Shown here: positions 1 through 46,177 of the stretch, one piece after another | Layout of the letters: every line of letters starts with the position of its first letter | Position numbering within the stretch: the first letter of the stretch is position 1 | Origin: a virus | Taxonomy: Duplodnaviria; Heunggongvirae; Uroviricota; Caudoviricetes | Reading direction: 5' to 3' (one strand) | IMG/VR virus record: IMGVR_UViG_2627853910_000001 | DNA: 46,177 nt | Program-made: the position numbers and the translations under genes | The notes under the pieces: model-generated | Told to the model about the DNA's origin: nothing | Database searches by the model: none | Seen by the model: only the letters and a program-made list of their open reading frames with translations

Positions 1-484
1 ATTTATTATATCTACGATGGTAGGAAATCTTTTCCTATGTGGCAATAGAAATTTACTACATTGCGTATAAGACAAGTTTTCTATGTCTAATAGGAAATGA
101 TGTTTCTTACGTTTTATCGCGTTCTGATGGCTACTGTGTGCGTATTTATCGACGTTTATTGATAAGGCTCGCCCCTTCCTCCTGCAAAGCCCGGCCGTAG
201 GCCTTATTTCGGCATTATATAAATTGATTTTGTATAGTTCGAAACGCGCCGTTTCGAAAAGGATGATCAGGCTGCTCCATGCCTCCGGCAAGTGCCGGAG
301 GAGGTATATTTGAGCGTAGCGATTCGAACCGGCGCGAGCTTTAGCTCGCTGCAAGGGCGAACATATTCACAGGCAAAGCCTGCGTAAGTTGAATAAAGAA
401 AGTCTTAATAAAAGAAAGTGTTTTTGCATTTATTTGTTTAGCGCATCTATTATAAAAAACCATTTGCATATACATATCAAAACT

Positions 485-493
485 GTGGATAAC
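485..493 (-). promoter_or_regulatory. DnaA box (TGTGGATAA on plus = TTATCCACA on minus) in AT-rich region downstream of repA; putative oriR
   Basis: Exact 9-mer match to DnaA box consensus, surrounded by AT-rich sequence downstream of the repA stop. Confidence 0.45.
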
Positions 494-633
494 TTTATTA
501 GCCAATGCCTGTAAAGGCGATATTTTTGCTGTGTTCAGGTTTAGAGAAAATTAATCTAGATTGTTTTTTGAACAGATATTTTATTGCGACGTAGATAATC
601 CTCCGGTAAAACCGGATTCATCATTCAGGTGGG

Positions 634-1482
634 TTAATGTTGGAGTGATTTCCAGGTCTTTCTTAACCTGTTATAACGCTGCTCAACGAGGGATCGTAAA
701 TATGCAAGGTCAGCACCTGGATACATGCCATCAGCAAATTCCTGGCTAACCTCTCTAGTGATTTGATGACGAAGTTCGGCCTCTCCCTTTTCCTGAACAA
801 GACGCGCAGCTCTCTCCGCTGCTTTCTGTTTTGCCTTTATCTCTCTGGCCGTCTTCCTCTGACGCCATACATTCTCCATCTGCTCCTGAATAACAATACG
901 CTTATAATCAGCCTCCGTTATCGCTTTTTTAAGCCGTTCGCTATTCTTCGCATTGAAGTAATTAAGTTTCTGGCTAACCGCACGTCTCCATGCTTGTTCA
1001 GTAATACCGACGGTTTCCAGCAGTTGATCACGAATCTCTATTTTCGCTGGCCAATACTGTTTATTCACCCGATCCCAGCGACGTTCATAATCAATAAAAC
1101 CTAACGCTTTCAGTTGCGACAACGCCCTTGTACAGCGTGTTATAGACTTGTTCCCAGCTTCGGATACGGTAGACAGGCCGCAAAAATCAGCCAACGCCTC
1201 AGCACTGGCCAGAACCCGCTTAGAAATGATGTTTACATGGTGCAAAATCGCAGCAATCACAGCATTAATCGCCCGACGACGATGCTCGTTTATCCGGCGC
1301 TTCCGCTCTGACGGTTGATTAACGTAGAACGCAACCTCACACGTAAGATCACGACCATTAATGCGCTGTAAAGCATCAGATAACACCAGCGGCAGCTTGT
1401 GCGTATGGTGCTTTGGAGGCTGGAACTCCGGCGACAAATTACAAACGTAAGCTGAACGTAGAGACGGCATTGGTCTATCCAT
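634..1482 (-). CDS. repA: Plasmid replication initiator RepA, IncFII (RepFIIA)-like
   Basis: Translation has blocks typical of IncFII RepA1 as recalled (RRRAINAVIAAIL..., GLSTVSEAGNKSITRCTRALSQLKALGFIDYERRWD); start trimmed to internal MDRPMP (282 aa) from the 337-aa track ORF. Confidence 0.7.
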   Translation of the reverse strand: MDRPMPSLRSAYVCNLSPEFQPPKHHTHKLPLVLSDALQRINGRDLTCEVAFYVNQPSERKRRINEHRRRAINAVIAAILHHVNIISKRVLASAEALADFCGLSTVSEAGNKSITRCTRALSQLKALGFIDYERRWDRVNKQYWPAKIEIRDQLLETVGITEQAWRRAVSQKLNYFNAKNSERLKKAITEADYKRIVIQEQMENVWRQRKTAREIKAKQKAAERAARLVQEKGEAELRHQITREVSQEFADGMYPGADLAYLRSLVEQRYNRLRKTWKSLQH

Positions 1483-1526
1483 ATGTTCGCTCTTGCGTCC
1501 ACGGAAAACCAACGTATAATGGGAGT

Positions 1527-1608
1527 TGTCGAGGCGCCCATGGATTGTTGTTGGTTTTTGTTTCCGTGGATGTCGCAAGAAGCCCGCAGATTTATCTGCG
1601 GGCTTTTT
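1527..1608 (+). ncRNA. Candidate CopA-like antisense RNA in the repA leader
   Basis: Plus-strand TATAAT at 1515-1520 with weak -35 TTGCGT 16 bp upstream; intrinsic terminator at 1581-1608; lies antisense to the leader just upstream of repA, as in IncFII replicons. Confidence 0.3.
1581..1608 (+). terminator. Rho-independent terminator (stem AGCCCGCAGA/TCTGCGGGCT, loop TTTA, T5)
   Basis: 10-bp stem followed by TTTTT on plus strand only. Confidence 0.55.
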
Positions 1609-1652
1609 GTTTCCATATCTGGTCACTTTCCAACCAGACACCCACAATCATA

Positions 1653-1667
1653 ACCACGTTACGTGGT
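1653..1667. promoter_or_regulatory. Perfect 15-bp palindrome ACCACGTTACGTGGT upstream of repA (CI-operator-like)
   Basis: Half-site ACCACG identical to left half of operator at 37979-37993 next to the CI-like gene. Confidence 0.4.
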
Positions 1668-1797
1668 TTTAAGAGAACTCTACCACAACACTTTCGGTCA
1701 TGCACGAAGTCTCTCACTGATCGAACGATAATCCACCAGTAAAAGGATCTAAATTGGATCTCGTTTTGCGAGCATCATACTACTGGCCTAACTCCAG

Positions 1798-2352
1798 TCA
1801 ATGATTCCCAGCCGGAAACCTGCGGTAAAGCGTGGATAAGGTAACATCGAAGATAATCGCTATCCGCTTACGTGAAACACCATTCGCAATAAGCCTTCCG
1901 ATCTGTTCCCATTGCTCTGGTGCCAATTTTGAGCGGCGTCCTCCTATCCTGCCGTTAGCCCTTGCCACCGCCAATCCTGCACGCGTTCTTTCAATCATAT
2001 TTTCCCGCTCCATCTCTGCGACTGCACTCAGCATCGTGTAGGCAAAGCGGCCAATTGAAGTGCTAATTTTTATCCCTTCCGTAATCGAAATAAACTCAAT
2101 GTTGTTTGATAAAAAATGGTTAAGTAAATCAACAAGATGAATCAGAGAACGCCCCATTCGGTCCAGCTTCCAGACAATAACCGTATCGCCCGGCTGTAAC
2201 ACCTTAAGTAGCTTATCAAGTCCTGGTCGTTTTGATTTAGCACCGGATATTTTATCTTCAAAAATCCGGTCACATCCTAAACTCCTGAGCGCCTCCAGTT
2301 GTAATTCCAAATTCTGGTCAAAAGTTGACACCCTCGCATAACCATATTGCAT
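1798..2352 (-). CDS. Serine recombinase, DNA invertase of Hin/Gin/Pin/Cin family
   Basis: N-terminal YARVSTxDQ catalytic motif, resolvase core, C-terminal HTH; adjacent to gix-like crossover site. Confidence 0.9.
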   Translation of the reverse strand: MQYGYARVSTFDQNLELQLEALRSLGCDRIFEDKISGAKSKRPGLDKLLKVLQPGDTVIVWKLDRMGRSLIHLVDLLNHFLSNNIEFISITEGIKISTSIGRFAYTMLSAVAEMERENMIERTRAGLAVARANGRIGGRRSKLAPEQWEQIGRLIANGVSRKRIAIIFDVTLSTLYRRFPAGNH

Positions 2353-2416
2353 ACTTTCTAAACCGCGATTGTTGCTAAAAGCGGGAAAAAATATCGTTCA
2401 GACGACACAGAGGCAA

Positions 2417-2450
2417 TTCGCAAAAACCTCGGTTTGCAGGAAACGGTAAA
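2417..2450. repeat. gix/hix-like crossover site, left boundary of invertible segment
   Basis: Reverse complement TTCCTGCAAACCGAGGTTTTTGCGAA resembles Gin/Hin site consensus; 24/25 identical inverted repeat with 5480-5504. Confidence 0.7.
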
Positions 2451-3387
2451 TCAGGCTTCTGGCGCATTACAGAAAAACCAGAACGGTGCAGATATTCCGA
2501 ATAAAGATAAATTCATACAAAACACAGGGGCCTGTCGTGCATTTAGCGGTCAGACTGATATCGATGGTTCACAAGGTGCATGGTCGACAGTTGCATTTAT
2601 CTCGTGGCTGGAGAATAACGGAGCTTTCCGACATCCATACTGGATGTGTAAAGGGTCATGGTCCTATGCCAGAAACAGGGTTATTACGGATACCGGTTGT
2701 GGAAATATCTGCCTTGCCGGAGCCGTGATTGAGGTTATGGGAACCCGCGGCGCAATGACCATACGCGTTACCACGCCGAGCACGTCCAGCGGTGGCGGAA
2801 TTACTAACGCTCAATTCACTTATATTGATCATGGTGATGCTTATGCCCCCGGCTGGCGACGAGACTACAACACGAAAAACCAGCAGCCTGCATTTGCTTT
2901 AGGGCAAACAGGAAGCAGGGTTGCAAATGATAAAGCTGTTGGCTGGAACTGGAATAGCGGTGTTTATGATGCAGATATCAGCGGTGCATCGACATTAATC
3001 CTCCACTTCAATATGAATACGGGGAGCTGCCCTGCTGTACAGTTCCGCGTGAATTACAGGAACGGCGGTATTTTTTATCGTTCAGCGCGTGATGGTTATG
3101 GATTTGAGGCTAACTGGTCAGAGTTTTACACCACGACCCGCAAACCCTCTGCGGGAGATGTTGGTGCATACACGCAGGCAGAATGTAACTCAAGGTTTAT
3201 TACAGGTATTCGCCTTGGCGGTCTGTCATCTGTTCAGACATGGAATGGTCCCGGCTGGTCTGACAGGTCAGGTTATGTCGTTACGGGTTCAGTTAACGGA
3301 AACCGTGATGAATTAATTGATACAACTCAGGCAAGGCCAATTCAGTATTGCATTCATGGGACGTGGTATAACGCGGGGAGTATTTAA
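2434..3387 (+). CDS. Alternative tail-fibre C-terminal cassette (silent orientation, no own start expected)
   Basis: Begins at the crossover site with residues ([14 protein letters not shown]) matching the join in the expressed fibre (QETVNRAGNAVQKN); conserved C-terminal GTWYN motif in both. Confidence 0.7.
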
Positions 3388-3389
3388 TT

Positions 3390-3923
3390 ATGATGCACTT
3401 AAAAAATATTACTGCTGGCAACCCTAAAACAAAAGAGCAATACCAGCTAACGAAACAATTTAACATCAAATGGCTTTATACAGAGGATGGGAAAAACTGG
3501 TATGAGGAACAAAAGAACTTTCAGCCTGATACGTTGAAAATGGTCTATGACCACAACAACGTTATTATTTGTATTGAAAAGGATGTTTCAGCAATTAATC
3601 CAGAAGGCGCAAGCGTCGTTGAGGTTCCTGATATTACAGCAAATCGCCGGGCTGATATTTCTGGTAAATGGATGTTCAAAGATGGCGTAGTGGTAAAGCG
3701 AACTTATACCGAGGAAGAGCAGAGGCAGCAGGCGGAAAATGAAAAGCAAAGCCTGCTACAGCTCGTTAGGGATAAAACCCAGCTATGGGACTCACAGCTA
3801 CGGCTGGGCATCATTTCCGACGAGAATAAACAAAAATTAACCGAGTGGATGCTCTATGCGCAGAAAGTCGAATCTACAGACACCTCCAGCCTGCCAGTAA
3901 CATTTCCCGAACAACCTGAATGA
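3390..3923 (+). CDS. Tail fibre assembly protein (Tfa), partner of the silent cassette
   Basis: Paralogue of 3952-4482 (shared [12 protein letters not shown]...[12 protein letters not shown]...GKWMFKDG). Confidence 0.8.
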
Positions 3924-3928
3924 GACAA

Positions 3929-3955
3929 GGCCCGATCGCGGGCCTTAATTTTTAT
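3929..3955 (+). terminator. Hairpin plus T-rich tract between convergent tfa genes
   Basis: GGCCCG/CGGGCC stem followed by TTAATTTTTATT. Confidence 0.4.
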
Positions 3956-4482
3956 TCAGGCTTTTGTGGCCATTCAGGATTTGCCGTATCCACACGGCTG
4001 ACCAGAACACTGTAGCGTTCCCATGCTTCCAGTCGTGTGCGTTCCTCGTCTGTTGCCATATTCAGCCTGACAGCGCGTTCCAGCGGCTGGATGACTGATT
4101 CAGCTTCGGAAAGCAATGCGGCCTTTTGTGATTCGCCTTGTTGTTGCTGTTCGTCTGCCGTATAAATCCGTTTAACTACAGCTCCATCCTTAAACATCCA
4201 CTTTCCTGAATCATCAGCGCGGCGGTTGGCTGTAATATCAGGAACCTCAACGACGCTAAAACCTTCAGGGTTAAGCGTGGAGGCATCTTTAGTGATGGCG
4301 ACAATAATATTATTTGCATCGTAAACAATCTTTATTGTGTCTGGCTGAAAGTTTTTCACTTCCTCATACCAGTTTTTATCGTCTTCGGACCATAACCAGA
4401 TAACATCAAAATTCTTTGTTAGCTGATATTGTTCTTTCGTTTTAGGATTTCCAGACTTAATATTTTTTAAATGCTGCATCAT
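3952..4482 (-). CDS. Tail fibre assembly protein (Tfa), currently expressed orientation
   Basis: Immediately follows the tail-fibre gene; Tfa-type N-terminal sequence. Confidence 0.8.
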
Positions 4483-6861
4483 TTACACCTGTGCGACGTT
4501 ATACCATGTGCCATTGATGTATTTTTGTATTGGCCTGAAGATGGCTTCATCATCGCCATCTACTTCACCAATGATTCTTAATCCGGTAATTGCGTGTCCG
4601 GCTTTTTCATAACGACCACCACGCGCCATCAATTGAACAACTCGCGTACCCAGGCGAACATCTCTCACATATCTGGAATCAAAATTGCCATAGTTGCCAG
4701 GAATAACTTGCGAGCCACAAAGCCAGTTACCGTTATTGTCCATGTACGCCTGACCATCGGTGCCATTGGCTGTCCTTGAGTTATTAATCATGTAAAAACC
4801 AAACTGGTAGTTACCAAGTCCACCGACAAAAAATTTGCGTTCTGCATGGTCTTGTCTTAACAAAGCCTGCGCAGAACTTGTTGATACTGCGTTTCTACCA
4901 AAAATGACATTCTGGTTTCGCATATCAATCCATGAGGTTGAGCCACTATTAATAGCAAACCTGTTTGCATACACCCAGGCGTTAGTTGTTATATCTCCTG
5001 TAACATCCAGACCATGCCCCATAGTTATGCGGCCAGTTCTGAGATTAAGCGTAAAGGGACGTAGTGGCCCTATATCACCATTTTCCCCCTCATTCTCTCG
5101 TGTAGGGATGATATGCAGGCATTCTTCAGAACGGCGAAAAATGGCACCAAAAGATGAATTAAATATCCTCAGTGCATTGACTGTCGATATTTTTACTTCA
5201 CTGCTGAAAAGAGCTTTAACAAGAACATACAAAGCATCCCATTTAAGATTCATCAGGTCTTTTGTTGTGGTGCTTTGTTTGCTTCTCCATTTGAAATATT
5301 CATTGCCGTTGTCGCCTGTCTCAAACCACATGTATGAATCAGTGTCACCATCGGCATCATTTTTAAATCCAATCTTCGCCCAGTCAGTATTTCGAATCCA
5401 GGCAAGGATTGAGTCATTTTCAAAAGTAAGCCCACCGGACAAAGTATCGCCATTTTTTTGCACGGCGTTACCAGCCCTGTTTACCGTTTCCTGTAAACCG
5501 AGGTATTCGATAACGGCAGCAACGGTCGATTTCGCAAGAATATCCCGCCCGACTTTTGTCAGGGTTGCCAGGCTGGCGACATCATTCCCCGTAAAATACG
5601 GAAACTTGTCTGCCGCAGTAGCAAGCCCGGCCAGCGCCGTCAGGGTGGCATCTTTCGGTTGCTTACCCGCAAGCGCGTTAGTCATGGTGGTCGCAAAATT
5701 CGGGTCGTTGCCCAACGCCGCAGCCAGCTCGTTCAGCGTATTCAGTGCGTCAGGCGACGAGTCCACGAGGGCAGCGATCGCAGCCATAACATAAGCCGTG
5801 CTTGCGATCTGAGTATTGTTAGTACCTTTTGGCGCAGTTGGTGTTGTTGGCGTTCCGGTCAGCGCAGGACTGTTTAAGGGCGCTTTCTTGTTCGTTTCAT
5901 CCATTACCACCTTTACCGCTTTCGATGTCGCGGCCAGTGTTTCAGACGTGCTGTTGGTTGCACTACTGAGCTGAGTGATTCCCCTTACTGTCAGTGAAGC
6001 TACAGGCACATTTGTTATCTGCTCCCACGAATGCGTGTGATTGGACGGAGCCTTTCCGGCCGCAAGATCATACGCTGCCTTAACAGCCTTTGGTGTTGCG
6101 GCCAGCGTTTCCGAATCACTGTTAGTGGCGCTACTGAGCTGAACAATCCCTTTTCGCGCCGTGGTAGCGTCCTGTGCGGTGTATTTGCCATTAGCCAGGT
6201 CATATGCTGCCTTAACAGCCTTAGGCGTCGCAGCAAGCGTTTCAGACGAGCTATTGGTGGCGCTGCTAAGTTGAACAAAGCCTTTTGAGGTTAAAGTTGC
6301 ATCGGGATGATTACGTGATTGCTCATGTTTCACAATGGCTTGCTTAAGCCGCTTTGCTGAAACAGCAAGGGAATCATCTGTACCTGCATCAATTTCTTGT
6401 TCATTAGCAAACCTTGCCACCCCAACAACAGTTTCGGTCGCGGGAGGATTAATAAACTCAATATCACCAAATGTAATATTTTTAGTATCAAGAGTTTTAA
6501 TTGCTATATCACTTGATATTAAAGCGATAGTAGATGATGCTTTATTTATTATTGCTTGTTCTTGTGAGTATACAGCAAACAACGTACCCTTATTCGTATA
6601 CAATCCTATTGTATGGACAACATACTCATCTTTACTATCATCCTTCGCTGTTACATGAATTGTATCAGGGGAAACAACTTTGCCACCTATTGTGGTAAGT
6701 CGTTTTATTTCGTTTGTTATATTTGTTTGTGAAGTTGACGTGACATAATATCTACTACCTAAACCAACAGAAACAATCTCAACTTTATTTGTTCCTGTTT
6801 TGTTGGCATTAACCAGCTCCTGACGCCCGGCGTCAGTCATCGTAAATAATAATTTACTCAC
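4483..6861 (-). CDS. Tail fibre protein (constant N-terminal part plus invertible C-terminal part)
   Basis: 792 aa; tandem ~40-aa fibre repeats (GxVQLSSATNSxSETLAATPKAVKAAYDLA); crossover site inside the gene. Confidence 0.85.
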   Translation of the reverse strand: MSKLLFTMTDAGRQELVNANKTGTNKVEIVSVGLGSRYYVTSTSQTNITNEIKRLTTIGGKVVSPDTIHVTAKDDSKDEYVVHTIGLYTNKGTLFAVYSQEQAIINKASSTIALISSDIAIKTLDTKNITFGDIEFINPPATETVVGVARFANEQEIDAGTDDSLAVSAKRLKQAIVKHEQSRNHPDATLTSKGFVQLSSATNSSSETLAATPKAVKAAYDLANGKYTAQDATTARKGIVQLSSATNSDSETLAATPKAVKAAYDLAAGKAPSNHTHSWEQITNVPVASLTVRGITQLSSATNSTSETLAATSKAVKVVMDETNKKAPLNSPALTGTPTTPTAPKGTNNTQIASTAYVMAAIAALVDSSPDALNTLNELAAALGNDPNFATTMTNALAGKQPKDATLTALAGLATAADKFPYFTGNDVASLATLTKVGRDILAKSTVAAVIEYLGLQETVNRAGNAVQKNGDTLSGGLTFENDSILAWIRNTDWAKIGFKNDADGDTDSYMWFETGDNGNEYFKWRSKQSTTTKDLMNLKWDALYVLVKALFSSEVKISTVNALRIFNSSFGAIFRRSEECLHIIPTRENEGENGDIGPLRPFTLNLRTGRITMGHGLDVTGDITTNAWVYANRFAINSGSTSWIDMRNQNVIFGRNAVSTSSAQALLRQDHAERKFFVGGLGNYQFGFYMINNSRTANGTDGQAYMDNNGNWLCGSQVIPGNYGNFDSRYVRDVRLGTRVVQLMARGGRYEKAGHAITGLRIIGEVDGDDEAIFRPIQKYINGTWYNVAQV
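5480..5513. repeat. gix/hix-like crossover site, right boundary, inside tail-fibre gene
   Basis: TTCCTGTAAACCGAGGTATTCGATAA, about 23/26 to the Gin gix consensus as recalled. Confidence 0.7.
5905..6300. repeat. Three tandem ~120-bp repeats inside the tail-fibre gene
   Basis: Repeated DNA blocks (TTAACAGCCTTxGGxGTxGCxGCxAGCGTTTCxGA...) encoding the repeated fibre motif. Confidence 0.5.
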
Positions 6862-6891
6862 GCTTAATTCCTTGAATTAACAAATTGCGAA

Positions 6892-7473
6892 TTAGCACTC
6901 GCCAATTAATCGTACATAAGACACAGGCTGACAAGCACCAACAATACCGACACCACCAGAAACATTGGCTGCTTGCGAAAATGTAAATAATGTTCTTGCC
7001 GACTTTGCGCTCTTGATACTTCTTAACGTATCTTCCAACATCTCTTTCGAAGGAACGGCACCATCAAAAGAGTTAATCGAAGCAACAATTGAGGCTGTAT
7101 ATGGTTCGCCAGGTGGTGATGTTTCAAACCATTCTGTTATGTTTACCTCTCCACCCAAGCTATTTACTACATCTTCAACCGCTGCCCTTGTACCCTTTAT
7201 TCGCTTTGTTCGTATTATTGATTTAAAAACAGAACGCTTTAACGATACAGGCCAACTATCCCTCCATGTATCAGCATTCCATTGCCAGGCTAAATGATCG
7301 AGAACAACTGAATCCAGGTTATCAACAACGCTATATATTTCTGTCTTATATATTAAATTGTTAATTGCTTGTAGTTCATCATCGATAGCTTTCGACATAG
7401 CTATCACGTTGGGATCTCTAGCTAAGTTAGGAGGTAAAACATCCAACAAGCCAACATTAAAGATATCAGCCAT
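6892..7473 (-). CDS. Baseplate/tail protein, P2 gpI-like by position
   Basis: Position between J-like baseplate gene and tail fibre; size. Confidence 0.5.
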   Translation of the reverse strand: MADIFNVGLLDVLPPNLARDPNVIAMSKAIDDELQAINNLIYKTEIYSVVDNLDSVVLDHLAWQWNADTWRDSWPVSLKRSVFKSIIRTKRIKGTRAAVEDVVNSLGGEVNITEWFETSPPGEPYTASIVASINSFDGAVPSKEMLEDTLRSIKSAKSARTLFTFSQAANVSGGVGIVGACQPVSYVRLIGEC

Positions 7474-8590
7474 CCTCTAACCCCGCATACTGGCAATTTA
7501 TATTTCTCTCTCTGGCGACCTGCGTCTCTCCAACCACAGTAAATACAGGACTTGATATTTCTAATCTTTTAGCCCCAGCATTTTTTAAACGTTGAATAAT
7601 TTCATCTGGATTTATATCTCTTCCCATAACAGAACGTTGCCATTGTTTATACTCATCAATAGCTTTCTCAACCTCACCTTGAATTAAAGTTGTTCTGTTT
7701 TTGTCCGATGAGTTAATCCAGTATTTAATTATTATATCGTATTCAATGCTCTCTGGTTTCTTAACAAGAACTTTATCTGTGAATGGTCGAATATTAGTTG
7801 CAGAGAGAACGCTATTTATCTGCTCTAATAATTCATCAGAAGGTATATCTCCGTTCTCTAACAAAGAACGGATTTCTACAGTTCCGGGCGATGGTGTATA
7901 TACATTCACATCTTTTATATTCTGATTGGCTGTTCTTGTCCAATATTTATAAGAATCCTCCGGCCCTGCTGTAGATAGTTTTTCCGGCGAAAGTTTTATT
8001 CTTTCAGCATAATTATCATCTGACTCTGTATCAGCACCAGAATTAGATGTTGTTAGATTCCTTACGCTGGAAACATACGGCAACGGAGTCACCAACTCAT
8101 TTATTTGCCCTGGTAAAAAGCCATTCCCCGATAAACCAGGTATAACAGCATATCCTGAGACTGTACCAACTGTTTTCCCAGCTGGTATTTCCAACAAAAC
8201 ATCTGTTTGGAAAATAACACTATTTCCAGTTGAAATTTGAGTGCCAGCAGGTATTGTATATATCCCAGATAATTTTGTTGACAGATTAAACTCAAATGTA
8301 GTCAAGGCAGATTGAGCTTCCAGCCTAGGCGTATCCGTCAGATAGCCTATATGATCGAGATATTCACCCCCACCATATGTAAGAAGGTTTTGTTTTGCAG
8401 AAAAATCGATAGCTTTTCTTTGCTGTATAATAATCTCACACAATGACAAGATGAATAATCTACGTGGATCAGCAGGTGCTAATGTTTCACCTGTTATACT
8501 CTCAAAAGCCCTGATTGAACGAGTTGTTATATCAGTCGGGTTAGAATCTGCGAAAGTAATATCTGGCAAACCACCGCGCGGCAACGTCAT
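7466..8590 (-). CDS. Baseplate protein J-like
   Basis: 374 aa; position after gp25/W-like gene; overlapping stop/start coupling. Confidence 0.65.
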   Translation of the reverse strand: MTLPRGGLPDITFADSNPTDITTRSIRAFESITGETLAPADPRRLFILSLCEIIIQQRKAIDFSAKQNLLTYGGGEYLDHIGYLTDTPRLEAQSALTTFEFNLSTKLSGIYTIPAGTQISTGNSVIFQTDVLLEIPAGKTVGTVSGYAVIPGLSGNGFLPGQINELVTPLPYVSSVRNLTTSNSGADTESDDNYAERIKLSPEKLSTAGPEDSYKYWTRTANQNIKDVNVYTPSPGTVEIRSLLENGDIPSDELLEQINSVLSATNIRPFTDKVLVKKPESIEYDIIIKYWINSSDKNRTTLIQGEVEKAIDEYKQWQRSVMGRDINPDEIIQRLKNAGAKRLEISSPVFTVVGETQVARERNINCQYAGLEDG

Positions 8591-8907
8591 TCTCTAACTC
8601 CTATCACAAGTTTTGGCCTAATAAAACCATCAGAAACGTCCGTTCTTTCAAAAGTAACAGAATGGATAATCGCTCTAGGCTCAAACTCACTAATTTTTTG
8701 AATTATTTCTCGTGTTGCTGTAGCAATAAAAATTGGGCTGGGGCTATCAACAAGACTTGAATTAACTCCTAATTTTCTGGCATATGGTACAGTGCCAATC
8801 TGAGTATTAATAATAGTAGAGACATTTTGCAAAACTTCTTCTACAACTGTTTTGGGCGACCAATCAATCGAGTAAGAAGGTGATGATATGGTAAACGTAT
8901 TATTCAT
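8587..8907 (-). CDS. Baseplate wedge protein, GPW/gp25-like
   Basis: 106 aa; typical size and position. Confidence 0.6.
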   Translation of the reverse strand: MNNTFTISSPSYSIDWSPKTVVEEVLQNVSTIINTQIGTVPYARKLGVNSSLVDSPSPIFIATATREIIQKISEFEPRAIIHSVTFERTDVSDGFIRPKLVIGVRE

Positions 8908-9371
8908 AATAATTTACCTAACGCACTTCTAGTTTTTGACTCTATATTGCCAGCAATATCAACTAATGCTTCTTTCAGAGAGGTCTGTCCGACTTCCTGT
9001 AATTTAATGCCGACGATAATCACTCGTGGATTCCCAGTTGGACCGAAATAAGTCCATGATTCCTCTATATCTGTAATTATAAAATTACCAAAATACTGAA
9101 TACCAATTACAACAGGATTTACTTCCTGAATTGATTGCATTGTCCTAAGTAATGAAAGCGCAGCCAATGGAACAATGCCAAGTGTTGTATCCAACCGCAT
9201 ATTAAAACTAACTTCATCCAGATCTGGACCTATATCCTCCAGAACAGGTTTAAGCCCAATAACATCATGGCGCGCAACACGACGCTTTGACGTCCTTTTA
9301 AAATTGTTGAACGTATTCACCACTATTGATGAGGCAACAAAAGGCATTGTACCAAGCATACCCACAATCAT
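8904..9371 (-). CDS. Baseplate protein (Mu gp46 position)
   Basis: Position between spike and gp25-like genes. Confidence 0.35.
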   Translation of the reverse strand: MIVGMLGTMPFVASSIVVNTFNNFKRTSKRRVARHDVIGLKPVLEDIGPDLDEVSFNMRLDTTLGIVPLAALSLLRTMQSIQEVNPVVIGIQYFGNFIITDIEESWTYFGPTGNPRVIIVGIKLQEVGQTSLKEALVDIAGNIESKTRSALGKLL

Positions 9372-9988
9372 GCCTGAGCCTCCGTTGTCGGAGCGTATTC
9401 CCCCTGAGCTGTGTGATGGTGGCCTTTAGATTTAATCCCATCAACATCTATATCACCACCAACAACCTTAACATCCCCAGAAATTGTAGCTGCAACACCT
9501 CCAGCAGAAGATCCTTTCATTCCACCTTTGAAGGTTAGTAATCCTTCAACTGTAGCATTTCCGGTAATGATGGTTTCTGGAGCATCAATAGTTACGGTTC
9601 CTGTAGCCTTAACGGTTACATCTCCGACAGCATCAACAAGGAGTAAATTAGATTCTCTGTCTACCTCAATACGAGTTCCGTTATTAAATCTAATGACGCG
9701 TTTATTAACCGTATTAGATGGCGGCTTCTGTGTTTCATCATAAAAACTACCAAGAATAAAACCTTGTTGCGGCCCTGCGGGATGAAAGATACACAAAACT
9801 TGCTCACCAATATCTGGCATCCAGTAATCAGCATTCTTATCCGTATTTTTCACAATAACTGATAACTTTGCCGAAGTGACGTTATCCTGATCATCGAAAG
9901 TAACTCTTGCTGTAACATCACCATCATCAATATCAGAAACAACGCCAACTCTTATAGTCTGACGTAATAATGTTTCTAAATCATTCAT
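9368..9988 (-). CDS. Baseplate spike/assembly protein V-like
   Basis: 206 aa with Gly-rich repetitive C-terminal half typical of gpV-like spikes. Confidence 0.6.
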   Translation of the reverse strand: MNDLETLLRQTIRVGVVSDIDDGDVTARVTFDDQDNVTSAKLSVIVKNTDKNADYWMPDIGEQVLCIFHPAGPQQGFILGSFYDETQKPPSNTVNKRVIRFNNGTRIEVDRESNLLLVDAVGDVTVKATGTVTIDAPETIITGNATVEGLLTFKGGMKGSSAGGVAATISGDVKVVGGDIDVDGIKSKGHHHTAQGEYAPTTEAQA

Positions 9989-9990
9989 AA

Positions 9991-10992
9991 TTAATACCCA
10001 TTAATTACTCTTCGGACATCAATCGAGGTGGTATAACCACTAGCCCCAATTGAATGCACAGCTTTCGATATAAGATATTTTCCAGAAAATGAACCGAATC
10101 CGTCAAGATTTATAGTTACACCAGCAACCAATCTGGTGTCTCCAACCAATACTAAAGATCCTGTATTTTGATATCTATTTTTAATCCGCAAAGCAGCCTT
10201 TGCCTTACGTTTTGCTTCATCTAAATTAGCTACCAGTTTTCTTATCTTAAGATTCGACCCTTCTTCTACGGATGGATCTACCCAAGTATACGAAAGCGAC
10301 TTTCTTTTTTTAGGTACGCGATATTTGCACGTGCAACTTTTATACAAATCTGTAGATTGTGTGCTAAAGCTATATCTGATTATCTCATCAATACCTAACG
10401 TAAGCGTAGCGATAGGATCTTTTTGCTCAAACATCTCTTGAGCAAATATTATTAATTGGCTATCAGTGACCTTTAACGACAACCCTTCATCCTGGCAAAG
10501 TCGATGGAGAAATTTTAAATCGCTTTCCTCCATTTGATCTTCACGCGCATAATATGGATTACTATCACCATCAATAAGAAACAACAGTTCAAGGTTAGCT
10601 AATTTAGCTATAGAAGTTGCTATATCTTTAAGAGTTGTTTTTTCCCATGCATTACTTTTTAAATCACGTCTAATGCCTGATGAAACAGGAACAGAAACAG
10701 CAGTTACCTCAACAACAGAAGGTGGTCCAGAGCAAGTTATGCCATCTACCTGGAATTTCCCGCACTCAAGGACGATTTGATTTATAGGCTTAAAGCTCAA
10801 ATCAATAAAATCACCCTTTTTAGGTGTCCAGTCTCCAGACCATTTCCCATCATCATTTTTTAATATAATAGAAATATCATCGACCTGACCATCTTCATTA
10901 TCTGTATAAGACATTGACAAAACATCAGGTGACATATGAGCGGTAATATTTACATTCTGATATATAACATCAAAAAGCGTTTTACGTAACAC
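9991..10992 (-). CDS. Tail protein, P2 gpD / Mu gp44-like
   Basis: 333 aa; position after tape measure and X-like gene. Confidence 0.6.
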   Translation of the reverse strand: MLRKTLFDVIYQNVNITAHMSPDVLSMSYTDNEDGQVDDISIILKNDDGKWSGDWTPKKGDFIDLSFKPINQIVLECGKFQVDGITCSGPPSVVEVTAVSVPVSSGIRRDLKSNAWEKTTLKDIATSIAKLANLELLFLIDGDSNPYYAREDQMEESDLKFLHRLCQDEGLSLKVTDSQLIIFAQEMFEQKDPIATLTLGIDEIIRYSFSTQSTDLYKSCTCKYRVPKKRKSLSYTWVDPSVEEGSNLKIRKLVANLDEAKRKAKAALRIKNRYQNTGSLVLVGDTRLVAGVTINLDGFGSFSGKYLISKAVHSIGASGYTTSIDVRRVINGY

Positions 10993-11200
10993 TATTGCGT
11001 CTCCACGGAGGCAAATTGTTTACTGATATTGGCATAACCGGAGCATCAGGAACTTTAAGAATAATTCCCGCAGAAAAAAGCACCGTAAAGCGGTGCTCAG
11101 TATTAGCATCAATAAGAAGATAAGACAGGTACTCATTACCATACAACTTTAACGCGATACTATCCCATGAGTCCCCTTGAACCGTTCTATAATCATCCAA
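10982..11200 (-). CDS. Tail protein X-like (LysM-like small tail protein)
   Basis: 72 aa; resembles P2 gpX pattern (QGDSWDSIALKLYG...). Confidence 0.5.
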   Translation of the reverse strand: MDDYRTVQGDSWDSIALKLYGNEYLSYLLIDANTEHRFTVLFSAGIILKVPDAPVMPISVNNLPPWRRNSVT

Positions 11201-13985
11201 AACTTAATCTCCGTTGTTGGAACATATGAGCACTCAATTTCTTCTCAAAATCAGAATATCCCGCATCTAATGCTCTTTTAGCTGCCGCCTCAGTTTCCTT
11301 TGGTGAACCAGCCGGAAGATTGATTACAGGTGAATAGGTTATTCCACCAGTCACAGCGTTAACGTTCTGGCGAAGTCCAGAACTCCCGGCAGCAGAGATC
11401 CCGTGAGGTGATAAATTTGATTGCCCGAACTGGGTTGCGATTGCATTCTGTAAGCTGTTATTTCTGCTAACACCAGATGCCAGAGTAGTCATTATTGCAC
11501 CACCTGACTTTGTTAGCTGTGAGAATGGACCTTTTTTCGCATCAGAGAACGGTAAATACTCACGAACAGAAGAAAAAACGCCTTTCACCTCATTGATTAG
11601 AGCATTTGCTTTTGATTTTATCCCTGTGATTAACGTCTCAATTATTTTTGCGCCTGACTCACTCCAGTTTATTCCAGACAAATAAGCTGTTACAGATTGA
11701 AATGCTCTTATAAAGAGTCCAACGGGTGAAAAACGCATAAAAACAGATACCAGTGTATCTATGATTTTCTTTCCTGTTTCGCTCCAGTTAATGCCAGAAA
11801 GGTAATTTGTTGTAAGTTTAAATGCTTTAATTAAGAACGGAAGCGGAGACATCCATTTAAAAGCACTAATTAATGTACTGTAAATTCTTACTCCTGCCGA
11901 ACTCCAGTTTATGTTGGAAAGATAATCCCATGCTTTACCAAACATAGATATAATCCATCCATTGAGGTCAAAGTTTAAGATAAAGTTTTTTATAGCCTCA
12001 AATGATTTAACTGTATATTCCTTAACAGAAGGCCAAACTCTGACAGCATAATCTCTGATCTTATCCCAGTTCTGATAGAGCAATATTCCTGCGGCAACCA
12101 GCGCAGATATAGCCATCTGAATCCACCCGAAGGGTGTTAGCTTTGTCGCTACAGATAAAGCCAGCATAGCTACCCTACACGCTATAACCACACTTTTCAT
12201 GGTTAGAAACGCACCTGCCGCCATCACAATCTGAGACACAAAATTGGGGTTGTTAGCTACAAATTCACTAATTTTTGTAATCAGCGGAACCAAAACACTA
12301 AGCGCGGCATTCAAAGCTGGTTGCAAGGCCTGACCAAAACTTAATGATGCATTGCTAGCCTGAATACGTAATTGTTTCAATCGCTCCGCATTGTCTTTCG
12401 TTATGTTGGCAAAATCGCGGTCAATAACAGCACTTCCAGCCCCAAGAGATGTTGCTTTGATTCTCTGGTATTCCTTCCAGTTTTGAATCATCGGACGAAC
12501 AAAGTTCTGAACCTGCATATCGCCAAATAGCTCACCAAGTAACTTCTGATCTCCGTTCTTAGTCATTTTCATGACAGAATGCATTGCAGCTTCGAATGGA
12601 TTCTTCCCTTTTTTCTGCGCTGTTGTGACAATTTTATATAAATCTACACCGAAATTTTTCTTTGCTTTTTTTAGTGTTTCAGGGGAAAGTATTTTCGCCA
12701 AAAAGTTGTTCATATTATTAGCAGCCTCATCCGAAGTTGCAGCACCTTTGCGAGCTATCTGCAAAGCTGCCCCCATCGTCGCGGCGGCTTCTTTACCTCC
12801 CATTTTTAATGCCTGGAACTGAGCACCAAGCACAGGAAGATTTTTGGCCATATCTTTAAATTCAAAGTTTCCCTCTTTCCCTGCCTGAACCAGAATCCCC
12901 ATTGCAGACTTCATTTGAGATGGATCAATCTTCAATGAGTCACTTAATGTAAATGATGCTTTCGAGACATCGAGGATATCAGAGCCAGTAGCTGTAGCTG
13001 TTCTCCCAATAGTTAGTAGATTCGCCTGAGCCTCTTTATAATCCTGCCCAGCAGCGACAAGAAAACCCTGAGCGGCCTGAATATCAGATGCAAACTGGTT
13101 GGTGGCCGTTCCAGTAACAAGCATCGCCTGCCCCATCGCCTGAACTTCTTCCGGCTTCATATCTGCCGTAAGACCAATCATTTTGTTTTCACGATTGAAA
13201 TTTGCTGCATTGTTAGCAGCAGCAAATGCACCAGCCGCTACAGCACCAGTTTGTAATCCTGACCTTACAAGTTGACTCTTTGCCTCACCAAGATGCTCTC
13301 GCTTCAATTCACGCTGCCTTTCCAACGCGCGGTTTAACTCCTCCTGAGCACGTTTTACTGCAAGAACATTTTTCCGTGCTTCAGCCAACGCATTTTTATA
13401 GCTGTTAATTTTATCAATACGTTGTTTTTCTAATGCCCGGTTAAGTTCCTCCTGCTGTTTTTTCACTTGCTGAACATTTGCTCTGGCTAAAGCCAAAGCC
13501 GTTCTGTAGCGGTTAACCTGCTCAACGCTACGGGCCTGAGCCTCACGATTACGATCAATGCTTGCTTTAAGCTCTTTCTCTCTTGAGGCTAAAGCTCTGG
13601 CAGATGTATCAGCTCCCTGATACGCAGACTTTAAAGCGGCCAGTTCTTCACGCTGAGAACGTAGTGATGCTCGTAAATTTGATGAATGTGTTTTTGCCTT
13701 CTCAAAGTCACGAAGCATCGCTCTGGTTGGATTGGCCGTGTTTTTTATTTGCTTCTGTAACTCTTCAACGCGAGCAGCAGCTTTATGATATTCGAGGGCA
13801 GTCTGTCCAACCTTTACTTTTACAGATTGTAGCTTTTGAATTTCCCCATGTTCTTTCGTTAATCCAGCAAGCTCTGCATTTAATTTAGCAACAGCCTGAT
13901 TAGCTGTAGTAAAACTTTTGGGGAGAGAGGCGGCAACTTTGCCGCCAATTTCAAAAGCCAGCTTAAAGTTCTTATTGCTGGCCAT
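11193..13985 (-). CDS. Tail tape measure protein
   Basis: 930 aa, long coiled-coil N-terminal half with internal repeats, hydrophobic central segments; downstream of frameshifted chaperone. Confidence 0.8.
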   Translation of the reverse strand: MASNKNFKLAFEIGGKVAASLPKSFTTANQAVAKLNAELAGLTKEHGEIQKLQSVKVKVGQTALEYHKAAARVEELQKQIKNTANPTRAMLRDFEKAKTHSSNLRASLRSQREELAALKSAYQGADTSARALASREKELKASIDRNREAQARSVEQVNRYRTALALARANVQQVKKQQEELNRALEKQRIDKINSYKNALAEARKNVLAVKRAQEELNRALERQRELKREHLGEAKSQLVRSGLQTGAVAAGAFAAANNAANFNRENKMIGLTADMKPEEVQAMGQAMLVTGTATNQFASDIQAAQGFLVAAGQDYKEAQANLLTIGRTATATGSDILDVSKASFTLSDSLKIDPSQMKSAMGILVQAGKEGNFEFKDMAKNLPVLGAQFQALKMGGKEAAATMGAALQIARKGAATSDEAANNMNNFLAKILSPETLKKAKKNFGVDLYKIVTTAQKKGKNPFEAAMHSVMKMTKNGDQKLLGELFGDMQVQNFVRPMIQNWKEYQRIKATSLGAGSAVIDRDFANITKDNAERLKQLRIQASNASLSFGQALQPALNAALSVLVPLITKISEFVANNPNFVSQIVMAAGAFLTMKSVVIACRVAMLALSVATKLTPFGWIQMAISALVAAGILLYQNWDKIRDYAVRVWPSVKEYTVKSFEAIKNFILNFDLNGWIISMFGKAWDYLSNINWSSAGVRIYSTLISAFKWMSPLPFLIKAFKLTTNYLSGINWSETGKKIIDTLVSVFMRFSPVGLFIRAFQSVTAYLSGINWSESGAKIIETLITGIKSKANALINEVKGVFSSVREYLPFSDAKKGPFSQLTKSGGAIMTTLASGVSRNNSLQNAIATQFGQSNLSPHGISAAGSSGLRQNVNAVTGGITYSPVINLPAGSPKETEAAAKRALDAGYSDFEKKLSAHMFQQRRLSFG

Positions 13986-13990
13986 TAGTA

Positions 13991-14421
13991 TTAATCCTCA
14001 TTAAACACGTCAATCCATGCGACGATTCGCCTCAACCGAAGCGAAAGCCAGTAGGATATAGGTGTTGATTGAGATGATTGAGATAGAGAACTCGCGGCCC
14101 TCATTATTTGCTTATCAATAGGTTTTTGCTCATCAAAACCTACGAGAGCAAAAAATTCTGTACCTTTTGACAAACTTTAACAAAGTCTTTCGCTGGTAAT
14201 CCATTCAGATACTCTATTGGACGACCAATACAGCGAGCAGCCAAGGCTGCATGGACTTTATTATCAAGTGATGTCTGAACTGAAACATGCCCTTGAGATT
14301 GCAGTAAGTCCGATACCTCTAAAATATCACTGCCTTTTAGGTTGTCTAAATCAAGGTTGAGTTCAGTCACCGGCTCAAAGTCTTCAAAACGATATTCTTT
14401 ACTTAATTTAACGGTTTCCAT
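13991..14421 (-). CDS. Tail assembly chaperone, -1 frameshift fusion product
   Basis: ORFs 14140-14421 and 13991-14173 overlap in -1 relationship across slippery T TTT TTG (minus strand). Confidence 0.5.
14140..14421 (-). CDS. Tail assembly chaperone (short, in-frame product)
   Basis: 93 aa, located between tube and tape measure genes. Confidence 0.6.
   Translation of the reverse strand: METVKLSKEYRFEDFEPVTELNLDLDNLKGSDILEVSDLLQSQGHVSVQTSLDNKVHAALAARCIGRPIEYLNGLPAKDFVKVCQKVQNFLLS
14149..14155 (-). promoter_or_regulatory. Slippery heptamer TTTTTTG for -1 programmed frameshift
   Basis: Plus strand CAAAAAA; -1 shift reproduces the start of the downstream ORF (FFALVGFDEQ). Confidence 0.5.
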
Positions 14422-14430
14422 TTTGTCACC

Positions 14431-14952
14431 TTATAAACCTAAATCATCACGAACGCTTTTTAATATATCTTCACCATCAAAGATACAAATAAAGTTCAAC
14501 TTATCAATTTCCAGGACTTCTTTTCCATCAATAAATAATTTGATATAGAGAACTTCAAATTCATTCTCTGAATCAGTAGCCTTTGCCACCTGTAGCGAAC
14601 CTAAATCCAGTTTTTTAGGGTTTAGCTTCATTGAAGCCCGAATAGGAACCGTTTTATATTTTCCTGTTCCTGCATCATAAACCTGCTGGCTACCGCGAAA
14701 ATCTACCTGATGAGATGAGGATAGAAATAATTTTGTACCAGCAGAGGTCAGAGTTCGCCATTTAAGAGAGACAGTCATTGGTTTGAAATGCCCCAGCGTT
14801 CCGCTCTCAAGCTCTCCAGCGATACCTGCACCACTAACAGTTTCTGTCATCATCTCAATTGATGGCAGCTTTGCGTCAGCAACACCGATAATACGGTTTC
14901 CCTCACCGTATACTGTAAAGTTAATAAGTCTCTCAGGAATTTGATTGCTCAA
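14431..14952 (-). CDS. Tail tube protein
   Basis: 173 aa directly downstream of sheath gene. Confidence 0.7.
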   Translation of the reverse strand: MSNQIPERLINFTVYGEGNRIIGVADAKLPSIEMMTETVSGAGIAGELESGTLGHFKPMTVSLKWRTLTSAGTKLFLSSSHQVDFRGSQQVYDAGTGKYKTVPIRASMKLNPKKLDLGSLQVAKATDSENEFEVLYIKLFIDGKEVLEIDKLNFICIFDGEDILKSVRDDLGL

Positions 14953-14968
14953 AGCAACCTCCTATTAT

Positions 14969-16432
14969 TTATTCAGAAAACAAGTTCAGCAGATAATCAG
15001 GATTATATTCCATGACGAACTCTATATCTCTGGCAGGTGAGAACGGTGTCATTTTTACATGGAATTTAACAATCCCGTCCATTAATGACGTAATCGTGTT
15101 TTCAGACTGATCAAAGGTAACAACACCACCTGCAATATCCTGATTACCTGTGAGGCCGTTAAGCCAAATATTCGCACTTGTAACAATCGATTCAATTAAT
15201 CGACGGTTTGCAGGATTGTCTATTTTTGACCAATGCGAAAGAATTAACGTATTACCCACCCAGTTAAACATACGTCGGCAAACACGAAATGCGTCTTTGG
15301 GGTCTGTAGATGTTGGATAAATAGCATTACGGTTTCCCCATGATTTCCAACCATCAAAATTAAGGCTTGTTACAATCCCCTGTCCATTTAAGTAGTTTGC
15401 CTGGCTAATGTTAAGCCATACTTCACTGCCATTTTTACGTACAGCACCGTCCATCTGTAGTTTTATATTTGACGGAGAACGTGATGGAATATCACCATAC
15501 TGACTATCCAGCAAGCATGTTGCGGCCGCTAAATGGGTTGAGTGATGGTAAATATTGTCACCAAGTTTCACCATCGGCCAGCACACTGTCTGGTTAGCGG
15601 CCATGTGATTATTGTTCTGTTTCCATTCAGGAACAGCCGAGTAATCACTGATAGTAGATTTATCGGTCGGCGCATCCGTTATAGCTTCTGCTTTGAACAA
15701 TTCACTAATCAGCGCGGCTTTAGCCGCCATTAGCTGACCAACTTCACTATCAGAACTAAATCCAGGTGCAATCACTTGTCCAGGAACTAACTTGAAGCGG
15801 GGATACACATCTGACAGTAACTCAAGCCCTGTATTGGCTTTAGTGTTGGAATCCACACCACCGATAATGTCATTTTTAGTTACGGCACCGGGATCAAGAT
15901 GCGTATAACTAACCTTAAGAGTAGCGTCTTTTTCGGTAATTTTTCCTCCGCTAATAGCTGTAATGACCGTATAGCCATTATCATCCAGCGCCAGCACATA
16001 ATCGGTATCAACCGTTAACCCAGGTGAATCACCATCTGCTTTTTTCACAACAACAGATTTATATAAGACACCATCGTTAGAGAGCGTACCTTTCCCGCCA
16101 GAAAGTTTTACTAACTCATCAGTAACGTCTTTCTTATGCTTTGCTGGATCAAGCACATTGATAAATACAACTGGCGCAACACCATATATTCCAAATGCGA
16201 CTTTAATTACTTCGCTTAAAGTATATTTCTCGAAGTTTGTGCTATATCCTATTTTAGATACGGCCTCTGCGTATGTATAAGCAATGATAGGTTTATTTAC
16301 CGCTGAGGCTGGATCTTCTAACTGATTAACAGGAGCCGTACCAAATGCGACAATCAACCCAGCACTAACTTGCACTGGAGGAGTTATAGATGTAGCCAGT
16401 TCAGATATATAAATACCGTGGCGATATCCCAT
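14969..16432 (-). CDS. Contractile tail sheath protein
   Basis: 487 aa; position and size. Confidence 0.8.
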   Translation of the reverse strand: MGYRHGIYISELATSITPPVQVSAGLIVAFGTAPVNQLEDPASAVNKPIIAYTYAEAVSKIGYSTNFEKYTLSEVIKVAFGIYGVAPVVFINVLDPAKHKKDVTDELVKLSGGKGTLSNDGVLYKSVVVKKADGDSPGLTVDTDYVLALDDNGYTVITAISGGKITEKDATLKVSYTHLDPGAVTKNDIIGGVDSNTKANTGLELLSDVYPRFKLVPGQVIAPGFSSDSEVGQLMAAKAALISELFKAEAITDAPTDKSTISDYSAVPEWKQNNNHMAANQTVCWPMVKLGDNIYHHSTHLAAATCLLDSQYGDIPSRSPSNIKLQMDGAVRKNGSEVWLNISQANYLNGQGIVTSLNFDGWKSWGNRNAIYPTSTDPKDAFRVCRRMFNWVGNTLILSHWSKIDNPANRRLIESIVTSANIWLNGLTGNQDIAGGVVTFDQSENTITSLMDGIVKFHVKMTPFSPARDIEFVMEYNPDYLLNLFSE

Positions 16433-16722
16433 TATTTAATCTCCATGATAGAAGAAGAAACTCTAGAGTACATTACATACTCGACACTGGTTTTATCAGA
16501 AAGTCTTTTCTCTGCATCTGCAAAATCACTGGTTGCCACAAACAAACACTTTGCACCAGGAATATGTGATATTAATTTTTTACACTCTGGAGATAAGCCA
16601 TTCTTAAATAGTTTATGCTTCAAAATTGAGAGTTGAGGGATTGTTGGTCCTATATATACAAATGTTTGAGCAACATCTTCCTTCTTTTCTATATCTTCTT
16701 TACTACTTTTCTTATTAGCCAT
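16432..16722 (-). CDS. Hypothetical protein (tail completion region)
   Basis: ORF with start overlapping upstream stop. Confidence 0.3.
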   Translation of the reverse strand: MANKKSSKEDIEKKEDVAQTFVYIGPTIPQLSILKHKLFKNGLSPECKKLISHIPGAKCLFVATSDFADAEKRLSDKTSVEYVMYSRVSSSIMEIK

Positions 16723-17208
16723 TTAGATAAACTCCTGAGACTGAATATTCTGAGGCTTTAATACTAGCCACGTTCCAGTTGCTTCCGTTATCCAATATGG
16801 ATACGGTTGATCATCAAACATTCGCCATCTGATATCGCCCTGAAAGAGAAATTTCTCTTCAAGTAAAGGCTTCTCCTGAAAATGAAGCATCATCCTTTCA
16901 AGAAGAGCCATTACCCATTCATATCCAGTATGGTCCTCACAAAAACCACCTAGAAGAAACTTAACCTTAACTTCATCCGTTTCAGGCTGCATTCCTCCTT
17001 CCGTGGGCCTGATAATCACATGAGGAAATTCTGGCGGTTTATCTGGAGATGGTTGTGATTTAGGAGGCAAGTACCCTTTAAATATTGTTGGAACAAACAA
17101 TTTAATATCGCTGTCTGTTTCATCATAAGGAGGCCCCTGCACTAATAAATCATGGAAAACCTCATGTTCCAACCGATTTTTTATTGCATCTATCAAAAGA
17201 TTAATCAA
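16723..17208 (-). CDS. Hypothetical protein, putative tail completion/terminator
   Basis: Position between head-tail joining genes and sheath. Confidence 0.3.
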   Translation of the reverse strand: MINLLIDAIKNRLEHEVFHDLLVQGPPYDETDSDIKLFVPTIFKGYLPPKSQPSPDKPPEFPHVIIRPTEGGMQPETDEVKVKFLLGGFCEDHTGYEWVMALLERMMLHFQEKPLLEEKFLFQGDIRWRMFDDQPYPYWITEATGTWLVLKPQNIQSQEFI

Positions 17209-17549
17209 ATCGGCATTCCTCTGTTAGTATTAACAGTGAGAGTTATTTCCAATACACCAACATTATCTGATACTTCATCAACAATATAATTTTTACCGTT
17301 GATTTTCATTGACTGGTCTTTGACAGGGAGAACAGGAAAATCTTTTCTTGAAACAAATAATATTATTTGCCCCTGATTTATTCCCTCTGCAAACTCAGCA
17401 TATGAGCGTTTATTCCGCTCATGAATAAGGTCTGTATCAATAACGGCAAGGATATCCTTGCCGTCTATGTTATATGTATCGGCAAACTCTTTTTCATTGA
17501 GGAATATTGCAGAAATATCTTGCGCTATAACCTCTTTGAAGGAGTTCAT
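17205..17549 (-). CDS. Head-tail joining protein (lambda FII position)
   Basis: 114 aa; position. Confidence 0.35.
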   Translation of the reverse strand: MNSFKEVIAQDISAIFLNEKEFADTYNIDGKDILAVIDTDLIHERNKRSYAEFAEGINQGQIILFVSRKDFPVLPVKDQSMKINGKNYIVDEVSDNVGVLEITLTVNTNRGMPI

Positions 17550-17941
17550 TACTTCTTATTACCTTTTTTTTGCGTTGATTTTTTCGCATTACTGGTATCA
17601 GAAGTAGCTACAGATTCAGATGAATCATCAGCAACCGTTTCCTCATTGCCGCCATCATCCTCAAACTCAACCTCGAATACACAGCTACCCGCCTCCGTTC
17701 GCGTAATCAACCCCGCGTCCACAGCATCATTAACAGCAGATGCGTATCCATGCTCAAAAGCTAACTTAGCAGCATCATAGCCCCCGGCCGATGCCAAATC
17801 ACCATCCTCTTCGGTGGCAATAGCATGTCCTGACGCAATCAGTTCGGCAATTCTGGAGTTATCCATTAGCCCATTAAGCAAACGGCCCGCTTTTAGCGAG
17901 CCGTGGCTTATCGTATCAATGTTTTTAATCAGTCTGGCCAT
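17549..17941 (-). CDS. Head-associated protein (lambda FI position), acidic C-terminus
   Basis: 130 aa directly after major capsid gene. Confidence 0.3.
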   Translation of the reverse strand: MARLIKNIDTISHGSLKAGRLLNGLMDNSRIAELIASGHAIATEEDGDLASAGGYDAAKLAFEHGYASAVNDAVDAGLITRTEAGSCVFEVEFEDDGGNEETVADDSSESVATSDTSNAKKSTQKKGNKK

Positions 17942-18985
17942 TTAAACCACCTTAGCCACCAGATAGGCATCAGCCACACCAGGATTAGGCAGTGGAGATG
18001 ACTTCATGGCAACATAACGGCCAGCCGGCTTACGAGTTACCCAGGTGTCTGGAACTCGTGGTGACTCAACAATCGTTAGAGTCTTTTCGGCGTCATCTAC
18101 AAGCTCTACAGCACCATACAGCATCGTTCCTCGACCAGGAGAGCCAAAGAGGATCTTATCTTCCGGTACTAATGGTTCTGGTTTTCCTGTTTTATCATTG
18201 CGAATAAGTTCGTCGTAACCATAAAAATCGACACCTTCAAGATTGCCATAATGAGTTACGCCTTCTTCTAACTCCTTAGGCTCAATATACCCAAGCTCTT
18301 TTCGGCGATTATCAAGATATTTAGTTACTGCTTCATTTTTAACGAAAGCATCAACAACTTTTGCGCCCATTACGGCAACACGAGGTGTAAAACCTGAAGT
18401 TAGTGATACCCGACGTTTCCAGTTGCGAACATTGACCAACGGATCTGATTTTGCAGCACTCCATAAATCATCACCTGTCAGTTCAAGATATGGTTTATCT
18501 CCTTCCTCTTCAGGCCAAAAATAAACTGTGTCATCCACACCTTCACCAACAATATCAACCTGCCCCGTAAACAAGACTTGTGCACACATCCATTCTTCAC
18601 GGCGGTTAACCATTTCATCAAGCTCAAGCAAATCTTTACCTAATTGCTCGGCGGCTCGTTCTGCTGGCGATTTTGCGTTGTAAATATTCTCACCCGGAAG
18701 CCTGTTTAAAAGCAGCTCTGCTGTTGTTACCAAATCAGGTGCAACAAGTGGTGGCTCCAGAGTTCTCGTTACAAAGCCGCGTCGCTCAACGGTTTTTGAG
18801 CCAAAACCTTTACCAACAAACGGAGCCATAGTACGGCCACCGCGAACAAAATCCAGATCAACTTTCTTTGTATTAAAGGTCTGAACACCAGGAAAAAAGG
18901 TACGAAGAAGAAAACGACGAGCCTTGAAATTCTGAATAACAGGCTCAAGCATTGTACGTCGTTCAAAAATATCAATATTCGGCAT
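17942..18985 (-). CDS. Major capsid protein, lambda gpE-like
   Basis: 347 aa; size and position after decoration/scaffold genes. Confidence 0.7.
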   Translation of the reverse strand: MPNIDIFERRTMLEPVIQNFKARRFLLRTFFPGVQTFNTKKVDLDFVRGGRTMAPFVGKGFGSKTVERRGFVTRTLEPPLVAPDLVTTAELLLNRLPGENIYNAKSPAERAAEQLGKDLLELDEMVNRREEWMCAQVLFTGQVDIVGEGVDDTVYFWPEEEGDKPYLELTGDDLWSAAKSDPLVNVRNWKRRVSLTSGFTPRVAVMGAKVVDAFVKNEAVTKYLDNRRKELGYIEPKELEEGVTHYGNLEGVDFYGYDELIRNDKTGKPEPLVPEDKILFGSPGRGTMLYGAVELVDDAEKTLTIVESPRVPDTWVTRKPAGRYVAMKSSPLPNPGVADAYLVAKVV

Positions 18986-19005
18986 AAAAATACGACCTCT
19001 TTATA

Positions 19006-19389
19006 TTATGCAGATGGATTTTGTTGTGCGGTGTTAAGGAATATCCCAACCTTCCGGCAAGCCAGATATACATCGGCAATCTTTGCTGATTCAGGAAGGA
19101 TAACCGCATGTGCATTGAACATTCCGGTCAGCCATGCTGTTCCAACTTGCGCTGAATCAGTCGCATCAATACTGTGTTGAGCGATACAATACGGTTCTTT
19201 TGCCACCCCCTCACCAGAGAGATTTATTGGTGCAACAGTGACAACATTTGTTGTCTGATCAATACTGACAAAAGCAAGCAACTCACCTCGATTTACTTTA
19301 CCGCTGGCAAGTTTAATACTTGTTGTAATTGCTGGCATACCACCAGAAATAATCAGATTATCTGGTTCAAATGAAAAAGACTCTCGCAT
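19006..19389 (-). CDS. Head decoration protein, gpD-like
   Basis: 127 aa between scaffold and capsid. Confidence 0.5.
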   Translation of the reverse strand: MRESFSFEPDNLIISGGMPAITTSIKLASGKVNRGELLAFVSIDQTTNVVTVAPINLSGEGVAKEPYCIAQHSIDATDSAQVGTAWLTGMFNAHAVILPESAKIADVYLACRKVGIFLNTAQQNPSA

Positions 19390-19459
19390 AAACTCACCTT
19401 AATTTTTATCGCGGTTTTTAAATACTGACCCAATAACATTTTTTACTACTTCAGCTTGT

Positions 19460-19957
19460 TTATCGCCGTTGTTTTCTTGGTTGATTAACATCAACTGAAT
19501 CATTCACCTCATTTGCGTCTTCTTGCCGTTGATTAAGAAAGTTTTTGTTACGCGCTCGCTCTGCATTCATAATTTCCAAAGCAAGTTCAGCCGCAGAAAC
19601 TCCCGTTTTGAATTTTGCATTCTTAACCAGGTCGTCATGACCTGGAATCACGCTATTCTCGATTGTTTCAATGCGCTCGCGTTCTGATTTAACGCCCTCG
19701 TCTTTACCAGCATTAAAAACCTGATTGTATAATTCTGGATGTTTATTTTTTAATTCATCAAGAGTCACAACATCGTCCTCATTTTGTTCATTTAATTCAG
19801 TAGATAATTCATTTTTATTTTGTGGCAACTTTGCGAGAGAATCAGGTAATTTTGAAAACCTTGATGCTTCAAAAGTTATTCCATTGAGCGAAAGCATCCC
19901 TTCCTTTATAGAAGCGGATAAGCGCATTGGTTTTTTCAACTTCGTCAGCAAATCCAA
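19460..19957 (-). CDS. Scaffolding protein (Nu3-like), overlaps 3-prime end of protease gene
   Basis: Acidic, helical 165-aa ORF; true start uncertain. Confidence 0.45.
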   Translation of the reverse strand: MDLLTKLKKPMRLSASIKEGMLSLNGITFEASRFSKLPDSLAKLPQNKNELSTELNEQNEDDVVTLDELKNKHPELYNQVFNAGKDEGVKSERERIETIENSVIPGHDDLVKNAKFKTGVSAAELALEIMNAERARNKNFLNQRQEDANEVNDSVDVNQPRKQRR

Positions 19958-20490
19958 GCTCTACAGCCTCTTCTGCATTTAGCCATGTTTCCTGATCCAT
20001 TAGTTCAATTAATTTATCCTCAGAAAGCCCTGTTTTCTCCTTATATGCAGATAAAATACTATCTCGTATCTTATCCATCATCTCAGCAATATCACGTAGT
20101 TCATCCGCATCACCAGCAGCAAATGTCCACGGATTATGGATCATCATCATAGCATTAGATGGGATAACAACTTTATCACCTGCCATTGCAATAATGGTTG
20201 CAGCCGATGCAGCAATACCATCAATATAAACAGTAATATTAGCCTTATGACGTTTTAATGAAGAAAGAATAGCTTGAGCAGTAAAAAACAGAACCACCAT
20301 AACTATTAATTTTTACGTTGATAGCATTTGATGATATATCCTTTAATTTATTAACTATGTCAGAAGAAAAAACCTCATCAAATTCGCCAATATATCCGTA
20401 GATTAAAAGTTCAGCCGGAGAGTCATCTTCACCCGTGCTATTTTTTATTTCCCACCAATTAGGCATCATCTGTCTCCATATTTTGTTCAT
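19869..20490 (-). CDS. Head maturation protease (S49/ClpP-like, gpC-like), frame interrupted at a homopolymer
   Basis: N-part ORF 20245-20490 (INSYGGSV) and C-part ORF 19869-20300 (IDGIAASAATIIAMAGDKVV) are two halves in different frames; shift maps to A6 run at 20283-20288. Confidence 0.65.
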
Positions 20491-20627
20491 TTACCTCAGA
20501 AACAGGAGGCGTAATCAGCCCCAACTCACGGCGAGCATTCTCTTCTCTGCCACAAATTTGTGCGGTTTCTTCCCAGTTAAGACCTGACATTTCAGCCGCT
20601 TCCTTTTCACGGGTAGAGAATGTTTCC

Positions 20628-22034
20628 TCAACACGCCAGTTTTGCAGCTTTGACTTCTTTAAGGGGATCTAATTGGCCTTGTGATGGGCCATACCATTGA
20701 GCGCCACTCCATGCAGCGCGATATTCAGGCCCATAAAAAAAACCAGGGGCAATAACACGACCTTTAGCAACGGCTTCGGCCAACCATTCCTCATAGATCG
20801 GTTGGCAAAATGACTGAACCATCCAGTCACGTCGCATACGGAACATTTTCCAGGCTTCAAGTAATGCGGCCCTGCTTGCGCTATAACTTGCTGTAAAATG
20901 CTTTACCAAGAGTTCGTAAGGGAGTTCTAAAGCAGCCCCAATTTGACGGCATATGGCGACAACAAAACCATCAAATGCCGTATTTGGTCGCCCGGGATTT
21001 GCTGTATCTATCGACTCACCTTCACCCAAACTTACTATGGAGCCATTCCCCATTTCTTGGGTGTTATCATCATGGTTATCGATCTGCTCGTACTGAGGGA
21101 TACCCGATTCACCGACTGGTCCATCAGGAGCGTCTGTTTTAATAAAGACAGTAAACATCCCTGACACAACCGCAGCAACCAATTCAGCATCGGTGTATCG
21201 TCCTAACTGCTTCAATGCTTCAATAACAGGAGCAAGGACAGGAACGCCACGGCGTTGCCCAGGCCTTTCAAAATCCTGCATGACATGCAGAATATTTCTT
21301 CTTCCTGTTTTACTCCCATATGCGGGAATACGTTCCCACTTGCGGGTTACAAAACCAGAAGTCCCGGCTGGGTGATGTTTTGCAACCCAGTACGCCACAG
21401 GCTCGCTAAATTCACCAACCTCTACGCCACCGTAAAGATTTGGTATAAAACGATCCTCTGGATTGCAAACACGATCACCTTCAATTAAATAGACGCACAA
21501 ATCATATATAACACCCTTACGCTTAATAACTGGTAGCGCAGCAAATATATCGCCAGATGTTAACGCAGATATTTGGACCAATGATTGCAATTGTCCAAAA
21601 GTACACATTCTTGATGCATCACAATTTGGAGAATCAGCCCATAATCTAAACTCACGCTCAACATGCTTTTCCCATGCTCGCGCTTCTTCCTGCGTCATCC
21701 CCAAGAAATCGGCATCAATGTTCGCATTTAGTTTTAAACCGGAACCAACAACGTTTGTCCTGATAGTTTTTATTGCGCCAACCGATAGCGGGTTTCCCAT
21801 GAAGAGATCACGAGAACGCTCACGCAATTTATCTATATTTTTAACAATATCATCATCAGGAGAACCAGCTTTACTAAACCAACCCCTTAATGATTTTTTA
21901 TGAGTGCTTGCACCATGACGTGAATATCCAAGGTTATTAATACCTTCAAGTGCTTCTAACCGTTTTCTTGCCAAAGCTCGATTTAATGCCCTCTGAGGTG
22001 AAAACGGCGCAATAACTCGATCAAGAATATTCAT
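20628..22034 (-). CDS. Portal protein (lambda gpB-like)
   Basis: 468 aa between gpW-like and protease genes. Confidence 0.8.
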   Translation of the reverse strand: MNILDRVIAPFSPQRALNRALARKRLEALEGINNLGYSRHGASTHKKSLRGWFSKAGSPDDDIVKNIDKLRERSRDLFMGNPLSVGAIKTIRTNVVGSGLKLNANIDADFLGMTQEEARAWEKHVEREFRLWADSPNCDASRMCTFGQLQSLVQISALTSGDIFAALPVIKRKGVIYDLCVYLIEGDRVCNPEDRFIPNLYGGVEVGEFSEPVAYWVAKHHPAGTSGFVTRKWERIPAYGSKTGRRNILHVMQDFERPGQRRGVPVLAPVIEALKQLGRYTDAELVAAVVSGMFTVFIKTDAPDGPVGESGIPQYEQIDNHDDNTQEMGNGSIVSLGEGESIDTANPGRPNTAFDGFVVAICRQIGAALELPYELLVKHFTASYSASRAALLEAWKMFRMRRDWMVQSFCQPIYEEWLAEAVAKGRVIAPGFFYGPEYRAAWSGAQWYGPSQGQLDPLKEVKAAKLAC

Positions 22035-22270
22035 AAATCTCTTATCACCACTCGTTTAATTCGTGGGCCTCGGCGTATACCTGCTGATAATCTTTCTACT
22101 TCATTACGCCAGTAATCCATCTCTTTTCTGACTTCTGATAAATCCGCACGAGTTAACTGCCGCGTACCAAATTTATATGACTGACCGCCAATAGCAATAG
22201 CGCGATATGCTTCCCGCCAGACAGATAACATCTCTCTGGCTTCAGTCAGAGAAAATGCTTCATTGTTCAT
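22031..22270 (-). CDS. Head-tail joining protein gpW-like
   Basis: 79 aa between terminase large subunit and portal, as in lambda. Confidence 0.45.
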   Translation of the reverse strand: MNNEAFSLTEAREMLSVWREAYRAIAIGGQSYKFGTRQLTRADLSEVRKEMDYWRNEVERLSAGIRRGPRIKRVVIRDL

Positions 22271-22281
22271 TTATATTTCCT

Positions 22282-24138
22282 CTATATGGTTACGCCTTTA
22301 CTTATAACTCTACGGCGTCTTCTACGTATACCTGACGAGTTCTGCACATACACATTACCTCGCATTTCCTGTTCGGCAAGCCAGTTAAAATTAGGGTTCA
22401 GAATTTCCATCGCGGCAGTTGCATAGTTACGGCAATCAAGAGGCTCGTTACGCTCGTAGACTTTCACCCACTTTTCTTTTGTCTGCCCATTTTTATATTC
22501 AAATATTTTCTTCTCTGATAATAATCCTTTAAAGTATTCGGTATCATATCCTCTGTCAGAATCTAATGGGAAATGCATATAACCAGGACCAGGATCATGT
22601 AGTTTAATTCTTGCCATGATGGTCCCTTTACCATCATCAACCCCCAAATTAAACAACATAGCACCCACACGGTTATTATTACTTGGCTTTCCTATAAATG
22701 GTAAACCTACCCCACCACGCCCCCTGATAGAGTATATTCGCCTTGATTCTCTCGGCTTAGTAAAGCGATATACCTCTGTCGTAAAATGCCCACCAGAGTC
22801 AATACAAACGGAAGAAATCTGTAATTTTCGACCGTCACGGAATGACCAGCTACGGAGTAAGTATTCATCAAGTTGTTTCCAGACAACATCTTGTGCGGGA
22901 TCACCTGGGAATATTTTATATTCTATCCCCCATGACTCCTTACCTTTTCCCCAACCGACCAATTCACAAACTAAATACGTGTCCTGTACGTCAACACCAG
23001 CACTTAACAATAAAACATCATCTGGTAAAAACTCTTCAAACCTTATTCTGCGTTGCAACAAGTATTCAGGATCGATATCGTCTTTAGCATCCTCTTTCCA
23101 TGGCTCACCCAGCTTAAGGTTAATAAACTCCATTAATCCATTTTTATCGCGGTTTCTGGTTGCTTCCGTAAATTCTTCAACCAGCTCTGACAATGCAACC
23201 CACGGGGAGTAAAGACTGTTAATATGAAAACCAACAATACCTTTAACTCCAGTATGTTCAGCTATCCATACCCCCTTCGCCAACCAATCAACGTCTGGTT
23301 TACCAGATCCGCGCATAATCCCGCCGCACTCACAGCACTCATATCTGGCCGTTTCCGGTAACGCCTCACCTGAATCGCTCTTATCCCATCTGACTTGCGA
23401 CCATTTCATCACCTGCATGGTGCCACAACATGGGCAAGGAACATGGTAGTAACGCTGATCGGAGAGCTTAAACCACTTGTGGATTTTGCTCGTTTCCTCC
23501 AAAACAGGAGTAGAAACAAAAACTTTCTTACGATTATGAAAGTTGGTAGTACGCTGAATACCTAGTTTTAGTGGGTCGCCCTCCTGCGTCACACCGTAAC
23601 GATCAATCTCATCAGCTAACAGTATTCGAATTGGCCTGGATGCAAGACCTGCTGGGGAATTAGCACCAACAAGTGCTATATATCCACCAGCGTAATGCTT
23701 CATACGTATAGTCGTGCTGGACTTTTTGGCTGCACCGCGCCCCTCTTTCCCTTCATGCAGCTTGTGTTTCAAACCAGGGGAATATTTGAACGTCGGATCA
23801 ATACGCTCTTTTGAAAAAGCCTCAGCCGCCTCTACCGTTGGATAAATCATCAACTGAGGAGATGGCTCCTGATCTGCAAAGTAACCCATAACATTTAGCT
23901 GTAATTCGGATTTACCAATTTGCGAGCTACATTGCATCACTACTGTTTCTGTATCAGCGTCACCAATAACATCCATTGGTTCACGCAAATATGGCACTCG
24001 GCTTGTACGCCACGGCCCTGGCTCTGGAGACGTTCCCGGCGCTACATGACGATACTTATCAGCCCATTCGGAAACAGTTAGCCGTGATTTAGGGCGAAGC
24101 GCACGGAAAAAAGCGGTGCTCCATACTGTTTCGCCCAT
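22282..24138 (-). CDS. Terminase large subunit (lambda gpA-like)
   Basis: 618 aa; CPCCG motif region resembling gpA zinc-binding segment. Confidence 0.85.
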   Translation of the reverse strand: MGETVWSTAFFRALRPKSRLTVSEWADKYRHVAPGTSPEPGPWRTSRVPYLREPMDVIGDADTETVVMQCSSQIGKSELQLNVMGYFADQEPSPQLMIYPTVEAAEAFSKERIDPTFKYSPGLKHKLHEGKEGRGAAKKSSTTIRMKHYAGGYIALVGANSPAGLASRPIRILLADEIDRYGVTQEGDPLKLGIQRTTNFHNRKKVFVSTPVLEETSKIHKWFKLSDQRYYHVPCPCCGTMQVMKWSQVRWDKSDSGEALPETARYECCECGGIMRGSGKPDVDWLAKGVWIAEHTGVKGIVGFHINSLYSPWVALSELVEEFTEATRNRDKNGLMEFINLKLGEPWKEDAKDDIDPEYLLQRRIRFEEFLPDDVLLLSAGVDVQDTYLVCELVGWGKGKESWGIEYKIFPGDPAQDVVWKQLDEYLLRSWSFRDGRKLQISSVCIDSGGHFTTEVYRFTKPRESRRIYSIRGRGGVGLPFIGKPSNNNRVGAMLFNLGVDDGKGTIMARIKLHDPGPGYMHFPLDSDRGYDTEYFKGLLSEKKIFEYKNGQTKEKWVKVYERNEPLDCRNYATAAMEILNPNFNWLAEQEMRGNVYVQNSSGIRRRRRRVISKGVTI

Positions 24139-24143
24139 GAGGT

Positions 24144-24704
24144 TTATTCTTCCTGCTTAATAAATCGGGATTCCTGGAGCGCCTGAAGCGCAAAATTAAT
24201 CTCGTCTTCAATAATGCGTTCGATCTCCCTGGCTGTTTTGCCTTCACAACGGGGAGCAGCTCTTGGAGCAATACTAAATAAGCGGCTACGCAATTCATTA
24301 GCTGCCAGAAATGCATCATCCCTGACCGCATCTTTAGCGATGAGAGAGCCTTCCTTTTCTTCAAATTCAAGGCGTTTCAGCTTTGCCTGATAAATTTTTT
24401 CTGCGGTCTTAGCCTTGTTGAATTGCACCGCAACACCGGAAGTACCACCAGCTAATCCGGCATCATCAGCGGGTAACTCTGGTTGTTCCGAAGATATCCC
24501 ATGCCCTCTTTTTCCATTTTCAGCAGATACCTCACGACCAACCTGTCGGCTCGCTTCATAAGCCGCACTGGCTTTATCAAAATCCAGCTTGCCGCTTTTC
24601 AGCACTGGAATGCGACCGGAACGACAGAGCTTCGTAACCATTGCCGGAGAAATACCTTTCCGGCGGGCAAACTCTGACTTACTGACGATGGCCATTACTT
24701 GCAA
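24144..24704 (-). CDS. Terminase small subunit (Nu1-like, N-terminal HTH)
   Basis: 186 aa immediately upstream of terL; SKSEFARRKGISPAMVTKL HTH. Confidence 0.55.
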   Translation of the reverse strand: MQVMAIVSKSEFARRKGISPAMVTKLCRSGRIPVLKSGKLDFDKASAAYEASRQVGREVSAENGKRGHGISSEQPELPADDAGLAGGTSGVAVQFNKAKTAEKIYQAKLKRLEFEEKEGSLIAKDAVRDDAFLAANELRSRLFSIAPRAAPRCEGKTAREIERIIEDEINFALQALQESRFIKQEE

Positions 24705-25285
24705 CCATTAGCAAGATACTGAACAAATCCCTCATGCGTTTCATGCGCGTCGTGGTACTGACGATAAACATCCAGCAACAATGCAATTTCCATATCCGTC
24801 GCGGGAATACGTTCTTTATCAATAGCCAGGTACTTAATTTGAACAACAGGGGAAGAATTATCGTCTTCTTCCTGCGGCTGTTCATCGCTTAACATTTCGT
24901 CAAGCTCTGCATCATTAAACCCAAGCAGATCAATATCAAAATCATCATCCATTAACTCTTTGACTTCTTCGGCCAGAAGCTGCATATCCCAGCCAGCATT
25001 TAAGGCCAGCTTGTTATCTGCAATCCTGTACGCCTTCTTCTGTTTTTCAGAAAGGTTACTCAACCGAATCGCCGGAACTTTATCCATTTCCAGAATTTCG
25101 GCTGCTGCAAGCCGCCCATGCCCCGCAATCAGTTCATTCTTTTCATCGATCAGCACAGGATTAGTGAAACCGAACTCACGGATACTGTTCACCAACTGTT
25201 CAACTTGCTCATCTGAATGAGTCCGTGAATTTTTGGCATATCTGAGCAGCTTACCGACTGGTAAATATTCGATTTTTAGAGCCAT
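24695..25285 (-). CDS. ParB/Srx-fold (ParB-like nuclease domain) protein, copy 1
   Basis: GHGR motif in ParB N-terminal-like domain; overlaps terS start by 10 nt; paralogue of 27952-28575. Confidence 0.6.
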   Translation of the reverse strand: MALKIEYLPVGKLLRYAKNSRTHSDEQVEQLVNSIREFGFTNPVLIDEKNELIAGHGRLAAAEILEMDKVPAIRLSNLSEKQKKAYRIADNKLALNAGWDMQLLAEEVKELMDDDFDIDLLGFNDAELDEMLSDEQPQEEDDNSSPVVQIKYLAIDKERIPATDMEIALLLDVYRQYHDAHETHEGFVQYLANGCK

Positions 25286-25842
25286 TTTTTAACCGCCATA
25301 ACACAACAGGTTAAAGAAAACTGTTTAACTTATTGATACTAAAAGAGAAAAATGACGATCTTTTTACTCATAAAAAATCACACAAACCAGCATAATTATA
25401 TGATTTTATTAAGTTTTTATAAGTAAAAAGGATCTTGCGATAGTGTTTTGGTTAAAAGATTGGATGTATTTGCATGATTTATAACGATTTTTATCAGAAC
25501 AACATCACATTGGTTAAAGATCTGCGCGTATCTTGATGATCTAAAAGAAAATTTTCTACTTTCTTTTTACCAGCACAAATACAGCAAAAAATCACGTTTT
25601 CCCGATATTTTTCAATGAGATGAGTAAATTTCTTTTACCGCAACTTTTAACCTAACTTTTTTCACGTTTAGCTAGCCGAACATCGGGGTTCGAATGACCC
25701 GCATCCAACGCTTTTGGCCAGAAGGACCCAATTCTGCCGGACGATGAAACGATGCTCGTGCCCACCCACAGACAGCCAGAGAGCGACGCTACAGAACACA
25801 GTGAATACACCTTGCATAACAACACCATCAACCACACGATGA
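25286..25842. other. AT-rich 557-bp non-coding region upstream of packaging genes
   Basis: No ORF of 60 aa or more on the minus strand; short repeats (TGGTTAAAGAT) and a few GATC sites. Confidence 0.4.
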
Positions 25843-26562
25843 TTAACGAGAGAACGTCTTAGAAAGGATGTCATCAATAGCCTTTGTGACTTCATCAGCA
25901 AACGCATCCTCACCAGCACGTAGCGCCACGCCATGCCAATCAAGACGCTGCGAATAGTTAGGTTGCTGGATAAACGTAAGGATCAACGTAGGACGCCGCC
26001 CAACGCGCTGCCAGACGCCTGGTTGAAGCGGGTTACTTGTACCAGGTCGAACAACAAAAAACTCCGTAGGCTTGCCCTGACGGCGATTTTGATGCGCATC
26101 TCGCTGAACTCTTAGGCCAGATAAGACCTGCTGTAATTGCCCCCGCGAAATATTCCCGTATTTGTCCAGCTTTGCGCCGGGACCAGGAGCAAGCTGCCAG
26201 CCGTTAGGCAAATATCCACCAGCCCTTAGCGCCCCTTCTGAGCGTTTGTACTGTCGTTGGCCACCTTCGATTTGCGGAGTCAACGTTACAGGGGCTGGCG
26301 TTCCTCCCCATTCACGAGCATACACAATGGCTGTAGGATCACTCTTCTTTGCGGCCAAAACGTAAGTAGAGTTCTGAATCCACGGCGTGGGCCTGTCAAA
26401 TACCCGATTAATTTCATTCTTAATCGCAGCCTGAGAAGCCTTTGCCGTTCTGGTTGCCGCAAGCGCCATTGCGAACGGCAATTCGCGTTCTTCAAGGCGC
26501 TGGAGTTGTCGTTGAATATCCTGAGAAGAAAAATCCATCTTTATCTCAATTCTGTCAGCCAC
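25843..26562 (-). CDS. Hypothetical protein
   Basis: 239-aa ORF, no recognised motif. Confidence 0.35.
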   Translation of the reverse strand: MADRIEIKMDFSSQDIQRQLQRLEERELPFAMALAATRTAKASQAAIKNEINRVFDRPTPWIQNSTYVLAAKKSDPTAIVYAREWGGTPAPVTLTPQIEGGQRQYKRSEGALRAGGYLPNGWQLAPGPGAKLDKYGNISRGQLQQVLSGLRVQRDAHQNRRQGKPTEFFVVRPGTSNPLQPGVWQRVGRRPTLILTFIQQPNYSQRLDWHGVALRAGEDAFADEVTKAIDDILSKTFSR

Positions 26563-26578
26563 CAGCGCCTCCTACACA

Positions 26579-27958
26579 CTACTTAATCAACGGCCGGAAA
26601 GCCGCCAGCACATCATCAGATCGTCCGATTGTTGAACCACCAGGCAACGGCAACTCAAACTCAAAACGAACAGCTTTCTCCAGACTCGCCCAACTAAGGG
26701 AATCATCGTTAATGACGTGCAAATACCAGCTCTTACAGTTGAATATTGACCGCTTAATCCTGAAACCATGTACACGACACAACTGCTTCACTTCATCATC
26801 AGAGTGAAACTTCTGGTAAAACCAGTGCCCCTTCCGGTACAACGCGGTAAAACCGTTATGATCAATAAAATAAAGCCGGCTTTTGGAACTCGCCGCTTGT
26901 GTTTGCTTCAGGACTGTTTCCAGCTCTCCACGGCTACGACCAGAAAAGAATATTGACCCACCAGCTTTACACAGGCCTTTTAGAACCGTCAGAACGGACC
27001 ATTCAGCCTCGACACTATCGACCGAGTTCAAAACGCTATCGCAAATCACGTAGTCGTAACGCCCTCGCGTTTTTAAGTCGTCCACCAGCGTATCAATCAT
27101 CCGGTTTGTTGCGGCCCTATCCAAAGTGTTTCCAGCGCCCTTACGGCGGAAAAGCTCGAGATCATGCAGGTTATATCCCTTTGCCCTGAGCATTCGCGCG
27201 TAGTCTCCCTGCCCCGAGCCAAAATCAATTCCTCTTGGCGTCTTGGCAATGATCGGGAGGATCAACGACTCATACAGGTTTGATTTCAGGCTGCCACCAT
27301 TACGCAACCGCATAAGCTGCGCATACGTCTGGATGTATGTTGTTTTCTCCAGATGAGAATACTCAAATACACCATAAGTTTTATTCAGATAACTTTGGTA
27401 TTTTTCCTTCTCAACATCAGGGATCACAAACACCGTTAGCGGTGTGCGCGTCATCTTCGCTGCTAATGCATACTGAGCACAGTGAATAACCTCACCAGAC
27501 TGAGTCGCAACACAACCACCCCACGGACCATACTTGATAACCAGTTCCGCTATGTTCTTTCGAACATATGCCATTTTCGCGCGCATATTGCCTGAGATCT
27601 GGCTTGCCGATACCTGAACAAAACCATGCTTATCTTCCAGACCTGACACCCTGCAACGCTCATCTCCGCTATCAAAATCCGTTCCGTTATGCAGTTGGTT
27701 AAACCGTACTTCGTCGTATACCGTCGTTTCACAGGGCAACACATACACCGCAGCACTCGTTATTCCCAATTTACGTAGCGCCTTCGTCCTTTGGTGTCCC
27801 GCCACCAGCAAATCGCCGCGCACTATCAATGGCTTCACAAGCCCCAGCTCCCTGACGCTTTCCGCCAGCCTCGCAAGATCATCCTCACCGATAAAACGCG
27901 GGTTATATTCCGCGCCGCGTAGGTGCGTTATGTCGTAATTGAGGTGAAGCATCAGCAC
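26579..27958 (-). CDS. ParB-N-like domain fused to class I SAM-dependent methyltransferase
   Basis: N-terminal VAGHQR ParB-like motif; C-terminal IDFGSGQG and YDYVICDSVL motifs typical of SAM methyltransferases. Confidence 0.6.
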   Translation of the reverse strand: MLMLHLNYDITHLRGAEYNPRFIGEDDLARLAESVRELGLVKPLIVRGDLLVAGHQRTKALRKLGITSAAVYVLPCETTVYDEVRFNQLHNGTDFDSGDERCRVSGLEDKHGFVQVSASQISGNMRAKMAYVRKNIAELVIKYGPWGGCVATQSGEVIHCAQYALAAKMTRTPLTVFVIPDVEKEKYQSYLNKTYGVFEYSHLEKTTYIQTYAQLMRLRNGGSLKSNLYESLILPIIAKTPRGIDFGSGQGDYARMLRAKGYNLHDLELFRRKGAGNTLDRAATNRMIDTLVDDLKTRGRYDYVICDSVLNSVDSVEAEWSVLTVLKGLCKAGGSIFFSGRSRGELETVLKQTQAASSKSRLYFIDHNGFTALYRKGHWFYQKFHSDDEVKQLCRVHGFRIKRSIFNCKSWYLHVINDDSLSWASLEKAVRFEFELPLPGGSTIGRSDDVLAAFRPLIK

Positions 27959-28575
27959 ACCTCCCCAGCCAGCAATGCGGATACAAATCCGATATAGCTG
28001 CCATTATCATCAACATAACGAGACACCGCGCAGTCAAAACGATCCGCTTCCTCATCCGTTGCTGGGATTTTATGACCTCCAAATGACAGGTACTGAACTT
28101 TTACGCCTGATTTGGCCTCATCCTTCTCAAATGGGATATCCATACCCTCTGTGTCATCGTAGACTGCCGCACTCAATAAGTTATCCAGTTCGCGCTGAGT
28201 AAAACCAATTGAGTCCAGAGCAAAATCATCGGCCGCAAGATCTGCAAGCTCCGCGCTTAACAGCTCTTCATCCCAACCAGCATTCAGCGGAATACGGTTG
28301 TCGGCCAGACGATATGCCTTCTTCTGATTCTCCGTTAGCCCTTCCAGAACAATGCAGGGAACATCATCCATCCCCAACTGAGTGGCCGCAGCAATTCGAC
28401 CATGACCAGCAATTACAACGTTGTTCTCGTCTATCAGGATCGGATTAGTCCATCCGTACTCCTGTATGCTGGCAACAATCTGATCTACCTGCTCCACGGA
28501 GTGTGTGCGAGCGTTCTTTTCATAACCAATCAACACAGAAAGTGGTAAAGAAACCACATTAAGATGTTTTGTCAT
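27952..28575 (-). CDS. ParB/Srx-fold (ParB-like nuclease domain) protein, copy 2
   Basis: Paralogue of 24695-25285 (IAGHGR, NQKKAYRLADN, LNAGWD); overlaps downstream gene start. Confidence 0.6.
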   Translation of the reverse strand: MTKHLNVVSLPLSVLIGYEKNARTHSVEQVDQIVASIQEYGWTNPILIDENNVVIAGHGRIAAATQLGMDDVPCIVLEGLTENQKKAYRLADNRIPLNAGWDEELLSAELADLAADDFALDSIGFTQRELDNLLSAAVYDDTEGMDIPFEKDEAKSGVKVQYLSFGGHKIPATDEEADRFDCAVSRYVDDNGSYIGFVSALLAGEVC

Positions 28576-28810
28576 GCCGTTTATCCGCTAAAATCCCCTC
28601 GCTTGTGCAAGCAAGTGGGCCTCGGTTTGTATCCACGGCACCCTGTGGGTATGAATGACTGTCGTCAGGTCGCAACTGACGGCGGTCGCCCACCTTCCAG
28701 TAATAAAAAAGCAACCAGCATTAACTCTACAGCGAGCTGGAGTTAATGAGGCAGCTTTGGTTTGCGCATTATCGCAGCCCCTGGTAAGCACAAGAGCTGC
28801 TGTAATGCTA

Positions 28811-28840
28811 AAAAAACAAAACCACCCGCAGGTGGTTTTA
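28811..28840 (-). terminator. Terminator hairpin ACCACC-CGCA-GGTGGT with A-run/T-run flanks
   Basis: 6-bp GC-rich stem flanked by A6 and T4; follows the minus-strand gene ending at 28868. Confidence 0.5.
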
Positions 28841-28867
28841 TAAATAAATAGCAAACAGGTATCTGCA

Positions 28868-29275
28868 CTAATCAGATAAACCAAACTTCTTCTTTGCCAA
28901 TGACTTGAGAAGTTCTACACCAACATCCTTCATAACAGCCAATGGCTCATTGCTAATTTCTTTTAGTCTAGCGAAAACATCTTTGCTCTCTAGTGCACAG
29001 GCAAAATCCTGTCCCTCTGTAGTCAATCTAATATCTACATCAACAGTCCTCATTCCTGCAAAGGAATTAACATAGCCAAGACGCAGAGGATCACGCGTTT
29101 CCATCTTCATATTGCTGATAAAACCTTGCTCAATCAATTGCATATAATGAAACATGCCCTTTTCTGAGGCTATATCAAACCCCGCATCTCTTAGTTGATT
29201 TACTGTTATGAACGTGCTTTCTGAATCCAAAAACACAGTCAGCATCTTTTTTAGATAATCTAGATCGGTGCGCAT
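28868..29275 (-). CDS. Hypothetical protein
   Basis: Start set at internal ATG preceded by AAGGAGG RBS (29281-29287). Confidence 0.4.
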   Translation of the reverse strand: MRTDLDYLKKMLTVFLDSESTFITVNQLRDAGFDIASEKGMFHYMQLIEQGFISNMKMETRDPLRLGYVNSFAGMRTVDVDIRLTTEGQDFACALESKDVFARLKEISNEPLAVMKDVGVELLKSLAKKKFGLSD

Positions 29276-29721
29276 TTTACCCTCCTTAAATGGAACGCAA
29301 ATGTTACACAACCTTTAAAAAAGACACATTGTTTTATTTATGCCTCATTTTAATCGACCAATTACTGCCTAAATTTATCAATCAATAATTGCTACCGCTT
29401 ACGCCGAAAAGCTCTCTGCGCCACTAAGATGCGCCACAGGACACCAGCAATAACCACCAGCGAGATACAAAAACACACGGCCACAACCATCAGAAAAAAT
29501 GCCAAGACCATTCATGAAACTATCCATTTTTCAATGAATACCTCCAGTAATATCAAGAGATACGCCGTACCCAGCGCGGTTCCTACCGATATAGCTAAGA
29601 CAAACCTCAAAGATAACGAGGTATCTTTCGCTTTTCTCCCAGACGTAAGCGCCAGCCAGAAATACCAACAAATCTCTTATTGGAAGCGGAAACCAGAACA
29701 AATCACTCGGCAAGTCCACGG

Positions 29722-30177
29722 TTATATCCTTCCATTCATTTTTATCGGATGACCAGATAGCCTTACGCAGTTGAGCTGTAAAGCTCCGGTATCAACTAAC
29801 TGATCAACTAACATGATTAGAGCTTCATATTCAGACTGATAGCTAACCTGACGCATTCGACCGCCGTTGTTCTCCAGAATGTCGGCCACCTTTGCAGCCA
29901 ACTCGCTTAGACAGGAGAACTTATTCCCATATATCGTTTTATACTCGCGCTTCTGGCATTCTTCGGCTTGCGGCTGGTTATCGAGAGCTATCAGCGACCG
30001 ATGGCTATCAAGGAAGTCCACAATCTCATTCAGGCACTCTTTGGCTGCCTCATCGTGACTTTTTCCGTATGCTTCATGGAGGACTTTCATCCTCATCATT
30101 GCTCCGTCACACATAATCGAAAGCGCGTAAAGCACATCACTAATCGCCATTTCTTTTTTGGTGCTTGTCGAAGGCAT
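29722..30177 (-). CDS. Hypothetical protein
   Basis: 151-aa ORF in accessory cassette. Confidence 0.4.
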   Translation of the reverse strand: MPSTSTKKEMAISDVLYALSIMCDGAMMRMKVLHEAYGKSHDEAAKECLNEIVDFLDSHRSLIALDNQPQAEECQKREYKTIYGNKFSCLSELAAKVADILENNGGRMRQVSYQSEYEALIMLVDQLVDTGALQLNCVRLSGHPIKMNGRI

Positions 30178-30251
30178 CCCATGTTCTCCTTTGTCTGGAT
30201 GTAAAAAAGCCCCGGCAATTGCCGAGGCTCGTTGTTCGTTATCGTTACGGT

Positions 30252-30452
30252 TTAATGCTCGCGTCGTCCGGCGACAACTTCGGATTTGTATTTCAGGTCG
30301 CCCAGCAAGAATTGCAGCTTAAGCATCTTTGCCGCCGTGTAGTTCCCTGATTCCACAACCTCTTTCATGAGGTCATAAACGGCCGCTACATCATCAGCCA
30401 GGAACTCTTTGCGTTGCTGCTCAGTCGCACGTTTGAAGGAAATACGCATCAC
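30252..30452 (-). CDS. Hypothetical small protein
   Basis: 66-aa ORF overlapping upstream stop (coupled). Confidence 0.3.
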   Translation of the reverse strand: MMRISFKRATEQQRKEFLADDVAAVYDLMKEVVESGNYTAAKMLKLQFLLGDLKYKSEVVAGRREH

Positions 30453-30718
30453 TCATCATCTCCTGCCGCACATACAACCTCACAAAAAACATCAGCGGAA
30501 TGTTTCTCCTTGAACGAATGACGCTCAAAACCGCACTCAATATCAGGCGCAAAAACATCCACCACATACGGTCTTTCAGAATGTTCGTTTTCCCAACGAT
30601 AAACCGTAGTGACGTTGAAATGTTTTAACGCTTCACGGAACTCAACGCTGCCCGTCAGGTTTTTTGAGGTCAGGTATTGCAGGAGGTTTTTTACTACTTC
30701 ACGGTCTTGTACTTTCAT
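30449..30718 (-). CDS. Hypothetical protein, first gene after repeated promoter cassette copy A
   Basis: ATG immediately follows the repeat, which supplies GGAGA RBS. Confidence 0.45.
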   Translation of the reverse strand: MKVQDREVVKNLLQYLTSKNLTGSVEFREALKHFNVTTVYRWENEHSERPYVVDVFAPDIECGFERHSFKEKHSADVFCEVVCAAGDDE

Positions 30719-30835
30719 CGGGTTATCTCCGGTTTAACCAGGGCGGGTATCGCTCGGTTTCGGGTATAACCTTAGGAAATTTTTTCCCACCTGTAAAGCA
30801 CTTTTTATATAAATCTATAATTATATAATTCTATG
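30719..30835 (-). repeat. Repeated promoter/leader cassette, copy A (~117 bp)
   Basis: Near-identical (1 mismatch) to 44539-44655 and ~95% to 35440-35547; ends at the start codon of the downstream gene. Confidence 0.85.
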
Positions 30836-31418
30836 CCACTTGCCAGAGAGCATCATGCAACTGGATACCTCCATTGCACTGGTTGCCCCAGCCATGCCAG
30901 CCATCAGGTAAATCACCGCGAGCAAACAGCTCAATACGAGGAACATCACCTAACAGCTTTACCAGCTTGTCACGGACCACATCAGGCTTCCGAGAATGCT
31001 CCAGACGAGGCGATGTAAACGACTGAATGATCCCCGCATCAAGACGGGTCGGCAGTTTGCCTTTTACCGCAAACAAGCAATCTTCACTGTTTGCACGAGT
31101 CATATGCCCCATCCCCATCACCAGCTTATCTGGTTGTCGGCTACCACATTTGTTCCATGTGAAGCCCTTCATGGTCATCAGCCTGAATCCCCATGCTTTA
31201 ACCACCAGCAACGCTTCTTCTGGCTGAGTCGGAACCCACCACATGGCCAACAAACACGATTCAGGATTAGCAAGCTGCCAGACAGGAATACGAGCAATCT
31301 CCTCAGCTTTCATCGTTGGATACTTAAAACCAGCTCCACGATTCCCATCCTTACACTTGTCTTTGTATTCCCAGGGGGGATCTGCATAAATCAGATTAAA
31401 CAATGCAATTGCCTCCAT
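30831..31418 (-). CDS. MT-A70-family DNA N6-adenine methyltransferase
   Basis: DPPW catalytic motif (YADPPWEY) near N-terminus. Confidence 0.8.
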   Translation of the reverse strand: MEAIALFNLIYADPPWEYKDKCKDGNRGAGFKYPTMKAEEIARIPVWQLANPESCLLAMWWVPTQPEEALLVVKAWGFRLMTMKGFTWNKCGSRQPDKLVMGMGHMTRANSEDCLFAVKGKLPTRLDAGIIQSFTSPRLEHSRKPDVVRDKLVKLLGDVPRIELFARGDLPDGWHGWGNQCNGGIQLHDALWQVA

Positions 31419-31484
31419 GTTAATTGTGCCTCCGGCGCTTATCTCCGGCAGTCATAACGCTGGCCAGCTCTACAGCAAACACAA

Positions 31485-31517
31485 CGAAAAGGGCACTAAC
31501 CAGACTGATTAATGCCC
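31485..31517 (-). terminator. Terminator-like hairpin downstream of tRNA
   Basis: Stem GGGCATTAA/TTAGTGCCC followed by TTTT on minus strand. Confidence 0.4.
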
Positions 31518-31725
31518 TTGCCTGTTGTGTGCCGGATATCGCCCGACAACGCTGTTTTGGTAACACGGCTACAGTTCCGTGCCGCTCCAGCTTTTACCCC
31601 TTTGCGGATAACAGGCCCTGCCTGTAACTTAGCCCCACGTTCGCCCGAAATGCGCACCAGGCACGCATAAAGATGAGCACGAAGAAGTAACTCCACCGCG
31701 CTTATCTTTATGTGTGAGAGTGAAT

Positions 31726-31801
31726 TGGTGGCCCCTACCGGATTTGAACCGATGACCGTGCGATTATGAGTCGCCTGCTCTAACCACTGAGCTAAGGGGC
31801 C
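31726..31801 (-). tRNA. tRNA with CAU anticodon (Ile2/lysidine-type or Met)
   Basis: 76-nt cloverleaf GGCCCCTTAGCTCAGTGGTTAGAGCAGGCGACTCATAATCGCACGGTCATCGGTTCAAATCCGGTAGGGGCCACCA; acceptor and D-arm identical to E. coli ileX-type tRNA as recalled; encoded CCA. Confidence 0.85.
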
Positions 31802-31812
31802 ATATTTGATTT

Positions 31813-31894
31813 GTTTGTCTGGTGTGGAACCGCGCACGAAAATCCCAGCCAATAAATTCAGGATTTTTGGGCGCGGCGGCATATCAGACAAACA
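31813..31894 (-). other. Long imperfect hairpin between lysis genes and tRNA
   Basis: Arms 31830-31845 and 31861-31876 pair 14/16; outer arms TGTTTGTCTG/CAGACAAACA. Confidence 0.4.
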
Positions 31895-31970
31895 TGGTTG
31901 ATGCGTGCGCCCATGAGAAAAGCGCATAGAATGTTGTAACTATATATTTATATAATTATAGAAATATATA

Positions 31971-32180
31971 TTACTTTGGACAGTTGATTTCCCATGCCCT
32001 GTTATGAGCCAGAATATCTTTCTTTGTCTGTCGGTCCATAACATCGATGTCGTGATCAGTCAGGTAGATGGGCTTTACCCAATCACAGGCGGTATCAACC
32101 ACCACCGGGACGCTTCCACGACTCCCGCAGCTCGCGATCAACATCGTCATCAGCCATATGGTTAACACTCTGCTGTACAT
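31971..32180 (-). CDS. o-spanin (Rz1-like lipoprotein), overlapping 3-prime end of i-spanin
   Basis: Signal peptide with lipobox LIASC; overlaps the i-spanin gene. Confidence 0.55.
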   Translation of the reverse strand: MYSRVLTIWLMTMLIASCGSRGSVPVVVDTACDWVKPIYLTDHDIDVMDRQTKKDILAHNRAWEINCPK

Positions 32181-32373
32181 TCCCCACCTCTTTTGTCACT
32201 TCTATACGCCGCTCCGCAGTGGCTTTTACGGCGGCTGCATTCTCATTAATGCGCTGCTTTTCAGCTTCATCTTCGGCCTTTTCTCGCCCCTTCATACGAC
32301 CAAAACCAAACGCGCCAAATGCAACCAATATAATTGTGCCAATAAATGACAAAACGGCCTTCAAACCAGTCAT
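32095..32373 (-). CDS. i-spanin (Rz-like)
   Basis: N-terminal TM helix then charged coiled-coil; directly after endolysin. Confidence 0.6.
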   Translation of the reverse strand: MTGLKAVLSFIGTIILVAFGAFGFGRMKGREKAEDEAEKQRINENAAAVKATAERRIEVTKEVGNVQQSVNHMADDDVDRELRESWKRPGGG

Positions 32374-32912
32374 ACCACCACTCGCTCTTTCATCCAGCCG
32401 TAGACAAACGACTCATTAGCCTCGCGCTTCTCCGCCAACTCCAGATAGCGTTCGCCCTGCGTACAGTTCAGCGACGTCAGCATCACCCGTTCGCCGTCTT
32501 TTCCCCGATTCCCAAGATAAGCACGCAGCGCATTAATGGTACGTGGACCGATTCGTCCGTCTGCATCCAAATCGGGATACAGCTTCCCACGCAGGTTGAA
32601 CACATTCAGCCAGCGTTGAAGCATTTTTGACGCCACTGTTGGCCCCATGTTGACGCCCGTGTCGCACAGTTCTGCGGCAATATCCGGCGACAGAGTTGCT
32701 ATCTGGTCAAAACGTGGGCCGTACCAGTAATCAGCCTCAAGGATTTCCAGAGCCTGTTCGCGAGTTAAATCGCGCATATCGCCACGGTATCCATGAGCAC
32801 GGGCAGTGTTCTGAGTAATGCCCCACTTTGTTGGGCCTCCCTTGTCGTCAGGGTGATCCACATAGCCGCCCTCTTTTCCAAGAACACTGTTAAAAATCTC
32901 ATCTTTGGTCAT
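32370..32912 (-). CDS. Endolysin, glycoside hydrolase family 108-type with peptidoglycan-binding domain
   Basis: N-terminal EGGYVDHPDDKGGPTKWGIT motif typical of GH108. Confidence 0.8.
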   Translation of the reverse strand: MTKDEIFNSVLGKEGGYVDHPDDKGGPTKWGITQNTARAHGYRGDMRDLTREQALEILEADYWYGPRFDQIATLSPDIAAELCDTGVNMGPTVASKMLQRWLNVFNLRGKLYPDLDADGRIGPRTINALRAYLGNRGKDGERVMLTSLNCTQGERYLELAEKREANESFVYGWMKERVVV

Positions 32913-33195
32913 GATTAAACCCTAATGCGTCAACTATCCGCGCCAGATTGCCCCTGAAATACAGAACAACGATGCAGATAATCAGATTTCCAATAACCAC
33001 CAGCCAGTGGGATTCTTGATAAAGACCGAACACATAACGGAAGGGAACATTGGCGTATACAATGACGTAGATATAAGCCAGAAAGGAAACAAATGGACGA
33101 TGCCTGGAGTCTTTCCGTCGATAAAGCATCAGCGCCATTACTATTACTGTGCAAAGCACCGCATTAATCAGTGCTGACGGGTCACTGCTTACCAT
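32899..33195 (-). CDS. Holin-associated membrane protein (second holin/antiholin candidate)
   Basis: About 3 predicted TM segments; start set at ATG with GGAGGGGG RBS. Confidence 0.5.
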   Translation of the reverse strand: MVSSDPSALINAVLCTVIVMALMLYRRKDSRHRPFVSFLAYIYVIVYANVPFRYVFGLYQESHWLVVIGNLIICIVVLYFRGNLARIVDALGFNHDQR

Positions 33196-33577
33196 TTGAA
33201 CCCCCTCCACGTAAGCGGGAAAGCATTCCAAAGATGCTACCGAGATCCTGGCTGTTTACGAACGTGAGGATTTTAATGGTCAATGCAGCCACAATAACCG
33301 CACCAAGCGCATCCAGAGGACGATCGTTGTAGCTGGTCCATTTGGCAAGAAATGAGCCAACTAACGGCGCTCCAATCACTCCAACAATGAACGATGTAAA
33401 GAAATAGCCAATCAGCTTGAGACGGCTAATATTCACCGCTGTAGCAACATAGAAAACAGCGCCAGCAAATGCCCCGAATACAACGCCGTAATCAATACCA
33501 GTTGCAATACCAAAAACGCTGGCACCCATCAGGCCACCAGCAGCAACGGCCGTACCGGAAATTGGTTCTGCTGACAT
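33182..33577 (-). CDS. Putative holin
   Basis: Gly/Ala-rich TM segments; start trimmed to ATG with GAGGA RBS because the track ORF N-terminus runs through a terminator. Confidence 0.55.
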   Translation of the reverse strand: MSAEPISGTAVAAGGLMGASVFGIATGIDYGVVFGAFAGAVFYVATAVNISRLKLIGYFFTSFIVGVIGAPLVGSFLAKWTSYNDRPLDALGAVIVAALTIKILTFVNSQDLGSIFGMLSRLRGGGSNGKQ

Positions 33578-33589
33578 TGAAATCCTCGT

Positions 33590-33625
33590 TAAAAAAAAAA
33601 AGCCCCGCCGAAAAGGCAGGGCTTC
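33590..33625 (-). terminator. Intrinsic terminator immediately upstream of holin (tR-prime-like position)
   Basis: 10-bp stem (1 mismatch) with GAAAA loop followed by T11 on minus strand. Confidence 0.6.
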
Positions 33626-34012
33626 ATAAAGCAACAAATTACGCGGTAATCGCTTAACGCAGTTTTACTACGTTAAATGAAACACTACACCCAGTTACCA
33701 CCTAAAACAAGGTTTTCCCATAAAAAAACCTTCATATTGTGGTTAATCGATCAATAAAAAAACAATACTTAACTTTTGACCAACCGAACATCCCGACCAG
33801 GACTTCCATAATATTCGCCGATATGCCACTGCTTAAGTTGAGTAATCTTCTCCAACTTAACGCCCATAGAGTCCAGTTTCTGCCATGTTTTCGGTTGTAT
33901 GTGCTTCATTATGTTTCTTTCGGACCAACACACCAGGTTGTCGGCGTTTCGCGCAACTTCACTCTTTTCTCACCATCATTGGTAATGATTATTCCGGTAT
34001 GGGTTTTGATGC

Positions 34013-34315
34013 TCATGCCACAGCCCCTCTCAACGGCTTAACTTTGGCTAATAAGGTGTTAAACAACATGGAGTTAGGATTCATGCCAAATGGCAATTCC
34101 GGTTTAGCGGAGTAGTACAGGCAACCATTTATTTTCCTGGTTGTTATCTGTCCTTCGGCAACCATGCTTCTCAGTCTGCAACGCATAGAGTTCTGCGACA
34201 CACCAATGTGCTCCGCGATTACGTCCACTTTTGAACATGGGTGATCGGTCAGGAAATTAATCACATCTTGGGGGTTAATAATTTTGCGTTTCATTGTCGA
34301 GGCGTCCTTATACAT
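34013..34315 (-). CDS. Small winged-helix/HTH DNA-binding protein (candidate regulator)
   Basis: 100 aa; HTH-like segment SKVDVIAEHIGVSQNSMRCRLRSMVAEGQI. Confidence 0.4.
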   Translation of the reverse strand: MYKDASTMKRKIINPQDVINFLTDHPCSKVDVIAEHIGVSQNSMRCRLRSMVAEGQITTRKINGCLYYSAKPELPFGMNPNSMLFNTLLAKVKPLRGAVA

Positions 34316-34371
34316 TTATATAAATATATAATTCTATATACGGCGGGAGATATCCCGCCGTAGGCTTACTG

Positions 34372-35439
34372 TCAGGCTTTCAATAGCGATTCTTTCAGAT
34401 ATCGGGCATCAGCCAGGGCGTTTGGAGTAATCTTGCGAACCCATGCATTACGGGTTGGACTCCACTTAAAGGCGCGTGATTTAAGCAGCGAACGAATGTT
34501 TGCCTCTGGTTTGCCAGGGAAATAAAACAGGATGCGGTTATCCTCTGGATCTATCTCCATAGAAAAGCCGTCGTATTCTTCGCGCTGTGCTCCTGTTACA
34601 GACTTGACCGATTCAAGCTCCTTAATACGGCTCTGTAGTCGTTTGATTTCGGCCTTATTGTTGCTCAGTGCGTATGAAGGGAATCCGATGTGCCCACAGA
34701 AATCTCCGGCCAGTAACTCTTTGGCTTCGCTTTCTGTAAACCTGAGATCGATTAATGCAGAAAGCTGCTGTAATTGGTCTTTTTTGTATTTGCGAATGGC
34801 CTTATTTGCGGCCTTCATTTTGACGTGTGACTTCATGCAGCCTTGCAGCTTACGAAGCAACTTAAATAGCGCATCAGGATCATCAGACGAAATTCCATTA
34901 CGACCAACACCTGCGGCTTTGCTCTCGTAGTGTGATGCTTTACTTTCGCATTCAACAAACGCTTTTCTGAATAACGCATCAGCTTTAGACAAACGGCGGC
35001 GATGGCCTTTCGCGCTATAATGGTCAACTAAAATCGGCTGGCCTAACGGGATCACATCCAACAGGTCATGCGCTCGCTTATGCGCTACCGCACCTTCTTT
35101 TCTGGCTTTTTCTGCACGAGCAATATATCGGGCAAGACGCGCGTTCTGGCGTTCCTGATAGGTGTTTACGTAATCATCTCCGCGCTGCTGCTGTTCAAGC
35201 CATGCTTTGCGCAGATCTTCTGTTACGTCCACCAGCTCCGCAGGGATACAACCAGTTTGGGCTTCATAAGAGTAACCATCCTCATAGATACGCCCATCGT
35301 CTTCAACAAAGAAAAAGGTTTCGTGCTCATCGCTTTTGACCATACGACCATTAACATGGCGTAATAGGTAGCCAGTATCAGTGCTTAACAGGCTGTTAGG
35401 GTTGTTGATCCAGTCAGAAATAATTACTTGTTTATTCAT
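34372..35439 (-). CDS. Conserved hypothetical protein (possibly DUF3560-type; recalled, unverified)
   Basis: 355-aa ORF starting right after repeat copy B; basic helical central region. Confidence 0.45.
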   Translation of the reverse strand: MNKQVIISDWINNPNSLLSTDTGYLLRHVNGRMVKSDEHETFFFVEDDGRIYEDGYSYEAQTGCIPAELVDVTEDLRKAWLEQQQRGDDYVNTYQERQNARLARYIARAEKARKEGAVAHKRAHDLLDVIPLGQPILVDHYSAKGHRRRLSKADALFRKAFVECESKASHYESKAAGVGRNGISSDDPDALFKLLRKLQGCMKSHVKMKAANKAIRKYKKDQLQQLSALIDLRFTESEAKELLAGDFCGHIGFPSYALSNNKAEIKRLQSRIKELESVKSVTGAQREEYDGFSMEIDPEDNRILFYFPGKPEANIRSLLKSRAFKWSPTRNAWVRKITPNALADARYLKESLLKA

Positions 35440-35547
35440 CAGATTTCTCCGGTTTAACCAGGGCGGGTATCGCTCGGTTTCGGGTATAACCTTAGGAAAT
35501 TTTTTCCCACCTGTAAAGCACTTTTTATATAAATCTATAATTATATA
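35440..35547 (-). repeat. Repeated promoter/leader cassette, copy B
   Basis: ~108 bp shared with copies A and C; lies between Q-like gene and next gene. Confidence 0.85.
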
Positions 35548-35608
35548 TTTATAGATTTTCGATGTTCCCGATGTCTACACACCATCAAAACAGCTCAAAA
35601 TGACACTT

Positions 35609-35986
35609 TCACTCTCTTCGCTTTTTCAAATAGTCGACAACATACGCCCTGGCTTTTGCCAGCTTCCGGCGATACTGTCTGAGACTAAGAGAAAGGGCGT
35701 GGGCTTTATCAATATGCGGTGCATTTATGTCGAGGCCCCGAATCTCCCACGCCCCGTATTCAATTCGGACAACCAGCGCCGCAGTCTCATCAACTACCGT
35801 GAGGGCCGTCACAGCTCCCTCGATACTGGTTTCCAGTGAGTCATTTGGTGCGCCGCCCCCTCCGGTAAACTGGCAACGCGTAACCATCATCATTTCTAAC
35901 ATCGACGCGAAACCGCTACGGGCGTTGCAGCCATTGCGCACCCACAGCGCCCATAGCTCAAACAAGCTATCCAGATCGCGTCTCAC
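35609..35986 (-). CDS. Putative late antiterminator (Q-like)
   Basis: N-terminal LFELWALWVRNG resembles Q/QuuD N-terminus as recalled; last early gene before promoter copy B; lacks Zn-finger cysteines. Confidence 0.35.
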   Translation of the reverse strand: MRRDLDSLFELWALWVRNGCNARSGFASMLEMMMVTRCQFTGGGGAPNDSLETSIEGAVTALTVVDETAALVVRIEYGAWEIRGLDINAPHIDKAHALSLSLRQYRRKLAKARAYVVDYLKKRRE

Positions 35987-35989
35987 TGT

Positions 35990-36322
35990 TCAGATCTCCC
36001 GTATCGTGACGGGATAAAGCGCCTCTACCTGCTTTTTCTTCATGATGTAGACGTCTGTTCGCACACCTTTAGTGTCGACACAATCAATCGTCCCATCGTC
36101 ATAAAACACCATGAAATCAAGTTTATAAACGACACCACCAGGCAGATGAAAAGGCACCTGCATAAGAAACGTCACAACGCGGCCAGCTTTTCTCAGTAAC
36201 TTCAGTTCGCAGTAGTAATCAGCCTCTTTTTTGCTATCAAAAGCGATATCATCGACAACCGTTTTTTTATTGCCGTATTTGCTTTTCCTGGTCGCTGGTT
36301 TGCGAAAGCCGGTATATCTCAT
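35990..36322 (-). CDS. DUF1064-like phage protein (putative nuclease), nin-region type
   Basis: KYGNKKTVVDDIAFDSKKEADYY...LDFMVFY...VDTKG pattern. Confidence 0.5.
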   Translation of the reverse strand: MRYTGFRKPATRKSKYGNKKTVVDDIAFDSKKEADYYCELKLLRKAGRVVTFLMQVPFHLPGGVVYKLDFMVFYDDGTIDCVDTKGVRTDVYIMKKKQVEALYPVTIREI

Positions 36323-36723
36323 TTGGTATCCCCTGGTACTTCACCAAGACTAAGATCAAACCCAATTTCGTCTTTAACTGACTGCGGCAACAGCTCCCAC
36401 GTCTGCGCACACAAAAATTCATCGGTGCCATAACGCTCAACAAAGCGAGCACAATTACTCAGGGGAGGGTGACGAACGGCGATATGCGGAGGCACGCGCC
36501 CACCACCAGGCACAACACCGCGATGATGTGGTGCGCACAATCCAAAGCTATGAAAGTGGCAATTCTCATCAACGCTGCCGTAATCAGGATCGTGATGTAG
36601 CTCCGTCCACAGCTCTGGATTCTCAATTTCACGGCCATCAATAATGCAAGCTATGCAACCCACGTGAGTGAGCACCGCTTGTATATAAAGTTTCTCTTTC
36701 TTCGTTGGTGTACGTCCGTTCAT
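36319..36723 (-). CDS. Cys/His-rich putative HNH/Ref-like nuclease
   Basis: Paired Cys and His clusters (CIACII..., CHFHSFGLCAPHH). Confidence 0.3.
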   Translation of the reverse strand: MNGRTPTKKEKLYIQAVLTHVGCIACIIDGREIENPELWTELHHDPDYGSVDENCHFHSFGLCAPHHRGVVPGGGRVPPHIAVRHPPLSNCARFVERYGTDEFLCAQTWELLPQSVKDEIGFDLSLGEVPGDTK

Positions 36724-36956
36724 CAGCGCCCCTTACCATTGATAAAGAGGTTGAACTCGTTGATTAACTGGACATACATGCTTCTGGCCGCGTAGTTCTT
36801 TGCCAGCTCTTTACGGGATGAGATCCCGCAAAACTCACGCAGAATCACAGAGGCCTCAGAACTGTTTGAAACGTTCTTCCCTGTTTTACTGGTCAGAAAG
36901 CGCCAGAATTGGGAATTCTGGCAATGCATCGCAGCACCGCGAACATAACTACTCAT
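36723..36956 (-). CDS. Hypothetical small protein
   Basis: 77-aa ORF in coupled early operon. Confidence 0.3.
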   Translation of the reverse strand: MSSYVRGAAMHCQNSQFWRFLTSKTGKNVSNSSEASVILREFCGISSRKELAKNYAARSMYVQLINEFNLFINGKGR

Positions 36957-37468
36957 TGATGGCCCCCGTCATTTCTGGTGCTTTTCACCGTGCGGCTTCT
37001 TAAAAACCTGCCATCACGAACAACAGACACTTCTCGTTTACCCAACCTCATTTCACGGCGGTAACATTCAGAAAATGCCTCGTCCGGCATCATATAAATG
37101 CGACGCTTCGCCTCCGTATCCAGAAGGGAACGGCTTGGGGTTACATATAAAAACGACTCATCAATAGGGACAAAACCACGAGCAAGAATTGCTGGCAGAA
37201 TGCCAGGAAGAACGCAGAAAACAGCTCCACGATGCAGCAACATCTGGTACTCCATGACCTCCGTTATCCCCGTGACTACTGTTACGGTGTCACGTCTGTT
37301 ACGGCTGGCAACCAGTCGCTGCACACGTCCAATTTTCTGATCTACAGATAGATGTTTGCTATCGTTATCAATATGATCGATAACAAATCCTTTAATCGTT
37401 TGATCAAGGTAGTGCACCACCTGCGATTGAATCTGGTGATTATCACCAAAGAAGGCCAGAATCATCAT
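36953..37468 (-). CDS. Hypothetical early protein
   Basis: 171-aa ORF in early operon. Confidence 0.35.
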   Translation of the reverse strand: MMILAFFGDNHQIQSQVVHYLDQTIKGFVIDHIDNDSKHLSVDQKIGRVQRLVASRNRRDTVTVVTGITEVMEYQMLLHRGAVFCVLPGILPAILARGFVPIDESFLYVTPSRSLLDTEAKRRIYMMPDEAFSECYRREMRLGKREVSVVRDGRFLRSRTVKSTRNDGGHQ

Positions 37469-37959
37469 TCCTCAAGCCTCCCAAGTGCTGAACGCCGGGC
37501 GTTGCTAATCTCCTTATGAATCAGCTCGATATCGCTGGAATCTTTATTCTTAAGCTCCAGCACGGTAATCGCATCACGAACCTCTGAAACGGTTACGTGT
37601 GAGTGTTTCCAGCGAGCAATGAATCGCGGACCGCGTAGATTGCAACGCTCCGCAGGCATCCCCAGCTCAGAGAAAACCGCTTTCAGCCTTGATAAGCAGT
37701 TAACAGGGAGATTCCCTTTGATCTTGTTCTGCCGAACCGATGTGCCATCGCTACGCTGGCGCTGACGTTCGGCAAAATCTGCCGCCCATTGCTGGACGTT
37801 AATCCGGCCTTCCGAATACGCCACCAGCAGCGTCAGGTTATCCGCACGAGGGAATCTCTCGAAGCGATACCAGGCACCAATCAGTGATGACGTAAAGCCA
37901 AACTTTCTGGCAACACCAATTTGGCCTCCATTTTCGTCAACCCACTCCTGAAAGGTCAT
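37465..37959 (-). CDS. First early-operon protein, Cro/YdaS-like HTH N-terminus
   Basis: Divergent from CI-like gene across operator region; GGAG RBS. Confidence 0.4.
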   Translation of the reverse strand: MTFQEWVDENGGQIGVARKFGFTSSLIGAWYRFERFPRADNLTLLVAYSEGRINVQQWAADFAERQRQRSDGTSVRQNKIKGNLPVNCLSRLKAVFSELGMPAERCNLRGPRFIARWKHSHVTVSEVRDAITVLELKNKDSSDIELIHKEISNARRSALGRLEE

Positions 37960-37978
37960 TTAACGAACTCCAGTTAAA

Positions 37979-38014
37979 ACCACGATATGTGGTATTAAAA
38001 CCACATATCGTGAG
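37979..38014. promoter_or_regulatory. Two adjacent 15-bp operators (ACCACGATATGTGGT and inverted copy)
   Basis: Same 15-mer in opposite orientations between divergent Cro-like and CI-like genes. Confidence 0.55.
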
Positions 38015-38081
38015 TTTTTCAATGGGCGAAACAAAAAATAACCTTCTATTTGTGGTCCACCTCTCGTCTTACCATGTGAAA

Positions 38082-38096
38082 ACCACTAAATGTGGT
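38082..38096. promoter_or_regulatory. Third operator ACCACTAAATGTGGT adjacent to TATAAAT -10 upstream of CI-like gene
   Basis: Same ACCAC-N5-GTGGT architecture; TATAAAT at 38101-38107. Confidence 0.45.
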
Positions 38097-38133
38097 AATG
38101 TATAAATAACCCACCATTCACGATTGATGAGAC

Positions 38134-38790
38134 ATGAAAAGCAACGACGAGAACATCAAGAAAGAAATAGGTCTGCGCATTCAGACTCTACGGAAACAAT
38201 CCGGCATGACTGCCGGAGATCTCCAGCAAGTCACTGGAATAGGCTTAAGCACCTTGCAGAACTATGAGGCCGGATTAAGACAACCATCGATACCTGCCAT
38301 CAAGAAAATCGCGCACGCCCTGAAAGCATCAGCGCCTTATATCGCGTGCTTAACAGATAACCCGTTCCCACCCCAGAATACTAACGCTCCTGTTATTCCT
38401 GGGCTTGTAGCTATAAAAAATGACATAGCATCGCACGCCGGAGAAAAGCCAGTGCTGGCGATAGAACAGGAGATTCTACGAAGCAAGAACATCAACCCAT
38501 CGTCTCTGTCAGTTCTCCAGAGCAACGATGAGTTAATGTCACCAACAATATCCCCTGGCTCCCAAGTCCTGATTAATACAGACGATACAGAGATTCATGA
38601 GGGGATCTATGCCCTTGAAGACAGAAATGGCCTGGTTGTTTTGAGGCACTGTAGAGTCATACCGGGTGACAATGCTGTTATGCTGTCAACCGAAAGGGAT
38701 GCTGAAATGAACACTAAGCATCTGAATAACGAGGAATTTAAGCGTTATAAAGTTCTTGGCCGCGTAGTTAGTGTTGTCAACTGGTTATGA
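38134..38790 (+). CDS. CI/LexA-like repressor (N-terminal HTH, C-terminal S24 peptidase-like domain)
   Basis: HTH (MTAGDLQQVTGIGLSTLQNYEAG) plus C-terminal autocleavage-like domain. Confidence 0.75.
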   Translation: MKSNDENIKKEIGLRIQTLRKQSGMTAGDLQQVTGIGLSTLQNYEAGLRQPSIPAIKKIAHALKASAPYIACLTDNPFPPQNTNAPVIPGLVAIKNDIASHAGEKPVLAIEQEILRSKNINPSSLSVLQSNDELMSPTISPGSQVLINTDDTEIHEGIYALEDRNGLVVLRHCRVIPGDNAVMLSTERDAEMNTKHLNNEEFKRYKVLGRVVSVVNWL

Positions 38791-38832
38791 TACACAGCAC
38801 GGCGAAAGCCGTGCATTTCTACGCTCAAAAAA

Positions 38833-38847
38833 ACCACATTATGTGGT
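38833..38847. promoter_or_regulatory. Perfect operator palindrome ACCACATTATGTGGT overlapping TTGACA upstream of 38883 gene
   Basis: Palindrome ends inside the TTGACA hexamer at 38849-38854. Confidence 0.45.
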
Positions 38848-38882
38848 TTTGACAACATGTAAAAGTATAAAAGAGGCTACGC

Positions 38883-39257
38883 ATGGAATTACATACAGCC
38901 AATAAAAATGAAACTCTGATCACTGCTGGAATCGAAATCCAAGCGTTGAACATAGCGATTGAGTGTATGTTATGCCAAATCATTGATAATGAGAAAGATA
39001 TCGACTGGATAGAATCTATCCTTCATCTGGCATCAGAACAAAAAGTCTGCCTCAAAACGGCCTTGCAATACGATGTGCCAGCGGTATCGAAGCTGTGCCA
39101 GCCATTGATGGCATATAACAGGGCTATTATTTCTGTATGCCTCATGATTCTTGATGAAAACACTCCTCTTAGCGACCGCTCAGAAGCTGCTCTAACCCTC
39201 TCACGTAAACAGCGACAGCTAGCAAATCAACTGATATCAACGATAGCTGACCTCTGA
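38883..39257 (+). CDS. Hypothetical protein downstream of repressor
   Basis: 124-aa ORF with AAGAGG RBS. Confidence 0.4.
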   Translation: MELHTANKNETLITAGIEIQALNIAIECMLCQIIDNEKDIDWIESILHLASEQKVCLKTALQYDVPAVSKLCQPLMAYNRAIISVCLMILDENTPLSDRSEAALTLSRKQRQLANQLISTIADL

Positions 39258-39283
39258 CTGCAAGCGGGCTAACGCCCGCTTAT

Positions 39284-39392
39284 ATGATTATAGATTTATA
39301 TAATTATATAAAACGCTTTCCATCCGCCAAAAAGTTGGTTATGCTTACCTCGTTCTATAAATATAGATTTATAGAATTATATAACCAAACAC
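39284..39392 (+). promoter_or_regulatory. AT-rich iterons upstream of parA (candidate centromere/operator)
   Basis: ATTATAGATTTATATA at 39287-39302 and variant at 39362-39377. Confidence 0.45.
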
Positions 39393-39407
39393 ATGGAGTC
39401 TCGACAA

Positions 39408-40061
39408 ATGACTATCTCTGTAGGTATTTTCAACGGAAAAGGCGGCGTAACCAAATCAACAATTGCCCGTGCTTTAGCAGTTGCTTATGCAAAGGCTGGC
39501 TGGAATGTATGCCTGATCGATATGGATGTGCTTAACGGAACGGTAACGCGTTGGGTACAACGCAGAATGGCCAACAATATCGAACCAGCAATCGCGGCGC
39601 AGCCGTGCGGCACACCATCACAAGTCCAGAAAATCATCGAATCAGAAGTATACGACCTGGTTATCGTTGATGGCGGTGCCTACGCATCTGAATCAGTACC
39701 GAAGCTATCTGAATTTCTGGATATGGTTATTTTGCCAACCCGATTCTCTACCGATGACCTGGAAACCACCGTTAACACTGCTCACGGCATCGTTAAAAAG
39801 GGTGTGCCAATCAAGAAAATTTGCATGGTGTTTTCCGGCGCGGCTGAAAATGAAGCTGACTATATTGAAGCCCAAGAGTACCTGGCTAATACGCCATACT
39901 TTGTTGTCGATAAGTACATTCCCCACAAGCCAGCTCTGAGCAAAGCTCAGGATAAGGGCTTAAGCCTCATTGAATGCTCATACGTTGCGCCACGCAAAAA
40001 GGCAGACGACGTTATTCAGGGGATTATCAACCAGCTTGAGGCTCTGACTACTGCCGCGTAA
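39408..40061 (+). CDS. parA: ParA-family partition ATPase
   Basis: Deviant Walker A GKGGVTKST; start set at ATG with GGAG RBS (track ORF begins 39393). Confidence 0.8.
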   Translation: MTISVGIFNGKGGVTKSTIARALAVAYAKAGWNVCLIDMDVLNGTVTRWVQRRMANNIEPAIAAQPCGTPSQVQKIIESEVYDLVIVDGGAYASESVPKLSEFLDMVILPTRFSTDDLETTVNTAHGIVKKGVPIKKICMVFSGAAENEADYIEAQEYLANTPYFVVDKYIPHKPALSKAQDKGLSLIECSYVAPRKKADDVIQGIINQLEALTTAA

Positions 40062-40104
40062 TATATAATTATAGTTTTATAGATTTATATAAGAGGGGAT
40101 ACAC

Positions 40105-40353
40105 ATGGCCGCACCATCAAAACCACCAAAGAAGAACAGCAAAGGCGTACCGCCATCGATCGAACAACCGCAGGTTTTCGACCCGACTGAAACGCCAACC
40201 AGAACCAAATCAGGTGGGGCACAAATGGCGTTTAACGTCGACCCTGAATTTAAACGCGAGTACAAAACGTTCGCCAGTTCAATGGATATGTCATTGAAAG
40301 AAGTGCTGACAAAATCTTTTGAGTTACTCAAGGCTCAATACAACCAGAAGTAA
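40105..40353 (+). CDS. Small partition partner, ParG/RHH-like centromere-binding protein candidate
   Basis: 82 aa directly after parA; disordered basic N-terminus then helical C-terminus; iteron TATAGATTTATATA immediately upstream. Confidence 0.5.
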   Translation: MAAPSKPPKKNSKGVPPSIEQPQVFDPTETPTRTKSGGAQMAFNVDPEFKREYKTFASSMDMSLKEVLTKSFELLKAQYNQK

Positions 40354-40382
40354 GAGAAGGTGACGGCCTCCAGCGCCAACTG

Positions 40383-40565
40383 TTGGCCGTCGCGACACAA
40401 CAAGGGGAATTTGTTATGTCCGAACAACAATATACACGGTTACTAAAAACTCGTCTAATAGACCTCAAGCGACTCAAAGCTGGGCGTTTATTTGCCTTGC
40501 TATCAACCAGGCCAGAATGGGTACGTGAAGCAGTTCTGAAAGGTTTAATGCGTTCCAGCGTTTAA
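40383..40565 (+). CDS. Hypothetical small protein
   Basis: 60-aa ORF; start uncertain. Confidence 0.25.
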   Translation: MAVATQQGEFVMSEQQYTRLLKTRLIDLKRLKAGRLFALLSTRPEWVREAVLKGLMRSSV

Positions 40566-40750
40566 ATGTAGCCATAAAAAAGGCGGGCAACCAACCCGCC
40601 TCATTAGAGGTCAACGTCTCTTAGAAACCATCAAATTCGTCATACCGCTTTTTCATATCAACCCCGTATTGAAATCGTAACCACATCTTGTGGCTCTTAC
40701 GGTATATAAGCTACTGCAATGGTAAACAGCTATCAAATGCAGGTTGCAGT

Positions 40751-40772
40751 AAAAAAGGCCCCCGAAGGGGCC
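40751..40772 (-). terminator. Terminator GGCCCC-GAA-GGGGCC with T-run on minus strand
   Basis: GC stem; A6 on plus strand upstream gives T6 after hairpin on minus. Confidence 0.5.
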
Positions 40773-40778
40773 TAATCG

Positions 40779-40901
40779 CTACTTGCTGCTAATGTTTATC
40801 GTCACATTCAGAGCGTTATCAGTAATCTTCCAACCCTCCCCATGTGGCGTAAACAAAGCTCCAGTAACAACGATAAAAATACACATACAGTATTTTTTCA
40901 T
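40779..40901 (-). CDS. Small hydrophobic peptide (40 aa), candidate type I toxin or small membrane protein
   Basis: MKKYCMCIFIVVTGALFTPHGEGWKITDNALNVTINISSK; terminator 7 nt downstream. Confidence 0.35.
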   Translation of the reverse strand: MKKYCMCIFIVVTGALFTPHGEGWKITDNALNVTINISSK

Positions 40902-40966
40902 TGTGTGGCCCTTACAGGCCGTTTCACGGCATCTCCACCGACGAAAATGACGCGAGAGCAAGCACT

Positions 40967-40983
40967 CCGCTTGTGCTTGCGTG
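40967..40983. repeat. 17-nt direct repeat CCGCTTGTGCTTGCGTG (copy 1, in putative 5-prime UTR of small ORF)
   Basis: Identical 17-mer at 41216-41232; copy 1 sits in an 8-bp hairpin. Confidence 0.7.
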
Positions 40984-41149
40984 TACGGCAAGTGGATGAT
41001 CCTTTCCTTAAAGTCGGTGCCCGGGTGCGAATCGGCGAAAAGGCCCCAAGCCATATTACACGTCCTCGCCTTCATAATGAAGGAATAACAATTGCTTTTA
41101 TTACATGTAATTACATCCGAAGAAGTTAAAAAACTTCATTCTGCATGAA

Positions 41150-41316
41150 CTAAGGAACTAAATTTCTTTATATGAATAGTGGACTATTCACCTCAGTTGA
41201 GTAAGAATAGATACGCCGCTTGTGCTTGCGTGGTTGTTTACACAACGACGTTATGCTGAAAGGACCGCGAATCCGATCAGCACAAAAGAACCGTCCTCAA
41301 TAGGGCGGTTTTTTTG
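41150..41316 (+). ncRNA. Candidate divergent antisense sRNA carrying the 17-nt repeat, ends at terminator 41289-41316
   Basis: 17-mer at 41216-41232 on plus strand; intrinsic terminator downstream; promoter not confidently located. Confidence 0.3.
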
Positions 41317-41334
41317 TTTCTGCCTACCAATAAA

Positions 41335-41349
41335 CCCACGCTATGTGGT
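41335..41349. promoter_or_regulatory. CI-operator-like site CCCACGCTATGTGGT upstream of antirepressor operon
   Basis: 14/15 match to operator at 37979-37993. Confidence 0.4.
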
Positions 41350-41552
41350 TGTCTCTGTTAAAATCCCGCCGTATTGACATGAATGCGCCATTGGTGGACA
41401 CTTTCCGAGCCGTAGCAAAATCTACGGCCGGGATTGGCGTCCCGATAATCATCATGGCGCATACCGCGTTAGCGGTTTTTTTATGCGTAAAGCACGGCTA
41501 CACCCGAATTATGGTGGGGCGTGCGGGGGAGCCGTAAGGCTCGCCGGGTATC

Positions 41553-41840
41553 ATGATGACCGGTTACGCCAACCCTGTACGTCTCACCACCTCACTGATT
41601 GGCGTCAGCGGTGGTGATTATTCCAATATCAAAACTGGAACTATCATCATGACAAACTTACCCCATGACTATTACGTCAACCTCGTAAAGATCCTTCTCA
41701 AGAAAGCCTCATACGCCGATAAATTCCGCCTGGCTGAAATCATCGAGCGCGAAGCTATGCGCATCGCCAGCAACGATAACGCTGTTTCTGACGCAAAAAT
41801 CTCCCTCGTAACCAAAGTAGTTATGGGAGGTGCAAAATGA
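41553..41840 (+). CDS. Hypothetical protein translationally coupled to antirepressor (icd-like position)
   Basis: Stop overlaps antirepressor ATG (ATGA). Confidence 0.4.
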   Translation: MMTGYANPVRLTTSLIGVSGGDYSNIKTGTIIMTNLPHDYYVNLVKILLKKASYADKFRLAEIIEREAMRIASNDNAVSDAKISLVTKVVMGGAK

Positions 41841-43012
41841 AAACGCTTCCGACCGTTAACACCCTACAACCTATCCTGCATAACCAGCTCCCCGTTATCA
41901 CTACTGAACTACTGGCAAAGCTATACGGCACAGACGTTGATAACATCAAAAAAAATTACTCACGTAACGCAAACCGCTTTATTGAAGGAAAGCATTTTTT
42001 CAAAGTGGCTGGCGATGAGTTAAAAACTTTGCGAGTGACTTTAAGTCACTCACAAAATTTGCGGGTAGCTTTAAACTACTCACAAAATACCATCTCCCCA
42101 AAAACCCGCACCCTCATCCTCTGGACAGAACGCGGGGCTGCACGTCACGCCAAAATGCTCGAAACCGATCAGGCGTGGGATGTATTCGAACGGCTGGAAG
42201 ACTGCTATTTCAACCAGAACGCGAAAACGGCAGCGACCGTAACCGTCTCGCCAAACAATGCTCGTGAGGTCGTCGATACGCTCAACGCCAAACCGATGTT
42301 TTACATTAAGGTGTGCAATAACGAGCCACTCACAACCTCAGCCGATGTTGCCCAGGCATTCAGCACCACAAACAATTCCATCGTTATGGCCATCGATGCG
42401 TTACGCATTCCTCGCACAGCTGCGGCACGTCATTTCTTTAAAGAGCAACGACCGCTGGAAGGAAGCGACCGCGAAATAACAATCTATCGCATGACAAAAG
42501 ACGGATTTACCTTGCTCATGGAAAGTATCGACGGTCCAGGCGTGAAGGATATCAAGCTGGCCTACATTGAAGCCTTTAACGCTATCAGCAGCGTGTTAAA
42601 AACACAGTACGAGCGCGATCTGGCTAAACGACTGTACCAGGAAAAAACGATTATCCGCGCGGCAACAGAGCATAATCGGCTATTAACGGAACCGAACTAC
42701 AGGAAGGAACTAATCAAGGAGTTTGACAAGGCAACAGGGAAAACCAAAGCGGCGCTAAATCTGCCAGCAATGACTCAGGAAAATGTGATATCAGCCTTAC
42801 TTCTTGATCTACTCAGAAACGCCAGAGCACTTATCAGCTTTGACGAAAACCTGAATCCTCAACTCAAGCTACTACCACCGACAGGCAAAGTAGTCGACCA
42901 GGCTGATCACAACAGCATACTCAGCGTACTGGATGCAAACCTGCCAACCAGGACACTACAGGATCTGATAAAAACATGTGCTGATAAGCTGGCACAGAAA
43001 AGCAGACCATAA
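41837..43012 (+). CDS. Antirepressor (ORF6N/Rha-like domains)
   Basis: N-terminal ITTELLAKLYGTDVDNIKKNYSRNANRF and central PMFYIKVCNNEPLTTSADVAQAF segments typical of phage antirepressors. Confidence 0.7.
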   Translation: MKTLPTVNTLQPILHNQLPVITTELLAKLYGTDVDNIKKNYSRNANRFIEGKHFFKVAGDELKTLRVTLSHSQNLRVALNYSQNTISPKTRTLILWTERGAARHAKMLETDQAWDVFERLEDCYFNQNAKTAATVTVSPNNAREVVDTLNAKPMFYIKVCNNEPLTTSADVAQAFSTTNNSIVMAIDALRIPRTAAARHFFKEQRPLEGSDREITIYRMTKDGFTLLMESIDGPGVKDIKLAYIEAFNAISSVLKTQYERDLAKRLYQEKTIIRAATEHNRLLTEPNYRKELIKEFDKATGKTKAALNLPAMTQENVISALLLDLLRNARALISFDENLNPQLKLLPPTGKVVDQADHNSILSVLDANLPTRTLQDLIKTCADKLAQKSRP

Positions 43013-43016
43013 CTAC

Positions 43017-43050
43017 AAGGGGCTACGGCCCCTTACTCTTTTCTCTCTTA
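43017..43050 (+). terminator. Terminator after antirepressor gene
   Basis: 7-bp stem followed by T-rich tract. Confidence 0.45.
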
Positions 43051-43750
43051 TCAACGCCAGAGACTTTCTGAAAATCCTTTCGAATAGCGTCAGCATCACG
43101 CGCCAAGCCCATACTGGAATGCGTCGCCATATGACGAAAATGATCAACTGCCGGAAACAAAGAAATAATGGACCCAATAGCTTGCAGCAAACTCGCTTTT
43201 CTACGCATCATAATTCCACCATAACCGATAACCACCCTTCAGACACAACCCCCCCTCCCCCCATACAGGGTGCCCTTTACCGGAGTTCCGGCCCCTTCTC
43301 AAAAGCATCAAAAAAAGCTCGAGATCGAGTACCGGAACTCATGCCACCAGATAGCTCCACATCGTTTCCAATGCTTCGCCGCCGTGTGCGCCCTGTGGCC
43401 CACAATCATGCCATTGGTCGTCTGATATACCTTCTTCTGCTCATAGAGCACAGGCGAGTTGTCGCACTCCTGCCTTTCTCAGACTCGACTTAGTTTAGAT
43501 CGTTGTTCCTGGCTTGCGTCAGCACACTTTCCCCTTGTACGCATACCCGCGCGCCACTTCGCCCAAAAACACCGAACCCAACGAAGTGGCAAAGACAACG
43601 ACGCGAGCGTGAGTCTGAAATGGGCACCAGTAAAAAAGGGGTTGCAGGCGCAAAAAGATTTGATTATCTTTAGACGCAAGAAAGCCGCCCCAATCAAGAG
43701 GTGTCTTTTTAAATCCAGCCTACCAAGCAAGATTTAAATTTCAGACTGAA

Positions 43751-43775
43751 AACCGCCCGGCAAGGCGGTTTTTGT
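43751..43775 (+). terminator. Rho-independent terminator (AACCGCC-CGGCAA-GGCGGTT, T5)
   Basis: 7-bp stem and TTTTT on plus strand. Confidence 0.55.
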
Positions 43776-43821
43776 CTTTCTGGCGCTTACATTACACCAC
43801 CATAAAACGATCCGTAAAGGA

Positions 43822-44094
43822 TCATTTGATCCCTTGTTCCAATTCTGACGACACTTTAACCTTTTCCCATACAAGGGTTTGCAGCCTTAACAGAATCGCA
43901 TCTTTATCAAGATGTGAAAGATCCTTAACCATATCGTCAAACGACAGAACGCGAATGGCCATCTCAATGACCCTCGGCGGCTCACCCTTCTCATATCGCT
44001 TATATGTAGCCAACGATATCCCAAACTCTTCGGCGGCTCGCTCCTGCGTCCAGTTCATCCCACGACGCCATAATTTCAATTCATAACCCGTCAT
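43822..44094 (-). CDS. XRE-family HTH transcriptional regulator
   Basis: HTH (MNWTQERAAEEFGISLATYKRYEKG); start at ATG with GGAGG RBS. Confidence 0.6.
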   Translation of the reverse strand: MTGYELKLWRRGMNWTQERAAEEFGISLATYKRYEKGEPPRVIEMAIRVLSFDDMVKDLSHLDKDAILLRLQTLVWEKVKVSSELEQGIK

Positions 44095-44122
44095 AGCATC
44101 CTCCGCGCACAATATTAACACT

Positions 44123-44149
44123 CACAAAGTGTCAAAATGACACTTTGTG
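44123..44149. promoter_or_regulatory. 27-bp perfect palindrome CACAAAGTGTCA-AAA-TGACACTTTGTG upstream of XRE regulator
   Basis: 12-bp arms with 3-bp spacer. Confidence 0.55.
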
Positions 44150-44157
44150 CATTGTGT

Positions 44158-44538
44158 TTACTTAACGAGAAATAAAAATGGTTTATTGTTCGGAGGTGTA
44201 ATCGGGGCTGGCTCGCTTTTGCTCATGCGATCAGTGTACCAGGCCAGCTCCTTGTCAAAGTAAGCCTGATTAAAATAGGCCATGAATGTAGTTTCAAATC
44301 CATAACGACCGCTAATACGCAGCATCTGATTGCCGTTCTCTGTTTCCAGATATACCTGGGCACGTTCCTGATTCTCCTTCAGCCAGGTTAAAGCCTCGTC
44401 GCACGAGGACACACGATACTCATCATCGTAGCCGTCATCGATGCGGCTTGAAGAAGAACGGCAAATCACGCCAACAGAACCAGCCAGGATAGTTTGAATT
44501 TTAAGGAAAGCGTTTTTGCGGATTTTAATCATGCTCAT
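44158..44538 (-). CDS. Hypothetical protein, first gene after repeated promoter cassette copy C
   Basis: 126-aa ORF; ATG immediately follows the repeat. Confidence 0.45.
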   Translation of the reverse strand: MSMIKIRKNAFLKIQTILAGSVGVICRSSSSRIDDGYDDEYRVSSCDEALTWLKENQERAQVYLETENGNQMLRISGRYGFETTFMAYFNQAYFDKELAWYTDRMSKSEPAPITPPNNKPFLFLVK

Positions 44539-44655
44539 CGGGTTATCTCCGGTTTAACCAGGGCGGGTATCGCTCGGTTTCGGGTATAACCCTAGGAAAT
44601 TTTTTCCCACCTGTAAAGCACTTTTTATATAAATCTATAATTATATAATTCTATG
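44539..44655 (-). repeat. Repeated promoter/leader cassette, copy C
   Basis: 116/117 identical to copy A. Confidence 0.85.
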
Positions 44656-44660
44656 AGCAC

Positions 44661-44686
44661 AAAAAAGCCCCTTTGCAACAGGGGCT
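44661..44686 (-). terminator. Terminator after HigA-like gene
   Basis: 7-bp stem followed by T6 on minus strand. Confidence 0.5.
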
Positions 44687-44701
44687 TATCATTCGTTCTG
44701 A

Positions 44702-45001
44702 TCAGATGTTAAACGCTATTCGTTTTCCTGTGGGAAGCTCAACATCCAGGCTTAATTTGCCTCCCATAGCTTCAACGTAACGCTTTAATGTCGCCAGCTT
44801 TAAATCATTTCCGCGCTGCTCCAGCTTTGTTACTGCTGGCTGACTAATACCCATCGCCTCAGCAACCTGTTTTTGTGATAACTGGAGTTCTTCACGCATC
44901 ATCTGCAAGCCGACCTCAAGAATCATCTCATCTGCCATTTCTTTAATTCGCGCCTGGCTTTCAGGTGAACGGCTGGCAATCACCTCATCTAATGTTCTCA
45001 T
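44702..45001 (-). CDS. HigA-like antitoxin (XRE HTH)
   Basis: HTH LSQKQVAEAMGISQPAVTKLEQ; follows and overlaps toxin gene. Confidence 0.65.
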   Translation of the reverse strand: MRTLDEVIASRSPESQARIKEMADEMILEVGLQMMREELQLSQKQVAEAMGISQPAVTKLEQRGNDLKLATLKRYVEAMGGKLSLDVELPTGKRIAFNI

Positions 45002-45354
45002 TACTTGCTCTCCAGTGTGTTCAGATGTGCTGCAAACTCATCCTCAGCTATACGCACCAGTTTTTTATAAAACCGCTTATCGTTACTTTTGTCTCCTGCA
45101 CAAAGAACGATAGCCCGGCGAATCGGATCGAACGCATAAAAGGCTCTTATCGGACGGCCAGAAAACTGAACGCGAAGCTCTTTCATATTTTTGTACCGAG
45201 AACCTTTTACGGTATCGGCATATGGCCTGGGTAACTCAGGTCCGTAAACCTGTAGATTTTTCAAATCAGCCAAAACCTTTTCCTGAAGAGCGTCTTCTTG
45301 CTCATTTAGCCAGTCGTCAAATCGCTGGCTAAAAAGTACCGTCCACATGATCAA
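45001..45354 (-). CDS. HigB-like toxin (RelE/ParE superfamily), toxin-first arrangement
   Basis: ~115 aa; upstream of and coupled to HTH antitoxin. Confidence 0.6.
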   Translation of the reverse strand: MIMWTVLFSQRFDDWLNEQEDALQEKVLADLKNLQVYGPELPRPYADTVKGSRYKNMKELRVQFSGRPIRAFYAFDPIRRAIVLCAGDKSNDKRFYKKLVRIAEDEFAAHLNTLESK

Positions 45355-45592
45355 CCCTATAACCTGTAGTTTATATCACTAACTATATAACCCGTAGGTT
45401 ATAATTTCAAGAAAAACGGGGCTATTTAACATAATGGACGTTATCGGCACCACCGGATCACCGTTCGTTGTCGGATCTAAAAAATCCGCTCAAAAGATCA
45501 TGTTTTCCTGGGCGTTTTCCACCGTTTTTTATGTTGCTTATTTGTTAATAAAATCTCGTTTCCAGTTTCGCCTCATTTTCGACACGAAAGCC

Positions 45593-45883
45593 CTATTTTT
45601 GTGACTTTACTCCTGGCATATGAACTTCCCAGCGTCGAATCCCCATAGCTGCGCAAAAATCAGCCACATAATTCAATCCCGCCCATTCGCGGATACCACC
45701 ACGGGCTTTTTCAATGAAAACGGCAATCCCTTTTTTATTGAGAGCAAAAAGCCGCCAGCTTTTTGTCACTTCGTCCTGGGTAGCCACAACACAAGTGAAA
45801 GCTCCCATGCGATACAGGTCCAAGAACTCTTTGCGTGTTTTGCGTACAAGTTCCATAACAAACCTCATATTTGCATGTTTCAA
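45593..45883 (-). CDS. Hypothetical protein
   Basis: 96-aa ORF overlapping upstream HTH gene stop. Confidence 0.3.
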   Translation of the reverse strand: MKHANMRFVMELVRKTRKEFLDLYRMGAFTCVVATQDEVTKSWRLFALNKKGIAVFIEKARGGIREWAGLNYVADFCAAMGIRRWEVHMPGVKSQK

Positions 45884-46173
45884 ACATCTGTTTTGTTATC
45901 AATGAAGATTAACCCTAACCCAGCGAAGTAACACAGCAGCGCCCAGGCTGCATACGGAATGCTGGATCTGGATGTGGACTCCTTTAACATCTGCCAGTTG
46001 CGAACATTGCGACTATCTTTTAAGCCAAGTTTTTTGGCCAACTGCGAGCCGCTCATTCCGGTCAGGCCAATGACTGCCCGAACTTCTCCACATGTAGGAG
46101 ATTCCCATTCATCCGCTTTTTTTAAACAAGCCGGATTCAACATTTTTAAAACAGTATCTTTATCCATAACCAT
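45880..46173 (-). CDS. HTH (XRE-like) protein with hydrophobic C-terminus
   Basis: HTH segment LTGMSGSQLAKKLGLKDSRNVRNWQ; start 4 nt from window edge. Confidence 0.4.
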   Translation of the reverse strand: MVMDKDTVLKMLNPACLKKADEWESPTCGEVRAVIGLTGMSGSQLAKKLGLKDSRNVRNWQMLKESTSRSSIPYAAWALLCYFAGLGLIFIDNKTDV

Positions 46174-46177
46174 CTCC

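Follow-up and report, generated by a model that had tools for sequence, protein, structure and literature searches.

A predicted CI-like repressor regulon reaching from the lysogeny switch to plasmid replication in an E. coli phage-plasmid

Introduction

Does the immunity repressor of a phage-plasmid act only between the divergent genes of its lysogeny switch, or does it also reach the antirepressor operon and plasmid replication? The window, meaning the whole stretch of 46,177 nucleotides that was analysed, raises this question. It is a 46-kb myovirus-type phage-plasmid of E. coli with a RepA of the IncFII type. A preliminary description of this DNA proposed that one operator family occurs three times in the switch region, and again upstream of the gene after the repressor, of the antirepressor operon, and of repA. 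About 58 near-identical E. coli plasmids (58 complete in PLSDB, which makes the family common in E. coli) and three infectious Yersinia phages are on record, and the PLSDB relatives include a 48.5-kb plasmid (NZ_CP009073.1) from ATCC 25922, a quality-control strain. The element is probably circular, judging by its close relatives, which are complete, similarly sized circular plasmids, and no protelomerase is annotated in the circular relative records. A literature search found no paper on regulation in this family. Searching PLSDB and the phage collection for heteroimmune relatives added only Salmonella and one Serratia relative, the IMG/VR search returned near-identical loci, and a RepA scan of genome contigs found no further relatives.

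Results

Six sites of one operator family

All six operator-like sites that had been claimed are present in the window.

37979..37993, unstranded: O1, ACCACGATATGTGGT; exact strict match, 29.0 bits; conserved in 5 lineages
38000..38014, unstranded: O2, ACCACATATCGTGAG; 22.3 bits; 5-lineage alignment
38082..38096, unstranded: O3, ACCACTAAATGTGGT; relaxed match, 25.7 bits; conserved in the alignment
38833..38847, unstranded: post-cI operator (O_L-like position), ACCACATTATGTGGT; exact strict match, 28.1 bits
41335..41349, unstranded: ant-upstream operator, CCCACGCTATGTGGT; 18.5 bits
1653..1667, unstranded: repA-upstream operator, ACCACGTTACGTGGT; exact strict match, 28.2 bits

The strict form ACCAC(G/A)-N3-(C/T)GTGGT, which had been ascribed to the whole family, is matched exactly at 1653, 37979, and 38833, and these are its 3 matches in the whole window against 0.01 expected. 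The other three sites deviate from it. The 38082 site has a T where the strict pattern has R, the 41335 site has a single arm mismatch, and the second switch site has two mismatches in one arm. The latter had been placed at 37998-38014; the operator is there, but it extends from 38000 to 38014, two flanking A having been included. If up to one mismatch is allowed, the relaxed pattern ACCAC-N5-GTGGT has 9 matches against 0.70 expected, and three of the nine (6682, 10712, and 28532) are in coding sequence and have low scores.

A 21-bp weight matrix was trained on the O1-O3 operators of four other lineages only. This independent matrix finds exactly six matches of 18.5 bits or more in the window, at O1 (37979), O2 (38000), O3 (38082), 38833, 41335, and 1653, and they score 18.5-29.0 bits. 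In 300 second-order Markov random windows the scores went no higher than 18.2 bits, and at a 14-bit threshold the 6 matches seen compare with 0.14 expected. The weight matrix scan that had been suggested as a check recovers the six sites, each above all 300 random windows. The scores of the three distal sites are comparable to those of the switch operators even though the matrix was never trained on them, and arms, spacing, and flanks do not set these sites apart from O1-O3. The palindromes are flanked by A-rich and T-rich sequence.

Several other candidates were rejected. The palindrome at 40680-40694, ACCACATCTTGTGGC, scores 8.3 bits, lies within a lineage-specific insertion, and is missing from the sister E. 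coli plasmid L001. The sequence ACCACC-CGCA-GGTGGT at 28821-28836 has N6 spacing, and its GC-rich stem (-15.4 kcal/mol) and A/T runs mark a bidirectional terminator; this true terminator (28811-28846; N4 loop) is unlike the operator palindromes. The pair at 28532 and 28553 (21 bp apart; 9.6 and 11.9 bits) is inside the 5' end of a ParB/Srx gene, and coding constraint accounts for its retention in Salmonella (L002, 36201). LexA boxes are not enriched, and none is found at the relevant promoters.

The switch region

37465..37959, minus strand: cro-position gene, 164 aa, first of the leftward operon (ORF; PHROG 7452, unknown function)
38134..38790, plus strand: CI-like repressor, 218 aa, with an HTH_3 N-terminal and an S24-like C-terminal domain (Pfam, PHROG 4, alignment)
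37994..38022, minus strand: predicted P_R-like promoter of the cro-position gene and early-left operon, read from the sequence
38042..38056, unstranded: CCTTC-N5-GTGGT element between O2 and O3, a conserved block in the 5-lineage alignment
38093..38101, plus strand: predicted extended -10 promoter of the repressor gene, TGgTAATGT, in 5 lineages

O1, O2, and O3 all lie within the 174 bp between the divergent genes (37959 to 38134). The predicted leftward promoter consists of a -35 TTGAAA (38022-38017), a 17-bp spacer, and a -10 TTTAAT (37999-37994); the -10 and the first three bases of the -35 (TTG) are kept in 5 lineages. O2 occupies the spacer of this promoter, and its promoter-distal arm is degenerate (CTCAC/CCCAC) in all lineages. 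O1 is directly downstream of the -10, at about -6..+9. The right arm of O3 contributes the TG of the extended -10 before cI, which reads TGGTAA[T/A/G]GT in 5/5 lineages. The conserved element at 38042..38056 has one consensus arm and could be a fourth, weak operator. The region has a lambda-type layout, with divergent genes and several palindromes overlapping both predicted promoters.

The repressor matches HTH_3 in Pfam (E=4.5e-11) and PHROG 4 (repressor) over its full length (E=9.6e-27). The Peptidase_S24 match is weak (E=0.0018; 18.4 bits, under the 23.3-bit curated cut-off), and a PDB sequence match for the C-terminal domain was not found. Alignment with LexA and lambda CI, at only 13-15% identity, indicates that the catalytic Ser and Lys are missing from the S24-like domain. 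Where LexA has the Ser of GMSM and lambda CI that of GNSM, the repressor has the E (or L) of NDELM, and the Lys is replaced by an invariant Arg. Such a repressor would be consistent with induction by the neighbouring P1-like C4/icd/ant module. Homologues of this CI form only 13 clusters among 5.8 billion proteins. Their N-terminal domains are 79-87% identical compared to 49-58% for the remainder, and the helix-turn-helix TGIGLSTLQNYEAGLR is identical in all 10 clusters aligned of the 13 found. The recognition helix does not differ among the E. coli, Salmonella, Citrobacter, Klebsiella, and Yokenella elements, and the Serratia helix is nearly the same. Covariation between operator and recognition helix gives no contrast because every known family member has the identical helix, and positional conservation of the sites was used instead. 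Apart from the repressor, no palindrome-binding HTH dimer is recognisable among the proteins encoded next to the sites.

The left-hand gene had been called Cro-like. Its position and an N-terminus with a helix-turn-helix-like pattern agree with that label, but the protein has no Pfam match, even at E<=10, and its AF2 model, with a helical N-terminus, has a confidence (pLDDT 56) too low for a fold search. The protein is conserved as much as the repressor N-terminal domain, and it probably shares at least some of the operator sites.

Conservation of the distal sites

The E. coli, Salmonella, Citrobacter, Klebsiella, and Yokenella elements all have a post-cI site and a repA site, each in the orthologous position. 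At O1-O3 and at these two sites the arms are invariant and the spacers are free, in elements whose repressors are only 60-66% identical. The Serratia element, with a repressor that is 34-36% identical, has ACCCCGAAATGTGGT at the repA position with one arm intact, and its switch carries ACTGCAAAATGTGGT / ACTACAAAATGTAGT.

The post-cI site

38797..38814, plus strand: terminator hairpin after the repressor gene, GCACGGC-GAAA-GCCGTGC (sequence)
38883..39257, plus strand: 124-aa gene after the repressor, predicted four-helix bundle
39262-39281: terminator of the 124-aa gene

This site sits between the cI terminator, whose hairpin and T-run are kept in relatives, and the 124-aa gene, about 740-850 bp from the switch. 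It is found in 5/5 lineages with invariant arms and a variable spacer. The TTGACA said to overlap the site is actually at 38849-38854, adjoining it, and is not conserved in relatives; it was rejected as a -35 on this ground and because the sole -10-like hexamer is 11 bp away. A conserved operator-like site is present upstream of the gene after the repressor as claimed, but no convincing promoter was found there. The 124-aa gene has its own terminator, which leaves parA outside the unit of this site. The 124-aa protein gives a confident four-helix-bundle model whose structural matches are only generic or designed bundles.

The repA site

634..1647, minus strand: repA, IncFII RepA family (Pfam IncFII_repA, E=1.1e-43)
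1677..1685, minus strand: predicted repA promoter P2, extended -10 TGgTAGAGT
1774..1801, minus strand: upstream repA promoter P1, TTGACT, 16-bp spacer, TATGAT (promoter scan, 10/12 matches)
1515..1612, plus strand: candidate CopA-like antisense RNA opposite the repA leader (sequence; strongly conserved)

The claim of an operator-like site upstream of repA holds: the match at 1653-1667 is exact, and it is orthologous in all lineages that have repA in the locus. It is 9.7 kb from the switch. The P2 motif is kept as TG[G/A/C]TAGAGT in six of six lineages, Serratia included, and this promoter would place the operator at about +4..+18. P1 is also conserved, including TTGACG-16-TAGAAT in Serratia, and the operator would lie at about +100 in the P1 transcript. 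A TATGAT abutting the site was rejected as the -10 because relatives have TATGAA, TAAGAA, TAAGTA, or TTTGAG; the promoter assignment therefore rests on the upstream TGnTAGAGT. The two predicted promoters are about 100 nt apart, and no ORF, copB included, was found between them. The unit at 1515..1612, with TATAAT at 1515-1520 and a terminator hairpin and T-run at 1580-1612, is probably a CopA-like antisense RNA, and it has no Rfam family match, CopA included. The repA leader DNA is found only in this phage-plasmid family. The palindrome was rejected as a general feature of the RepA clade because the nearest RepA outside the family is 37% identical and its leader palindrome is N8, not N5; this RepA belongs to a distant non-phage plasmid, where the leader palindrome reads ACCAC-N8-GTGGT.

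The ant-upstream site

41356..41364, plus strand: predicted extended -10, TGtTAAAAT
41374..41402, plus strand: main immI-like operon promoter, TTGACA, 17-bp spacer, GACACT (sequence; conserved in 4 lineages)
41396..43012, plus strand: P1-like immI module (Rfam, Pfam)
41396-41482, plus strand: c4-a1b1 targets / isrK (Rfam)
41507-41594, plus strand: C4 antisense RNA (Rfam)
41649-41840, plus strand: icd-like 63-aa gene
41837-43012, plus strand: antirepressor with ORF6N and Rha domains (Pfam ORF6N, Phage_pRha)

The module has the P1-type order, a C4 RNA with upstream a1/b1 targets followed by the icd-like gene and the ORF6N/Rha protein. The Rfam scores are 81 bits for C4 (GA 45), 73.2 bits for isrK (GA 50), and 42 bits for c4-a1b1 (E=6e-9), which is under its GA of 46.7. 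The main start is predicted at about 41409, the first isrK model position in Rfam coordinates. The operator-like site proposed for the antirepressor operon is present, 25 bp ahead of the main promoter's -35, but its centre is some 67 bp upstream of the main start, and the only promoter it overlaps is the predicted second one at 41356..41364. The -35 region of this second promoter is within the operator, and relatives have TGgTAGATT with a 2-nt offset. Citrobacter and Yokenella elements have the orthologous ACCACAATGCGTGAT at this position, and the distance to TTGACA is the same in the E. coli, Citrobacter, and Yokenella elements. The site is kept in three of four lineages; the lineage comparison shows that it is absent from Salmonella.

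Discussion

Model

The matrix scores, orthologous positions, invariant arms, and identical helix-turn-helix support an operator family that extends beyond the cI/cro intergenic region and includes plasmid replication, as the preliminary description had proposed from the sequence. We consider it reasonably probable that the ACCAC-N5-GTGGT palindromes are operators of the 218-aa CI-like immunity repressor, and that the six-site regulon model holds as a whole. What the analysis shows is the sites, with their statistics and their conservation at orthologous positions, and the protein domains; from these we infer the binding protein, the promoter assignments, and the direction of each regulatory effect in this model. 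Repressor dimers would occupy the six sites. O1 and O2 would block the leftward early promoter at its start region and spacer and keep the lytic operon off, and O3, over the repressor's own extended -10, would serve autoregulation or be a Cro target. The post-cI site, just past the cI terminator at the lambda O_L position, would face the 124-aa gene, and the ant-upstream site would act at a minor upstream promoter of the C4/icd/ant operon. At repA, the site would lie over the start of the proximal promoter, in an IncFII-type replicon with a probable antisense RNA and no CopB. In a lysogen the repressor would reduce repA transcription to the level set by the upstream promoter and this antisense RNA, giving a low copy number. 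The antirepressor would inactivate the non-cleavable repressor and release the early operon, ant, and repA together, and release of repA would make the plasmid replicon usable for lytic replication as well. Such a regulon would be a wiring diagram that couples lysogeny, antirepressor-driven induction, and plasmid copy number, and the coupling would bear on the gene dosage of any cargo carried by the element.

Alternative explanations

With lambda O_L-O_R and the flanking sites of phage 186 as models, the distal sites might bind the repressor and act mainly as long-range cooperativity anchors that loop with O1-O3. The post-cI site fits this idea best, being perfectly conserved beyond cI in an O_L-like position and yet without an assignable promoter, and the ant site is outside the main promoter core. 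The repA site argues against it, since it is 9.7 kb away and exactly on the start of a conserved extended -10 promoter, and the equivalent N15 and phiKO2 sites repress repA directly (PMC4997575). We regard looping as the main function of the distal sites as unlikely. It is quite unlikely that another protein, either the cro-position protein alone or a host factor, binds the distal palindromes. Cro and the prophage repressor differ in site preference in phiKO2 and PY54 (PMC4997575), and the strong conservation of the cro-position protein would suit a second reader of the sites. Against this, the distal sites match O1-O3 in arms, spacing, and flanks, and the HTH dimer encoded alongside them is the simplest reader.

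The repA-leader and post-cI palindromes could instead be RNA elements, an inherited leader stem-loop and a second weak cI terminator. Their folding energies are modest (-8.4 kcal/mol for repA and -9.3 kcal/mol for post-cI; z about -2.7 to -2.9), they are flanked by an A-run and a T-run, and the plasmid with the 37%-identical RepA also has a leader palindrome. However, compensatory variation is absent, the arms are invariant as in the switch operators with N5 fixed, the ant site folds poorly (-4.4 kcal/mol), and the true terminator at 28811-28846 looks different, so we judge this reading very improbable. The near-matches at 6682, 10712, and 28532 and the 40680 palindrome do look accidental, but the excess of matches at 14 bits and the orthologous conservation in up to six lineages effectively refute the idea that the distal matches are chance palindromes in AT-rich intergenic DNA.

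A more far-reaching proposal goes beyond the six-site model and is tentative; we think it doubtful. The phage repressor would take the CopB slot of an IncFII-type replicon, so that one RepA serves both low-copy maintenance, from the upstream promoter with the antisense RNA, and lytic runaway replication, through the proximal promoter released when Ant inactivates the repressor, and the six dispersed operators would perhaps freeze the specificity of the repressor. If this is true, all members of the family, whatever their host genus, would belong to a single immunity and incompatibility group. Temperate phages normally diversify immunity fast, and a single group would be unusual.

Comparison with known systems

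The post-cI site resembles lambda O_L in being a repressor-type site past the 3' end of the repressor gene with the same topology. Unlike lambda O_L and phage 186, it is a single site without a recognisable P_L-like promoter.

The IncFII plasmids R1 and R100 use CopA antisense RNA together with CopB, the repressor of the proximal repA promoter. The element has an IncFII-family RepA as they do, and likewise has predicted upstream and proximal repA promoters in tandem, with an antisense-RNA-like unit facing the leader and a putative repressor site on the proximal promoter. It differs in having no copB between the promoters, and the proximal site fits the phage repressor operator instead.

In P1, the C1 operator Op51 lies at one of two tandem immI promoters, and C1 controls the lytic replicon repL and is not known to control the plasmid repA. 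Like P1, the element is a plasmid prophage with dispersed operators of its primary repressor, predicted here, and as in P1 and P7, its antirepressor operon begins with a C4 antisense RNA, the a1/b1 targets of this RNA, and a small icd-like gene. P1 C1 has 22 operators dispersed over the genome, compared to six sites here, and they are asymmetric 17-bp sequences, ATTGCTCTAATAAATTT (PMC8546580). C1 is an unrelated protein, whereas the repressor described here has an XRE-type HTH and 15-bp palindromic sites.

The closest parallel at repA is N15. The CB repressor of N15 and phiKO2 binds three O_R operators and two O_L operators that overlap the repA promoter, and it lowers the copy number, which ties copy number to the immunity repressor; CB also lacks LexA-type cleavage residues (PMC4997575). 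Like N15, phiKO2, and PY54, the element has a separate antirepressor locus and a lambda-like CI/Cro-type switch whose divergent genes enclose three operators, and like N15 and phiKO2 it has a repressor without LexA-type cleavage residues. A predicted repressor operator at the repA promoter (1653-1667, beside the conserved TGnTAGAGT) is also shared with N15. Unlike the N15 group, whose plasmids are linear with telomeres made by a protelomerase, the element is probably circular, and it has an IncFII-type RepA with a probable antisense RNA rather than the N15 RepA. Its repA is far from the switch, whereas the two are adjacent in N15, its 15-bp ACCAC-N5-GTGGT operator contrasts with the 16-bp TA-N10-TA type, and it has an extra site at the antirepressor operon. 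The element is thus N15-like at repA control, yet outside the N15 group. That an immunity repressor can act on repA and on the antirepressor operon as well is already known from N15/phiKO2 and P1, and for this reason confirmation of the six-site regulon would extend known biology rather than change it.

A dispersed family of predicted operators

One palindromic operator family extending beyond the immunity region had been proposed in the preliminary description, and all six sites named there are present in the window:

37979-37993, switch operator O1, between the cro-position gene and cI
38000-38014, switch operator O2
38082-38096, switch operator O3
38833-38847, distal site after cI (post-cI site)
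41335-41349, distal site upstream of the antirepressor gene ant
1653-1667, distal site upstream of repA

The operator consensus is AAAACCAC(G/A)-N3-(C/T)GTGGTTTT. The strict pattern ACCAC(G/A)N3(C/T)GTGGT, previously ascribed to every site, is exact at 1653, 37979 and 38833 (3 in the window vs 0.01 expected), but the other three deviate: 38082 and 41335 at one position each, and 38000-38014 at two, both in one arm. ACCAC-N5-GTGGT with at most one mismatch has nine matches in the window vs 0.70 expected. A 21-bp palindromic weight matrix was trained only on O1-O3 of the Salmonella, Citrobacter amalonaticus, Klebsiella aerogenes, and Yokenella elements to avoid circularity. The proposed matrix scan scored the six sites at 29.0 (O1), 28.2 (repA), 28.1 (post-cI), 25.7 (O3), 22.3 (O2), and 18.5 bits (ant). 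The next-best match in the window is 12.3 bits, and none of 300 second-order Markov random windows exceeded 18.2 bits. Six matches in the window exceed 14 bits vs 0.14 expected. A palindrome at 40680 was not counted as a seventh operator; it scores 8.3 bits and is missing from a sister plasmid.

The repressor and the switch region

The 218-residue cI product (38134-38790) pairs a helix-turn-helix of the XRE/Cro-C1 type (HTH_3, E=4.5e-11) with a C-terminal domain that weakly resembles S24, and its full length falls in the CI repressor family of PHROGs. Homologues form only 13 clusters among 5.8 billion proteins (E. coli, Salmonella, Citrobacter, Klebsiella, Yokenella). All 10 aligned family clusters share one helix-turn-helix, TGIGLSTLQNYEAGLR, and Serratia also keeps the recognition helix STLQNYEAG. 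Across genera, identity is 79-87% in the N-terminal domain but 49-58% in the linker and C-terminal domain. None of the searches found a family member with another recognition helix. The divergent 164-residue protein resembles the Cro-like protein described earlier only in position and an HTH-like N-terminal pattern; it has no Pfam match, its AlphaFold model is poor, and the Cro assignment is unproven. Two switch promoters were predicted:

38022-37994, minus strand, promoter of the 164-aa divergent gene from sequence (TTGAAA 38022-38017, 17-bp spacer, TTTAAT 37999-37994)
38093-38101, plus strand, extended -10 TGgTAATGT, with its TG from the O3 right arm, 33 bp before the cI ATG

O2 fills the spacer of the leftward promoter, and O1 immediately follows its -10. 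In the five-lineage alignment, O1-O3 and both promoters are conserved islands; the rest of the intergenic region has diverged. The promoter-distal arm of O2 is degenerate in every lineage, as would be expected of graded operator affinities. Between O2 and O3, CCTTC-N5-GTGGT (38042-38056) is kept in all five lineages. The resembling CCTTCATATTGTGGT (33729-33743; 12.3 bits) lies in a noncoding stretch within the leftward operon, and both elements are possible weak or half operators. Only in the E. coli lineage are the O1 and O2 spacers complementary (GATAT / ATATC; 37976-38017); there O1 and O2 form a 13-14-bp hairpin flagged by the terminator scan. Because other lineages lack this hairpin, it probably arose by local duplication or conversion and is not a functional stem.

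Conservation of the distal sites in related elements

The 46,177-bp window represents a phage-plasmid that is complete or nearly so. It encodes a contractile-tail morphogenesis block, lysis genes, a long early operon running leftward, a ParA-type partition locus, and a RelE/ParE toxin-antitoxin pair.

634-1647, minus strand, IncFII-family RepA (domain match)
31729-31801, minus strand, tRNA gene (67 bits), within the leftward operon region

The immunity region is 99-100% identical in 58 non-mobilizable plasmids of 46-52 kb, nearly all from Escherichia, and three isolated Yersinia pestis phages (vB_YpM_39, 41, and 44) match it as closely. A family member is present in E. coli ATCC 25922. Synteny is the same in all relatives' contexts fetched: cro-position gene, cI, 124-aa gene, parA, small partition gene, ant, repA. 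Conservation of the distal sites was as follows:

Post-cI site, kept in 5 of 5 lineages; arms invariant, spacers ATTAT, GTTTC, GTTAC, GAATC, GTTTC
repA-upstream site, kept as ACCACG-N-GTGGT in every lineage with repA in the locus
ant-upstream site, kept in E. coli, C. amalonaticus, and Yokenella; distance to a conserved TTGACA unchanged

In all five lineages the post-cI site has the conserved cI terminator on one side and the RBS of the following 124-aa gene on the other. The ant-upstream site is ACCACAATGCGTGAT in C. amalonaticus and Yokenella; in the Salmonella element the surrounding block (40567-41373) is missing. The distant Serratia element, with a 34-36% identical repressor and a different virion module, has ACCCCGAAATGTGGT at the aligned repA position, and its right half agrees with that element's own switch operator ACTGCAAAATGTGGT.

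Promoter context of the distal sites

The promoters predicted near repA and ant are:

1801-1774, minus strand, upstream repA promoter, TTGACT-16-TATGAT (promoter scan; conserved)
41374-41379 (TTGACA), 17 bp, GACACT, plus strand, main ant promoter (from sequence)

The Serratia counterpart of the upstream repA promoter is TTGACG-16-TAGAAT. About 100 nt downstream of this promoter, TG[G/A/C]TAGAGT (1685-1677, minus strand) is kept in six of six lineages and reads as the putative extended -10 of a proximal repA promoter, with the operator at about +4 to +18. A TATGAT abutting the repA site in E. coli was rejected; it is not conserved. Opposite the leader, on the plus strand, a perfect TATAAT (1515-1520) and a strong terminator (1580-1612) bound the most conserved part of the repA region, which is probably a CopA-like copy-control antisense RNA. 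This candidate has no Rfam family match, and a copB gene would not fit in the leader. Directly after the upstream promoter, the repA leader carries a pair of GGATC repeats (GATC Dam sites; 1745-1760) spaced 11 bp apart; paired GATCC repeats occupy this position in all lineages, Serratia included.

The ant operon opens with an immI module of the P1/P7 type; the phage otherwise has a lambda-type switch. The module (a1/b1 targets, C4 RNA, icd-like gene, ORF6N/Rha antirepressor) adjoins the partition locus. The isrK and c4-a1b1 models both begin at the predicted main start, and the C4 antisense RNA follows. The c4-a1b1 targets (42 bits, slightly below the gathering score) overlap the isrK match within 41396-41594. 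The operator reported upstream of this operon is present, but it lies upstream of the main promoter, centered at about -67, and varies between lineages. It overlaps the -35 region of a possible extended -10, TGtTAAAAT (41356-41364). In the Citrobacter and Yokenella elements TGgTAGATT lies two bases off this position in otherwise unrelated sequence; TGNTANNNT recurs in the window roughly every 1150 nt on each strand.

A ryfA-family RNA (40751-41048, minus strand; 135.5 bits) lies in the interval from the partition locus to the ant operon. It contains one copy of the 20-nt direct repeat ACNCCGCTTGTGCTTGCGTG (40964-40983); the other copy (41213-41232) is in a plus-strand unit ending at a terminator (41291-41316). 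This layout suggests a TimP/TimR-type pair of trans-antisense sRNAs. The Salmonella relative lacks the entire block 40567-41373.

A promoter was not found at the post-cI site. TTGACA (38849-38854), earlier said to overlap the site, adjoins it, but it is not conserved and has no -10 at a workable distance. The site cannot be credited with partition control because the 124-aa gene has its own terminator (39262-39281), which divides it from the parA-flanking repeats, and parA has its own AT-rich repeat arrays. The TATAGATTTATATAA-like arrays flanking parA (39280-39392 and 40061-40100) probably act either as a centromere or as the operator for the small partition protein (40105-40353). The 124-residue protein gave a confident four-helix bundle model; a structure search returned no informative match.

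Alternative explanations

Given the matrix-scan statistics and the conservation in relatives, chance matches at the distal sites have a negligible probability. The palindromes could instead be RNA hairpins: those at repA and after cI fold at -8.4 and -9.3 kcal/mol, and a non-phage KPC plasmid (NZ_CP010379.1) whose RepA is 37% identical carries ACCAC-N8-GTGGT in its repA leader (25627-25644). The arms show no covariation and are identical to those of the switch operators, and we regard hairpins as very improbable. A TGnTAG-type motif lies upstream of the KPC plasmid palindrome; the likeness may be fortuitous or may be left over from an ancestral leader element that gave rise to the operator position.

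Binding of the distal sites by another protein, such as the cro-position protein alone, is improbable. It is unlikely that the distal sites are looping anchors without local control, an explanation that applies chiefly to the 38833 site.

Probable induction route and proposed mechanism

In a low-identity alignment with LexA and lambda CI reference sequences, the Ser nucleophile position is Glu/Leu (NDELM) and the general-base Lys position is an invariant Arg; therefore, the repressor is probably not self-cleaving. LexA boxes are not enriched in the window, and none was found at the relevant promoters. A weak LexA-like box, CTGCAATGGTAAACAG (one mismatch; 40700-40735, minus strand), overlaps a possible TTGATA-17-TAGCTT promoter. 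Downstream come the 40680 palindrome, which scored below threshold, an ORF of 11 codons, and a terminator (40580-40602). A functional role for this arrangement is speculative.

From the observed existence, statistics, and conservation of the six sites and from the protein domains, we infer binding, promoters, and regulatory signs for a six-site, single-repressor mechanism that we consider fairly likely. A single HTH repressor dimer species would bind all six palindromes. Occupancy of O1 and O2 would repress the early-left operon, and O3 would allow the repressor to regulate its own gene. Binding at the repA site would damp the proximal promoter, leaving lysogen copy number to the upstream promoter and antisense RNA, and binding at the ant-upstream site would damp a minor ant-operon promoter. 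The O_L-like post-cI site, past the cI terminator, may control the 124-aa gene or aid repression by looping. Once Ant had inactivated the repressor, the early genes, ant, and repA would be released at the same time, with positive feedback through ant and a burst of replication through repA. The original interpretation is thus supported with corrections to the ant site, the post-cI promoter, and the Cro assignment.

Comparison with known systems

In the literature collection searched, no paper on how this phage-plasmid family is regulated was found. The principle of a repressor regulon is already established; the family is common, seemingly unstudied, and easily tested. N15/phiKO2 is the closest functional parallel: its repressor CB binds operators overlapping the repA promoter and lowers copy number (PMC4997575). 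The element nevertheless falls outside the N15 group because it has an IncFII-type RepA and circular relatives. P1 is the second parallel, with a C4/icd/ant operon and dispersed repressor operators (22 for C1; PMC8546580), but the repressor here is not C1-like because it has an XRE HTH and palindromic operators. Compared with IncFII replicons, a phage operator occupies the place where CopB would act. The element thus has a switch in the style of lambda/N15, an antirepressor module in that of P1, and a replicon in that of IncFII plasmids.

Follow-up and report, generated by a model that had tools for sequence, protein, structure and literature searches.

The DNA analysed here, a stretch of 46,177 nucleotides that we call the window, is a phage-plasmid of ~46 kb that encodes RepA, a CI-like repressor and a P2-like tail and carries a type Ib partition operon. 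Eight arrays of short tandem repeats are spread over its region from 30.8 to 44.7 kb, and the sequence relationships described below suggest that these arrays most likely bind the small protein of the partition operon, which would tie plasmid segregation to several other promoters. The best explanation, which we regard as probable, is that this protein is a centromere binder of type Ib whose operator/centromere arrays are dispersed, analogous in this to omega of pSM19035.

Eight arrays of a tandem 8-bp unit

The preliminary description of this DNA had singled out a 16-mer, ATTATAGATTTATATA, upstream of the partition (par) operon and at three promoter cassettes. Four exact copies are indeed present, at 39287-39302 on the plus strand and at 30806-30821, 35526-35541 and 44626-44641 on the minus strand, and for these four the claim of a common orientation relative to the downstream gene is correct. 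Their number is far above chance: 0.00 exact copies are expected from 100 dinucleotide shuffles, matches with up to three mismatches number 26 (0.75 expected), and those with up to two mismatches are confined to eight loci, among them the variants described near par (39360-39383 and 40068-40091) and elsewhere (34307-34340 and 31939-31972). Three of the four exact copies lie inside a triplicated 121-bp segment (90-99% identity) and are therefore duplicates, not independent occurrences. Random DNA with the dinucleotide statistics of the arrays themselves is expected to contain 0.005 exact copies per 256 nt, as against the four observed, and chance and AT-richness are excluded as the source of the repeats.

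The true repeating entity is not the 16-mer but an 8-bp unit, TTATAKAW, one form of which, TTATATAA, is a palindrome; each array consists of four such units in tandem (32 bp). A matrix built from the 12 par-proximal units alone and scanned over the window returned exactly eight arrays at 36.4-42.4 bits, the next-best stretch reaching 14.0, and sites of two or three units outside the arrays did not exceed the shuffle level. A motif-free detector of 8-bp periodicity, run over the 46 kb, found the same eight loci only. Three of the arrays flank the operon formed by parA and the gene of an 82-aa protein, three adjoin the cassette promoters at their -35 and two lie elsewhere, as follows.

30715-30836, minus strand: cassette 1; array at 30805-30836, read from 30836 to 30805 (GCATAGAA TTATATAA TTATAGAT TTATATAA); candidate -35 TTTACA at 30797-30792 and -10 TAAGGT at 30774-30769, then a 50-nt leader; ATG at 30718 of an 89-aa gene (phrog_6143)
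31940-31971, plus strand: 'orphan' array, flanked by the lysis cassette's end and tRNA-Met
34308-34339, minus strand: array before a MarR-like gene (ATATAGAA TTATATAT TTATATAA ATGTATAA)
35435-35556, minus strand: cassette 2; array at 35525-35556, read from 35556 to 35525; promoter and leader as in cassette 1, candidate -35 at 35517-35512 and -10 at 35494-35489; ATG at 35439 of a 355-aa DUF3560/primase-like gene
39280-39311, plus strand: array par1 (TTATATGA TTATAGAT TTATATAA TTATATAA)
39317-39345, plus strand: candidate promoter Ppar, TTTCCA (39317-39322), 17 nt, TATGCT (39340-39345)
39353-39384, plus strand: array par2 (TTCTATAA ATATAGAT TTATAGAA TTATATAA)
39408-40061, plus strand: parA, a 217-aa small Walker-type ATPase with Pfam, PHROG and solved-structure matches
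40061-40092, plus strand: array par3 (ATATATAA TTATAGTT TTATAGAT TTATATAA)
40105-40353, plus strand: gene of the 82-aa ParG-like protein, the proposed binder of all arrays
44535-44656, minus strand: cassette 3; array at 44625-44656, read from 44656 to 44625 and preceded by a terminator hairpin (44687-44665); promoter and leader as in cassette 1, candidate -35 at 44617-44612 and -10 TAGGGT at 44594-44589; 126-aa gene with its ATG at 44538, then an XRE-type helix-turn-helix gene

The array at 34308 comes straight after the DUF3560 gene's terminator hairpin and ahead of a ribosome-binding region, GGACGCCTCGACAATG, which resembles that of parA; the gene that follows (34013-34315) encodes a 100-aa MarR-like winged-helix protein and has no separate promoter. 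The orphan array, which is accompanied by two more decayed units at 31924-31939, looks from its sequence like a degenerate, oppositely oriented copy of a cassette array plus -35 region. No array occurs near repA (~0.6-1.6 kb), and RepA iterons were rejected as the identity of the repeats on this ground and because 8-bp units are too short for Rep iterons.

The candidate cassette promoter, TTTACA-N17-TAAGGT, lies downstream of the array, and at four arrays, belonging to four different transcription units, the distance from the array end to a -35-like hexamer is 5-7 nt. The predicted transcription starts of these four are near 39352, 30762, 35482 and 44582. A consensus promoter scan left the cassette and par promoters unflagged (7 and 8 of 12 positions matched, cut-off 9), so that they are assigned by conserved position only; the same scan found fewer promoter-like sites in the window than in shuffles, and gave antisense TATAAT-like matches at 39303 and 39376. 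Beside four of the eight arrays (31940, 34308, 40061 and arguably 39353) no recognisable promoter was seen, and a transcriptional 'regulon' is thus not established for those four. The earlier proposal that the 16-mer is a shared promoter core was not supported: the candidate hexamers of the cassettes and of Ppar come only after the array, the arrays at 39353, 40061 and 34308 abut ribosome-binding sites, which leaves a promoter no space, one array is an orphan, and a relative (L007) keeps the cassette promoter with the array swapped for a different unit.

The partition operon and its small protein

The par locus has the make-up of a type Ib system, with a ParA of ~200-230 aa that lacks a DNA-binding domain, a downstream partner of <100 aa and repeats at the promoter. 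ParA matches CbiA (1.5e-12, residues 7-186), MipZ and ParA in Pfam and the ParA-like phrog_164, counts ParF (4dzz) and TP228 ParA (5u1g) among its solved relatives, and showed no N-terminal DNA-binding or helix-turn-helix domain in the Pfam search; 39393 is another possible start of its gene. Candidate Ppar sits between par1 and par2. The terminator hairpin of the upstream gene directly precedes par1, and the candidate -35 begins 5 nt after it; par2 runs from about the predicted transcription start to a point just short of the ribosome-binding region of parA, GGAGTCTCGACAAATG; par3 lies inside the operon, past the stop codon of parA and ahead of the ribosome-binding site that serves the 82-aa gene, which starts 43 nt past parA. 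The same layout of array, promoter and array recurs in relatives L003-L007 and L013, and the position of Ppar is taken by TTTACC-N17-TAAGAT in L004, TTTACA-N17-TAAGCT in L005, TTTACA-N17-TATTCT in L007 and TTCCAA-N17-TATCAT in L003.

The 82-aa protein begins with a disordered, Pro/Lys-rich tail that contains a conserved PxKK..KG.PP; in the AF2 prediction, residues 1-39 are disordered and 40-46 extended (a predicted β-strand, Q40-M-A-F-N-V-D46), followed by two helices (47-59 and 64-80). Searched alone, it had no match among solved structures, Pfam (E <= 0.01) or NCBIfam, and ribbon-helix-helix models were reached only by the family profile or by individual relatives. A word-indexed protein search returned only close relatives (at least 79% identity), which have the same strand and the same iterons and are therefore of no use for co-variation. 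An exhaustive profile search yielded ~100 relatives, mostly of 60-100 aa, and Pfam matches among the 80 aligned ones were to RHH_10 (21), Antitox_RHH (9), 56B_RHH (3) and ParG (2). Among solved structures the family profile best matches two ribbon-helix-helix proteins, 2kel and ParG (1p94), in register, and hhalign of the profile against the ParG fold domain gives a probability of 77% (E 2e-5). Since the window protein has no match to the Pfam ParG model (PF09274), which two of the 80 relatives match weakly (best E 2.7e-4), we describe it as ParG-like in architecture and not as a member of the ParG family. The omega family of Pfam was absent both from the window protein and from the ten families matched by the 80 relatives. 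A small ParA precedes the small-protein gene in every locus that reaches upstream, the pairing being present in the loci of nine relatives, and a search of 20 accessory-region proteins found no further ribbon-helix-helix candidate.

Tandem sites spaced by 8 bp are typical of ribbon-helix-helix proteins (MetJ, ParG, omega) and not of helix-turn-helix dimers. The met-boxes of MetJ are tandem 8-bp near-palindromes, present in 2-5 copies; every box takes one ribbon-helix-helix dimer, adjacent dimers bind cooperatively, and the geometry is that of four tandem TTATATAA-like units; MetJ differs in being a chromosomal, co-repressor-dependent metabolic repressor with no role in partition. The CI-like repressor was rejected as binder of the arrays because it has a different, dispersed palindrome set of its own.

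Relatives, co-variation and rival readings

We compared five complete genomes: the window, a Yersinia phage, two E. coli plasmids (one from ATCC 25922) and a Salmonella plasmid. Each carries eight arrays at orthologous places, the orphan array included (5 of 5). In the Salmonella plasmid, where the par DNA is 79.5% identical, the Ppar spacer has diverged and the arrays are retained. Arrays that differ in length do so by whole units (24, 32 or 40 bp). Other relatives use other units, which we compared with the predicted DNA-facing triad of the small protein, residues 40, 42 and 44.

Q-A/S-N: unit TATAGA/TATATA (window, L001-3, L012)
P/A-N-N: unit TAAAGA (L004, L005, L007)
P-N-K: unit TAACGA (L008, L013)
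D-N-K: unit TAGCGA (L014)
L-T-N: unit TACATA (L006)
S-F-W: unit TCATGMAT (L009)

The unit thus co-varies with the triad in about six specificity classes, a correspondence partly confounded by overall element divergence. An element's own matrix outperforms a foreign one, and the matrices of L004, L007 and L013, made from par sites only, each find dispersed arrays in their own element. In a cassette of L007 the promoter of the window, AAAAATGCTTTACAGGTAGGAAAGAATTTCCTAG, is kept and every upstream unit is of the L007 type. The conjugative plasmid L008 and the phage-like element L013 have only ParA and the small protein in common over the stretches compared, and share the same 8-bp unit and even an identical 24-mer.

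Of the readings that compete with an omega-like protein acting at dispersed operators, the one that fares best, although we think it unlikely, is that the arrays bind the small partition protein as a centromere only, their closeness to promoters being incidental or tolerated, with no regulon beyond par autoregulation. The four arrays that are not upstream of a recognisable promoter fit it, as do the number (eight) and placement of the arrays, conserved whichever gene follows, and the fact that four contiguous repeats are the minimum for ParA activation in pSM19035 (PMC9499535). It accounts less well for the four arrays that keep a constant distance of 5-7 nt to a -35-like hexamer, a juxtaposition kept in L004, L005 and L007 despite the changed unit, and ParG and omega both repress promoters that contain their sites (PMC3130281, PMC4627068).

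That another protein of the phage-plasmid binds the arrays, with par merely one of its targets, is improbable. The candidates would be the 124-aa protein encoded just upstream of parA, whose gene is syntenic in L004, L005 and L007, the 100-aa MarR-like protein, whose gene has an array immediately before it, and cassette 3's XRE protein. In the phage-plasmid lineage, every protein has diverged together with the arrays. Against them, the unit changes with the small protein's strand residues, L008 and L013 share it with nothing but ParA and the small protein in common over the stretches compared, relatives on conjugative plasmids that lack these phage genes keep 8-bp arrays around Ppar, and the tandem spacing is of the ribbon-helix-helix kind.

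Harder still to credit is the view that no dedicated protein is involved, the arrays being AT-rich UP-like or bendable elements, or sites for H-NS, IHF or Fis, that boost or silence promoters. No other 32-mers of the window are as AT-rich as the arrays (88-94% A+T), and TATAAT-like hexamers occur within them, so that they may influence promoters without a specific protein; four of them cover about -37 to -68 relative to candidate promoters, with the junction ATAAAAAGTG similar to a proximal UP subsite. The strict 8-bp register, the all-or-none size of four units and the indels of whole units fit a protein site better, the units of some relatives contain GC (TTCGTTA, TTCGCTA, TCATGMAT), and the unit is specific to the element and switches coherently at all sites with the adjacent promoter unchanged. 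Neither a host factor nor AT-richness as such would call for such a switch, and because each element has its own unit type, host nucleoid proteins and generic AT-richness were rejected.

Finally, the idea that the 16-mer is a functionless by-product of duplication, the cassette having been copied three times with par as an older fourth copy, is the least probable: most exact copies do fall in the near-identical cassette segment, Ppar aligns loosely with the cassette promoter and the array at 31940 resembles a decayed cassette, but five arrays lie outside the cassette with different flanks, arrays are kept where flanks diverge, and all arrays of an element change unit together, which requires selection on the repeat.

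A proposed circuit and its known counterparts

The suggestion in the preliminary description that the small partition protein binds and controls a set of sites including the cassettes stands, by inference, as the best-supported reading; its label 'late' found no support. In the mechanism that we infer, the eight 32-bp arrays would be binding platforms for the 82-aa protein, whose disordered N-terminal tail would be joined to a C-terminal ribbon-helix-helix domain. The stoichiometry would be one dimer per 8-bp unit, with strand residues Q40, A42 and N44 reading the core TATA(G/T)A, and four neighbouring dimers would coat each array cooperatively. At par, two arrays around the promoter and a third before the protein's own gene would provide autoregulation and the primary centromere. 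The protein would also occupy the arrays adjoining the -35 in each of the three duplicated cassette promoters, the array before the MarR-like gene and the orphan array. All these units would then respond jointly to its concentration, most likely through repression, in the manner of omega in pSM19035. A four-unit array would be long enough to serve as an extra centromere-like site that engages ParA.

A bolder version, which we put forward only tentatively, makes the partition protein the master regulator of the plasmid state. From its eight minimal four-unit arrays it would couple partition assembly and its own level, and hence plasmid copy number as the arrays titrate it, to three duplicated accessory promoters and to the winged-helix regulator gene by the lysis genes, as a second dispersed layer beside the CI-like palindromic operators. 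Residues 40, 42 and 44 would form a simple code in the family, each matched to positions of the TA-NNN-A core.

A close counterpart in organization is omega/delta/parS of the inc18 plasmid pSM19035 from Streptococcus pyogenes, which pairs a small ribbon-helix-helix protein bearing a disordered tail with a small ParA, the arrangement predicted here. The three promoter regions to which omega binds hold 6-10 contiguous 7-bp repeats and are also its parS sites (PMC4627068), and pSM19035 ParA activation needs at least four contiguous repeats (PMC9499535). Both systems have contiguous short repeats without spacers, direct or inverted (PMC4627068, PMC9499535), in several separate promoter regions over the replicon; omega's sites double as centromeres and operators, and the four-unit arrays here lie at par and five other places. 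The differences are a unit of 8 instead of 7 bp, four units per array instead of 6-10, eight loci instead of three, the lack of an array at repA (omega controls copS), an enterobacterial host with a phage-plasmid replicon, and no sequence homology detected by Pfam in the window protein and 80 relatives.

A second counterpart is ParG/ParF/parH-OF of TP228 (type Ib, E. coli). ParG has the architecture predicted for the 82-aa protein, a flexible tail and a ribbon-helix-helix domain, the tail holding a ParF-activating motif, its gene directly follows that of a ~210-aa ParA, its sites in TP228 are an 8-bp repeat, its fold domain aligns in register with the family profile, and ParF is among the nearest solved relatives of the ParA. 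The region ahead of parFG that ParG coats consists of arrays of tetramer boxes and AT-rich spacers; as proposed here, short boxes in an AT-rich context are coated cooperatively, box inversions are tolerated, and the sites upstream of the operon give autoregulation and centromere function in TP228 (PMC3130281). ParG differs in having ~20 boxes in one contiguous region upstream of parFG, with none described elsewhere on TP228 (PMC3130281), in its box (ACTC, as against TATAGA here) and in its Pfam model, below which the window protein falls.

Coordination of several operons from sites spread over a plasmid by a plasmid-encoded protein has other precedents, neither of them encoded by a phage-plasmid. 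KorB of IncP plasmids is a large, partition-linked helix-turn-helix ParB that binds 13-bp palindromes and not tandem 8-bp units. ArtA of pSK41, a ribbon-helix-helix master regulator (PMC2777438), regulates conjugation genes.

Phage-plasmids of this type are common, and how their plasmid state is run has hardly been studied; we found no literature on vB_YpM_39/41/44 or on this plasmid group, and the 'pseudolysogenic' Yersinia phage HQ103 (32 kb) proved unrelated. Should all eight arrays be read by the small partition protein, segregation would be linked to the expression of several accessory operons, in an enterobacterial circuit comparable with that of omega in Gram-positive inc18 plasmids. 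What also emerges is an uncharacterised ParG-like protein family (~100 clusters at 50% identity), in which the co-variation of operator and DNA-facing residues is clean enough for simple swap tests. A recognition code, if true, would make specificity predictable and re-engineerable, and could be used to predict incompatibility and to design orthogonal repressor-operator pairs. Relatives occur in Salmonella, Klebsiella and Yersinia phages, and the par module is present in 71 of 5,426 complete E. coli genomes, including the reference strain ATCC 25922, with 71 of the 72 matched par places on plasmid records.

Architecture of the repeat arrays

The 16-mer ATTATAGATTTATATA, which the preliminary description had placed at the partition (par) operon and the three promoter cassettes, occurs there in four exact copies (39287 on the plus strand; 30806, 35526 and 44626 on the minus strand), with none expected from shuffles, and every one of the variants and looser variants reported with it is real. 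Allowing up to three mismatches raises the count to 26, where 0.75 would be expected. Of the exact copies, three are duplicates, since they lie inside a 121-bp segment present in three copies at 90-99% identity. The unit of repetition is not the 16-mer but an 8-bp sequence, consensus TTATAKAW, that stands four times in tandem when the sites are cut in register; TTATATAA is palindromic and the orientation is marked by a G. The window holds eight such arrays of 32 bp apiece, all in its non-structural third.

Arrays of the 8-bp unit in the window
30805-30836, minus strand: class i, cassette 1
31940-31971: orphan
34308-34339: class ii, 5' of the MarR-like gene
35525-35556, minus strand: class i, cassette 2
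39280-39311, plus strand: par1, class i, TTTCCA-N17-TATGCT downstream
39353-39384, plus strand: par2, class ii, before parA
40061-40092, plus strand: par3, class ii, before the gene for the 82-residue protein
44625-44656, minus strand: class i, cassette 3

An 8-bp self-periodicity detector (at least 17 of 24 matches, no motif supplied) returned these eight loci and no others in the 46 kb. When the matrix was derived solely from the 12 units near par, the arrays scored 36.4-42.4 bits and the ninth-best position 14.0; elsewhere the window contains isolated single units, with no 2- or 3-unit sites beyond shuffle level. The most AT-rich 32-mers in the window are the arrays themselves. Since random DNA with their own dinucleotide statistics is expected to contain the 16-mer 0.005 times per 256 nt, its frequency is not that of AT-rich intergenic DNA, the possibility that the preliminary description had set against its own reading.

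Class i arrays (par1 and the three cassettes) are separated by 5-7 nt from a downstream -35-like hexamer, and class ii arrays (par2, par3 and 34308) adjoin a ribosome-binding site. The cassette hexamers read TTTACA-N17-TAAGGT or TAGGGT, with a conserved leader of 50 nt after them; among the cassette -10 variants (TAAGGT, TAGGGT, TATGGT, TAGTAT) T-A-x-x-x-T is constant. A consensus promoter scan flagged neither the par nor the cassette candidates, the matches being weak; we assigned the promoters nonetheless because a hexamer pair lies between array 1 and array 2, at the same place in a Salmonella plasmid (L003) and three other relatives (L004, L005, L007). The leader of about 50 nt (30715-30768, 35435-35488 and 44535-44588, minus strand) has a hairpin fold in which the Shine-Dalgarno region is base-paired (-16.5 kcal/mol, z = -3.07), is in part conserved in L003 and L007, and may be a translational control element for three unrelated first genes.

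The orphan array at 31940 looks like a decayed, inverted cassette; a tRNA-Met gene (31726-31801, minus strand) lies between it and an MT-A70 methyltransferase gene. Directly 3' of their arrays, parA (39385-39410, GGAGTCTCGACAAATG) and the MarR-like 100-residue gene (34292-34307, minus strand, GGACGCCTCGACAATG) have near-identical translation-initiation regions, a motif also found 5' of parA in L005 and L007; the similarity suggests that a module of array plus ribosome-binding site was duplicated.

The small partition protein and its probable recognition unit

ParA is a 217-residue Walker ATPase without a DNA-binding domain. The 82-residue protein encoded after it has no Pfam match of its own, and a word-indexed search found close relatives only, whereas an exhaustive profile search with its family collected about 100 clusters, most of 60-100 residues. 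In the alignment a Pro/Lys-rich tail (MA..PSKPpKK..KG.PP) precedes LNFKVdpEFkreFK..AA..DMSM..LL..FE.yK. Among 80 members, Pfam matches were to RHH_10 (21), Antitox_RHH (9), 56B_RHH (3), HicB (3) and ParG (2). The best solved structures for the family profile were the ribbon-helix-helix 2kel and ParG 1p94, both in register though weak (E about 0.1), and hhalign against the ParG fold domain gave 77% probability (E 2e-5). The AF2 model has residues 1-39 disordered, 40-46 extended and two confident helices; fold searches with this predicted monomer gave no match. The protein is ParG-like in architecture, lies outside Pfam ParG and belongs to a family without a curated model. Aligned with ParG, its hydrophobic M41, F43 and V45 point toward the core, so Q40, A42 and N44 are the predicted DNA-facing positions.

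The window is a phage-plasmid; its tail is P2-like and its head lambda-like, and it also encodes RepA, a CI-like repressor, HigBA and an invertase. Its par-containing 4 kb is 95-98% identical to non-mobilizable plasmids of about 46-50 kb from E. coli, E. fergusonii, E. albertii and Klebsiella; the par region is about 80% identical to Salmonella plasmids and 97% to Yersinia phages vB_YpM_39/41/44. The par module occurs in 71 of 5,426 complete E. coli genomes, with 71 of 72 matched places on plasmids. All five complete genomes have exactly eight array loci, in orthologous places, and array lengths of 24, 32 or 40 bp differ by whole units (3, 4 or 5). In the Salmonella relative the spacer of the candidate par promoter is heavily substituted and the unit consensus is kept in both arrays.

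Array length polymorphism
L002 (CP055628.1) 22302-22325, against window 44625-44656
L003 30365-30388, 34064-34087 and 43880-43919

For relatives with roughly 30-45% identical small proteins, the loci were located in contigs. Arrays in 8-bp phase surround the par promoter in every relative locus that reaches upstream, and the unit sequence tracks the strand triad 40/42/44 of the small protein.

Strand triad of the small protein and array unit
Q-A/S-N: core TATAGA / TATATA (window, L001-3, L012)
P/A-N-N: core TAAAGA (L004, L005, L007)
P-N-K: core TAACGA (L008, L013)
D-N-K: core TAGCGA (L014)
L-T-N: core TACATA (L006)
S-F-W: unit TCATGMAT (L009)

A par-derived matrix detects the arrays of its own element, while a foreign matrix does not. 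Those of L004 and L013 reveal additional, scattered arrays in L004, L007 and L013; dispersal is therefore recurrent among phage-borne members. The L007 cassette promoter is nearly identical to that of the window, yet all four upstream units have the L007 core (TATTTA, TAAAGA, TCTTTA) rather than TATATA or TATAGA, which rules out the earlier proposal that the 16-mer is a shared promoter core. The comparison shows an array that evolves as one module, in keeping with the par system resident in the same element. L008, a conjugative plasmid, and L013, a phage-like element, have a common unit, with one 24-mer identical, and the stretches compared, 20 kb and 12 kb long, have only ParA and the small protein in common. 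Because a small ParA lacks a site-specific DNA-binding domain, the small protein is the probable array reader. That much of the regulon proposed in the preliminary description is favoured by sequence comparison; control of the promoters by this protein is a further step that we infer.

A proposed circuit and its alternatives

By analogy, four dimers of the 82-residue protein would occupy each array, one on each unit. MetJ boxes have a like geometry, with one dimer per box. ParG boxes offer the precedent for dimers coating an array (PMC3130281), and omega binds with about one dimer per heptad repeat (PMC4627068). At par, arrays on both promoter flanks and one within the operon would serve autoregulation and form the main centromere. 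In the cassettes, an array touching the -35 would let the protein tune three more transcription units. Repression is the likelier direction there; omega is able to activate too when its occupancy is low (PMC4627068). Omega-parS needs at least four contiguous repeats to engage and activate its ParA (PMC9499535), a possible reason for the constant size of four units; each array would then be a potential centromere. The conserved basic tail motif is likely to contact ParA, by analogy with the ParG tail (PMC3130281). Binding and its stoichiometry, like the direction of regulation and any activity as a centromere, are predictions.

The main live rival, in which the arrays act as a centromere only, we regard as unlikely. 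Binding by another phage-encoded protein is considerably less probable, weakened by the restricted L008/L013 overlap and by the tracking of the triad. Generic AT-rich or UP elements, or host nucleoid protein sites, are very improbable, being contradicted by the element-specific switching of units; a pure duplication relic is scarcely credible given array conservation and the coherence of that switching.

The closest system by function is omega/delta/parS of pSM19035 and by architecture ParG/ParF/parH of TP228. The principle is already known: a centromere-binding ribbon-helix-helix protein whose operator arrays lie in several promoters. The proposed logic would not surprise a plasmid-partition specialist. 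The window differs from these systems in its 8-bp unit, a size fixed at four units, eight dispersed loci, a replication gene without an array, its enterobacterial phage-plasmid setting and a protein family without a curated model. The proposed circuit is unreported for phage-plasmids, widespread, and furnished with a testable recognition code.

Other regulators and neighbouring elements

No further ribbon-helix-helix protein was found among 20 accessory-region proteins. A second dispersed motif, the 17-bp palindrome AACCACnnnnnGTGGTT, gave 20 strand-matches against 1.4 expected.

Copies of the 17-bp palindrome
1652-1668
28552-28568
33728-33744
37978-37994
37999-38015
38081-38097
38832-38848
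40679-40695
41334-41350

Three copies lie in the divergent control region that separates the CI-like repressor gene from the leftward early operon, and single copies adjoin repA and stand upstream of the C4/isrK RNAs. These sites are probably the operators of the CI-like repressor, a regulon of its own.

Rfam placed a P1-type immunity-I set and a ryfA-family RNA at 41396-41594 (plus strand) and 40751-41048 (minus strand). The set, made up of c4-a1b1 targets, isrK and a C4 antisense RNA that scores 81 bits, precedes Ash-like and ORF6N antirepressor genes, and the ryfA-family match is strong (135 bits). Within the ORF6N/antirepressor gene, 42024-42083 (plus strand) comprises two tandem 30-bp repeats, each with the inverted repeat AAACTTTGCGAGTGACTTTAAGTCACTCAC. 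Three genes adjoin the terminase genes (24695-25285, 26579-27958 and 27952-28575, minus strand); related plasmids have counterparts with the annotation ParB/Srx N-terminal-domain protein, one of them annotated as a methyltransferase-domain protein. They have no relation to the partition system and are not its ParB. In L004, a divergent relative, an SOS-box-like CTG-N10-CAG site, TACTGGATAAATAAACAGTA (10355-10390), follows the par operon and has a dispersed array on one side and a gene weakly similar to peptidase S24 on the other.

Follow-up and report, generated by a model that had tools for sequence, protein, structure and literature searches.

The two identical 17-nt segments found in this DNA, one in the region upstream of a small hydrophobic open reading frame (ORF) and the other further upstream ahead of a terminator on the opposite strand, raise the question of whether they belong to a toxin gene and its antisense RNA and, if so, to which family. 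The window (the whole stretch of DNA analysed, 46,177 nt) is a ~46-kb phage-plasmid, with genes for RepA, ParA, a full myovirus structural module and a RelE/HigB type II toxin-antitoxin (TA) system. The earlier note had proposed a divergent type I toxin/antisense-sRNA pair, and this proposal stands, with a full-length ryfA match, a TimP-like peptide, a TimR-like RNA body, and seed/target covariation. Judged by its sequence, the flagged locus is a divergent and previously unannotated copy of timPR (the TimP/TimR type I TA) on an E. coli phage-plasmid, and a timPR-family module carried by a myovirus-type phage-plasmid is the best explanation, to which we give a probability of about 0.9. The timPR (ryfA/TimR) family is already characterised in enterobacteria (Andresen 2020; Eleftheraki 2024 and 2026), and consists of a small membrane toxin, TimP, whose mRNA is silenced by TimR, an antisense RNA encoded nearby. 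The alignments show that both RNAs and the peptide are homologous to those of timPR, that every structural element is conserved, and that seed and target co-vary.

The predicted toxin mRNA, timP (ryfA), is ~298 nt long (40751..41048, minus strand) and is composed of a 147-nt structured 5'UTR, a 40-codon ORF, and an intrinsic terminator. It matches Rfam family RF00126 (ryfA) with 135.5 bits (E 1e-34) over model positions 1-296 of 296, relative to a gathering score of 80, and the matches on all related phage-plasmid loci score 129-145 bits. A scan of the whole window at gathering score returned only ryfA, C4, isrK, and one tRNA. The mRNA 5' end is placed by the ryfA model together with a hand-read promoter, whose putative -10 hexamer, TAATAT (41053..41058, minus strand), was read by eye from the alignment and appears as TAAAAT or TAACAT in other alleles. 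Both the 40-aa hydrophobic ORF and its own terminator lie where the earlier note had put them. [quoted passage not shown] The terminator (40751..40773, minus strand; stem 40756-40773, then a T-run to 40751) reads AGGCCCC-UUCG-GGGGCCU followed by U6, was found by a terminator scan, and aligns with the terminator of the ryfA model. A 98-aa ORF at 40779-41075, a merged frame in the ORF list, was rejected because its ATG at 41075 is 5' of the ryfA model start (41048).

The peptide is aligned by the NCBIfam model NF040796 (toxic_TimP) over positions 1-40 of 40 with 23 bits (E 7e-5), below the curated cutoff of 45 bits, a threshold set for annotation with a subfamily model. Independent support for homology comes from tblastn, which matched the annotated TimP of pGDT4 (E 1e-4, 50% identity), and overall identity is 49-51% to the plasmid TimPs (pGDT4 and Serratia) and 35-38% to those of E. 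coli and Shigella. Nine columns of the TimP alignment are invariant (M1, C7, I8, V12, G14, A15, L16, V33, and N36). The N-terminal half of the peptide is hydrophobic and signal-sequence-like, with a mean Kyte-Doolittle hydropathy over residues 4-17 of 2.36, compared with 2.34 in E. coli TimP; conservation is poor in the C-terminal half. About 58 plasmids and 3 phages have an intact ORF with at least 90% identity to it, every copy examined has indels of whole codons only, and substitutions between lineages fall at codon positions 1, 2 and 3 in the numbers 157, 102 and 199.

These coding signatures bear on an alternative in which the minus-strand RNA is mainly a trans-acting sRNA (RyfA) that is tuned by the plus-strand RNA, the peptide being incidental. 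RyfA is reported as an sRNA with effects on oxidative and osmotic stress and on virulence of UPEC and APEC (PMC8205139, PMC13188913, PMC10664665). The mRNA also has extensive structure, and among the phage-plasmid copies the ORF region hardly varies, even in its nucleotides. An intact ORF in every copy, indels confined to whole codons, and an excess of third-position substitutions between lineages argue against this alternative, and toxicity in Salmonella depends on the start codon. We consider this alternative improbable as the main role of the RNA, and a trans-acting function of RyfA is in any event compatible with the reading of timP as a toxin mRNA.

The leader of timP shares its predicted structure with the homologues. 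SL2, a predicted 8-bp hairpin at mRNA nt 69-91 (40958..40980, minus strand), has the arms GCAAGCAC/GUGCUUGC and a folding energy of -13.1 kcal/mol in mRNA sense, and its pairing is kept in 98.6% of cells across 9 homologues. It would carry the TimR binding site, and in Salmonella SL2 is the experimentally mapped TimR site (PMC11228461). SL4 (mRNA nt 129-142; 40907..40920, minus strand) is predicted to sequester the AAGGG (nt 136-140; window 40909-40913). Its local fold, GGCCU/AGGCC, has an energy of -9.6 kcal/mol, compared with -12.4 to -13.5 kcal/mol in chromosomal and conjugative-plasmid homologues; four of its pairs are kept without exception in nine of nine sequences, one of them through a C-G to U-A covariation.

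Two long-range interactions are also predicted. Site 1 (CACCGAC, mRNA nt 30-36, upper SL1; 41013..41019, minus strand) and site 3 (GUCGGUG, mRNA nt 107-113, SL3; 40936..40942, minus strand) are perfect 7-bp Watson-Crick complements; in the alignment of nine sequences 63 of 63 cells are paired, and three of the seven pairs are changed in both partners. For the Salmonella timP leader a 7-bp pairing of upper SL1 with SL3 has been described (PMC11228461), and the position of site 3 agrees with the SL3 pseudoknot arm there (G103, G106) given a +3 offset of the ORF start, the Salmonella-relative numbering having been derived from this offset (+148 here, +145 in Salmonella). In the window the site 1-site 3 pseudoknot is a pairing potential at the level of sequence. 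Site 2 (GCCGU, mRNA nt 60-64; 40985..40989, minus strand), whose Salmonella counterpart comprises C57, C58 and G59 (PMC13000454), would pair with site 4 (ACGGC, mRNA nt 127-131, on the 5' flank of SL4; 40918..40922, minus strand) and so open SL4. This pairing has 5 bp here and 6 bp in E. coli, is 100% paired in the nine sequences, and includes one pair that switches between G-C and A-U. The two interactions together have four pairs altered on both sides, and as predicted pairings both are kept through compensatory changes. The leader structure as a whole is 98.8% paired, relative to 39-49% when the 3' partners are slid, a difference that is inflated because the pairing model derives in part from the same sequences.

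The candidate antitoxin is a TimR-like sRNA of ~104 nt (41213..41316, plus strand), with a predicted 5' single-stranded seed, two hairpins, and an intrinsic terminator. The clean plus-strand terminator reported earlier is present at 41289..41316 as the stem AACCGUCCU-CAAU-AGGGCGGUU followed by U7. The RNA (103 nt as folded) has a folding energy of -42.5 kcal/mol (z = -4.7 relative to shuffles) and aligns with its counterparts from E. coli, Shigella, Serratia, and pGDT4. Common to all are the terminator and a hairpin of the form UGCUG..AAGG.C....C..CAGCA; the 5' seed is variable, and seven pairs still pair after changes on both sides. A 29-nt core is identical in eight IMG/VR viral contigs. A putative timR promoter (41180..41208, plus strand), hand-read as conserved blocks of the alignment, has a -35 TGGACT (41180-41185), a 16-nt spacer, and a -10 TAAGAA(T) (41202-41208) that reads TAAAAT in the p806883 allele; it puts the sRNA 5' end at about 41213-41215. 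A consensus sigma-70 scan called neither the timP nor the timR promoter. Palindromes lie over both -35 regions (41069-41083 and 41175-41188), and a search for shared operators found that neither recurs above chance elsewhere in the window.

At gathering score no Rfam TimR model gave a match, not even at the E. coli locus. Several other candidate identities of the plus-strand RNA were discarded. RNAI (RF00106, ColE1 replication control) scores 27.1 bits against a gathering score of 47, and in contrast to a ColE1-type origin the element replicates with RepA, whose gene is about 5.4 kb from the timPR locus. Matches to the Thr-leader and Phe-leader are far under their gathering scores and reflect a generic hairpin-plus-terminator likeness. 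A degenerate TimR pattern, CCGCGAAYCNGAYCAGCA, used to scan genome contigs was too short and too GC-rich, giving chance matches in high-GC genomes; the only relevant ones among the matches listed are in Citrobacter, where the locus is cut at the edge, and in Shigella flexneri. About 70 public records lack annotation of the timPR gene pair, and one likely reason may be that the peptide falls under the NCBIfam cutoff and the sRNA has no Rfam family match.

The 17-mer CCGCTTGTGCTTGCGTG that links the two RNAs has exactly two occurrences in the window, 249 bp apart on the plus strand (40967-40983 and 41216-41232), as had been noted, and the repeat extends to 19 of 20 positions (40964-40983 and 41213-41232). 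The objection that it might be a common dispersed motif was checked within the window, in which the only match other than the two exact copies has 3 mismatches; 0.16 matches with up to 3 mismatches are expected by chance, and three were reached in none of 100 shuffles. The first copy had been placed inside an 8-bp hairpin, and in mRNA sense it covers the 5' arm and loop of SL2; this is the predicted TimR target in the timP leader (mRNA nt 66-82, CACGCAAGCACAAGCGG; 40967..40983, minus strand). The second copy would be the TimR seed (CCGCUUGUGCUUGCGUG; 41216..41232, plus strand). A direct repeat in the DNA makes a plus-strand RNA complementary to the minus-strand leader, so the logic of the earlier note was correct, and the perfect complementarity that it predicted is seen as 17 of 17 pairs between 41216-41232 and leader nt 66-82. 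The 17-mer is thus identifiable as the seed of TimR and its target in SL2 of the timP leader.

Each of the nine loci examined has its own seed/target pair, differing in sequence with complementarity kept. The loci of the phage-plasmid, E. coli O157, Shigella, and the Serratia plasmid have their target at leader nt 63-84, and that of pGDT4 has it at nt 137-150. Three seed alleles (CCGC, CTGT, and CTGC) are present in the phage-plasmid family, each changed in both copies, and the two discordant seed/target positions are transitions that yield G.U pairs in the RNA duplex. This pattern bears on whether the 17-mers could instead act as sites in the DNA itself (a par centromere, iterons, or operators bound by a protein of the phage or plasmid, for example), with no RNA-RNA code. 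They are direct repeats just downstream of the parA operon, and palindromes overlap both putative promoters; there are, however, only two copies, each within a homologue of a known RNA at an experimentally proven interaction position, the positions at which the copies disagree are precisely the ones that RNA can accommodate as G.U pairs, and the sequences found at these two places in chromosomal homologues are unrelated. We regard the probability of DNA-level sites as close to negligible, and the 17-mers are treated below as the TimR seed and its target.

The timPR module sits between parA and a P1-like immI region, and is present beside parA in 58 of the 58 PLSDB plasmids that share the par locus, as well as in 3 Yersinia phages and 8 viral contigs; a carrier is the 48,488-bp plasmid NZ_CP009073.1 of E. 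coli ATCC 25922. Chromosomal timPR is found in 5426 of 5426 complete E. coli genomes. We found no paper on the Yersinia phages vB_YpM_39/41/44 in the open-access literature, and no report of a phage-plasmid or prophage timPR module in the open-access literature on ryfA, TimR, and type I TA systems. Within the phage-plasmid family the leader and intergenic part are 82-86% identical compared with at least 95% for the flanking par locus, and the ORF region is nearly invariant. Could the module be a decaying, non-functional relic captured from the chromosome or from another plasmid? Its ryfA bit scores are the lowest of the homologues compared (130-145 relative to 214-323), the peptide is under the NCBIfam cutoff, and SL4 is weaker. 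But about 70 independent copies retain all the structural elements, both terminators, the ORF, and complementarity of seed and target, while the intergenic spacer has diverged to about 84% identity and seed and target show compensatory changes; decay is a very improbable account of this locus.

Taking the locus as a timPR module, a mechanism can be proposed from the published work on the family (PMC7667032, PMC11228461, PMC13000454). The minus strand would yield the ~298-nt timP mRNA, whose 40-codon ORF encodes a TimP-like small protein that, by homology, would enter the inner membrane and make the membrane leaky. The Shine-Dalgarno sequence would be held in SL4, so that translation would need both the SL1-SL3 pseudoknot and the site 2-site 4 pairing. 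The plus strand, divergent and 164 bp away, would yield the ~104-nt TimR-like sRNA, the 5' 17 nt of which would form a perfect duplex with the 5' arm and loop of SL2. On the model of the Salmonella homologue, this pairing would open SL2, destabilise the pseudoknot, and block initiation without processing of the mRNA; in Salmonella TimR disrupts the leader pseudoknot, and occlusion of a standby site is not its mode of action. Toxicity, inner-membrane targeting, and repression without mRNA processing are by homology carried over from the Salmonella system and would be expected here.

Our best guess is that the most likely role is stabilisation of the plasmid-prophage, through post-segregational expression of the toxin once the less stable TimR decays. 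Deletion of timR in Salmonella with native-level TimP did not slow growth, and P22 infection and persistence were unaffected, so a role in killing or addiction is not established even for the type system; the type II TA and par systems already present on the element also count against this role. The window seed differs from four tested chromosomal alleles, so the timP of the window should escape neutralisation by a resident chromosomal TimR of one of those types. The window TimR forms 17 contiguous Watson-Crick pairs with its own leader and 5-6 with the timP alleles of four E. coli/Shigella chromosomes, and chromosomal TimRs form 5-7 on the window leader, these estimates being the longest contiguous helix together with short-segment energies, with intramolecular structure ignored. 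RNAduplex with full-length TimR and the full leader gave long, meaningless duplexes in all combinations and was replaced.

All three phage-plasmid seed alleles differ from the four E. coli/Shigella chromosomal alleles. A tentative and rather doubtful extension is that phage-plasmid timPR is an addiction or exclusion module with a diversified RNA address, escaping chromosomal TimR and perhaps also that of related co-infecting phage-plasmids. If true, the base-pairing code of a type I TA system would here be the ground of an anti-addiction arms race, whose footprint would be that the leader and intergenic part diverge faster than the par locus. The chromosomal Salmonella copy of timPR gave no clear phenotype, and a copy fixed in a phage-plasmid family, beside partition genes and with its own orthogonal seed, is a setting in which candidate roles such as plasmid-prophage stabilisation and phage exclusion can be tested directly. 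The phage-plasmid family and the conjugative plasmids add mobile-element examples to a type I family studied so far as chromosomal, and are relevant to the idea of type I systems as poorly mobile (PMC5367252).

Among the closest known systems is chromosomal timP/TimR (ryfA/STnc2070, RyfA1/RyfB1) of Salmonella, E. coli, and Shigella, which has a homologous toxin mRNA (RF00126), a small ORF (38-41 aa in the family, 40 aa here) at a similar position (+148 here, +145 in Salmonella), a toxin with a hydrophobic N-terminal half, the SL1-SL4 leader with its pseudoknot and site 2-site 4 pairing, and a divergent sRNA with a homologous body and terminator and with 16-21 nt of pairing between its 5' end and SL2. 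The window copy differs in its location, by parA and the P1-like immI region of a phage-plasmid rather than at sseA-sseB, and in an SL4 of -9.6 rather than about -13 kcal/mol. Its peptide, only 35-38% identical to chromosomal TimP, is under the NCBIfam cutoff and unannotated, and the seed/target sequence is different. In phage-plasmid alleles the TimR seed copy lies upstream of the timP 5' end by 164-192 nt, compared with about 90 nt in chromosomal ones, in keeping with inferred RNA 5' ends separated by 164 bp here.

The closest TimP peptides (49-51% identity) are those of Yersinia pseudotuberculosis pGDT4 (IncFII, timP annotated) and Serratia sp. pJSRIV001_1, which share the motif GGW.I..N...V.IN with the window peptide. 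These are also mobile elements with a TimR-like sRNA upstream, but they are conjugative plasmids rather than phage-plasmids, with ryfA scores of 214-235 bits, and the TimR-like seed of pGDT4 targets nt 137-150 (the SL4 3' arm and AUG) and not SL2. The likeness to tisB/istR and zorO/orzO that the earlier note had drawn holds for gene layout and fails for homology, the family being timPR: with tisB/istR-1, zorO/orzO, shoB/ohsC, and dinQ/agrB the locus shares divergent, non-overlapping genes, a small membrane toxin, and a short stretch of trans-type complementarity located in the 5'UTR well upstream of the ribosome-binding site, but no sequence homology. No Rfam family other than ryfA reached its gathering score at the locus, and neither the gathering-score scan of the whole window nor a permissive scan of 40600-41450 gave a match to the tisB/istR-1 or zorO/orzO families. 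These four systems depend on processing of the mRNA and on a ribosome standby site, whereas timP is an unprocessed structural switch encoding a toxin with a signal-sequence-like N-terminus. The functional model for the role proposed here is hok/sok of plasmid R1, likewise a type I TA on a plasmid, in which the toxin mRNA is stable and structured and the antisense RNA labile, although hok/sok is an overlapping cis-encoded pair with a mok leader ORF and 3' processing, and is unrelated in sequence and peptide.

The whole window was scanned against Rfam, and a full-length ryfA RNA (RF00126) lies on the minus strand at 40751-41048, its 135.5 bits clearing the gathering score of 80. What was formerly called ryfA is now the timP mRNA, which encodes the toxin of timPR, a type I toxin-antitoxin system characterised by Andresen et al. 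2020 (PMC7667032), Eleftheraki and Holmqvist 2024 (PMC11228461) and Eleftheraki et al. 2026 (PMC13000454); the homologous locus on the chromosome, between sseB and sseA, carries a timP annotation in RefSeq. Within the match is a 40-codon open reading frame (40779-40901, minus strand) followed, as the earlier note had described, by its own terminator, a GC-rich hairpin and T-run at 40751-40773. Along its entire length the peptide can be aligned with TimP proteins (conserved core columns M1, C7, I8, V12, G14, A15, L16, V33 and N36), with 35-38% identity to those of E. coli and Shigella and 49-51% to those of Yersinia pseudotuberculosis plasmid pGDT4, where timP is annotated, and of a Serratia plasmid. 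A match to NCBIfam NF040796 (E 7e-5) covers the whole peptide, although at 23 bits against a cutoff of 45, which may be why a timP annotation is absent from the RefSeq record of the same plasmid and from the related plasmid and phage records searched; the NCBI nr entry is a hypothetical protein. Substitutions between lineages number 157, 102 and 199 at codon positions 1, 2 and 3, as would be expected for protein-coding DNA.

The 17-mer CCGCTTGTGCTTGCGTG is present in two identical plus-strand copies (40967-40983 and 41216-41232), and the direct repeat extends beyond it to 19 of 20 positions. The 46-kb window has exactly these two copies, where chance would give 0.16 hits even with three mismatches allowed. 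The hairpin and the plus-strand terminator are both as previously claimed: in the mRNA sense, the first copy takes in the loop and the whole 5' arm of the 8-bp hairpin, and the terminator, a strong one (41289-41316), lies ~60 nt past the second. The 103-nt plus-strand RNA folds much better than its shuffles (z = -4.7). When the region upstream of the ryfA match at each of nine loci was searched for the longest stretch in common with its own leader, every one had such a repeat. The target lies at leader nt 63-84, counted from the mRNA 5' end, in the phage-plasmid, E. coli O157, Shigella and Serratia loci alike, and except in pGDT4 this position is kept while the sequence varies by locus: in the mRNA sense, CACGCAAGCACAAGCGG in this window, CAGGCACCCCACAGTG in the E. 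coli O157 chromosome, GCAAGCGCGTCTCAGCG in the Shigella flexneri chromosome and AACGCAAGCGCATCCAAGTGC in the Serratia plasmid. The seed-bearing RNAs can be aligned 3' of the seed and share a hairpin (UGCUG..AAGG.C....C..CAGCA) and a terminator, with seven pairs retained through two-sided changes. On this comparative evidence the plus-strand RNA is a TimR homologue and the 17-mer its seed, and the proposal of a type I toxin/antisense-sRNA locus is borne out as a timPR homologue, with a ryfA match, a TimP-like peptide and a TimR-like sRNA.

A putative timR promoter (TGGACT, 16 nt, TAAGAA) was read by hand and is not called by a consensus promoter scan; it would place the TimR 5' end at ~41213-41215 and give an sRNA of ~104 nt. 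Complementarity would thus begin at the sRNA 5' end, as it does in Salmonella TimR. Two palindromes, CCTTCATAATGAAGG (41069-41083) and AATAGTGGACTATT (41175-41188), overlap the putative -35 regions of timP and timR respectively; both are kept in most family alleles and have no other copies in the window, and they may be regulator sites or may have arisen by chance. In pGDT4 (NC_011759.1, 3600-4153) a TimR-like sRNA upstream of the annotated timP has a 5' seed, UUCAUUGUGCGGUC, complementary to timP mRNA nt 137-150, comprising the 3' arm of stem-loop SL4 and the AUG rather than SL2, and may have been retargeted so as to block the start site itself.

The seeds of seven phage-plasmid or phage copies sort into three alleles, whose variable positions read CCGC, CTGT or CTGC, and within each allele the same change is found in both repeat copies, 250 bp apart. 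Where the copies disagree, at two positions, the change is a transition and leaves a G.U pair in the RNA duplex. These paired changes fit selection on RNA-RNA pairing and argue against reading the repeat as a DNA site. Across the 58 family plasmids the parA operon (39393-40353) never drops below 95% identity. In the adjacent timPR segment (40700-41340), identity over the leader and intergenic part falls to 82-86%, yet nearly every copy keeps the TimP open reading frame at 97.5% or higher, so divergence is locally accelerated around the seed and the predicted promoters.

The published leader switch requires a Shine-Dalgarno sequence held in SL4, a pseudoknot of 7 bp between upper SL1 and SL3, and pairing of the single-stranded site 2 with the SL4 5' flank (PMC11228461, PMC13000454). 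All three elements are present in the window leader at the level of sequence pairing. The predicted pseudoknot joins CACCGAC (nt 30-36) to its perfect complement GUCGGUG (nt 107-113), the predicted site 2-4 pairing joins GCCGU (nt 60-64) to ACGGC (nt 127-131), and the predicted SL4 has GGCCU/AGGCC arms around AAGGG, seven nucleotides 5' of the AUG. In an alignment of nine leaders, whose columns were assigned partly from the same sequences, guided by the published descriptions and numbered without the Salmonella sequence as anchor, the pseudoknot and site 2-4 helices are 100% paired, and two-sided changes occur at three pairs of the pseudoknot and at one of site 2-4. Pairing over the whole model reaches 98.8%, and sliding the 3' partners by one to three of these partly self-assigned columns lowers it to 39-49%; a classical hairpin model is 98.0% paired across the nine leaders. 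Both the repression mechanism and membrane toxicity in this timPR would follow by analogy with the Salmonella work.

The window locus is 100% identical to two 46,125-bp E. coli plasmids, and alongside RepA and ParA the annotated plasmid record has a tRNA, a RelE/HigB-type toxin-antitoxin pair and the complete structural and lysis module of a myovirus, so the element is a phage-plasmid. The tRNA gene lies at 31729-31801 (minus strand, 67 bits); the only tRNA of the RefSeq record is tRNA-Ile. The same timPR module is found in three Yersinia pestis phages (~92% identity) and eight IMG/VR viral contigs. In PLSDB the par locus next to timPR is shared at 95% identity or better by 58 plasmids, and coverage of the timPR region is at least 80% in 58, so the module looks fixed in the family. 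A P1-like immI region follows directly on the TimR terminator. Its Rfam matches at 41396-41594 (plus strand) are c4-a1b1 (42 bits, slightly short of its gathering score), isrK (73 bits) and C4 antisense RNA (81 bits), followed by a 95-aa open reading frame (41553-41840) and a 391-aa ORF6N/Rha-type antirepressor frame (41837-43012). The latter is single and intact in the window, whereas the RefSeq 46,125-bp plasmid record has a truncated ORF6N pseudogene and a separate Rha-family CDS; the two differ either in annotation or, outside the compared interval, in sequence. A RelE/ParE-family toxin, named HigB2 in a Yersinia phage record, lies with an HTH partner at 2312-2958 of NZ_OZ282456.1, a record of the same element, and the element thus has both type II and type I systems.

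Chromosomal timPR is present in all 5,426 complete E. coli genomes, and at megablast sensitivity is never plasmid-located in them; any E. coli that hosts the element therefore has timPR twice. With its own leader the window TimR seed can form 17 contiguous Watson-Crick pairs, but with the four E. coli and Shigella chromosomal alleles tested only 5-6 (8-10 with G.U), and chromosomal TimRs form 5-7 contiguous pairs with the window leader. As a 6-nt seed mutation abolishes repression by Salmonella TimR (PMC7667032), we predict that the plasmid and chromosomal systems are probably orthogonal. In the E. coli K-12 strain C600, timP has beside it a TimR-like gene whose seed is of the Shigella type and fails to match the adjoining leader (longest common stretch 8 nt), likely owing to sibling copies in that genome; in Shigella flexneri (contig positions 3244-3587) there are two TimR-like copies with an Rfam IS128 match between them. 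Sibling copies and mismatched partners thus exist at the chromosomal locus.

We give a little over one chance in three to post-segregational stabilisation as the role of timPR on the phage-plasmid. The module adjoins par, is fixed across the family and has a seed unlike the chromosomal alleles tested, but the element already carries a type II system, and native-level TimP in a Salmonella timR deletion neither slowed growth nor had an effect on P22 infection (PMC7667032). Instead, timPR may serve abortive infection or exclusion, or act at the membrane without toxicity. No link of ryfA, TimR or a type I system of the timPR family to phage-plasmids or prophages was found in the open-access literature searched. 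Neither the timPR family nor its layout or mechanism is new, and one plasmid-borne timP, on pGDT4, has been annotated by PGAP before; what is new is a divergent, unannotated timPR lineage that is fixed in a phage-plasmid family, has distinct seed alleles and is co-resident with the universal chromosomal copy.

Follow-up and report, generated by a model that had tools for sequence, protein, structure and literature searches.

An IsrK RNA and a P1-type C4 antisense RNA precede the antirepressor gene of a phage-plasmid, in what is very probably an immI-type immunity module

Which elements occupy the leader of an antirepressor operon, and do they include a regulatory RNA of the kind known from phage P1? 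This question is raised by a viral sequence of 46,177 nucleotides (IMG/VR record IMGVR_UViG_2627853910_000001, Caudoviricetes), hereafter the window, in which an initial annotation, made from the sequence alone, had described an operator-like site and a structured leader of about 200 bp upstream of an antirepressor gene (ant), and had proposed that this leader encodes a regulatory RNA of the P1 c4 type. In phages P1 and P7, the immI region is composed of the c4 antisense RNA, icd and ant1/2, together with the a1/b1 and a2/b2 sites and the C1 operator Op51; C4 is cut from a longer precursor, with its 5' end generated by RNase P, and represses ant in trans. In P1, C1 acts on the DNA to repress the c4-icd-ant operon, the full repression of which also requires the C4 RNA (PMC8198154). 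In the window, the leader contains two already-catalogued small RNAs, IsrK and a P1-type C4 antisense RNA, forming an immunity switch of a well-understood kind. We consider it very probable that the whole leader constitutes a P1 immI-type immunity module assembled from Gifsy-1-type parts and carried by a phage-plasmid.

The window comprises nearly all of a phage-plasmid of ~48 kb, with a ryfA/timP-like gene and partition genes located upstream of the module. The 1.9-kb ant region displays 99.4% identity to the plasmid unnamed3 of Escherichia coli FDAARGOS_1337, and 93-97% identity to many plasmids of 46-50 kb from E. coli, E. fergusonii and E. albertii, as well as to the Yersinia phages vB_YpM_39/41/44. 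Parts of the query were matched in 1197 of 5426 complete E. coli genomes, and matches to the isrK-C4 block alone came from 338 phage and 720 plasmid records, among them those of Stx phages, phiV10-like phages, and phages of Klebsiella, Hafnia and Enterobacter; in P1-type plasmids, only a short stretch was matched, which extends from the terminator tail of IsrK into the 5' portion of C4. Across 16 fetched loci and Gifsy-1, Rfam models placed isrK (or c4-a1b1) directly 5' of C4, and an antirepressor gene followed 3' of C4 in every annotated record. None of the matching RefSeq/GenBank records inspected carried an RNA annotation in this region, the labels used instead being 'ash family protein', 'hypothetical protein', 'ORF6N domain-containing protein' and 'Rha family transcriptional regulator'. 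The element is a previously unannotated example in which the P1 immI architecture is combined with Gifsy-1-type parts, a leader ORF other than Icd, and a CI-type operator.

The leader is indeed structured, with folding z-scores of -3.5 for the interval 41335-41552 (1 of 200 shuffles was equally good) and -5.7 for the wider region 41405-41670. When the whole window was scanned with Rfam at gathering thresholds, the check originally suggested for C4-type RNAs, both C4 and isrK were returned, which bears out the proposal of a P1 c4-type RNA. The IsrK sRNA (RF01394) was located at 41409-41482 on the plus strand, as are C4, the promoter elements, the leader ORF, ant and the repressor gene described below, with a full-length match (73.2 bits against a gathering score of 50; model positions 1-77 of 77; E = 6.9e-14). 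Its layout consists of hairpin 1, a hairpin 2 whose loop and 3' arm hold the site a1, an unpaired linker containing the site b1, and an intrinsic terminator; the minimum free energy (MFE) fold reproduces all three hairpins, and covariation was observed in 5 of the 7 pairs of hairpin 1. The terminator, with its stem at 41463-41476 and a T-run extending to 41482 (ACCGC-GTTA-GCGGT followed by T7), corresponds to the terminator-like hairpin that had been noticed at 41463-41482 from the letters alone, and was also called by a terminator scan. In a separate pass with permissive filters, the RF03163 model c4-a1b1, described as 'a1, b1 targets of C4 antisense RNA', aligned at 41396-41448 over the 5' half of isrK, below its gathering score (42.0 against 46.7 bits; E = 3.6e-9). 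The c4 and c4-a1b1 motifs were named by Weinberg et al. (2010; PMC2864571), and only for IsrK of Gifsy-1 are Hfq binding, a short terminated form and a longer read-through form serving as ant mRNA known (PMC4825925).

The C4 antisense RNA (RF01695) is situated just past the IsrK terminator, at 41507-41594, where it overlaps the first 14 codons of a supposed 95-aa ORF; the match is again full length (81.0 bits against a gathering score of 45; model positions 1-87 of 87; E = 1.9e-14). A 17-bp closing stem surrounds two hairpins, and the Rfam structure leaves unpaired a 12-nt loop of hairpin 2 (41548-41559), which holds the site b', and an 8-nt internal strand (41565-41572), which holds the site a'. 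Folding of the single sequence recovers this structure as the MFE (z = -5.3), compensatory changes were found in 16 of the 27 helix pairs among 16 loci, and the 3' tail CCACC is conserved. A small plus-strand RNA had been predicted at about 41380-41482, a position that fits a terminated RNA, namely IsrK, but not C4, which lies mostly outside and 3' of that interval.

Upstream of both RNAs, the operator-like site previously noticed is present at 41335-41349 as the palindrome CCCACGCTATGTGGT (CCCAC-GCTAT-GTGGT; assigned to neither strand), conforming to a family consensus ACCAC-N5-GTGGT, and is presumed to be the site of a CI-like repressor. The core CCAC-N5-GTGG occurs at 7 exact sites in the window, against 0.34 expected (0 of 100 shuffles reached this number). 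A gap of 174 bp between a CI-like repressor gene and its divergent neighbor holds two full copies, ACCACGATATGTGGT at 37979-37993 and ACCACTAAATGTGGT at 38082-38096, together with a half-site (38000-38014); of the further copies, those at 38834, 40681 and 1654 are intergenic and that at 6683 is inside a tail-fibre gene. The repressor gene (38134-38790), the 218-aa product of which presumably acts at these sites, matched Pfam HTH_3 (4.5e-11) and the PHROG families for transcriptional repressor and CI-like repressor, with a match to Peptidase_S24 falling below threshold (1.8e-3); the genes adjoining the other copies matched only families with unknown function in PHROG and Pfam. Among four relatives, the arms of the palindrome are invariant and the spacer is variable, and in relatives with a different upstream DNA, where an HTH gene is inserted, homology restarts exactly at this site. 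Because of its copy number, its clustering at the repressor gene and its invariant arms, these data support the reading of the palindrome as a putative CI operator, and the initial proposal of an operator at this place is credible.

The promoter of isrK was assigned at 41374-41402, with a -35 element TTGACA (41374-41379), a 17-nt spacer, a -10 element GACACT (41397-41402) and a presumed start at ~41409. A sigma-70 consensus scan of 40600-43300 called no promoter, the isrK -10 GACACT being weak; promoter assignments were thus based on conservation of position across loci, and the -35 (TTGAC/T) and -10 elements keep their position 5' of isrK in 16 of 16 compared loci, including Gifsy-1, for which the 5' end of IsrK is known by experiment (PMC4825925). 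The center of the operator lies 67 bp 5' of the presumed IsrK start and does not overlap this core promoter; therefore, repressor control would need either a promoter located further upstream or another mode of action. One candidate, read from the sequence, is an extended -10 element TGtTAAAAT at 41356-41364, directly 3' of the operator, which may correspond to a second promoter under repressor control, with the operator covering its -35. TATAAA and TATATA, respectively, are likewise found 5-10 nt downstream of the copies at 38083 and 40681.

The distance between operator and start also speaks for a different reading, in which the palindrome is not the operator of this operon but a fortuitous hairpin, a weak terminator or the site of another protein, with a constitutive isrK promoter and an exclusively post-transcriptional control of ant. 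The terminator scan does report the palindrome as a weak hairpin, and in Gifsy-1 lysogens both IsrK and the RNA downstream of it, STnc1160, show high expression in every condition (PMC7067206). Nevertheless, a chance or unrelated site would hardly occur seven times, with several copies crowded next to the repressor gene, nor mark the exact beginning of homology of the module with arms that resist change. Moreover, the P1-type locus has a C1-operator-like sequence at the equivalent place. We therefore regard this alternative as unlikely, albeit the strongest of those considered here, and retain the CI operator as the preferred reading.

Unpaired segments of C4 are complementary both to IsrK and to the mRNA. 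The unpaired a' segment of C4 (ACGCCAA, 41566-41572) is the exact complement of a1 within IsrK (TTGGCGT, 41434-41440) and of a2 in the mRNA (TTGGCGT, 41599-41605). Likewise, b' in the loop of hairpin 2 (CATGATGA, 41552-41559) is the exact complement of b1 within IsrK (TCATCATG, 41449-41456), and its extended form (TCATGATGA, 41551-41559) is complementary to b2 in the mRNA (TCATCATGA, 41644-41652), which includes the start codon ATG 41649-41651. A search for complementarity between the leader loops and the ribosome-binding site region of an ORF starting at 41553 had been suggested; complementarity exists, but its target is the ATG at 41649 and not that site. In the MFE fold of the whole leader, b' is paired with b2. 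With RNAduplex, the C4 core and IsrK gave -38.9 kcal/mol against -23.5 +/- 3.7 for shuffled sequences (0 of 500 as good), and the C4 core and the a2b2 segment gave -31.4 kcal/mol against -17.4 +/- 3.5 (1 of 500). These duplex energies, which told cognate from heterologous IsrK but did not consistently distinguish the a2b2 segment of pECO-b75, are relied upon for the shuffle control only. With RNAcofold, the full C4 combined with IsrK or a2b2 gave ddG values near 0, as the loop-loop (kissing) contacts are not representable there.

A stronger test of the mechanism than single-sequence energies is comparative covariation, which we assessed at 18 loci with 15 distinct loop/bulge combinations, among them a P1-type plasmid, Gifsy-1 and Stx phages. 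Six sequence types of a' were found (ACGCCAA, GTTCCAA, CTGTCAA, which is the P1 type, AGACCAA, GTGCAAA and AGATCAA), and both a1 and a2 were complementary to a' at 7 of 7 nt in all 18 loci. The b' sequence varies in nearly every lineage, and a complement of 6-9 nt is always found at the position of b2 in all loci. As spacing differs between loci and makes MAFFT columns unsuitable, a2 and b2 were evaluated by register-anchored extraction followed by permutation of cognate and non-cognate targets, and none of 10,000 permutations matched the observed complementarity for any of the four pairings. Within the phage-plasmid family, an alignment of 560 nt from five members is nearly invariant outside a1, b1, a', b', a2 and b2, and these six sites change in concert, yielding three specificity types, those of the window, pECO-b75 and vB_YpM_39.

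One of the closest known systems is the isrK-orf45(STnc1160)-anrP-isrJ locus of the Salmonella prophage Gifsy-1, which shares with the window an isrK with terminator, then a C4, and then an antirepressor gene of the AnrP type. The C4 model falls, in our Gifsy-1 sequence (L018), exactly on STnc1160, a stable RNA 3' of IsrK that requires the isrK promoter (PMC4825925). Both elements have the a-type TTGGCGT/ACGCCAA and differ in b' specificity. In Gifsy-1, the invariant ATG that follows b2 is the start of anrP, whereas in the window a leader ORF of 63 codons begins there, as a small ORF does in P1. Furthermore, the window Ant has an additional Rha domain and C-terminal part, neither an isrJ match was obtained in the window with Rfam nor is a Q antiterminator gene present 5' of isrK, unlike in Gifsy-1, and the ATG equivalent to that of the Gifsy-1 gene orf45 (41511) opens only 8 codons up to TAA 41535, leaving no orf45 counterpart.

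For Gifsy-1, part of the transcription from the isrK promoter continues past the terminator into an mRNA that is translationally silent, and anrP translation increases 139-fold with IsrK supplied in trans (Hershko-Shalev et al., 2016; PMC4825925). The authors of that work explain these results by a cis structural switch and by orf45 inside the C4 region, invoke no processed trans-acting C4, and term IsrK a structural homologue of SeqA (PMC4825925). Applied to the window, such a switch would mean that the C4 segment is never released, that the mRNA is inactive due to a1-a' pairing in cis, that IsrK opens it in trans, and that orf45 feeds ant. Native gels, compensatory mutants and 30S footprints have been published in its favor for Gifsy-1 (PMC4825925), and the same base pairs are possible in the window. 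The compensatory pairs G28/C162 and G31/C159 (PMC4825925, Table 1D) are two of the seven a1-a' pairs, taking IsrK nucleotide 1 as L018 position 34316 and C4 position 1 as nucleotide 103, and orf45 of Gifsy-1 starts in the 5' stem of C4. However, the a2 and b2 sites, for which a purely cis-acting switch has no need, covary with a' and b' in 18 of 18 loci; the orf45 equivalent of the window is the 8-codon frame mentioned above, with no frame kept open over the module in 16 loci; and STnc1160 builds up in Salmonella as a separate and stable RNA (PMC4825925; PMC7067206). For these reasons, the switch acting in cis alone appears improbable to us, somewhat more so than the non-operator reading of the palindrome, and release of C4 as a trans-acting RNA remains the preferred account. 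This is also the manner in which, in the work of Citron and Schuster from 1990, P1 c4 is reportedly made and used, that is, as a processed RNA acting in trans.

The reading frames of the region fit an RNA module followed by two overlapping genes. Three ORFs are found from the operator to the end of ant, namely 41343-41537 (64 aa), 41553-41840 (95 aa) and 41837-43012 (391 aa). The 64-aa frame had been doubted from the outset, and it is non-coding, because its start lies within the operator, 5' of the transcript start, and three of four close relatives have a shortened version, of 12 aa in the plasmid that is 99% identical and of 34 aa in the other two. The coupling of ant to an upstream 95-aa ORF, as initially described, holds with regard to the ATGA overlap (41837-41840), but not to the extent of the upstream frame, which most likely comprises 63 codons from ATG 41649 to 41840. 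That ATG is invariant in 16 loci, whereas in 3 of 4 relatives a TGA located 10 codons 5' of it interrupts the 32-codon extension from 41553, and, apart from the window, only its nearly identical twin keeps the frame upstream of this ATG open. The 63-aa product aligned with phrog_7886 over 63 of 63 positions (E 2e-47), and is annotated at this length in pECO-b75 and in Yersinia phage vB_YpM_39. No frame open through the RNA block is conserved in the 16 loci, the frame of the conserved ATG being closed in 13 of them.

The 95-aa form is labeled 'ash family protein' in RefSeq, and Pfam Phage_ASH matched it at 26.1 bits against a threshold of 26, through residues 2-39 only, which are the translation of C4/a2 nucleotides; in phage yong2, the entire Ash profile coincides with isrK, C4 and a2b2. 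It is consequently scarcely credible that the 64-aa and/or 95-aa 'Ash family' ORFs are real genes and the RNA-family matches incidental, since, even though both ORFs exist and the profile match and RefSeq label nominally favor them, the 64-aa frame and the 95-aa extension are interrupted in relatives as described, the Ash match is made of RNA-module nucleotides, and the substitutions preserve helices and duplexes rather than codons.

The antirepressor-like gene itself (41837-43012) matched Pfam ORF6N (2.4e-20) and Phage_pRha (3.9e-12), together with PHROG anti-repressor families, and residues 1-161 of its product, the ORF6N half, display 49% identity to AnrP of Gifsy-1 (E 6e-48). It has a strong Shine-Dalgarno (SD) sequence of its own, GGGAGG at 41826-41831, for which a candidate hairpin with CUCCCU at 41800-41805, within the leader ORF, can be drawn; considered alone, this hairpin is not significant (z = -1.0).

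With the P1/P7 immI region, the window has in common the operator, the promoter, a1/b1, a C4 of one and the same Rfam family, a2/b2, a small ORF and an overlapping ant, and the P1-type locus (L008) presents the same order of parts. Window relatives combine one primary repressor with differing C4 specificities, as P1 and P7 do. Conversely, the individual genes are distinct. The small ORF, at the position of icd, is not Icd, with no BLASTP alignment to the P1-type protein, no match to NF033153, which does match the L008 Icd, and a different PHROG; Ant is not P1 Ant either, the best BLASTP E-value against the ORF that follows icd in L008 being 3.6. The window repressor is a lambda-CI-type HTH protein (HTH_3/S24-like) with a palindromic operator instead of C1 with Op51, and the analogy between them is functional only. 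Moreover, b2 covers the AUG itself in the window and lies just upstream of the annotated icd start in the P1-type locus, and the a1/b1 segment of the window ends in an intrinsic terminator and would hence be freed as the sRNA IsrK, whereas no isrK match was obtained with Rfam in the P1-type locus. The immunity system of phage-plasmid P4 (CI RNA, seqA, seqC) is alike in that the exposed sequence of a processed RNA pairs with copies lying on either side of it in its own transcript; unlike in the window, P4 CI acts by terminating the transcription of replication genes prematurely, with no antirepressor under its control (PMC4825925), and no family specific to P4 was matched here.

By analogy with P1/P7 and Gifsy-1, these parts suggest how the module may operate. 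Transcription would begin at ~41409, as judged from the homologues, and the CI-type operator upstream may govern an additional upstream promoter through binding of the repressor. Most transcripts would end at the terminator (41463-41482) as the 74-nt IsrK, and those that read through, again as in the homologues, would contain C4, the 63-codon leader ORF and ant. Once released by processing of the read-through transcript, C4 is predicted to pair through a' and b' with a2 and b2 of the mRNA and thereby to block translation of the leader ORF, since b2 contains its start codon. With the leader ORF untranslated, ant would probably be silent as well, because of the ATGA overlap and of an ant SD able to pair with codons of the leader ORF, and lysogeny would be maintained. 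Rho-dependent polarity, reportedly described in P1 by Biere and co-workers in 1992, could be a further contributor to this silencing. IsrK, in turn, would act as a decoy and thus as an activator, its a1 and b1 competing for a' and b' of C4, so that a2 and b2 are freed and ant is switched on.

P1 c4 with a1b1 and Salmonella IsrK with STnc1160, which are usually listed apart and still constitute separate entries in a 2025 review, appear to be one device. As a broader and tentative proposal, which we hold to be possible rather than probable, IsrK would generally be an anti-antisense decoy for C4, that is, the P1 a1/b1 target mimic freed by a gained terminator, with orf45 of Gifsy-1 as a by-product of C4. 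If true, IsrK, P1 c4 and P4 CI/seqA would represent one mechanism, present in more than 1000 E. coli genomes, and many annotations as 'Ash family protein' (Pfam PF10554) would derive from translating this RNA module. For annotators, the region shows that ORFs of 64, 95 or more codons are called over unannotated RNAs, some of them as 'ash family protein'. Under the same proposal, cross-talk would be possible among co-resident prophages and phage-plasmids of one a-type, TTGGCGT being that of the present element, Gifsy-1 and Stx phages. For the phage-plasmid itself, the module would explain how the antirepressor is silenced in a CI-repressed element, and it leads to the prediction of three immI types that share an identical CI repressor but are heteroimmune to one another.

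In Salmonella prophage Gifsy-1, the STnc1160/'orf45' region was identified by Rfam as a full-length C4 RNA (69 bits), located at 34131-34214 on the minus strand of the fetched locus L018. Its b2 region (ATCACCG, near 34076), one of the C4 targets on the downstream mRNA, abuts and partly overlaps the GGAGG located 5' of the anrP start codon, and the duplex formed by a1 and the unpaired C4 segment a' includes the compensatory mutants G28/C162 and G31/C159 (published in PMC4825925).

The same type of RNA block appears to be what Pfam PF10554 ('Ash protein family') models, in translated form, from isrK through C4 to a2b2. In Hafnia phage yong2, an annotated 'Ash family protein' is hit at residues 68-161 by the complete profile (107 positions), and this match coincides with isrK (1495-1569) plus C4 (1593-1679). 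In the window, the match is limited to residues 2-39 of the 95-aa ORF (41553-41840), the only part also matched by several PHROG 'transcriptional regulator' profiles. The regions concerned are window 41553-41669 and, among the comparison loci, L013 1483-1764, L016 1520-1687 and L005 1618-1731; since the profile apparently represents translated RNA, the 'ash family protein' annotations that RefSeq gives there are suspect.

The part of ant that encodes the ORF6N domain contains a 30-nt stretch duplicated in tandem (77% identity, window 42024-42083). Compared with Gifsy-1 AnrP this duplication is an insertion, and its first copy belongs to an 18-nt inverted repeat (AAACTTTGCGAGTGACTT / AAGTCACTCACAAAATTT). 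Several relatives carry ant in two pieces, one an ORF6N pseudogene and the other a separate Rha gene.

Directly 5' of the immunity module, the phage-plasmid seems to carry a type I toxin-antitoxin pair. The putative toxin RNA is ryfA/timP-like (40751-41048, minus strand; Rfam RF00126, full length, 135.5 bits) and contains a hydrophobic 40-codon ORF that begins at 40901 (nt +148 within the RNA); TimP of Salmonella starts at +145 (PMC7667032). Divergent from it, a candidate TimR-like sRNA (about 41206-41316, plus strand, with a 3' terminator at 41289-41316) is complementary to the toxin RNA, because the 17-mer CCGCTTGTGCTTGCGTG is present at both 40967 and 41218. Some relatives have an inserted HTH gene separating this pair from the immunity module.

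The operator core CCAC-N5-GTGG recurs in the window at 1654-1666, 6683-6695, 38834-38846 and 40681-40693. Three of these four copies are intergenic: one is 5' of a minus-strand ORF of 337 aa, another separates the repressor gene from the ORF that follows it, and the third is 3' of ryfA, with TATATA after it on the plus strand; the remaining copy is inside the tail-fibre gene. The genes adjoining these copies are of unknown function. The phage-plasmid also carries a tRNA-Met gene (anticodon CAT; 31726-31801, minus strand).

The CI-like repressor (38134-38790) is 100% identical to that of pECO-b75 (L002 1267-1920), yet the leader alignment of phage-plasmid relatives revealed that a'/b' of C4 and their target sites differ between the two, and that Yersinia phage vB_YpM_39 represents a third C4 specificity type. 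As in P1/P7, a single primary repressor is combined with several different antisense specificities, and heteroimmunity within this phage-plasmid family is predicted from the shared repressor and the differing C4 types.

What the first reader, a model, noticed from the sequence alone, without database searches (positions are those of the whole stretch)
43822..44655. Promoter copy C operon with an XRE regulator, a 27-bp perfect palindrome, and a 15-nt match next to the Q-like gene
Copy C drives a 126-aa unknown followed by an XRE-family regulator whose upstream region holds the perfect palindrome CACAAAGTGTCA-AAA-TGACACTTTGTG (44123-44149). One arm plus spacer (TCAAAATGACACTTT, 44132-44146) recurs exactly at 35595-35609, between the Q-like gene and promoter copy B. 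This regulator may act at the late promoter as well as on itself.
Basis: seen in the sequence. Interest (0 to 1): 0.45.

Follow-up and report, generated by a model that had tools for sequence, protein, structure and literature searches.

The report
Self-regulating XRE repressor and its operator
The 27-bp palindrome is most likely the binding site through which a small phage-plasmid regulator controls its own gene, an ordinary arrangement, while the 15-base match near the other promoter looks like a leftover of a deleted gene, not a second binding site.

Summary
Both observations are real. The perfect 12+3+12 palindrome lies at 44123-44149, and TCAAAATGACACTTT recurs exactly at 35595-35609.

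The window is a ~48-kb E. coli phage-plasmid (ParA, P1-type c4/ant immunity, myovirus genes).

The palindrome is almost certainly the XRE protein's own operator:
- Its core, AAAGTGTCA-N3-TGACACTTT, sits upstream of the XRE gene in every family member, whatever gene lies upstream.
- Two bases downstream is a TGnTAnnnT (extended -10) motif whose five diagnostic bases are invariant in 7 sequences.
- 32 of 42 homologues carry AAGTG-N9-CACTT within 130 nt of their ATG.
- The inner operator bases co-vary with the start of the recognition helix.
- The operator is centred near -31 of the predicted internal promoter, so I infer negative autoregulation.

The link to "late promoter B" is not supported:
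- Site B has only one half-site, and the CACTT partner is absent.
- It descends from codons (E-R/K-L/V-I-L-S) of a 146-152-aa gene that the E. coli lineage deleted. Relatives read 12-13 of 15 there, inside coding sequence.
- Each of five relatives has only one full operator.
- About ten unrelated exact repeats of 15 nt or more occur in the window.

Verdict: an ordinary autoregulated XRE module, of low interest.

The more unusual thing is next door: a conserved ~595-nt block without ORFs, apparently structured, at 43235-43830.

The parts
44535..44655 (-). Promoter/leader repeat unit, copy C. It contains TATA-rich 8-bp-period repeats (about 44625-44656), a -35-like TTTACA (44612-44617), a 17-nt spacer holding the inverted repeat GGAAAnnnTTTCC, a weak -10-like TAGGGT (44589-44594), and a conserved ~50-nt leader running to the SD and ATG of ORF126.
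   Evidence: Three copies, 90-99% identical (family D2; alignment A5). Conserved in Salmonella. The sigma-70 consensus scan finds no strong promoter here, so promoter function and activator dependence are inferred.
44158..44538 (-). ORF126, 126 aa, function unknown. It is variable cargo upstream of XRE.
   Evidence: phrog_8090, E 8e-90, unknown function; no Pfam hit. Present in the K. aerogenes and Salmonella relatives. Replaced by a HicB-like gene plus a 146-aa gene in Yokenella, and absent in Citrobacter.
44123..44149 (.). Operator of the XRE protein: a perfect 12+3+12 palindrome with the conserved core AAAGTGTCA-N3-TGACACTTT (44126-44146). It is centred about -31 from the predicted P_xre start.
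   Evidence: The core is conserved in 7 family sequences while the flanks diverge (A3). 94% of the pair cells stay symmetric, and 3 outer pairs changed on both sides. Family-wide motif AAGTG-N9-CACTT in 32 of 42 homologue loci.
44112..44120 (-). Predicted extended -10 element TGTTAATAT of the internal promoter P_xre. The predicted transcription start is near 44105.
   Evidence: Across 7 relatives the invariant bases in this stretch are exactly T, G., T, A..., T, that is TGnTAnnnT (A3). Function is inferred. The tool's -35/-10 scan does not model extended -10 promoters.
43822..44094 (-). XRE-family HTH regulator, 90 aa. The SD GGAGG is at 44100-44104.
   Evidence: Pfam HTH_3, E 6e-7; phrog_6962, E 1.5e-45. 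AF2 model with five helices, pLDDT 79. Best structural matches are HipB, HigA2, SinR, Aca1/2, RsaL and MqsA, all with E >= 0.1.
43747..43774 (.). Bidirectional terminator-like hairpin, closing the XRE unit on one side and the ant side on the other.
   Evidence: One search flagged it on the + strand only; the minus-strand (XRE-side) reading is my inference from the GGCGGTTTT end of the stem. Invariant stem in 6 relatives (A6).
35595..35609 (.). 'Site B': the 15-nt exact match, made of one operator half-site, the spacer and TGA. Most likely a relic of a deleted coding sequence and not an operator.

Best explanation
The palindrome is the cognate operator of the 90-aa XRE-family HTH protein encoded just downstream.

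Proposed mechanism:
1. The protein, presumably a dimer, binds the two AAAGTG half-sites, whose AAGTG pentamers start 14 bp apart.
2. The site spans about -44 to -18 of an internal extended -10 promoter (TGTTAATAT, 44112-44120).
3. Binding there represses transcription of the protein's own gene (negative autoregulation).
4. The same bound complex would also sit in the path of transcripts reading through from promoter copy C and ORF126.

The module is an autonomous unit in the accessory region of a ~48-kb E. coli phage-plasmid. ORF126 is exchangeable cargo, not a functional partner.

The 15-nt copy at 35595-35609 is a lone half-site inherited from codons of a gene that the E. coli lineage deleted. 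It is most likely not a regulatory target.

Shown: the sequence features, their conservation, and the co-variation between operator and protein.
Inferred: binding itself, dimerisation, the promoter and its start point, and the sign of regulation.
For: 1. The HTH_3 domain scores above the Pfam cut-off.

2. The core AAAGTGTCA-N3-TGACACTTT lies 30-45 nt upstream of the XRE ATG in E. coli, K. aerogenes, Yokenella, Salmonella (one G-to-A change) and Citrobacter (left arm partly degenerate). The upstream gene differs among them: ORF126, a HicB-like gene plus a 146-aa gene, or higBA with a terminator. The spacer and flanks vary.

3. The invariant bases TG.TA...T, two bases after the right arm, match exactly the diagnostic positions of an extended -10.

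4. 32 of 42 homologue loci (40-77% identity, many genera, unrelated contexts) carry [AT][AGT]GTG-N9-CAC[CT][TA] within 130 nt of their ATG. The background is 10 hits in 70 kb, about 0.02 per such stretch. Several loci have a second copy 50-70 nt further upstream.

5. The inner operator bases track the start of the recognition helix:
- GTGTCA with GISLATYKRYEKG
- GTGACA with GISLR[TS]YKRYE
- GTGCAR with G[KV]CLR.YK[AD]YE
- GTGCC with [ED]IGLRTYKRYE

6. The palindrome is not followed by a U-tract on the sense strand (tail AGUGUUAAUAUU).

7. Site B:
- it is only a half-site;
- it is homologous to the E-[RK]-[LV]-I-L-S codons of the 146-152-aa gene found in all five non-E. coli relatives;
- there is one full operator per genome in the window and in those relatives.
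Against: - No binding or expression data exist.
- The outer 3 bp of each arm change symmetrically (CAC/GTG, CGC/GCG, CTC/GAG). The Salmonella arm mismatch is a G.U pair on the sense strand. Both fit an RNA or DNA hairpin as well as a dimer operator.
- The predicted P_xre leader in the window is only about 12 nt.
- In p48-type plasmids a 570-bp insert separates the operator and -10 from the XRE gene.
- The sigma-70 scan finds no canonical promoter.
- The regulator has no detectable target other than itself, which leaves its biological role open.
- For site B, an exact 15-mer match to the palindrome has an a priori expectation of only ~0.003. The 24-nt block around it is invariant in five E. coli-lineage sequences while the adjoining bases vary.
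Confidence: 0.8

Rival explanations
1. The palindrome acts as an RNA hairpin in the ORF126-XRE read-through transcript, either instead of or in addition to being a DNA operator. It could be a 3' stabiliser of ORF126 mRNA, an RNase III site, a weak attenuator, or an RNA site bound by the HTH protein as described for Aca2.
For: - A 12-bp stem is predicted. The 91-nt context folds at -27.7 kcal/mol, z = -3.1.
- Symmetry is kept through double changes in the 3 outer pairs.
- The Salmonella mismatch is G.U on the sense strand.
- In Citrobacter the right arm runs into T6.
- In p48 the element lies between convergent genes.
- The terminator scan flags it on the + strand.
Against: - The sequence AAGTG...CACTT is conserved, not only the pairing.
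- The motif recurs upstream of homologues in unrelated contexts, often as two copies flanking a promoter, and co-varies with the recognition helix.
- There is no U-tract on the sense strand in most relatives.
- If P_xre starts near 44105, the hairpin is absent from the XRE-only transcript.
- Yokenella has a C.A mismatch on the sense strand.
Confidence: 0.12
2. One reading: XRE also binds site B (35595-35609) and so regulates promoter copy B or the end of the Q-like gene, coupling the accessory module to late-type transcription.
For: - Exact 15-nt identity that includes a full half-site and the spacer. The a priori expectation is ~0.003.
- The position is intergenic, upstream of promoter B.
- The 24-nt block is invariant in 5 E. 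coli-lineage sequences while the next 28 nt differ at about 9 positions.
- Relative to the ancestral coding sequence, the two bases that differ are exactly those that complete the half-site.
Against: - The second half-site is missing: GCTGT in place of CACTT.
- The site lies about 120 nt upstream of the predicted promoter-B start, and copies A and C have no equivalent.
- The sequence derives from codons of a deleted gene and is not operator-like in any relative.
- Each relative has a single operator.
- About 10 unrelated exact matches of 15 nt or more exist in the window.
- The E. coli set contains only two effective haplotypes.
Confidence: 0.08
3. ORF126 and XRE form a functional pair in which XRE controls or neutralises ORF126. 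This could be a toxin-antitoxin pair like HigBA, or an anti-defence gene with an Aca-like repressor.
For: - The gene order (unknown gene, then HTH) and the strong shared promoter unit resemble higBA and acr-aca operons.
- Structural neighbours include HigA2, HipB, MqsA and Aca1/Aca2.
- The module lies in a variable cargo region next to higBA.
Against: - ORF126 is absent or replaced in the Yokenella and Citrobacter relatives, which keep XRE and its operator.
- More distant homologues have no consistent neighbour.
- There is no operator in promoter copy C.
- ORF126 matches no toxin family.
Confidence: 0.07

Closest known systems
Autoregulated XRE/Cro-C1-type HTH proteins with a palindromic operator in their own promoter: MqsA, HipB, HigA, RsaL
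   Same: A small HTH_3 protein. An inverted-repeat operator overlaps its own promoter. The inferred action is negative autoregulation. These proteins are also its nearest sequence and structure neighbours.
   Different: There is no toxin or other conserved partner gene. The operator type is distinct (AAGTG-N9-CACTT). The ~40-aa two-helix C-terminal extension is not matched in solved structures. Similarity to each named protein is weak (E >= 0.06).
Anti-CRISPR-associated repressors Aca1/Aca2
   Same: An HTH gene follows a variable small cargo gene behind a strong phage promoter. It binds an inverted repeat. From my own knowledge, Aca2 also binds an RNA stem-loop in its own mRNA, which parallels a transcribed palindrome just upstream of the HTH gene's ribosome-binding site.
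   Different: Here the operator lies between the cargo gene and the regulator, not in the cargo promoter. Nothing indicates that ORF126 is an anti-defence protein. The structural match is only generic.
Restriction-modification controller (C) proteins such as C.Esp1396I and C.AhdI
   Same: An HTH of about 80-100 aa binds a symmetric box with a short central spacer directly upstream of its own gene. Some homologues here have two adjacent or flanking boxes.
   Different: The window has no adjacent restriction or modification genes. The box sequence differs. The fold match is low (C.Esp1396I at rank 31, probability 0.47).
TF-smORF induction modules of plasmid-like phages (Silpe et al. 2023, PMC10432266)
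   Same: A small XRE-type factor is encoded in the variable region near the repA and par genes of a phage-plasmid whose main repressor is cI-like.
   Different: Those factors activate a counter-oriented small ORF that inactivates cI. Here there is no conserved divergent small ORF, and the operator position suggests repression of the factor's own gene.

Membership tests
XRE/Cro-C1 HTH transcription factors (Pfam HTH_3, PF01381) | An HTH_3 domain scoring above the curated cut-off | tested here: met
   E 6e-7, 29.8 bits against a 23-bit cut-off; HTH_31 27.6 against 27. The AF2 model has the helix pattern of the fold. Fold hits are XRE-type regulators.
Autoregulated XRE repressors | A symmetric operator at the protein's own promoter, conserved with the protein | tested here: met
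   Seven family sequences. 32 of 42 homologue loci carry AAGTG-N9-CACTT within 130 nt of the ATG, and the inner bases co-vary with the recognition helix.
Autoregulated XRE repressors | Sequence-specific binding as a dimer and repression of its own transcription | not testable with these tools
   Needs EMSA or footprinting and reporter assays. Repression is inferred from the operator position (about -31; at the start site or 5'UTR in distant homologues).
Type II toxin-antitoxin system (HigBA/MqsRA-like) formed by ORF126 and XRE | A conserved adjacent toxin partner | tested here: not met
   ORF126 has no toxin domain. It is missing or replaced in the Yokenella and Citrobacter relatives that retain XRE and its operator.
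acr-aca type operon | The regulator's inverted repeat lies in the promoter of the upstream cargo gene | tested here: not met
   There is no full or half operator in copy C at 44535-44655.
Intrinsic (Rho-independent) terminator | A G+C-rich hairpin followed at once by a U-tract on the transcribed strand | tested here: not met
   The sense-strand tail is AGUGUUAAUAUU, and 5 of the 12 stem pairs are G-C. The scan flags only the + strand, which carries no upstream gene in this window.
Second XRE operator at site B | Both half-sites (AAGTG-N9-CACTT) present, and conserved in relatives | tested here: not met
   The right pentamer reads GCTGT (4 mismatches to the full operator). The site lies within coding sequence and is not operator-like in 5 relatives.
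Q-type antiterminator (label given to the 125-aa ORF 35609-35986) | Sequence or fold membership in a Q family | tested here: inconclusive
   No Pfam hit and no PDB sequence or profile hit. The AF2 model has pLDDT 77. The Foldseek top hits are Q21 (6p1c, 6p1a, 6jny) with probability 0.8-0.94 but E 0.3-0.9 and TM about 0.5.

The most novel reading that the evidence does not exclude
The XRE protein may be a dual DNA- and RNA-binding regulator of the Aca2 kind. It would bind the palindrome as a DNA operator of its own promoter, and also as the 12-bp RNA hairpin present only in read-through transcripts from the late-type promoter copy C. That would set a different fate for ORF126-XRE mRNA in the plasmid state and in lytic growth. 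The symmetric changes in the outer stem positions would then reflect an RNA constraint.
Probability: 0.08. Interest if true: 0.5.

Novelty: new member of a known kind. Interest (0 to 1): 0.2.

Why it matters
The finding gives a testable operator motif, AAGTG-N9-CACTT, for an uncharacterised family of small orphan XRE regulators. The motif comes with clade-specific inner bases that track the recognition helix. These regulators are spread across plasmids, phage-plasmids and defence or cargo islands of Enterobacterales. That helps annotation, and it offers a compact natural set of operator-protein specificity variants.

The analysis also removes a tempting but unsupported link between this regulator and the phage's late-type promoters.

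As biology it is the standard negative-autoregulation design, so a specialist would not be surprised.

Tried and rejected
- Motif-centred scan of viral contigs with AAGTGWCANNNTGWCACTT. At this pattern size most hits are chance, so it says nothing about specificity.
- Search for a conserved partner gene of XRE homologues. The neighbours include a RelE-like gene, an N6-methylase fragment, a YhgA-like transposase and unknowns, with no pattern. Other homologues sit near defence-type ATPases or OLD/UvrD genes, again without a consistent partner.
- Enrichment of half-sites in the window: none.
- Search for further operators in the window and in 5 relatives: only weak coding-region matches with 4-5 mismatches.
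- Rfam scans. Nothing was found at the palindrome or in 42950-44700. The whole-window hits are unrelated to the finding.
- Toxin-antitoxin and Aca-like readings were rejected on synteny and operator position.
- Intrinsic terminator on the sense strand was rejected because there is no U-tract.
- Literature search for the Yersinia phages vB_YpM_39/41/44: no paper held.
- One Python job timed out and was rewritten.

Full report
**Context**

The window is most of a ~48-kb E. coli phage-plasmid.
- It is 98.6% identical to Yersinia phages vB_YpM_39/41/44, which have 49-kb circular genomes.
- 62 plasmids of about 47-52 kb, almost all from Escherichia (one Klebsiella), match at 95-100% identity over at least 80% of the query.
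- It encodes:
  - a ParA ATPase (39393-40061);
  - a cI/LexA-like repressor (38134-38790; HTH_3 domain plus a weak, below-cut-off Peptidase_S24 match);
  - an ORF6N/Rha antirepressor (41837-43012), preceded by isrK and C4 antisense RNA matches;
  - a HigB/HigA pair.
- All genes of the finding are on the minus strand.

**Observation**

- The palindrome CACAAAGTGTCA-AAA-TGACACTTTGTG is at 44123-44149 and is perfect.
- It lies in the 63-nt gap between ORF126 (44158-44538) and the XRE gene.
- The XRE start is the ATG at 44094, with GGAGG 7 nt upstream. All homologues begin MTG[FY]EL.
- The 15-mer TCAAAATGACACTTT recurs exactly at 35595-35609. It abuts the stop codon of the 125-aa ORF 35609-35986, upstream of promoter repeat copy B.
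- Promoter repeats A, B and C (30715-30835, 35435-35555, 44535-44655) are 90-99% identical.
- A terminator at 44665-44687 isolates copy C from higBA.

**What the palindrome is**

*Relatives of the same phage-plasmid family* were recovered from Salmonella, K. aerogenes, Yokenella and Citrobacter. Their XRE proteins are 68-77% identical to the window's.
- In all of them the core AAAGTGTCA-N3-TGACACTTT lies 30-45 nt upstream of the XRE ATG.
- The spacer varies: TTT, AAT, ATG or ATT.
- The flanks diverge, and the upstream gene differs: ORF126, a HicB-like gene plus a 146-aa gene, or higBA followed by a terminator and TATA repeats.
- The element therefore travels with XRE, not with ORF126.
- Symmetry is kept in 94% of pair cells. 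The three outer pairs show changes on both sides, for example CAC/GTG, CGC/GCG and CTC/GAG.

*A promoter element follows the palindrome.* Two bases beyond the right arm, the only invariant bases are T, G., T, A..., T. That is the signature of an extended -10 element (TGnTAnnnT, from established promoter knowledge). In the window it reads TGTTAATAT at 44112-44120.
- The predicted transcription start is therefore near 44105.
- The operator then spans about -44 to -18 and is centred at -31. That is a repressor-type position.

*More distant homologues* came from a genome-wide search, which gave 34 further Enterobacterales loci at 40-66% identity.
- Counting all 42 loci held, 32 carry [AT][AGT]GTG-N9-CAC[CT][TA] within 130 nt upstream of the ATG.
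- The background is 10 hits in 70 kb of flanking DNA.
- In most of them the site ends 6-16 nt before the ATG, just after a TATAAA/TATAAT-like box.
- Several have a second copy 50-70 nt further upstream.
- The inner operator bases sort with the residues at the start of the recognition helix:

| Inner operator bases | Start of recognition helix |
|---|---|
| GTGTCA | GISLATYKRYEKG |
| GTGACA | GISLR[TS]YKRYE |
| GTGCAR | G[KV]CLR.YK[AD]YE or GVSLRTWKVYE |
| GTGCC | [ED]IGLRTYKRYE |

This is the pattern expected when a protein and its DNA site evolve together. It is the strongest argument that the palindrome is the XRE operator.

*The protein.*
- It has HTH_3 above the Pfam cut-off.
- It models as five helices.
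- It resembles HipB, HigA2, SinR, Aca1/2, RsaL and MqsA only generically.

**Alternative readings of the palindrome**

- *Sense-strand terminator.* This is unlikely. The tail is AGUGUUAAUAUU, and the relatives have A-rich tails.
- *RNA hairpin role in read-through transcripts.* This is not excluded. The stem is stable, the outer pairs co-vary, and the Salmonella mismatch is G.U on the sense strand. But conservation of the motif's sequence, and its recurrence as promoter-flanking pairs in unrelated loci, favour DNA recognition.
- *Toxin-antitoxin or Aca-like pairing with ORF126.* ORF126 is dispensable in relatives, and promoter C holds no operator.

*Natural variants.*
- p48-type E. coli plasmids carry a 570-bp insert with a 141-aa ORF on the opposite strand. 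It begins immediately after the -10 hexamer.
- vB_YpM_41/44 carry a 323-bp miniature element between the XRE SD and ATG. It has 27-bp inverted ends beginning GGGG and a 5-bp target duplication.
- Those phages still form plaques, so XRE is probably not needed for lytic growth (inference).

**Site B**

- Against the full operator it has 4 mismatches. The left half-site and spacer are exact, but the right conserved pentamer reads GCTGT instead of CACTT.
- All five non-E. coli relatives have a 146-152-aa gene between the 125-aa ORF and promoter B. The E. coli lineage lacks it.
- The window's 35556-35640 stretch aligns to the middle of that gene, at the codons for E-[RK]-[LV]-I-L-S-Y-L. There the relatives read GAAAGGCTCATTTTGAGC, GAAAAGGTCATTTTGAGC or GAAAAGCTCATTTTGAGC.
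- So 12-13 of the 15 bases were already present as coding sequence.
- Each relative has one full operator and none near promoter B.
- Exact repeats of 15 nt or more between unrelated places are common in this window: about 10, against 2.7 expected for random sequence.
- Two points keep a small probability alive:
  - The a priori expectation of a 15-mer match to the palindrome is only ~0.003.
  - A 24-nt block around site B is invariant in five E. coli-lineage sequences while the neighbouring bases vary. However, this set has only two effective haplotypes.
- I put functional XRE action at site B at about 0.08.

**The 'Q-like' label and the promoter copies**

- The 125-aa protein has no Pfam or PDB sequence match.
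- Its model's best Foldseek hits are the Q21 antiterminator, followed by sigma region 4, at non-significant E-values. Homologues occur in 36-41-kb Vibrio phages. The label is plausible but unproven.
- Each promoter unit contains TATA-rich 8-bp-period repeats, TTTACA, a 17-nt spacer with GGAAAnnnTTTCC, a weak -10 (TAGGGT or TAAGGT), and a conserved ~50-nt leader.
- The promoter scan of the copy-C region finds no strong sigma-70 promoter, which fits dependence on an activator (inference).

**Comparison with known systems, and novelty**

The module works like the many autoregulated XRE repressors: MqsA, HipB, HigA, RsaL, Aca and C proteins.
- It meets the domain criterion and the own-operator criterion.
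- It fails the partner-gene criteria of toxin-antitoxin, Aca and C-protein systems.
- It lacks the divergent small ORF of TF-smORF modules (PMC10432266).

It is a new member of a known kind. The operator motif and its specificity classes are new detail, not a new principle.

**Verdict**

- Interest is 0.2.

Noticed in passing
window 43235-43830 (minus strand), directly downstream of the XRE gene and its terminator: A ~595-nt block without ORFs is 89-91% identical in the Klebsiella, Yokenella, Citrobacter and Salmonella relatives, which is more conserved than the neighbouring genes. RNAalifold predicts 185 pairs, 9 of them with compensatory double changes. These include a hairpin GCCACTTCG..CGAAGTGGC (GCTATCTCG..CGAGATCGC in Klebsiella) and a GAAA-loop hairpin (CATTG/CGATG, GTACTG/CGGTAC, GTGCTG/CGGCGC). 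The G.U pairs point to the minus strand. The block ends in an invariant G6AG7 tract predicted to pair with an upstream CCCCUUUUU. It has no Rfam match, is unannotated in all 62 plasmids that hold it, and is found only in this family. It may be a large structured RNA or an RNA-primed origin.
   Followed up: partly
window 30805, 31932-31979, 34300-34339, 35525, 39280-39392, 40061-40100, 44625: Thirteen copies of TATA-rich units with an 8-bp period (TTATAnAn) occur at eight places. They lie at the upstream edge of promoter copies A, B and C and on both sides of parA (39393-40061). They may be dispersed binding sites for a partition or repressor protein, as with the scattered centromere sites of N15 (a comparison from my own knowledge).
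   Followed up: no
window 44595-44611, and the same positions in copies A and B: The 17-nt spacer between TTTACA and the weak -10 of all three promoter copies holds the inverted repeat GGAAA-nnn-TTTCC. Salmonella keeps it with a different centre (AAA to ATA). From memory, this resembles the dyad in the spacer of P1 late promoters.
   Followed up: no
window 41409-41594 (+), 40751-41048 (-), 31729-31801 (-): Rfam matches above the gathering score: isrK (41409-41482) and C4 antisense RNA (41507-41594) lie just upstream of a 95-aa ORF and the ORF6N/Rha antirepressor, forming a P1/P7-type immI module. There is also a ryfA-like RNA and a tRNA.
   Followed up: no
window 35556-35640, compared with L006 9082-9525 and L007 7473-7913: The E. 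coli lineage has deleted most of a 146-152-aa gene that lies between the 125-aa ORF and promoter B in all other relatives. The last ~25 nt of the E. coli 125-aa ORF derive from the middle of that gene, read in another frame.
   Followed up: yes
L003 1896-2218 (Yersinia phage vB_YpM_41; corresponds to window 44095): A 323-bp miniature inverted-repeat element has inserted between the SD and ATG of the XRE gene. It has 27-bp ends (GGGGTTCCGTGGGCATTTCTGCGATAA) and a 5-bp duplication (ATAGC), which looks Tn3-type. A similar end sequence lies upstream of an XRE homologue at the edge of L014.
   Followed up: partly
L002 1896-2465 (E. coli plasmid p48, NZ_CP023368.1; corresponds to window 44095-44111): A ~570-bp replacement carries a 141-aa ORF on the opposite strand. 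It lies between the XRE gene and the operator, and its junction falls immediately after the predicted -10 hexamer. The same plasmids have the compensated operator variant CGC...GCG.
   Followed up: partly
window 3386-3746 and 4123-4483, with 1798-2352: 361-nt inverted repeats (70% complementary) flank a segment next to a Hin/Cin-type invertase gene and tail-fibre genes. This looks like an invertible host-range segment.
   Followed up: no
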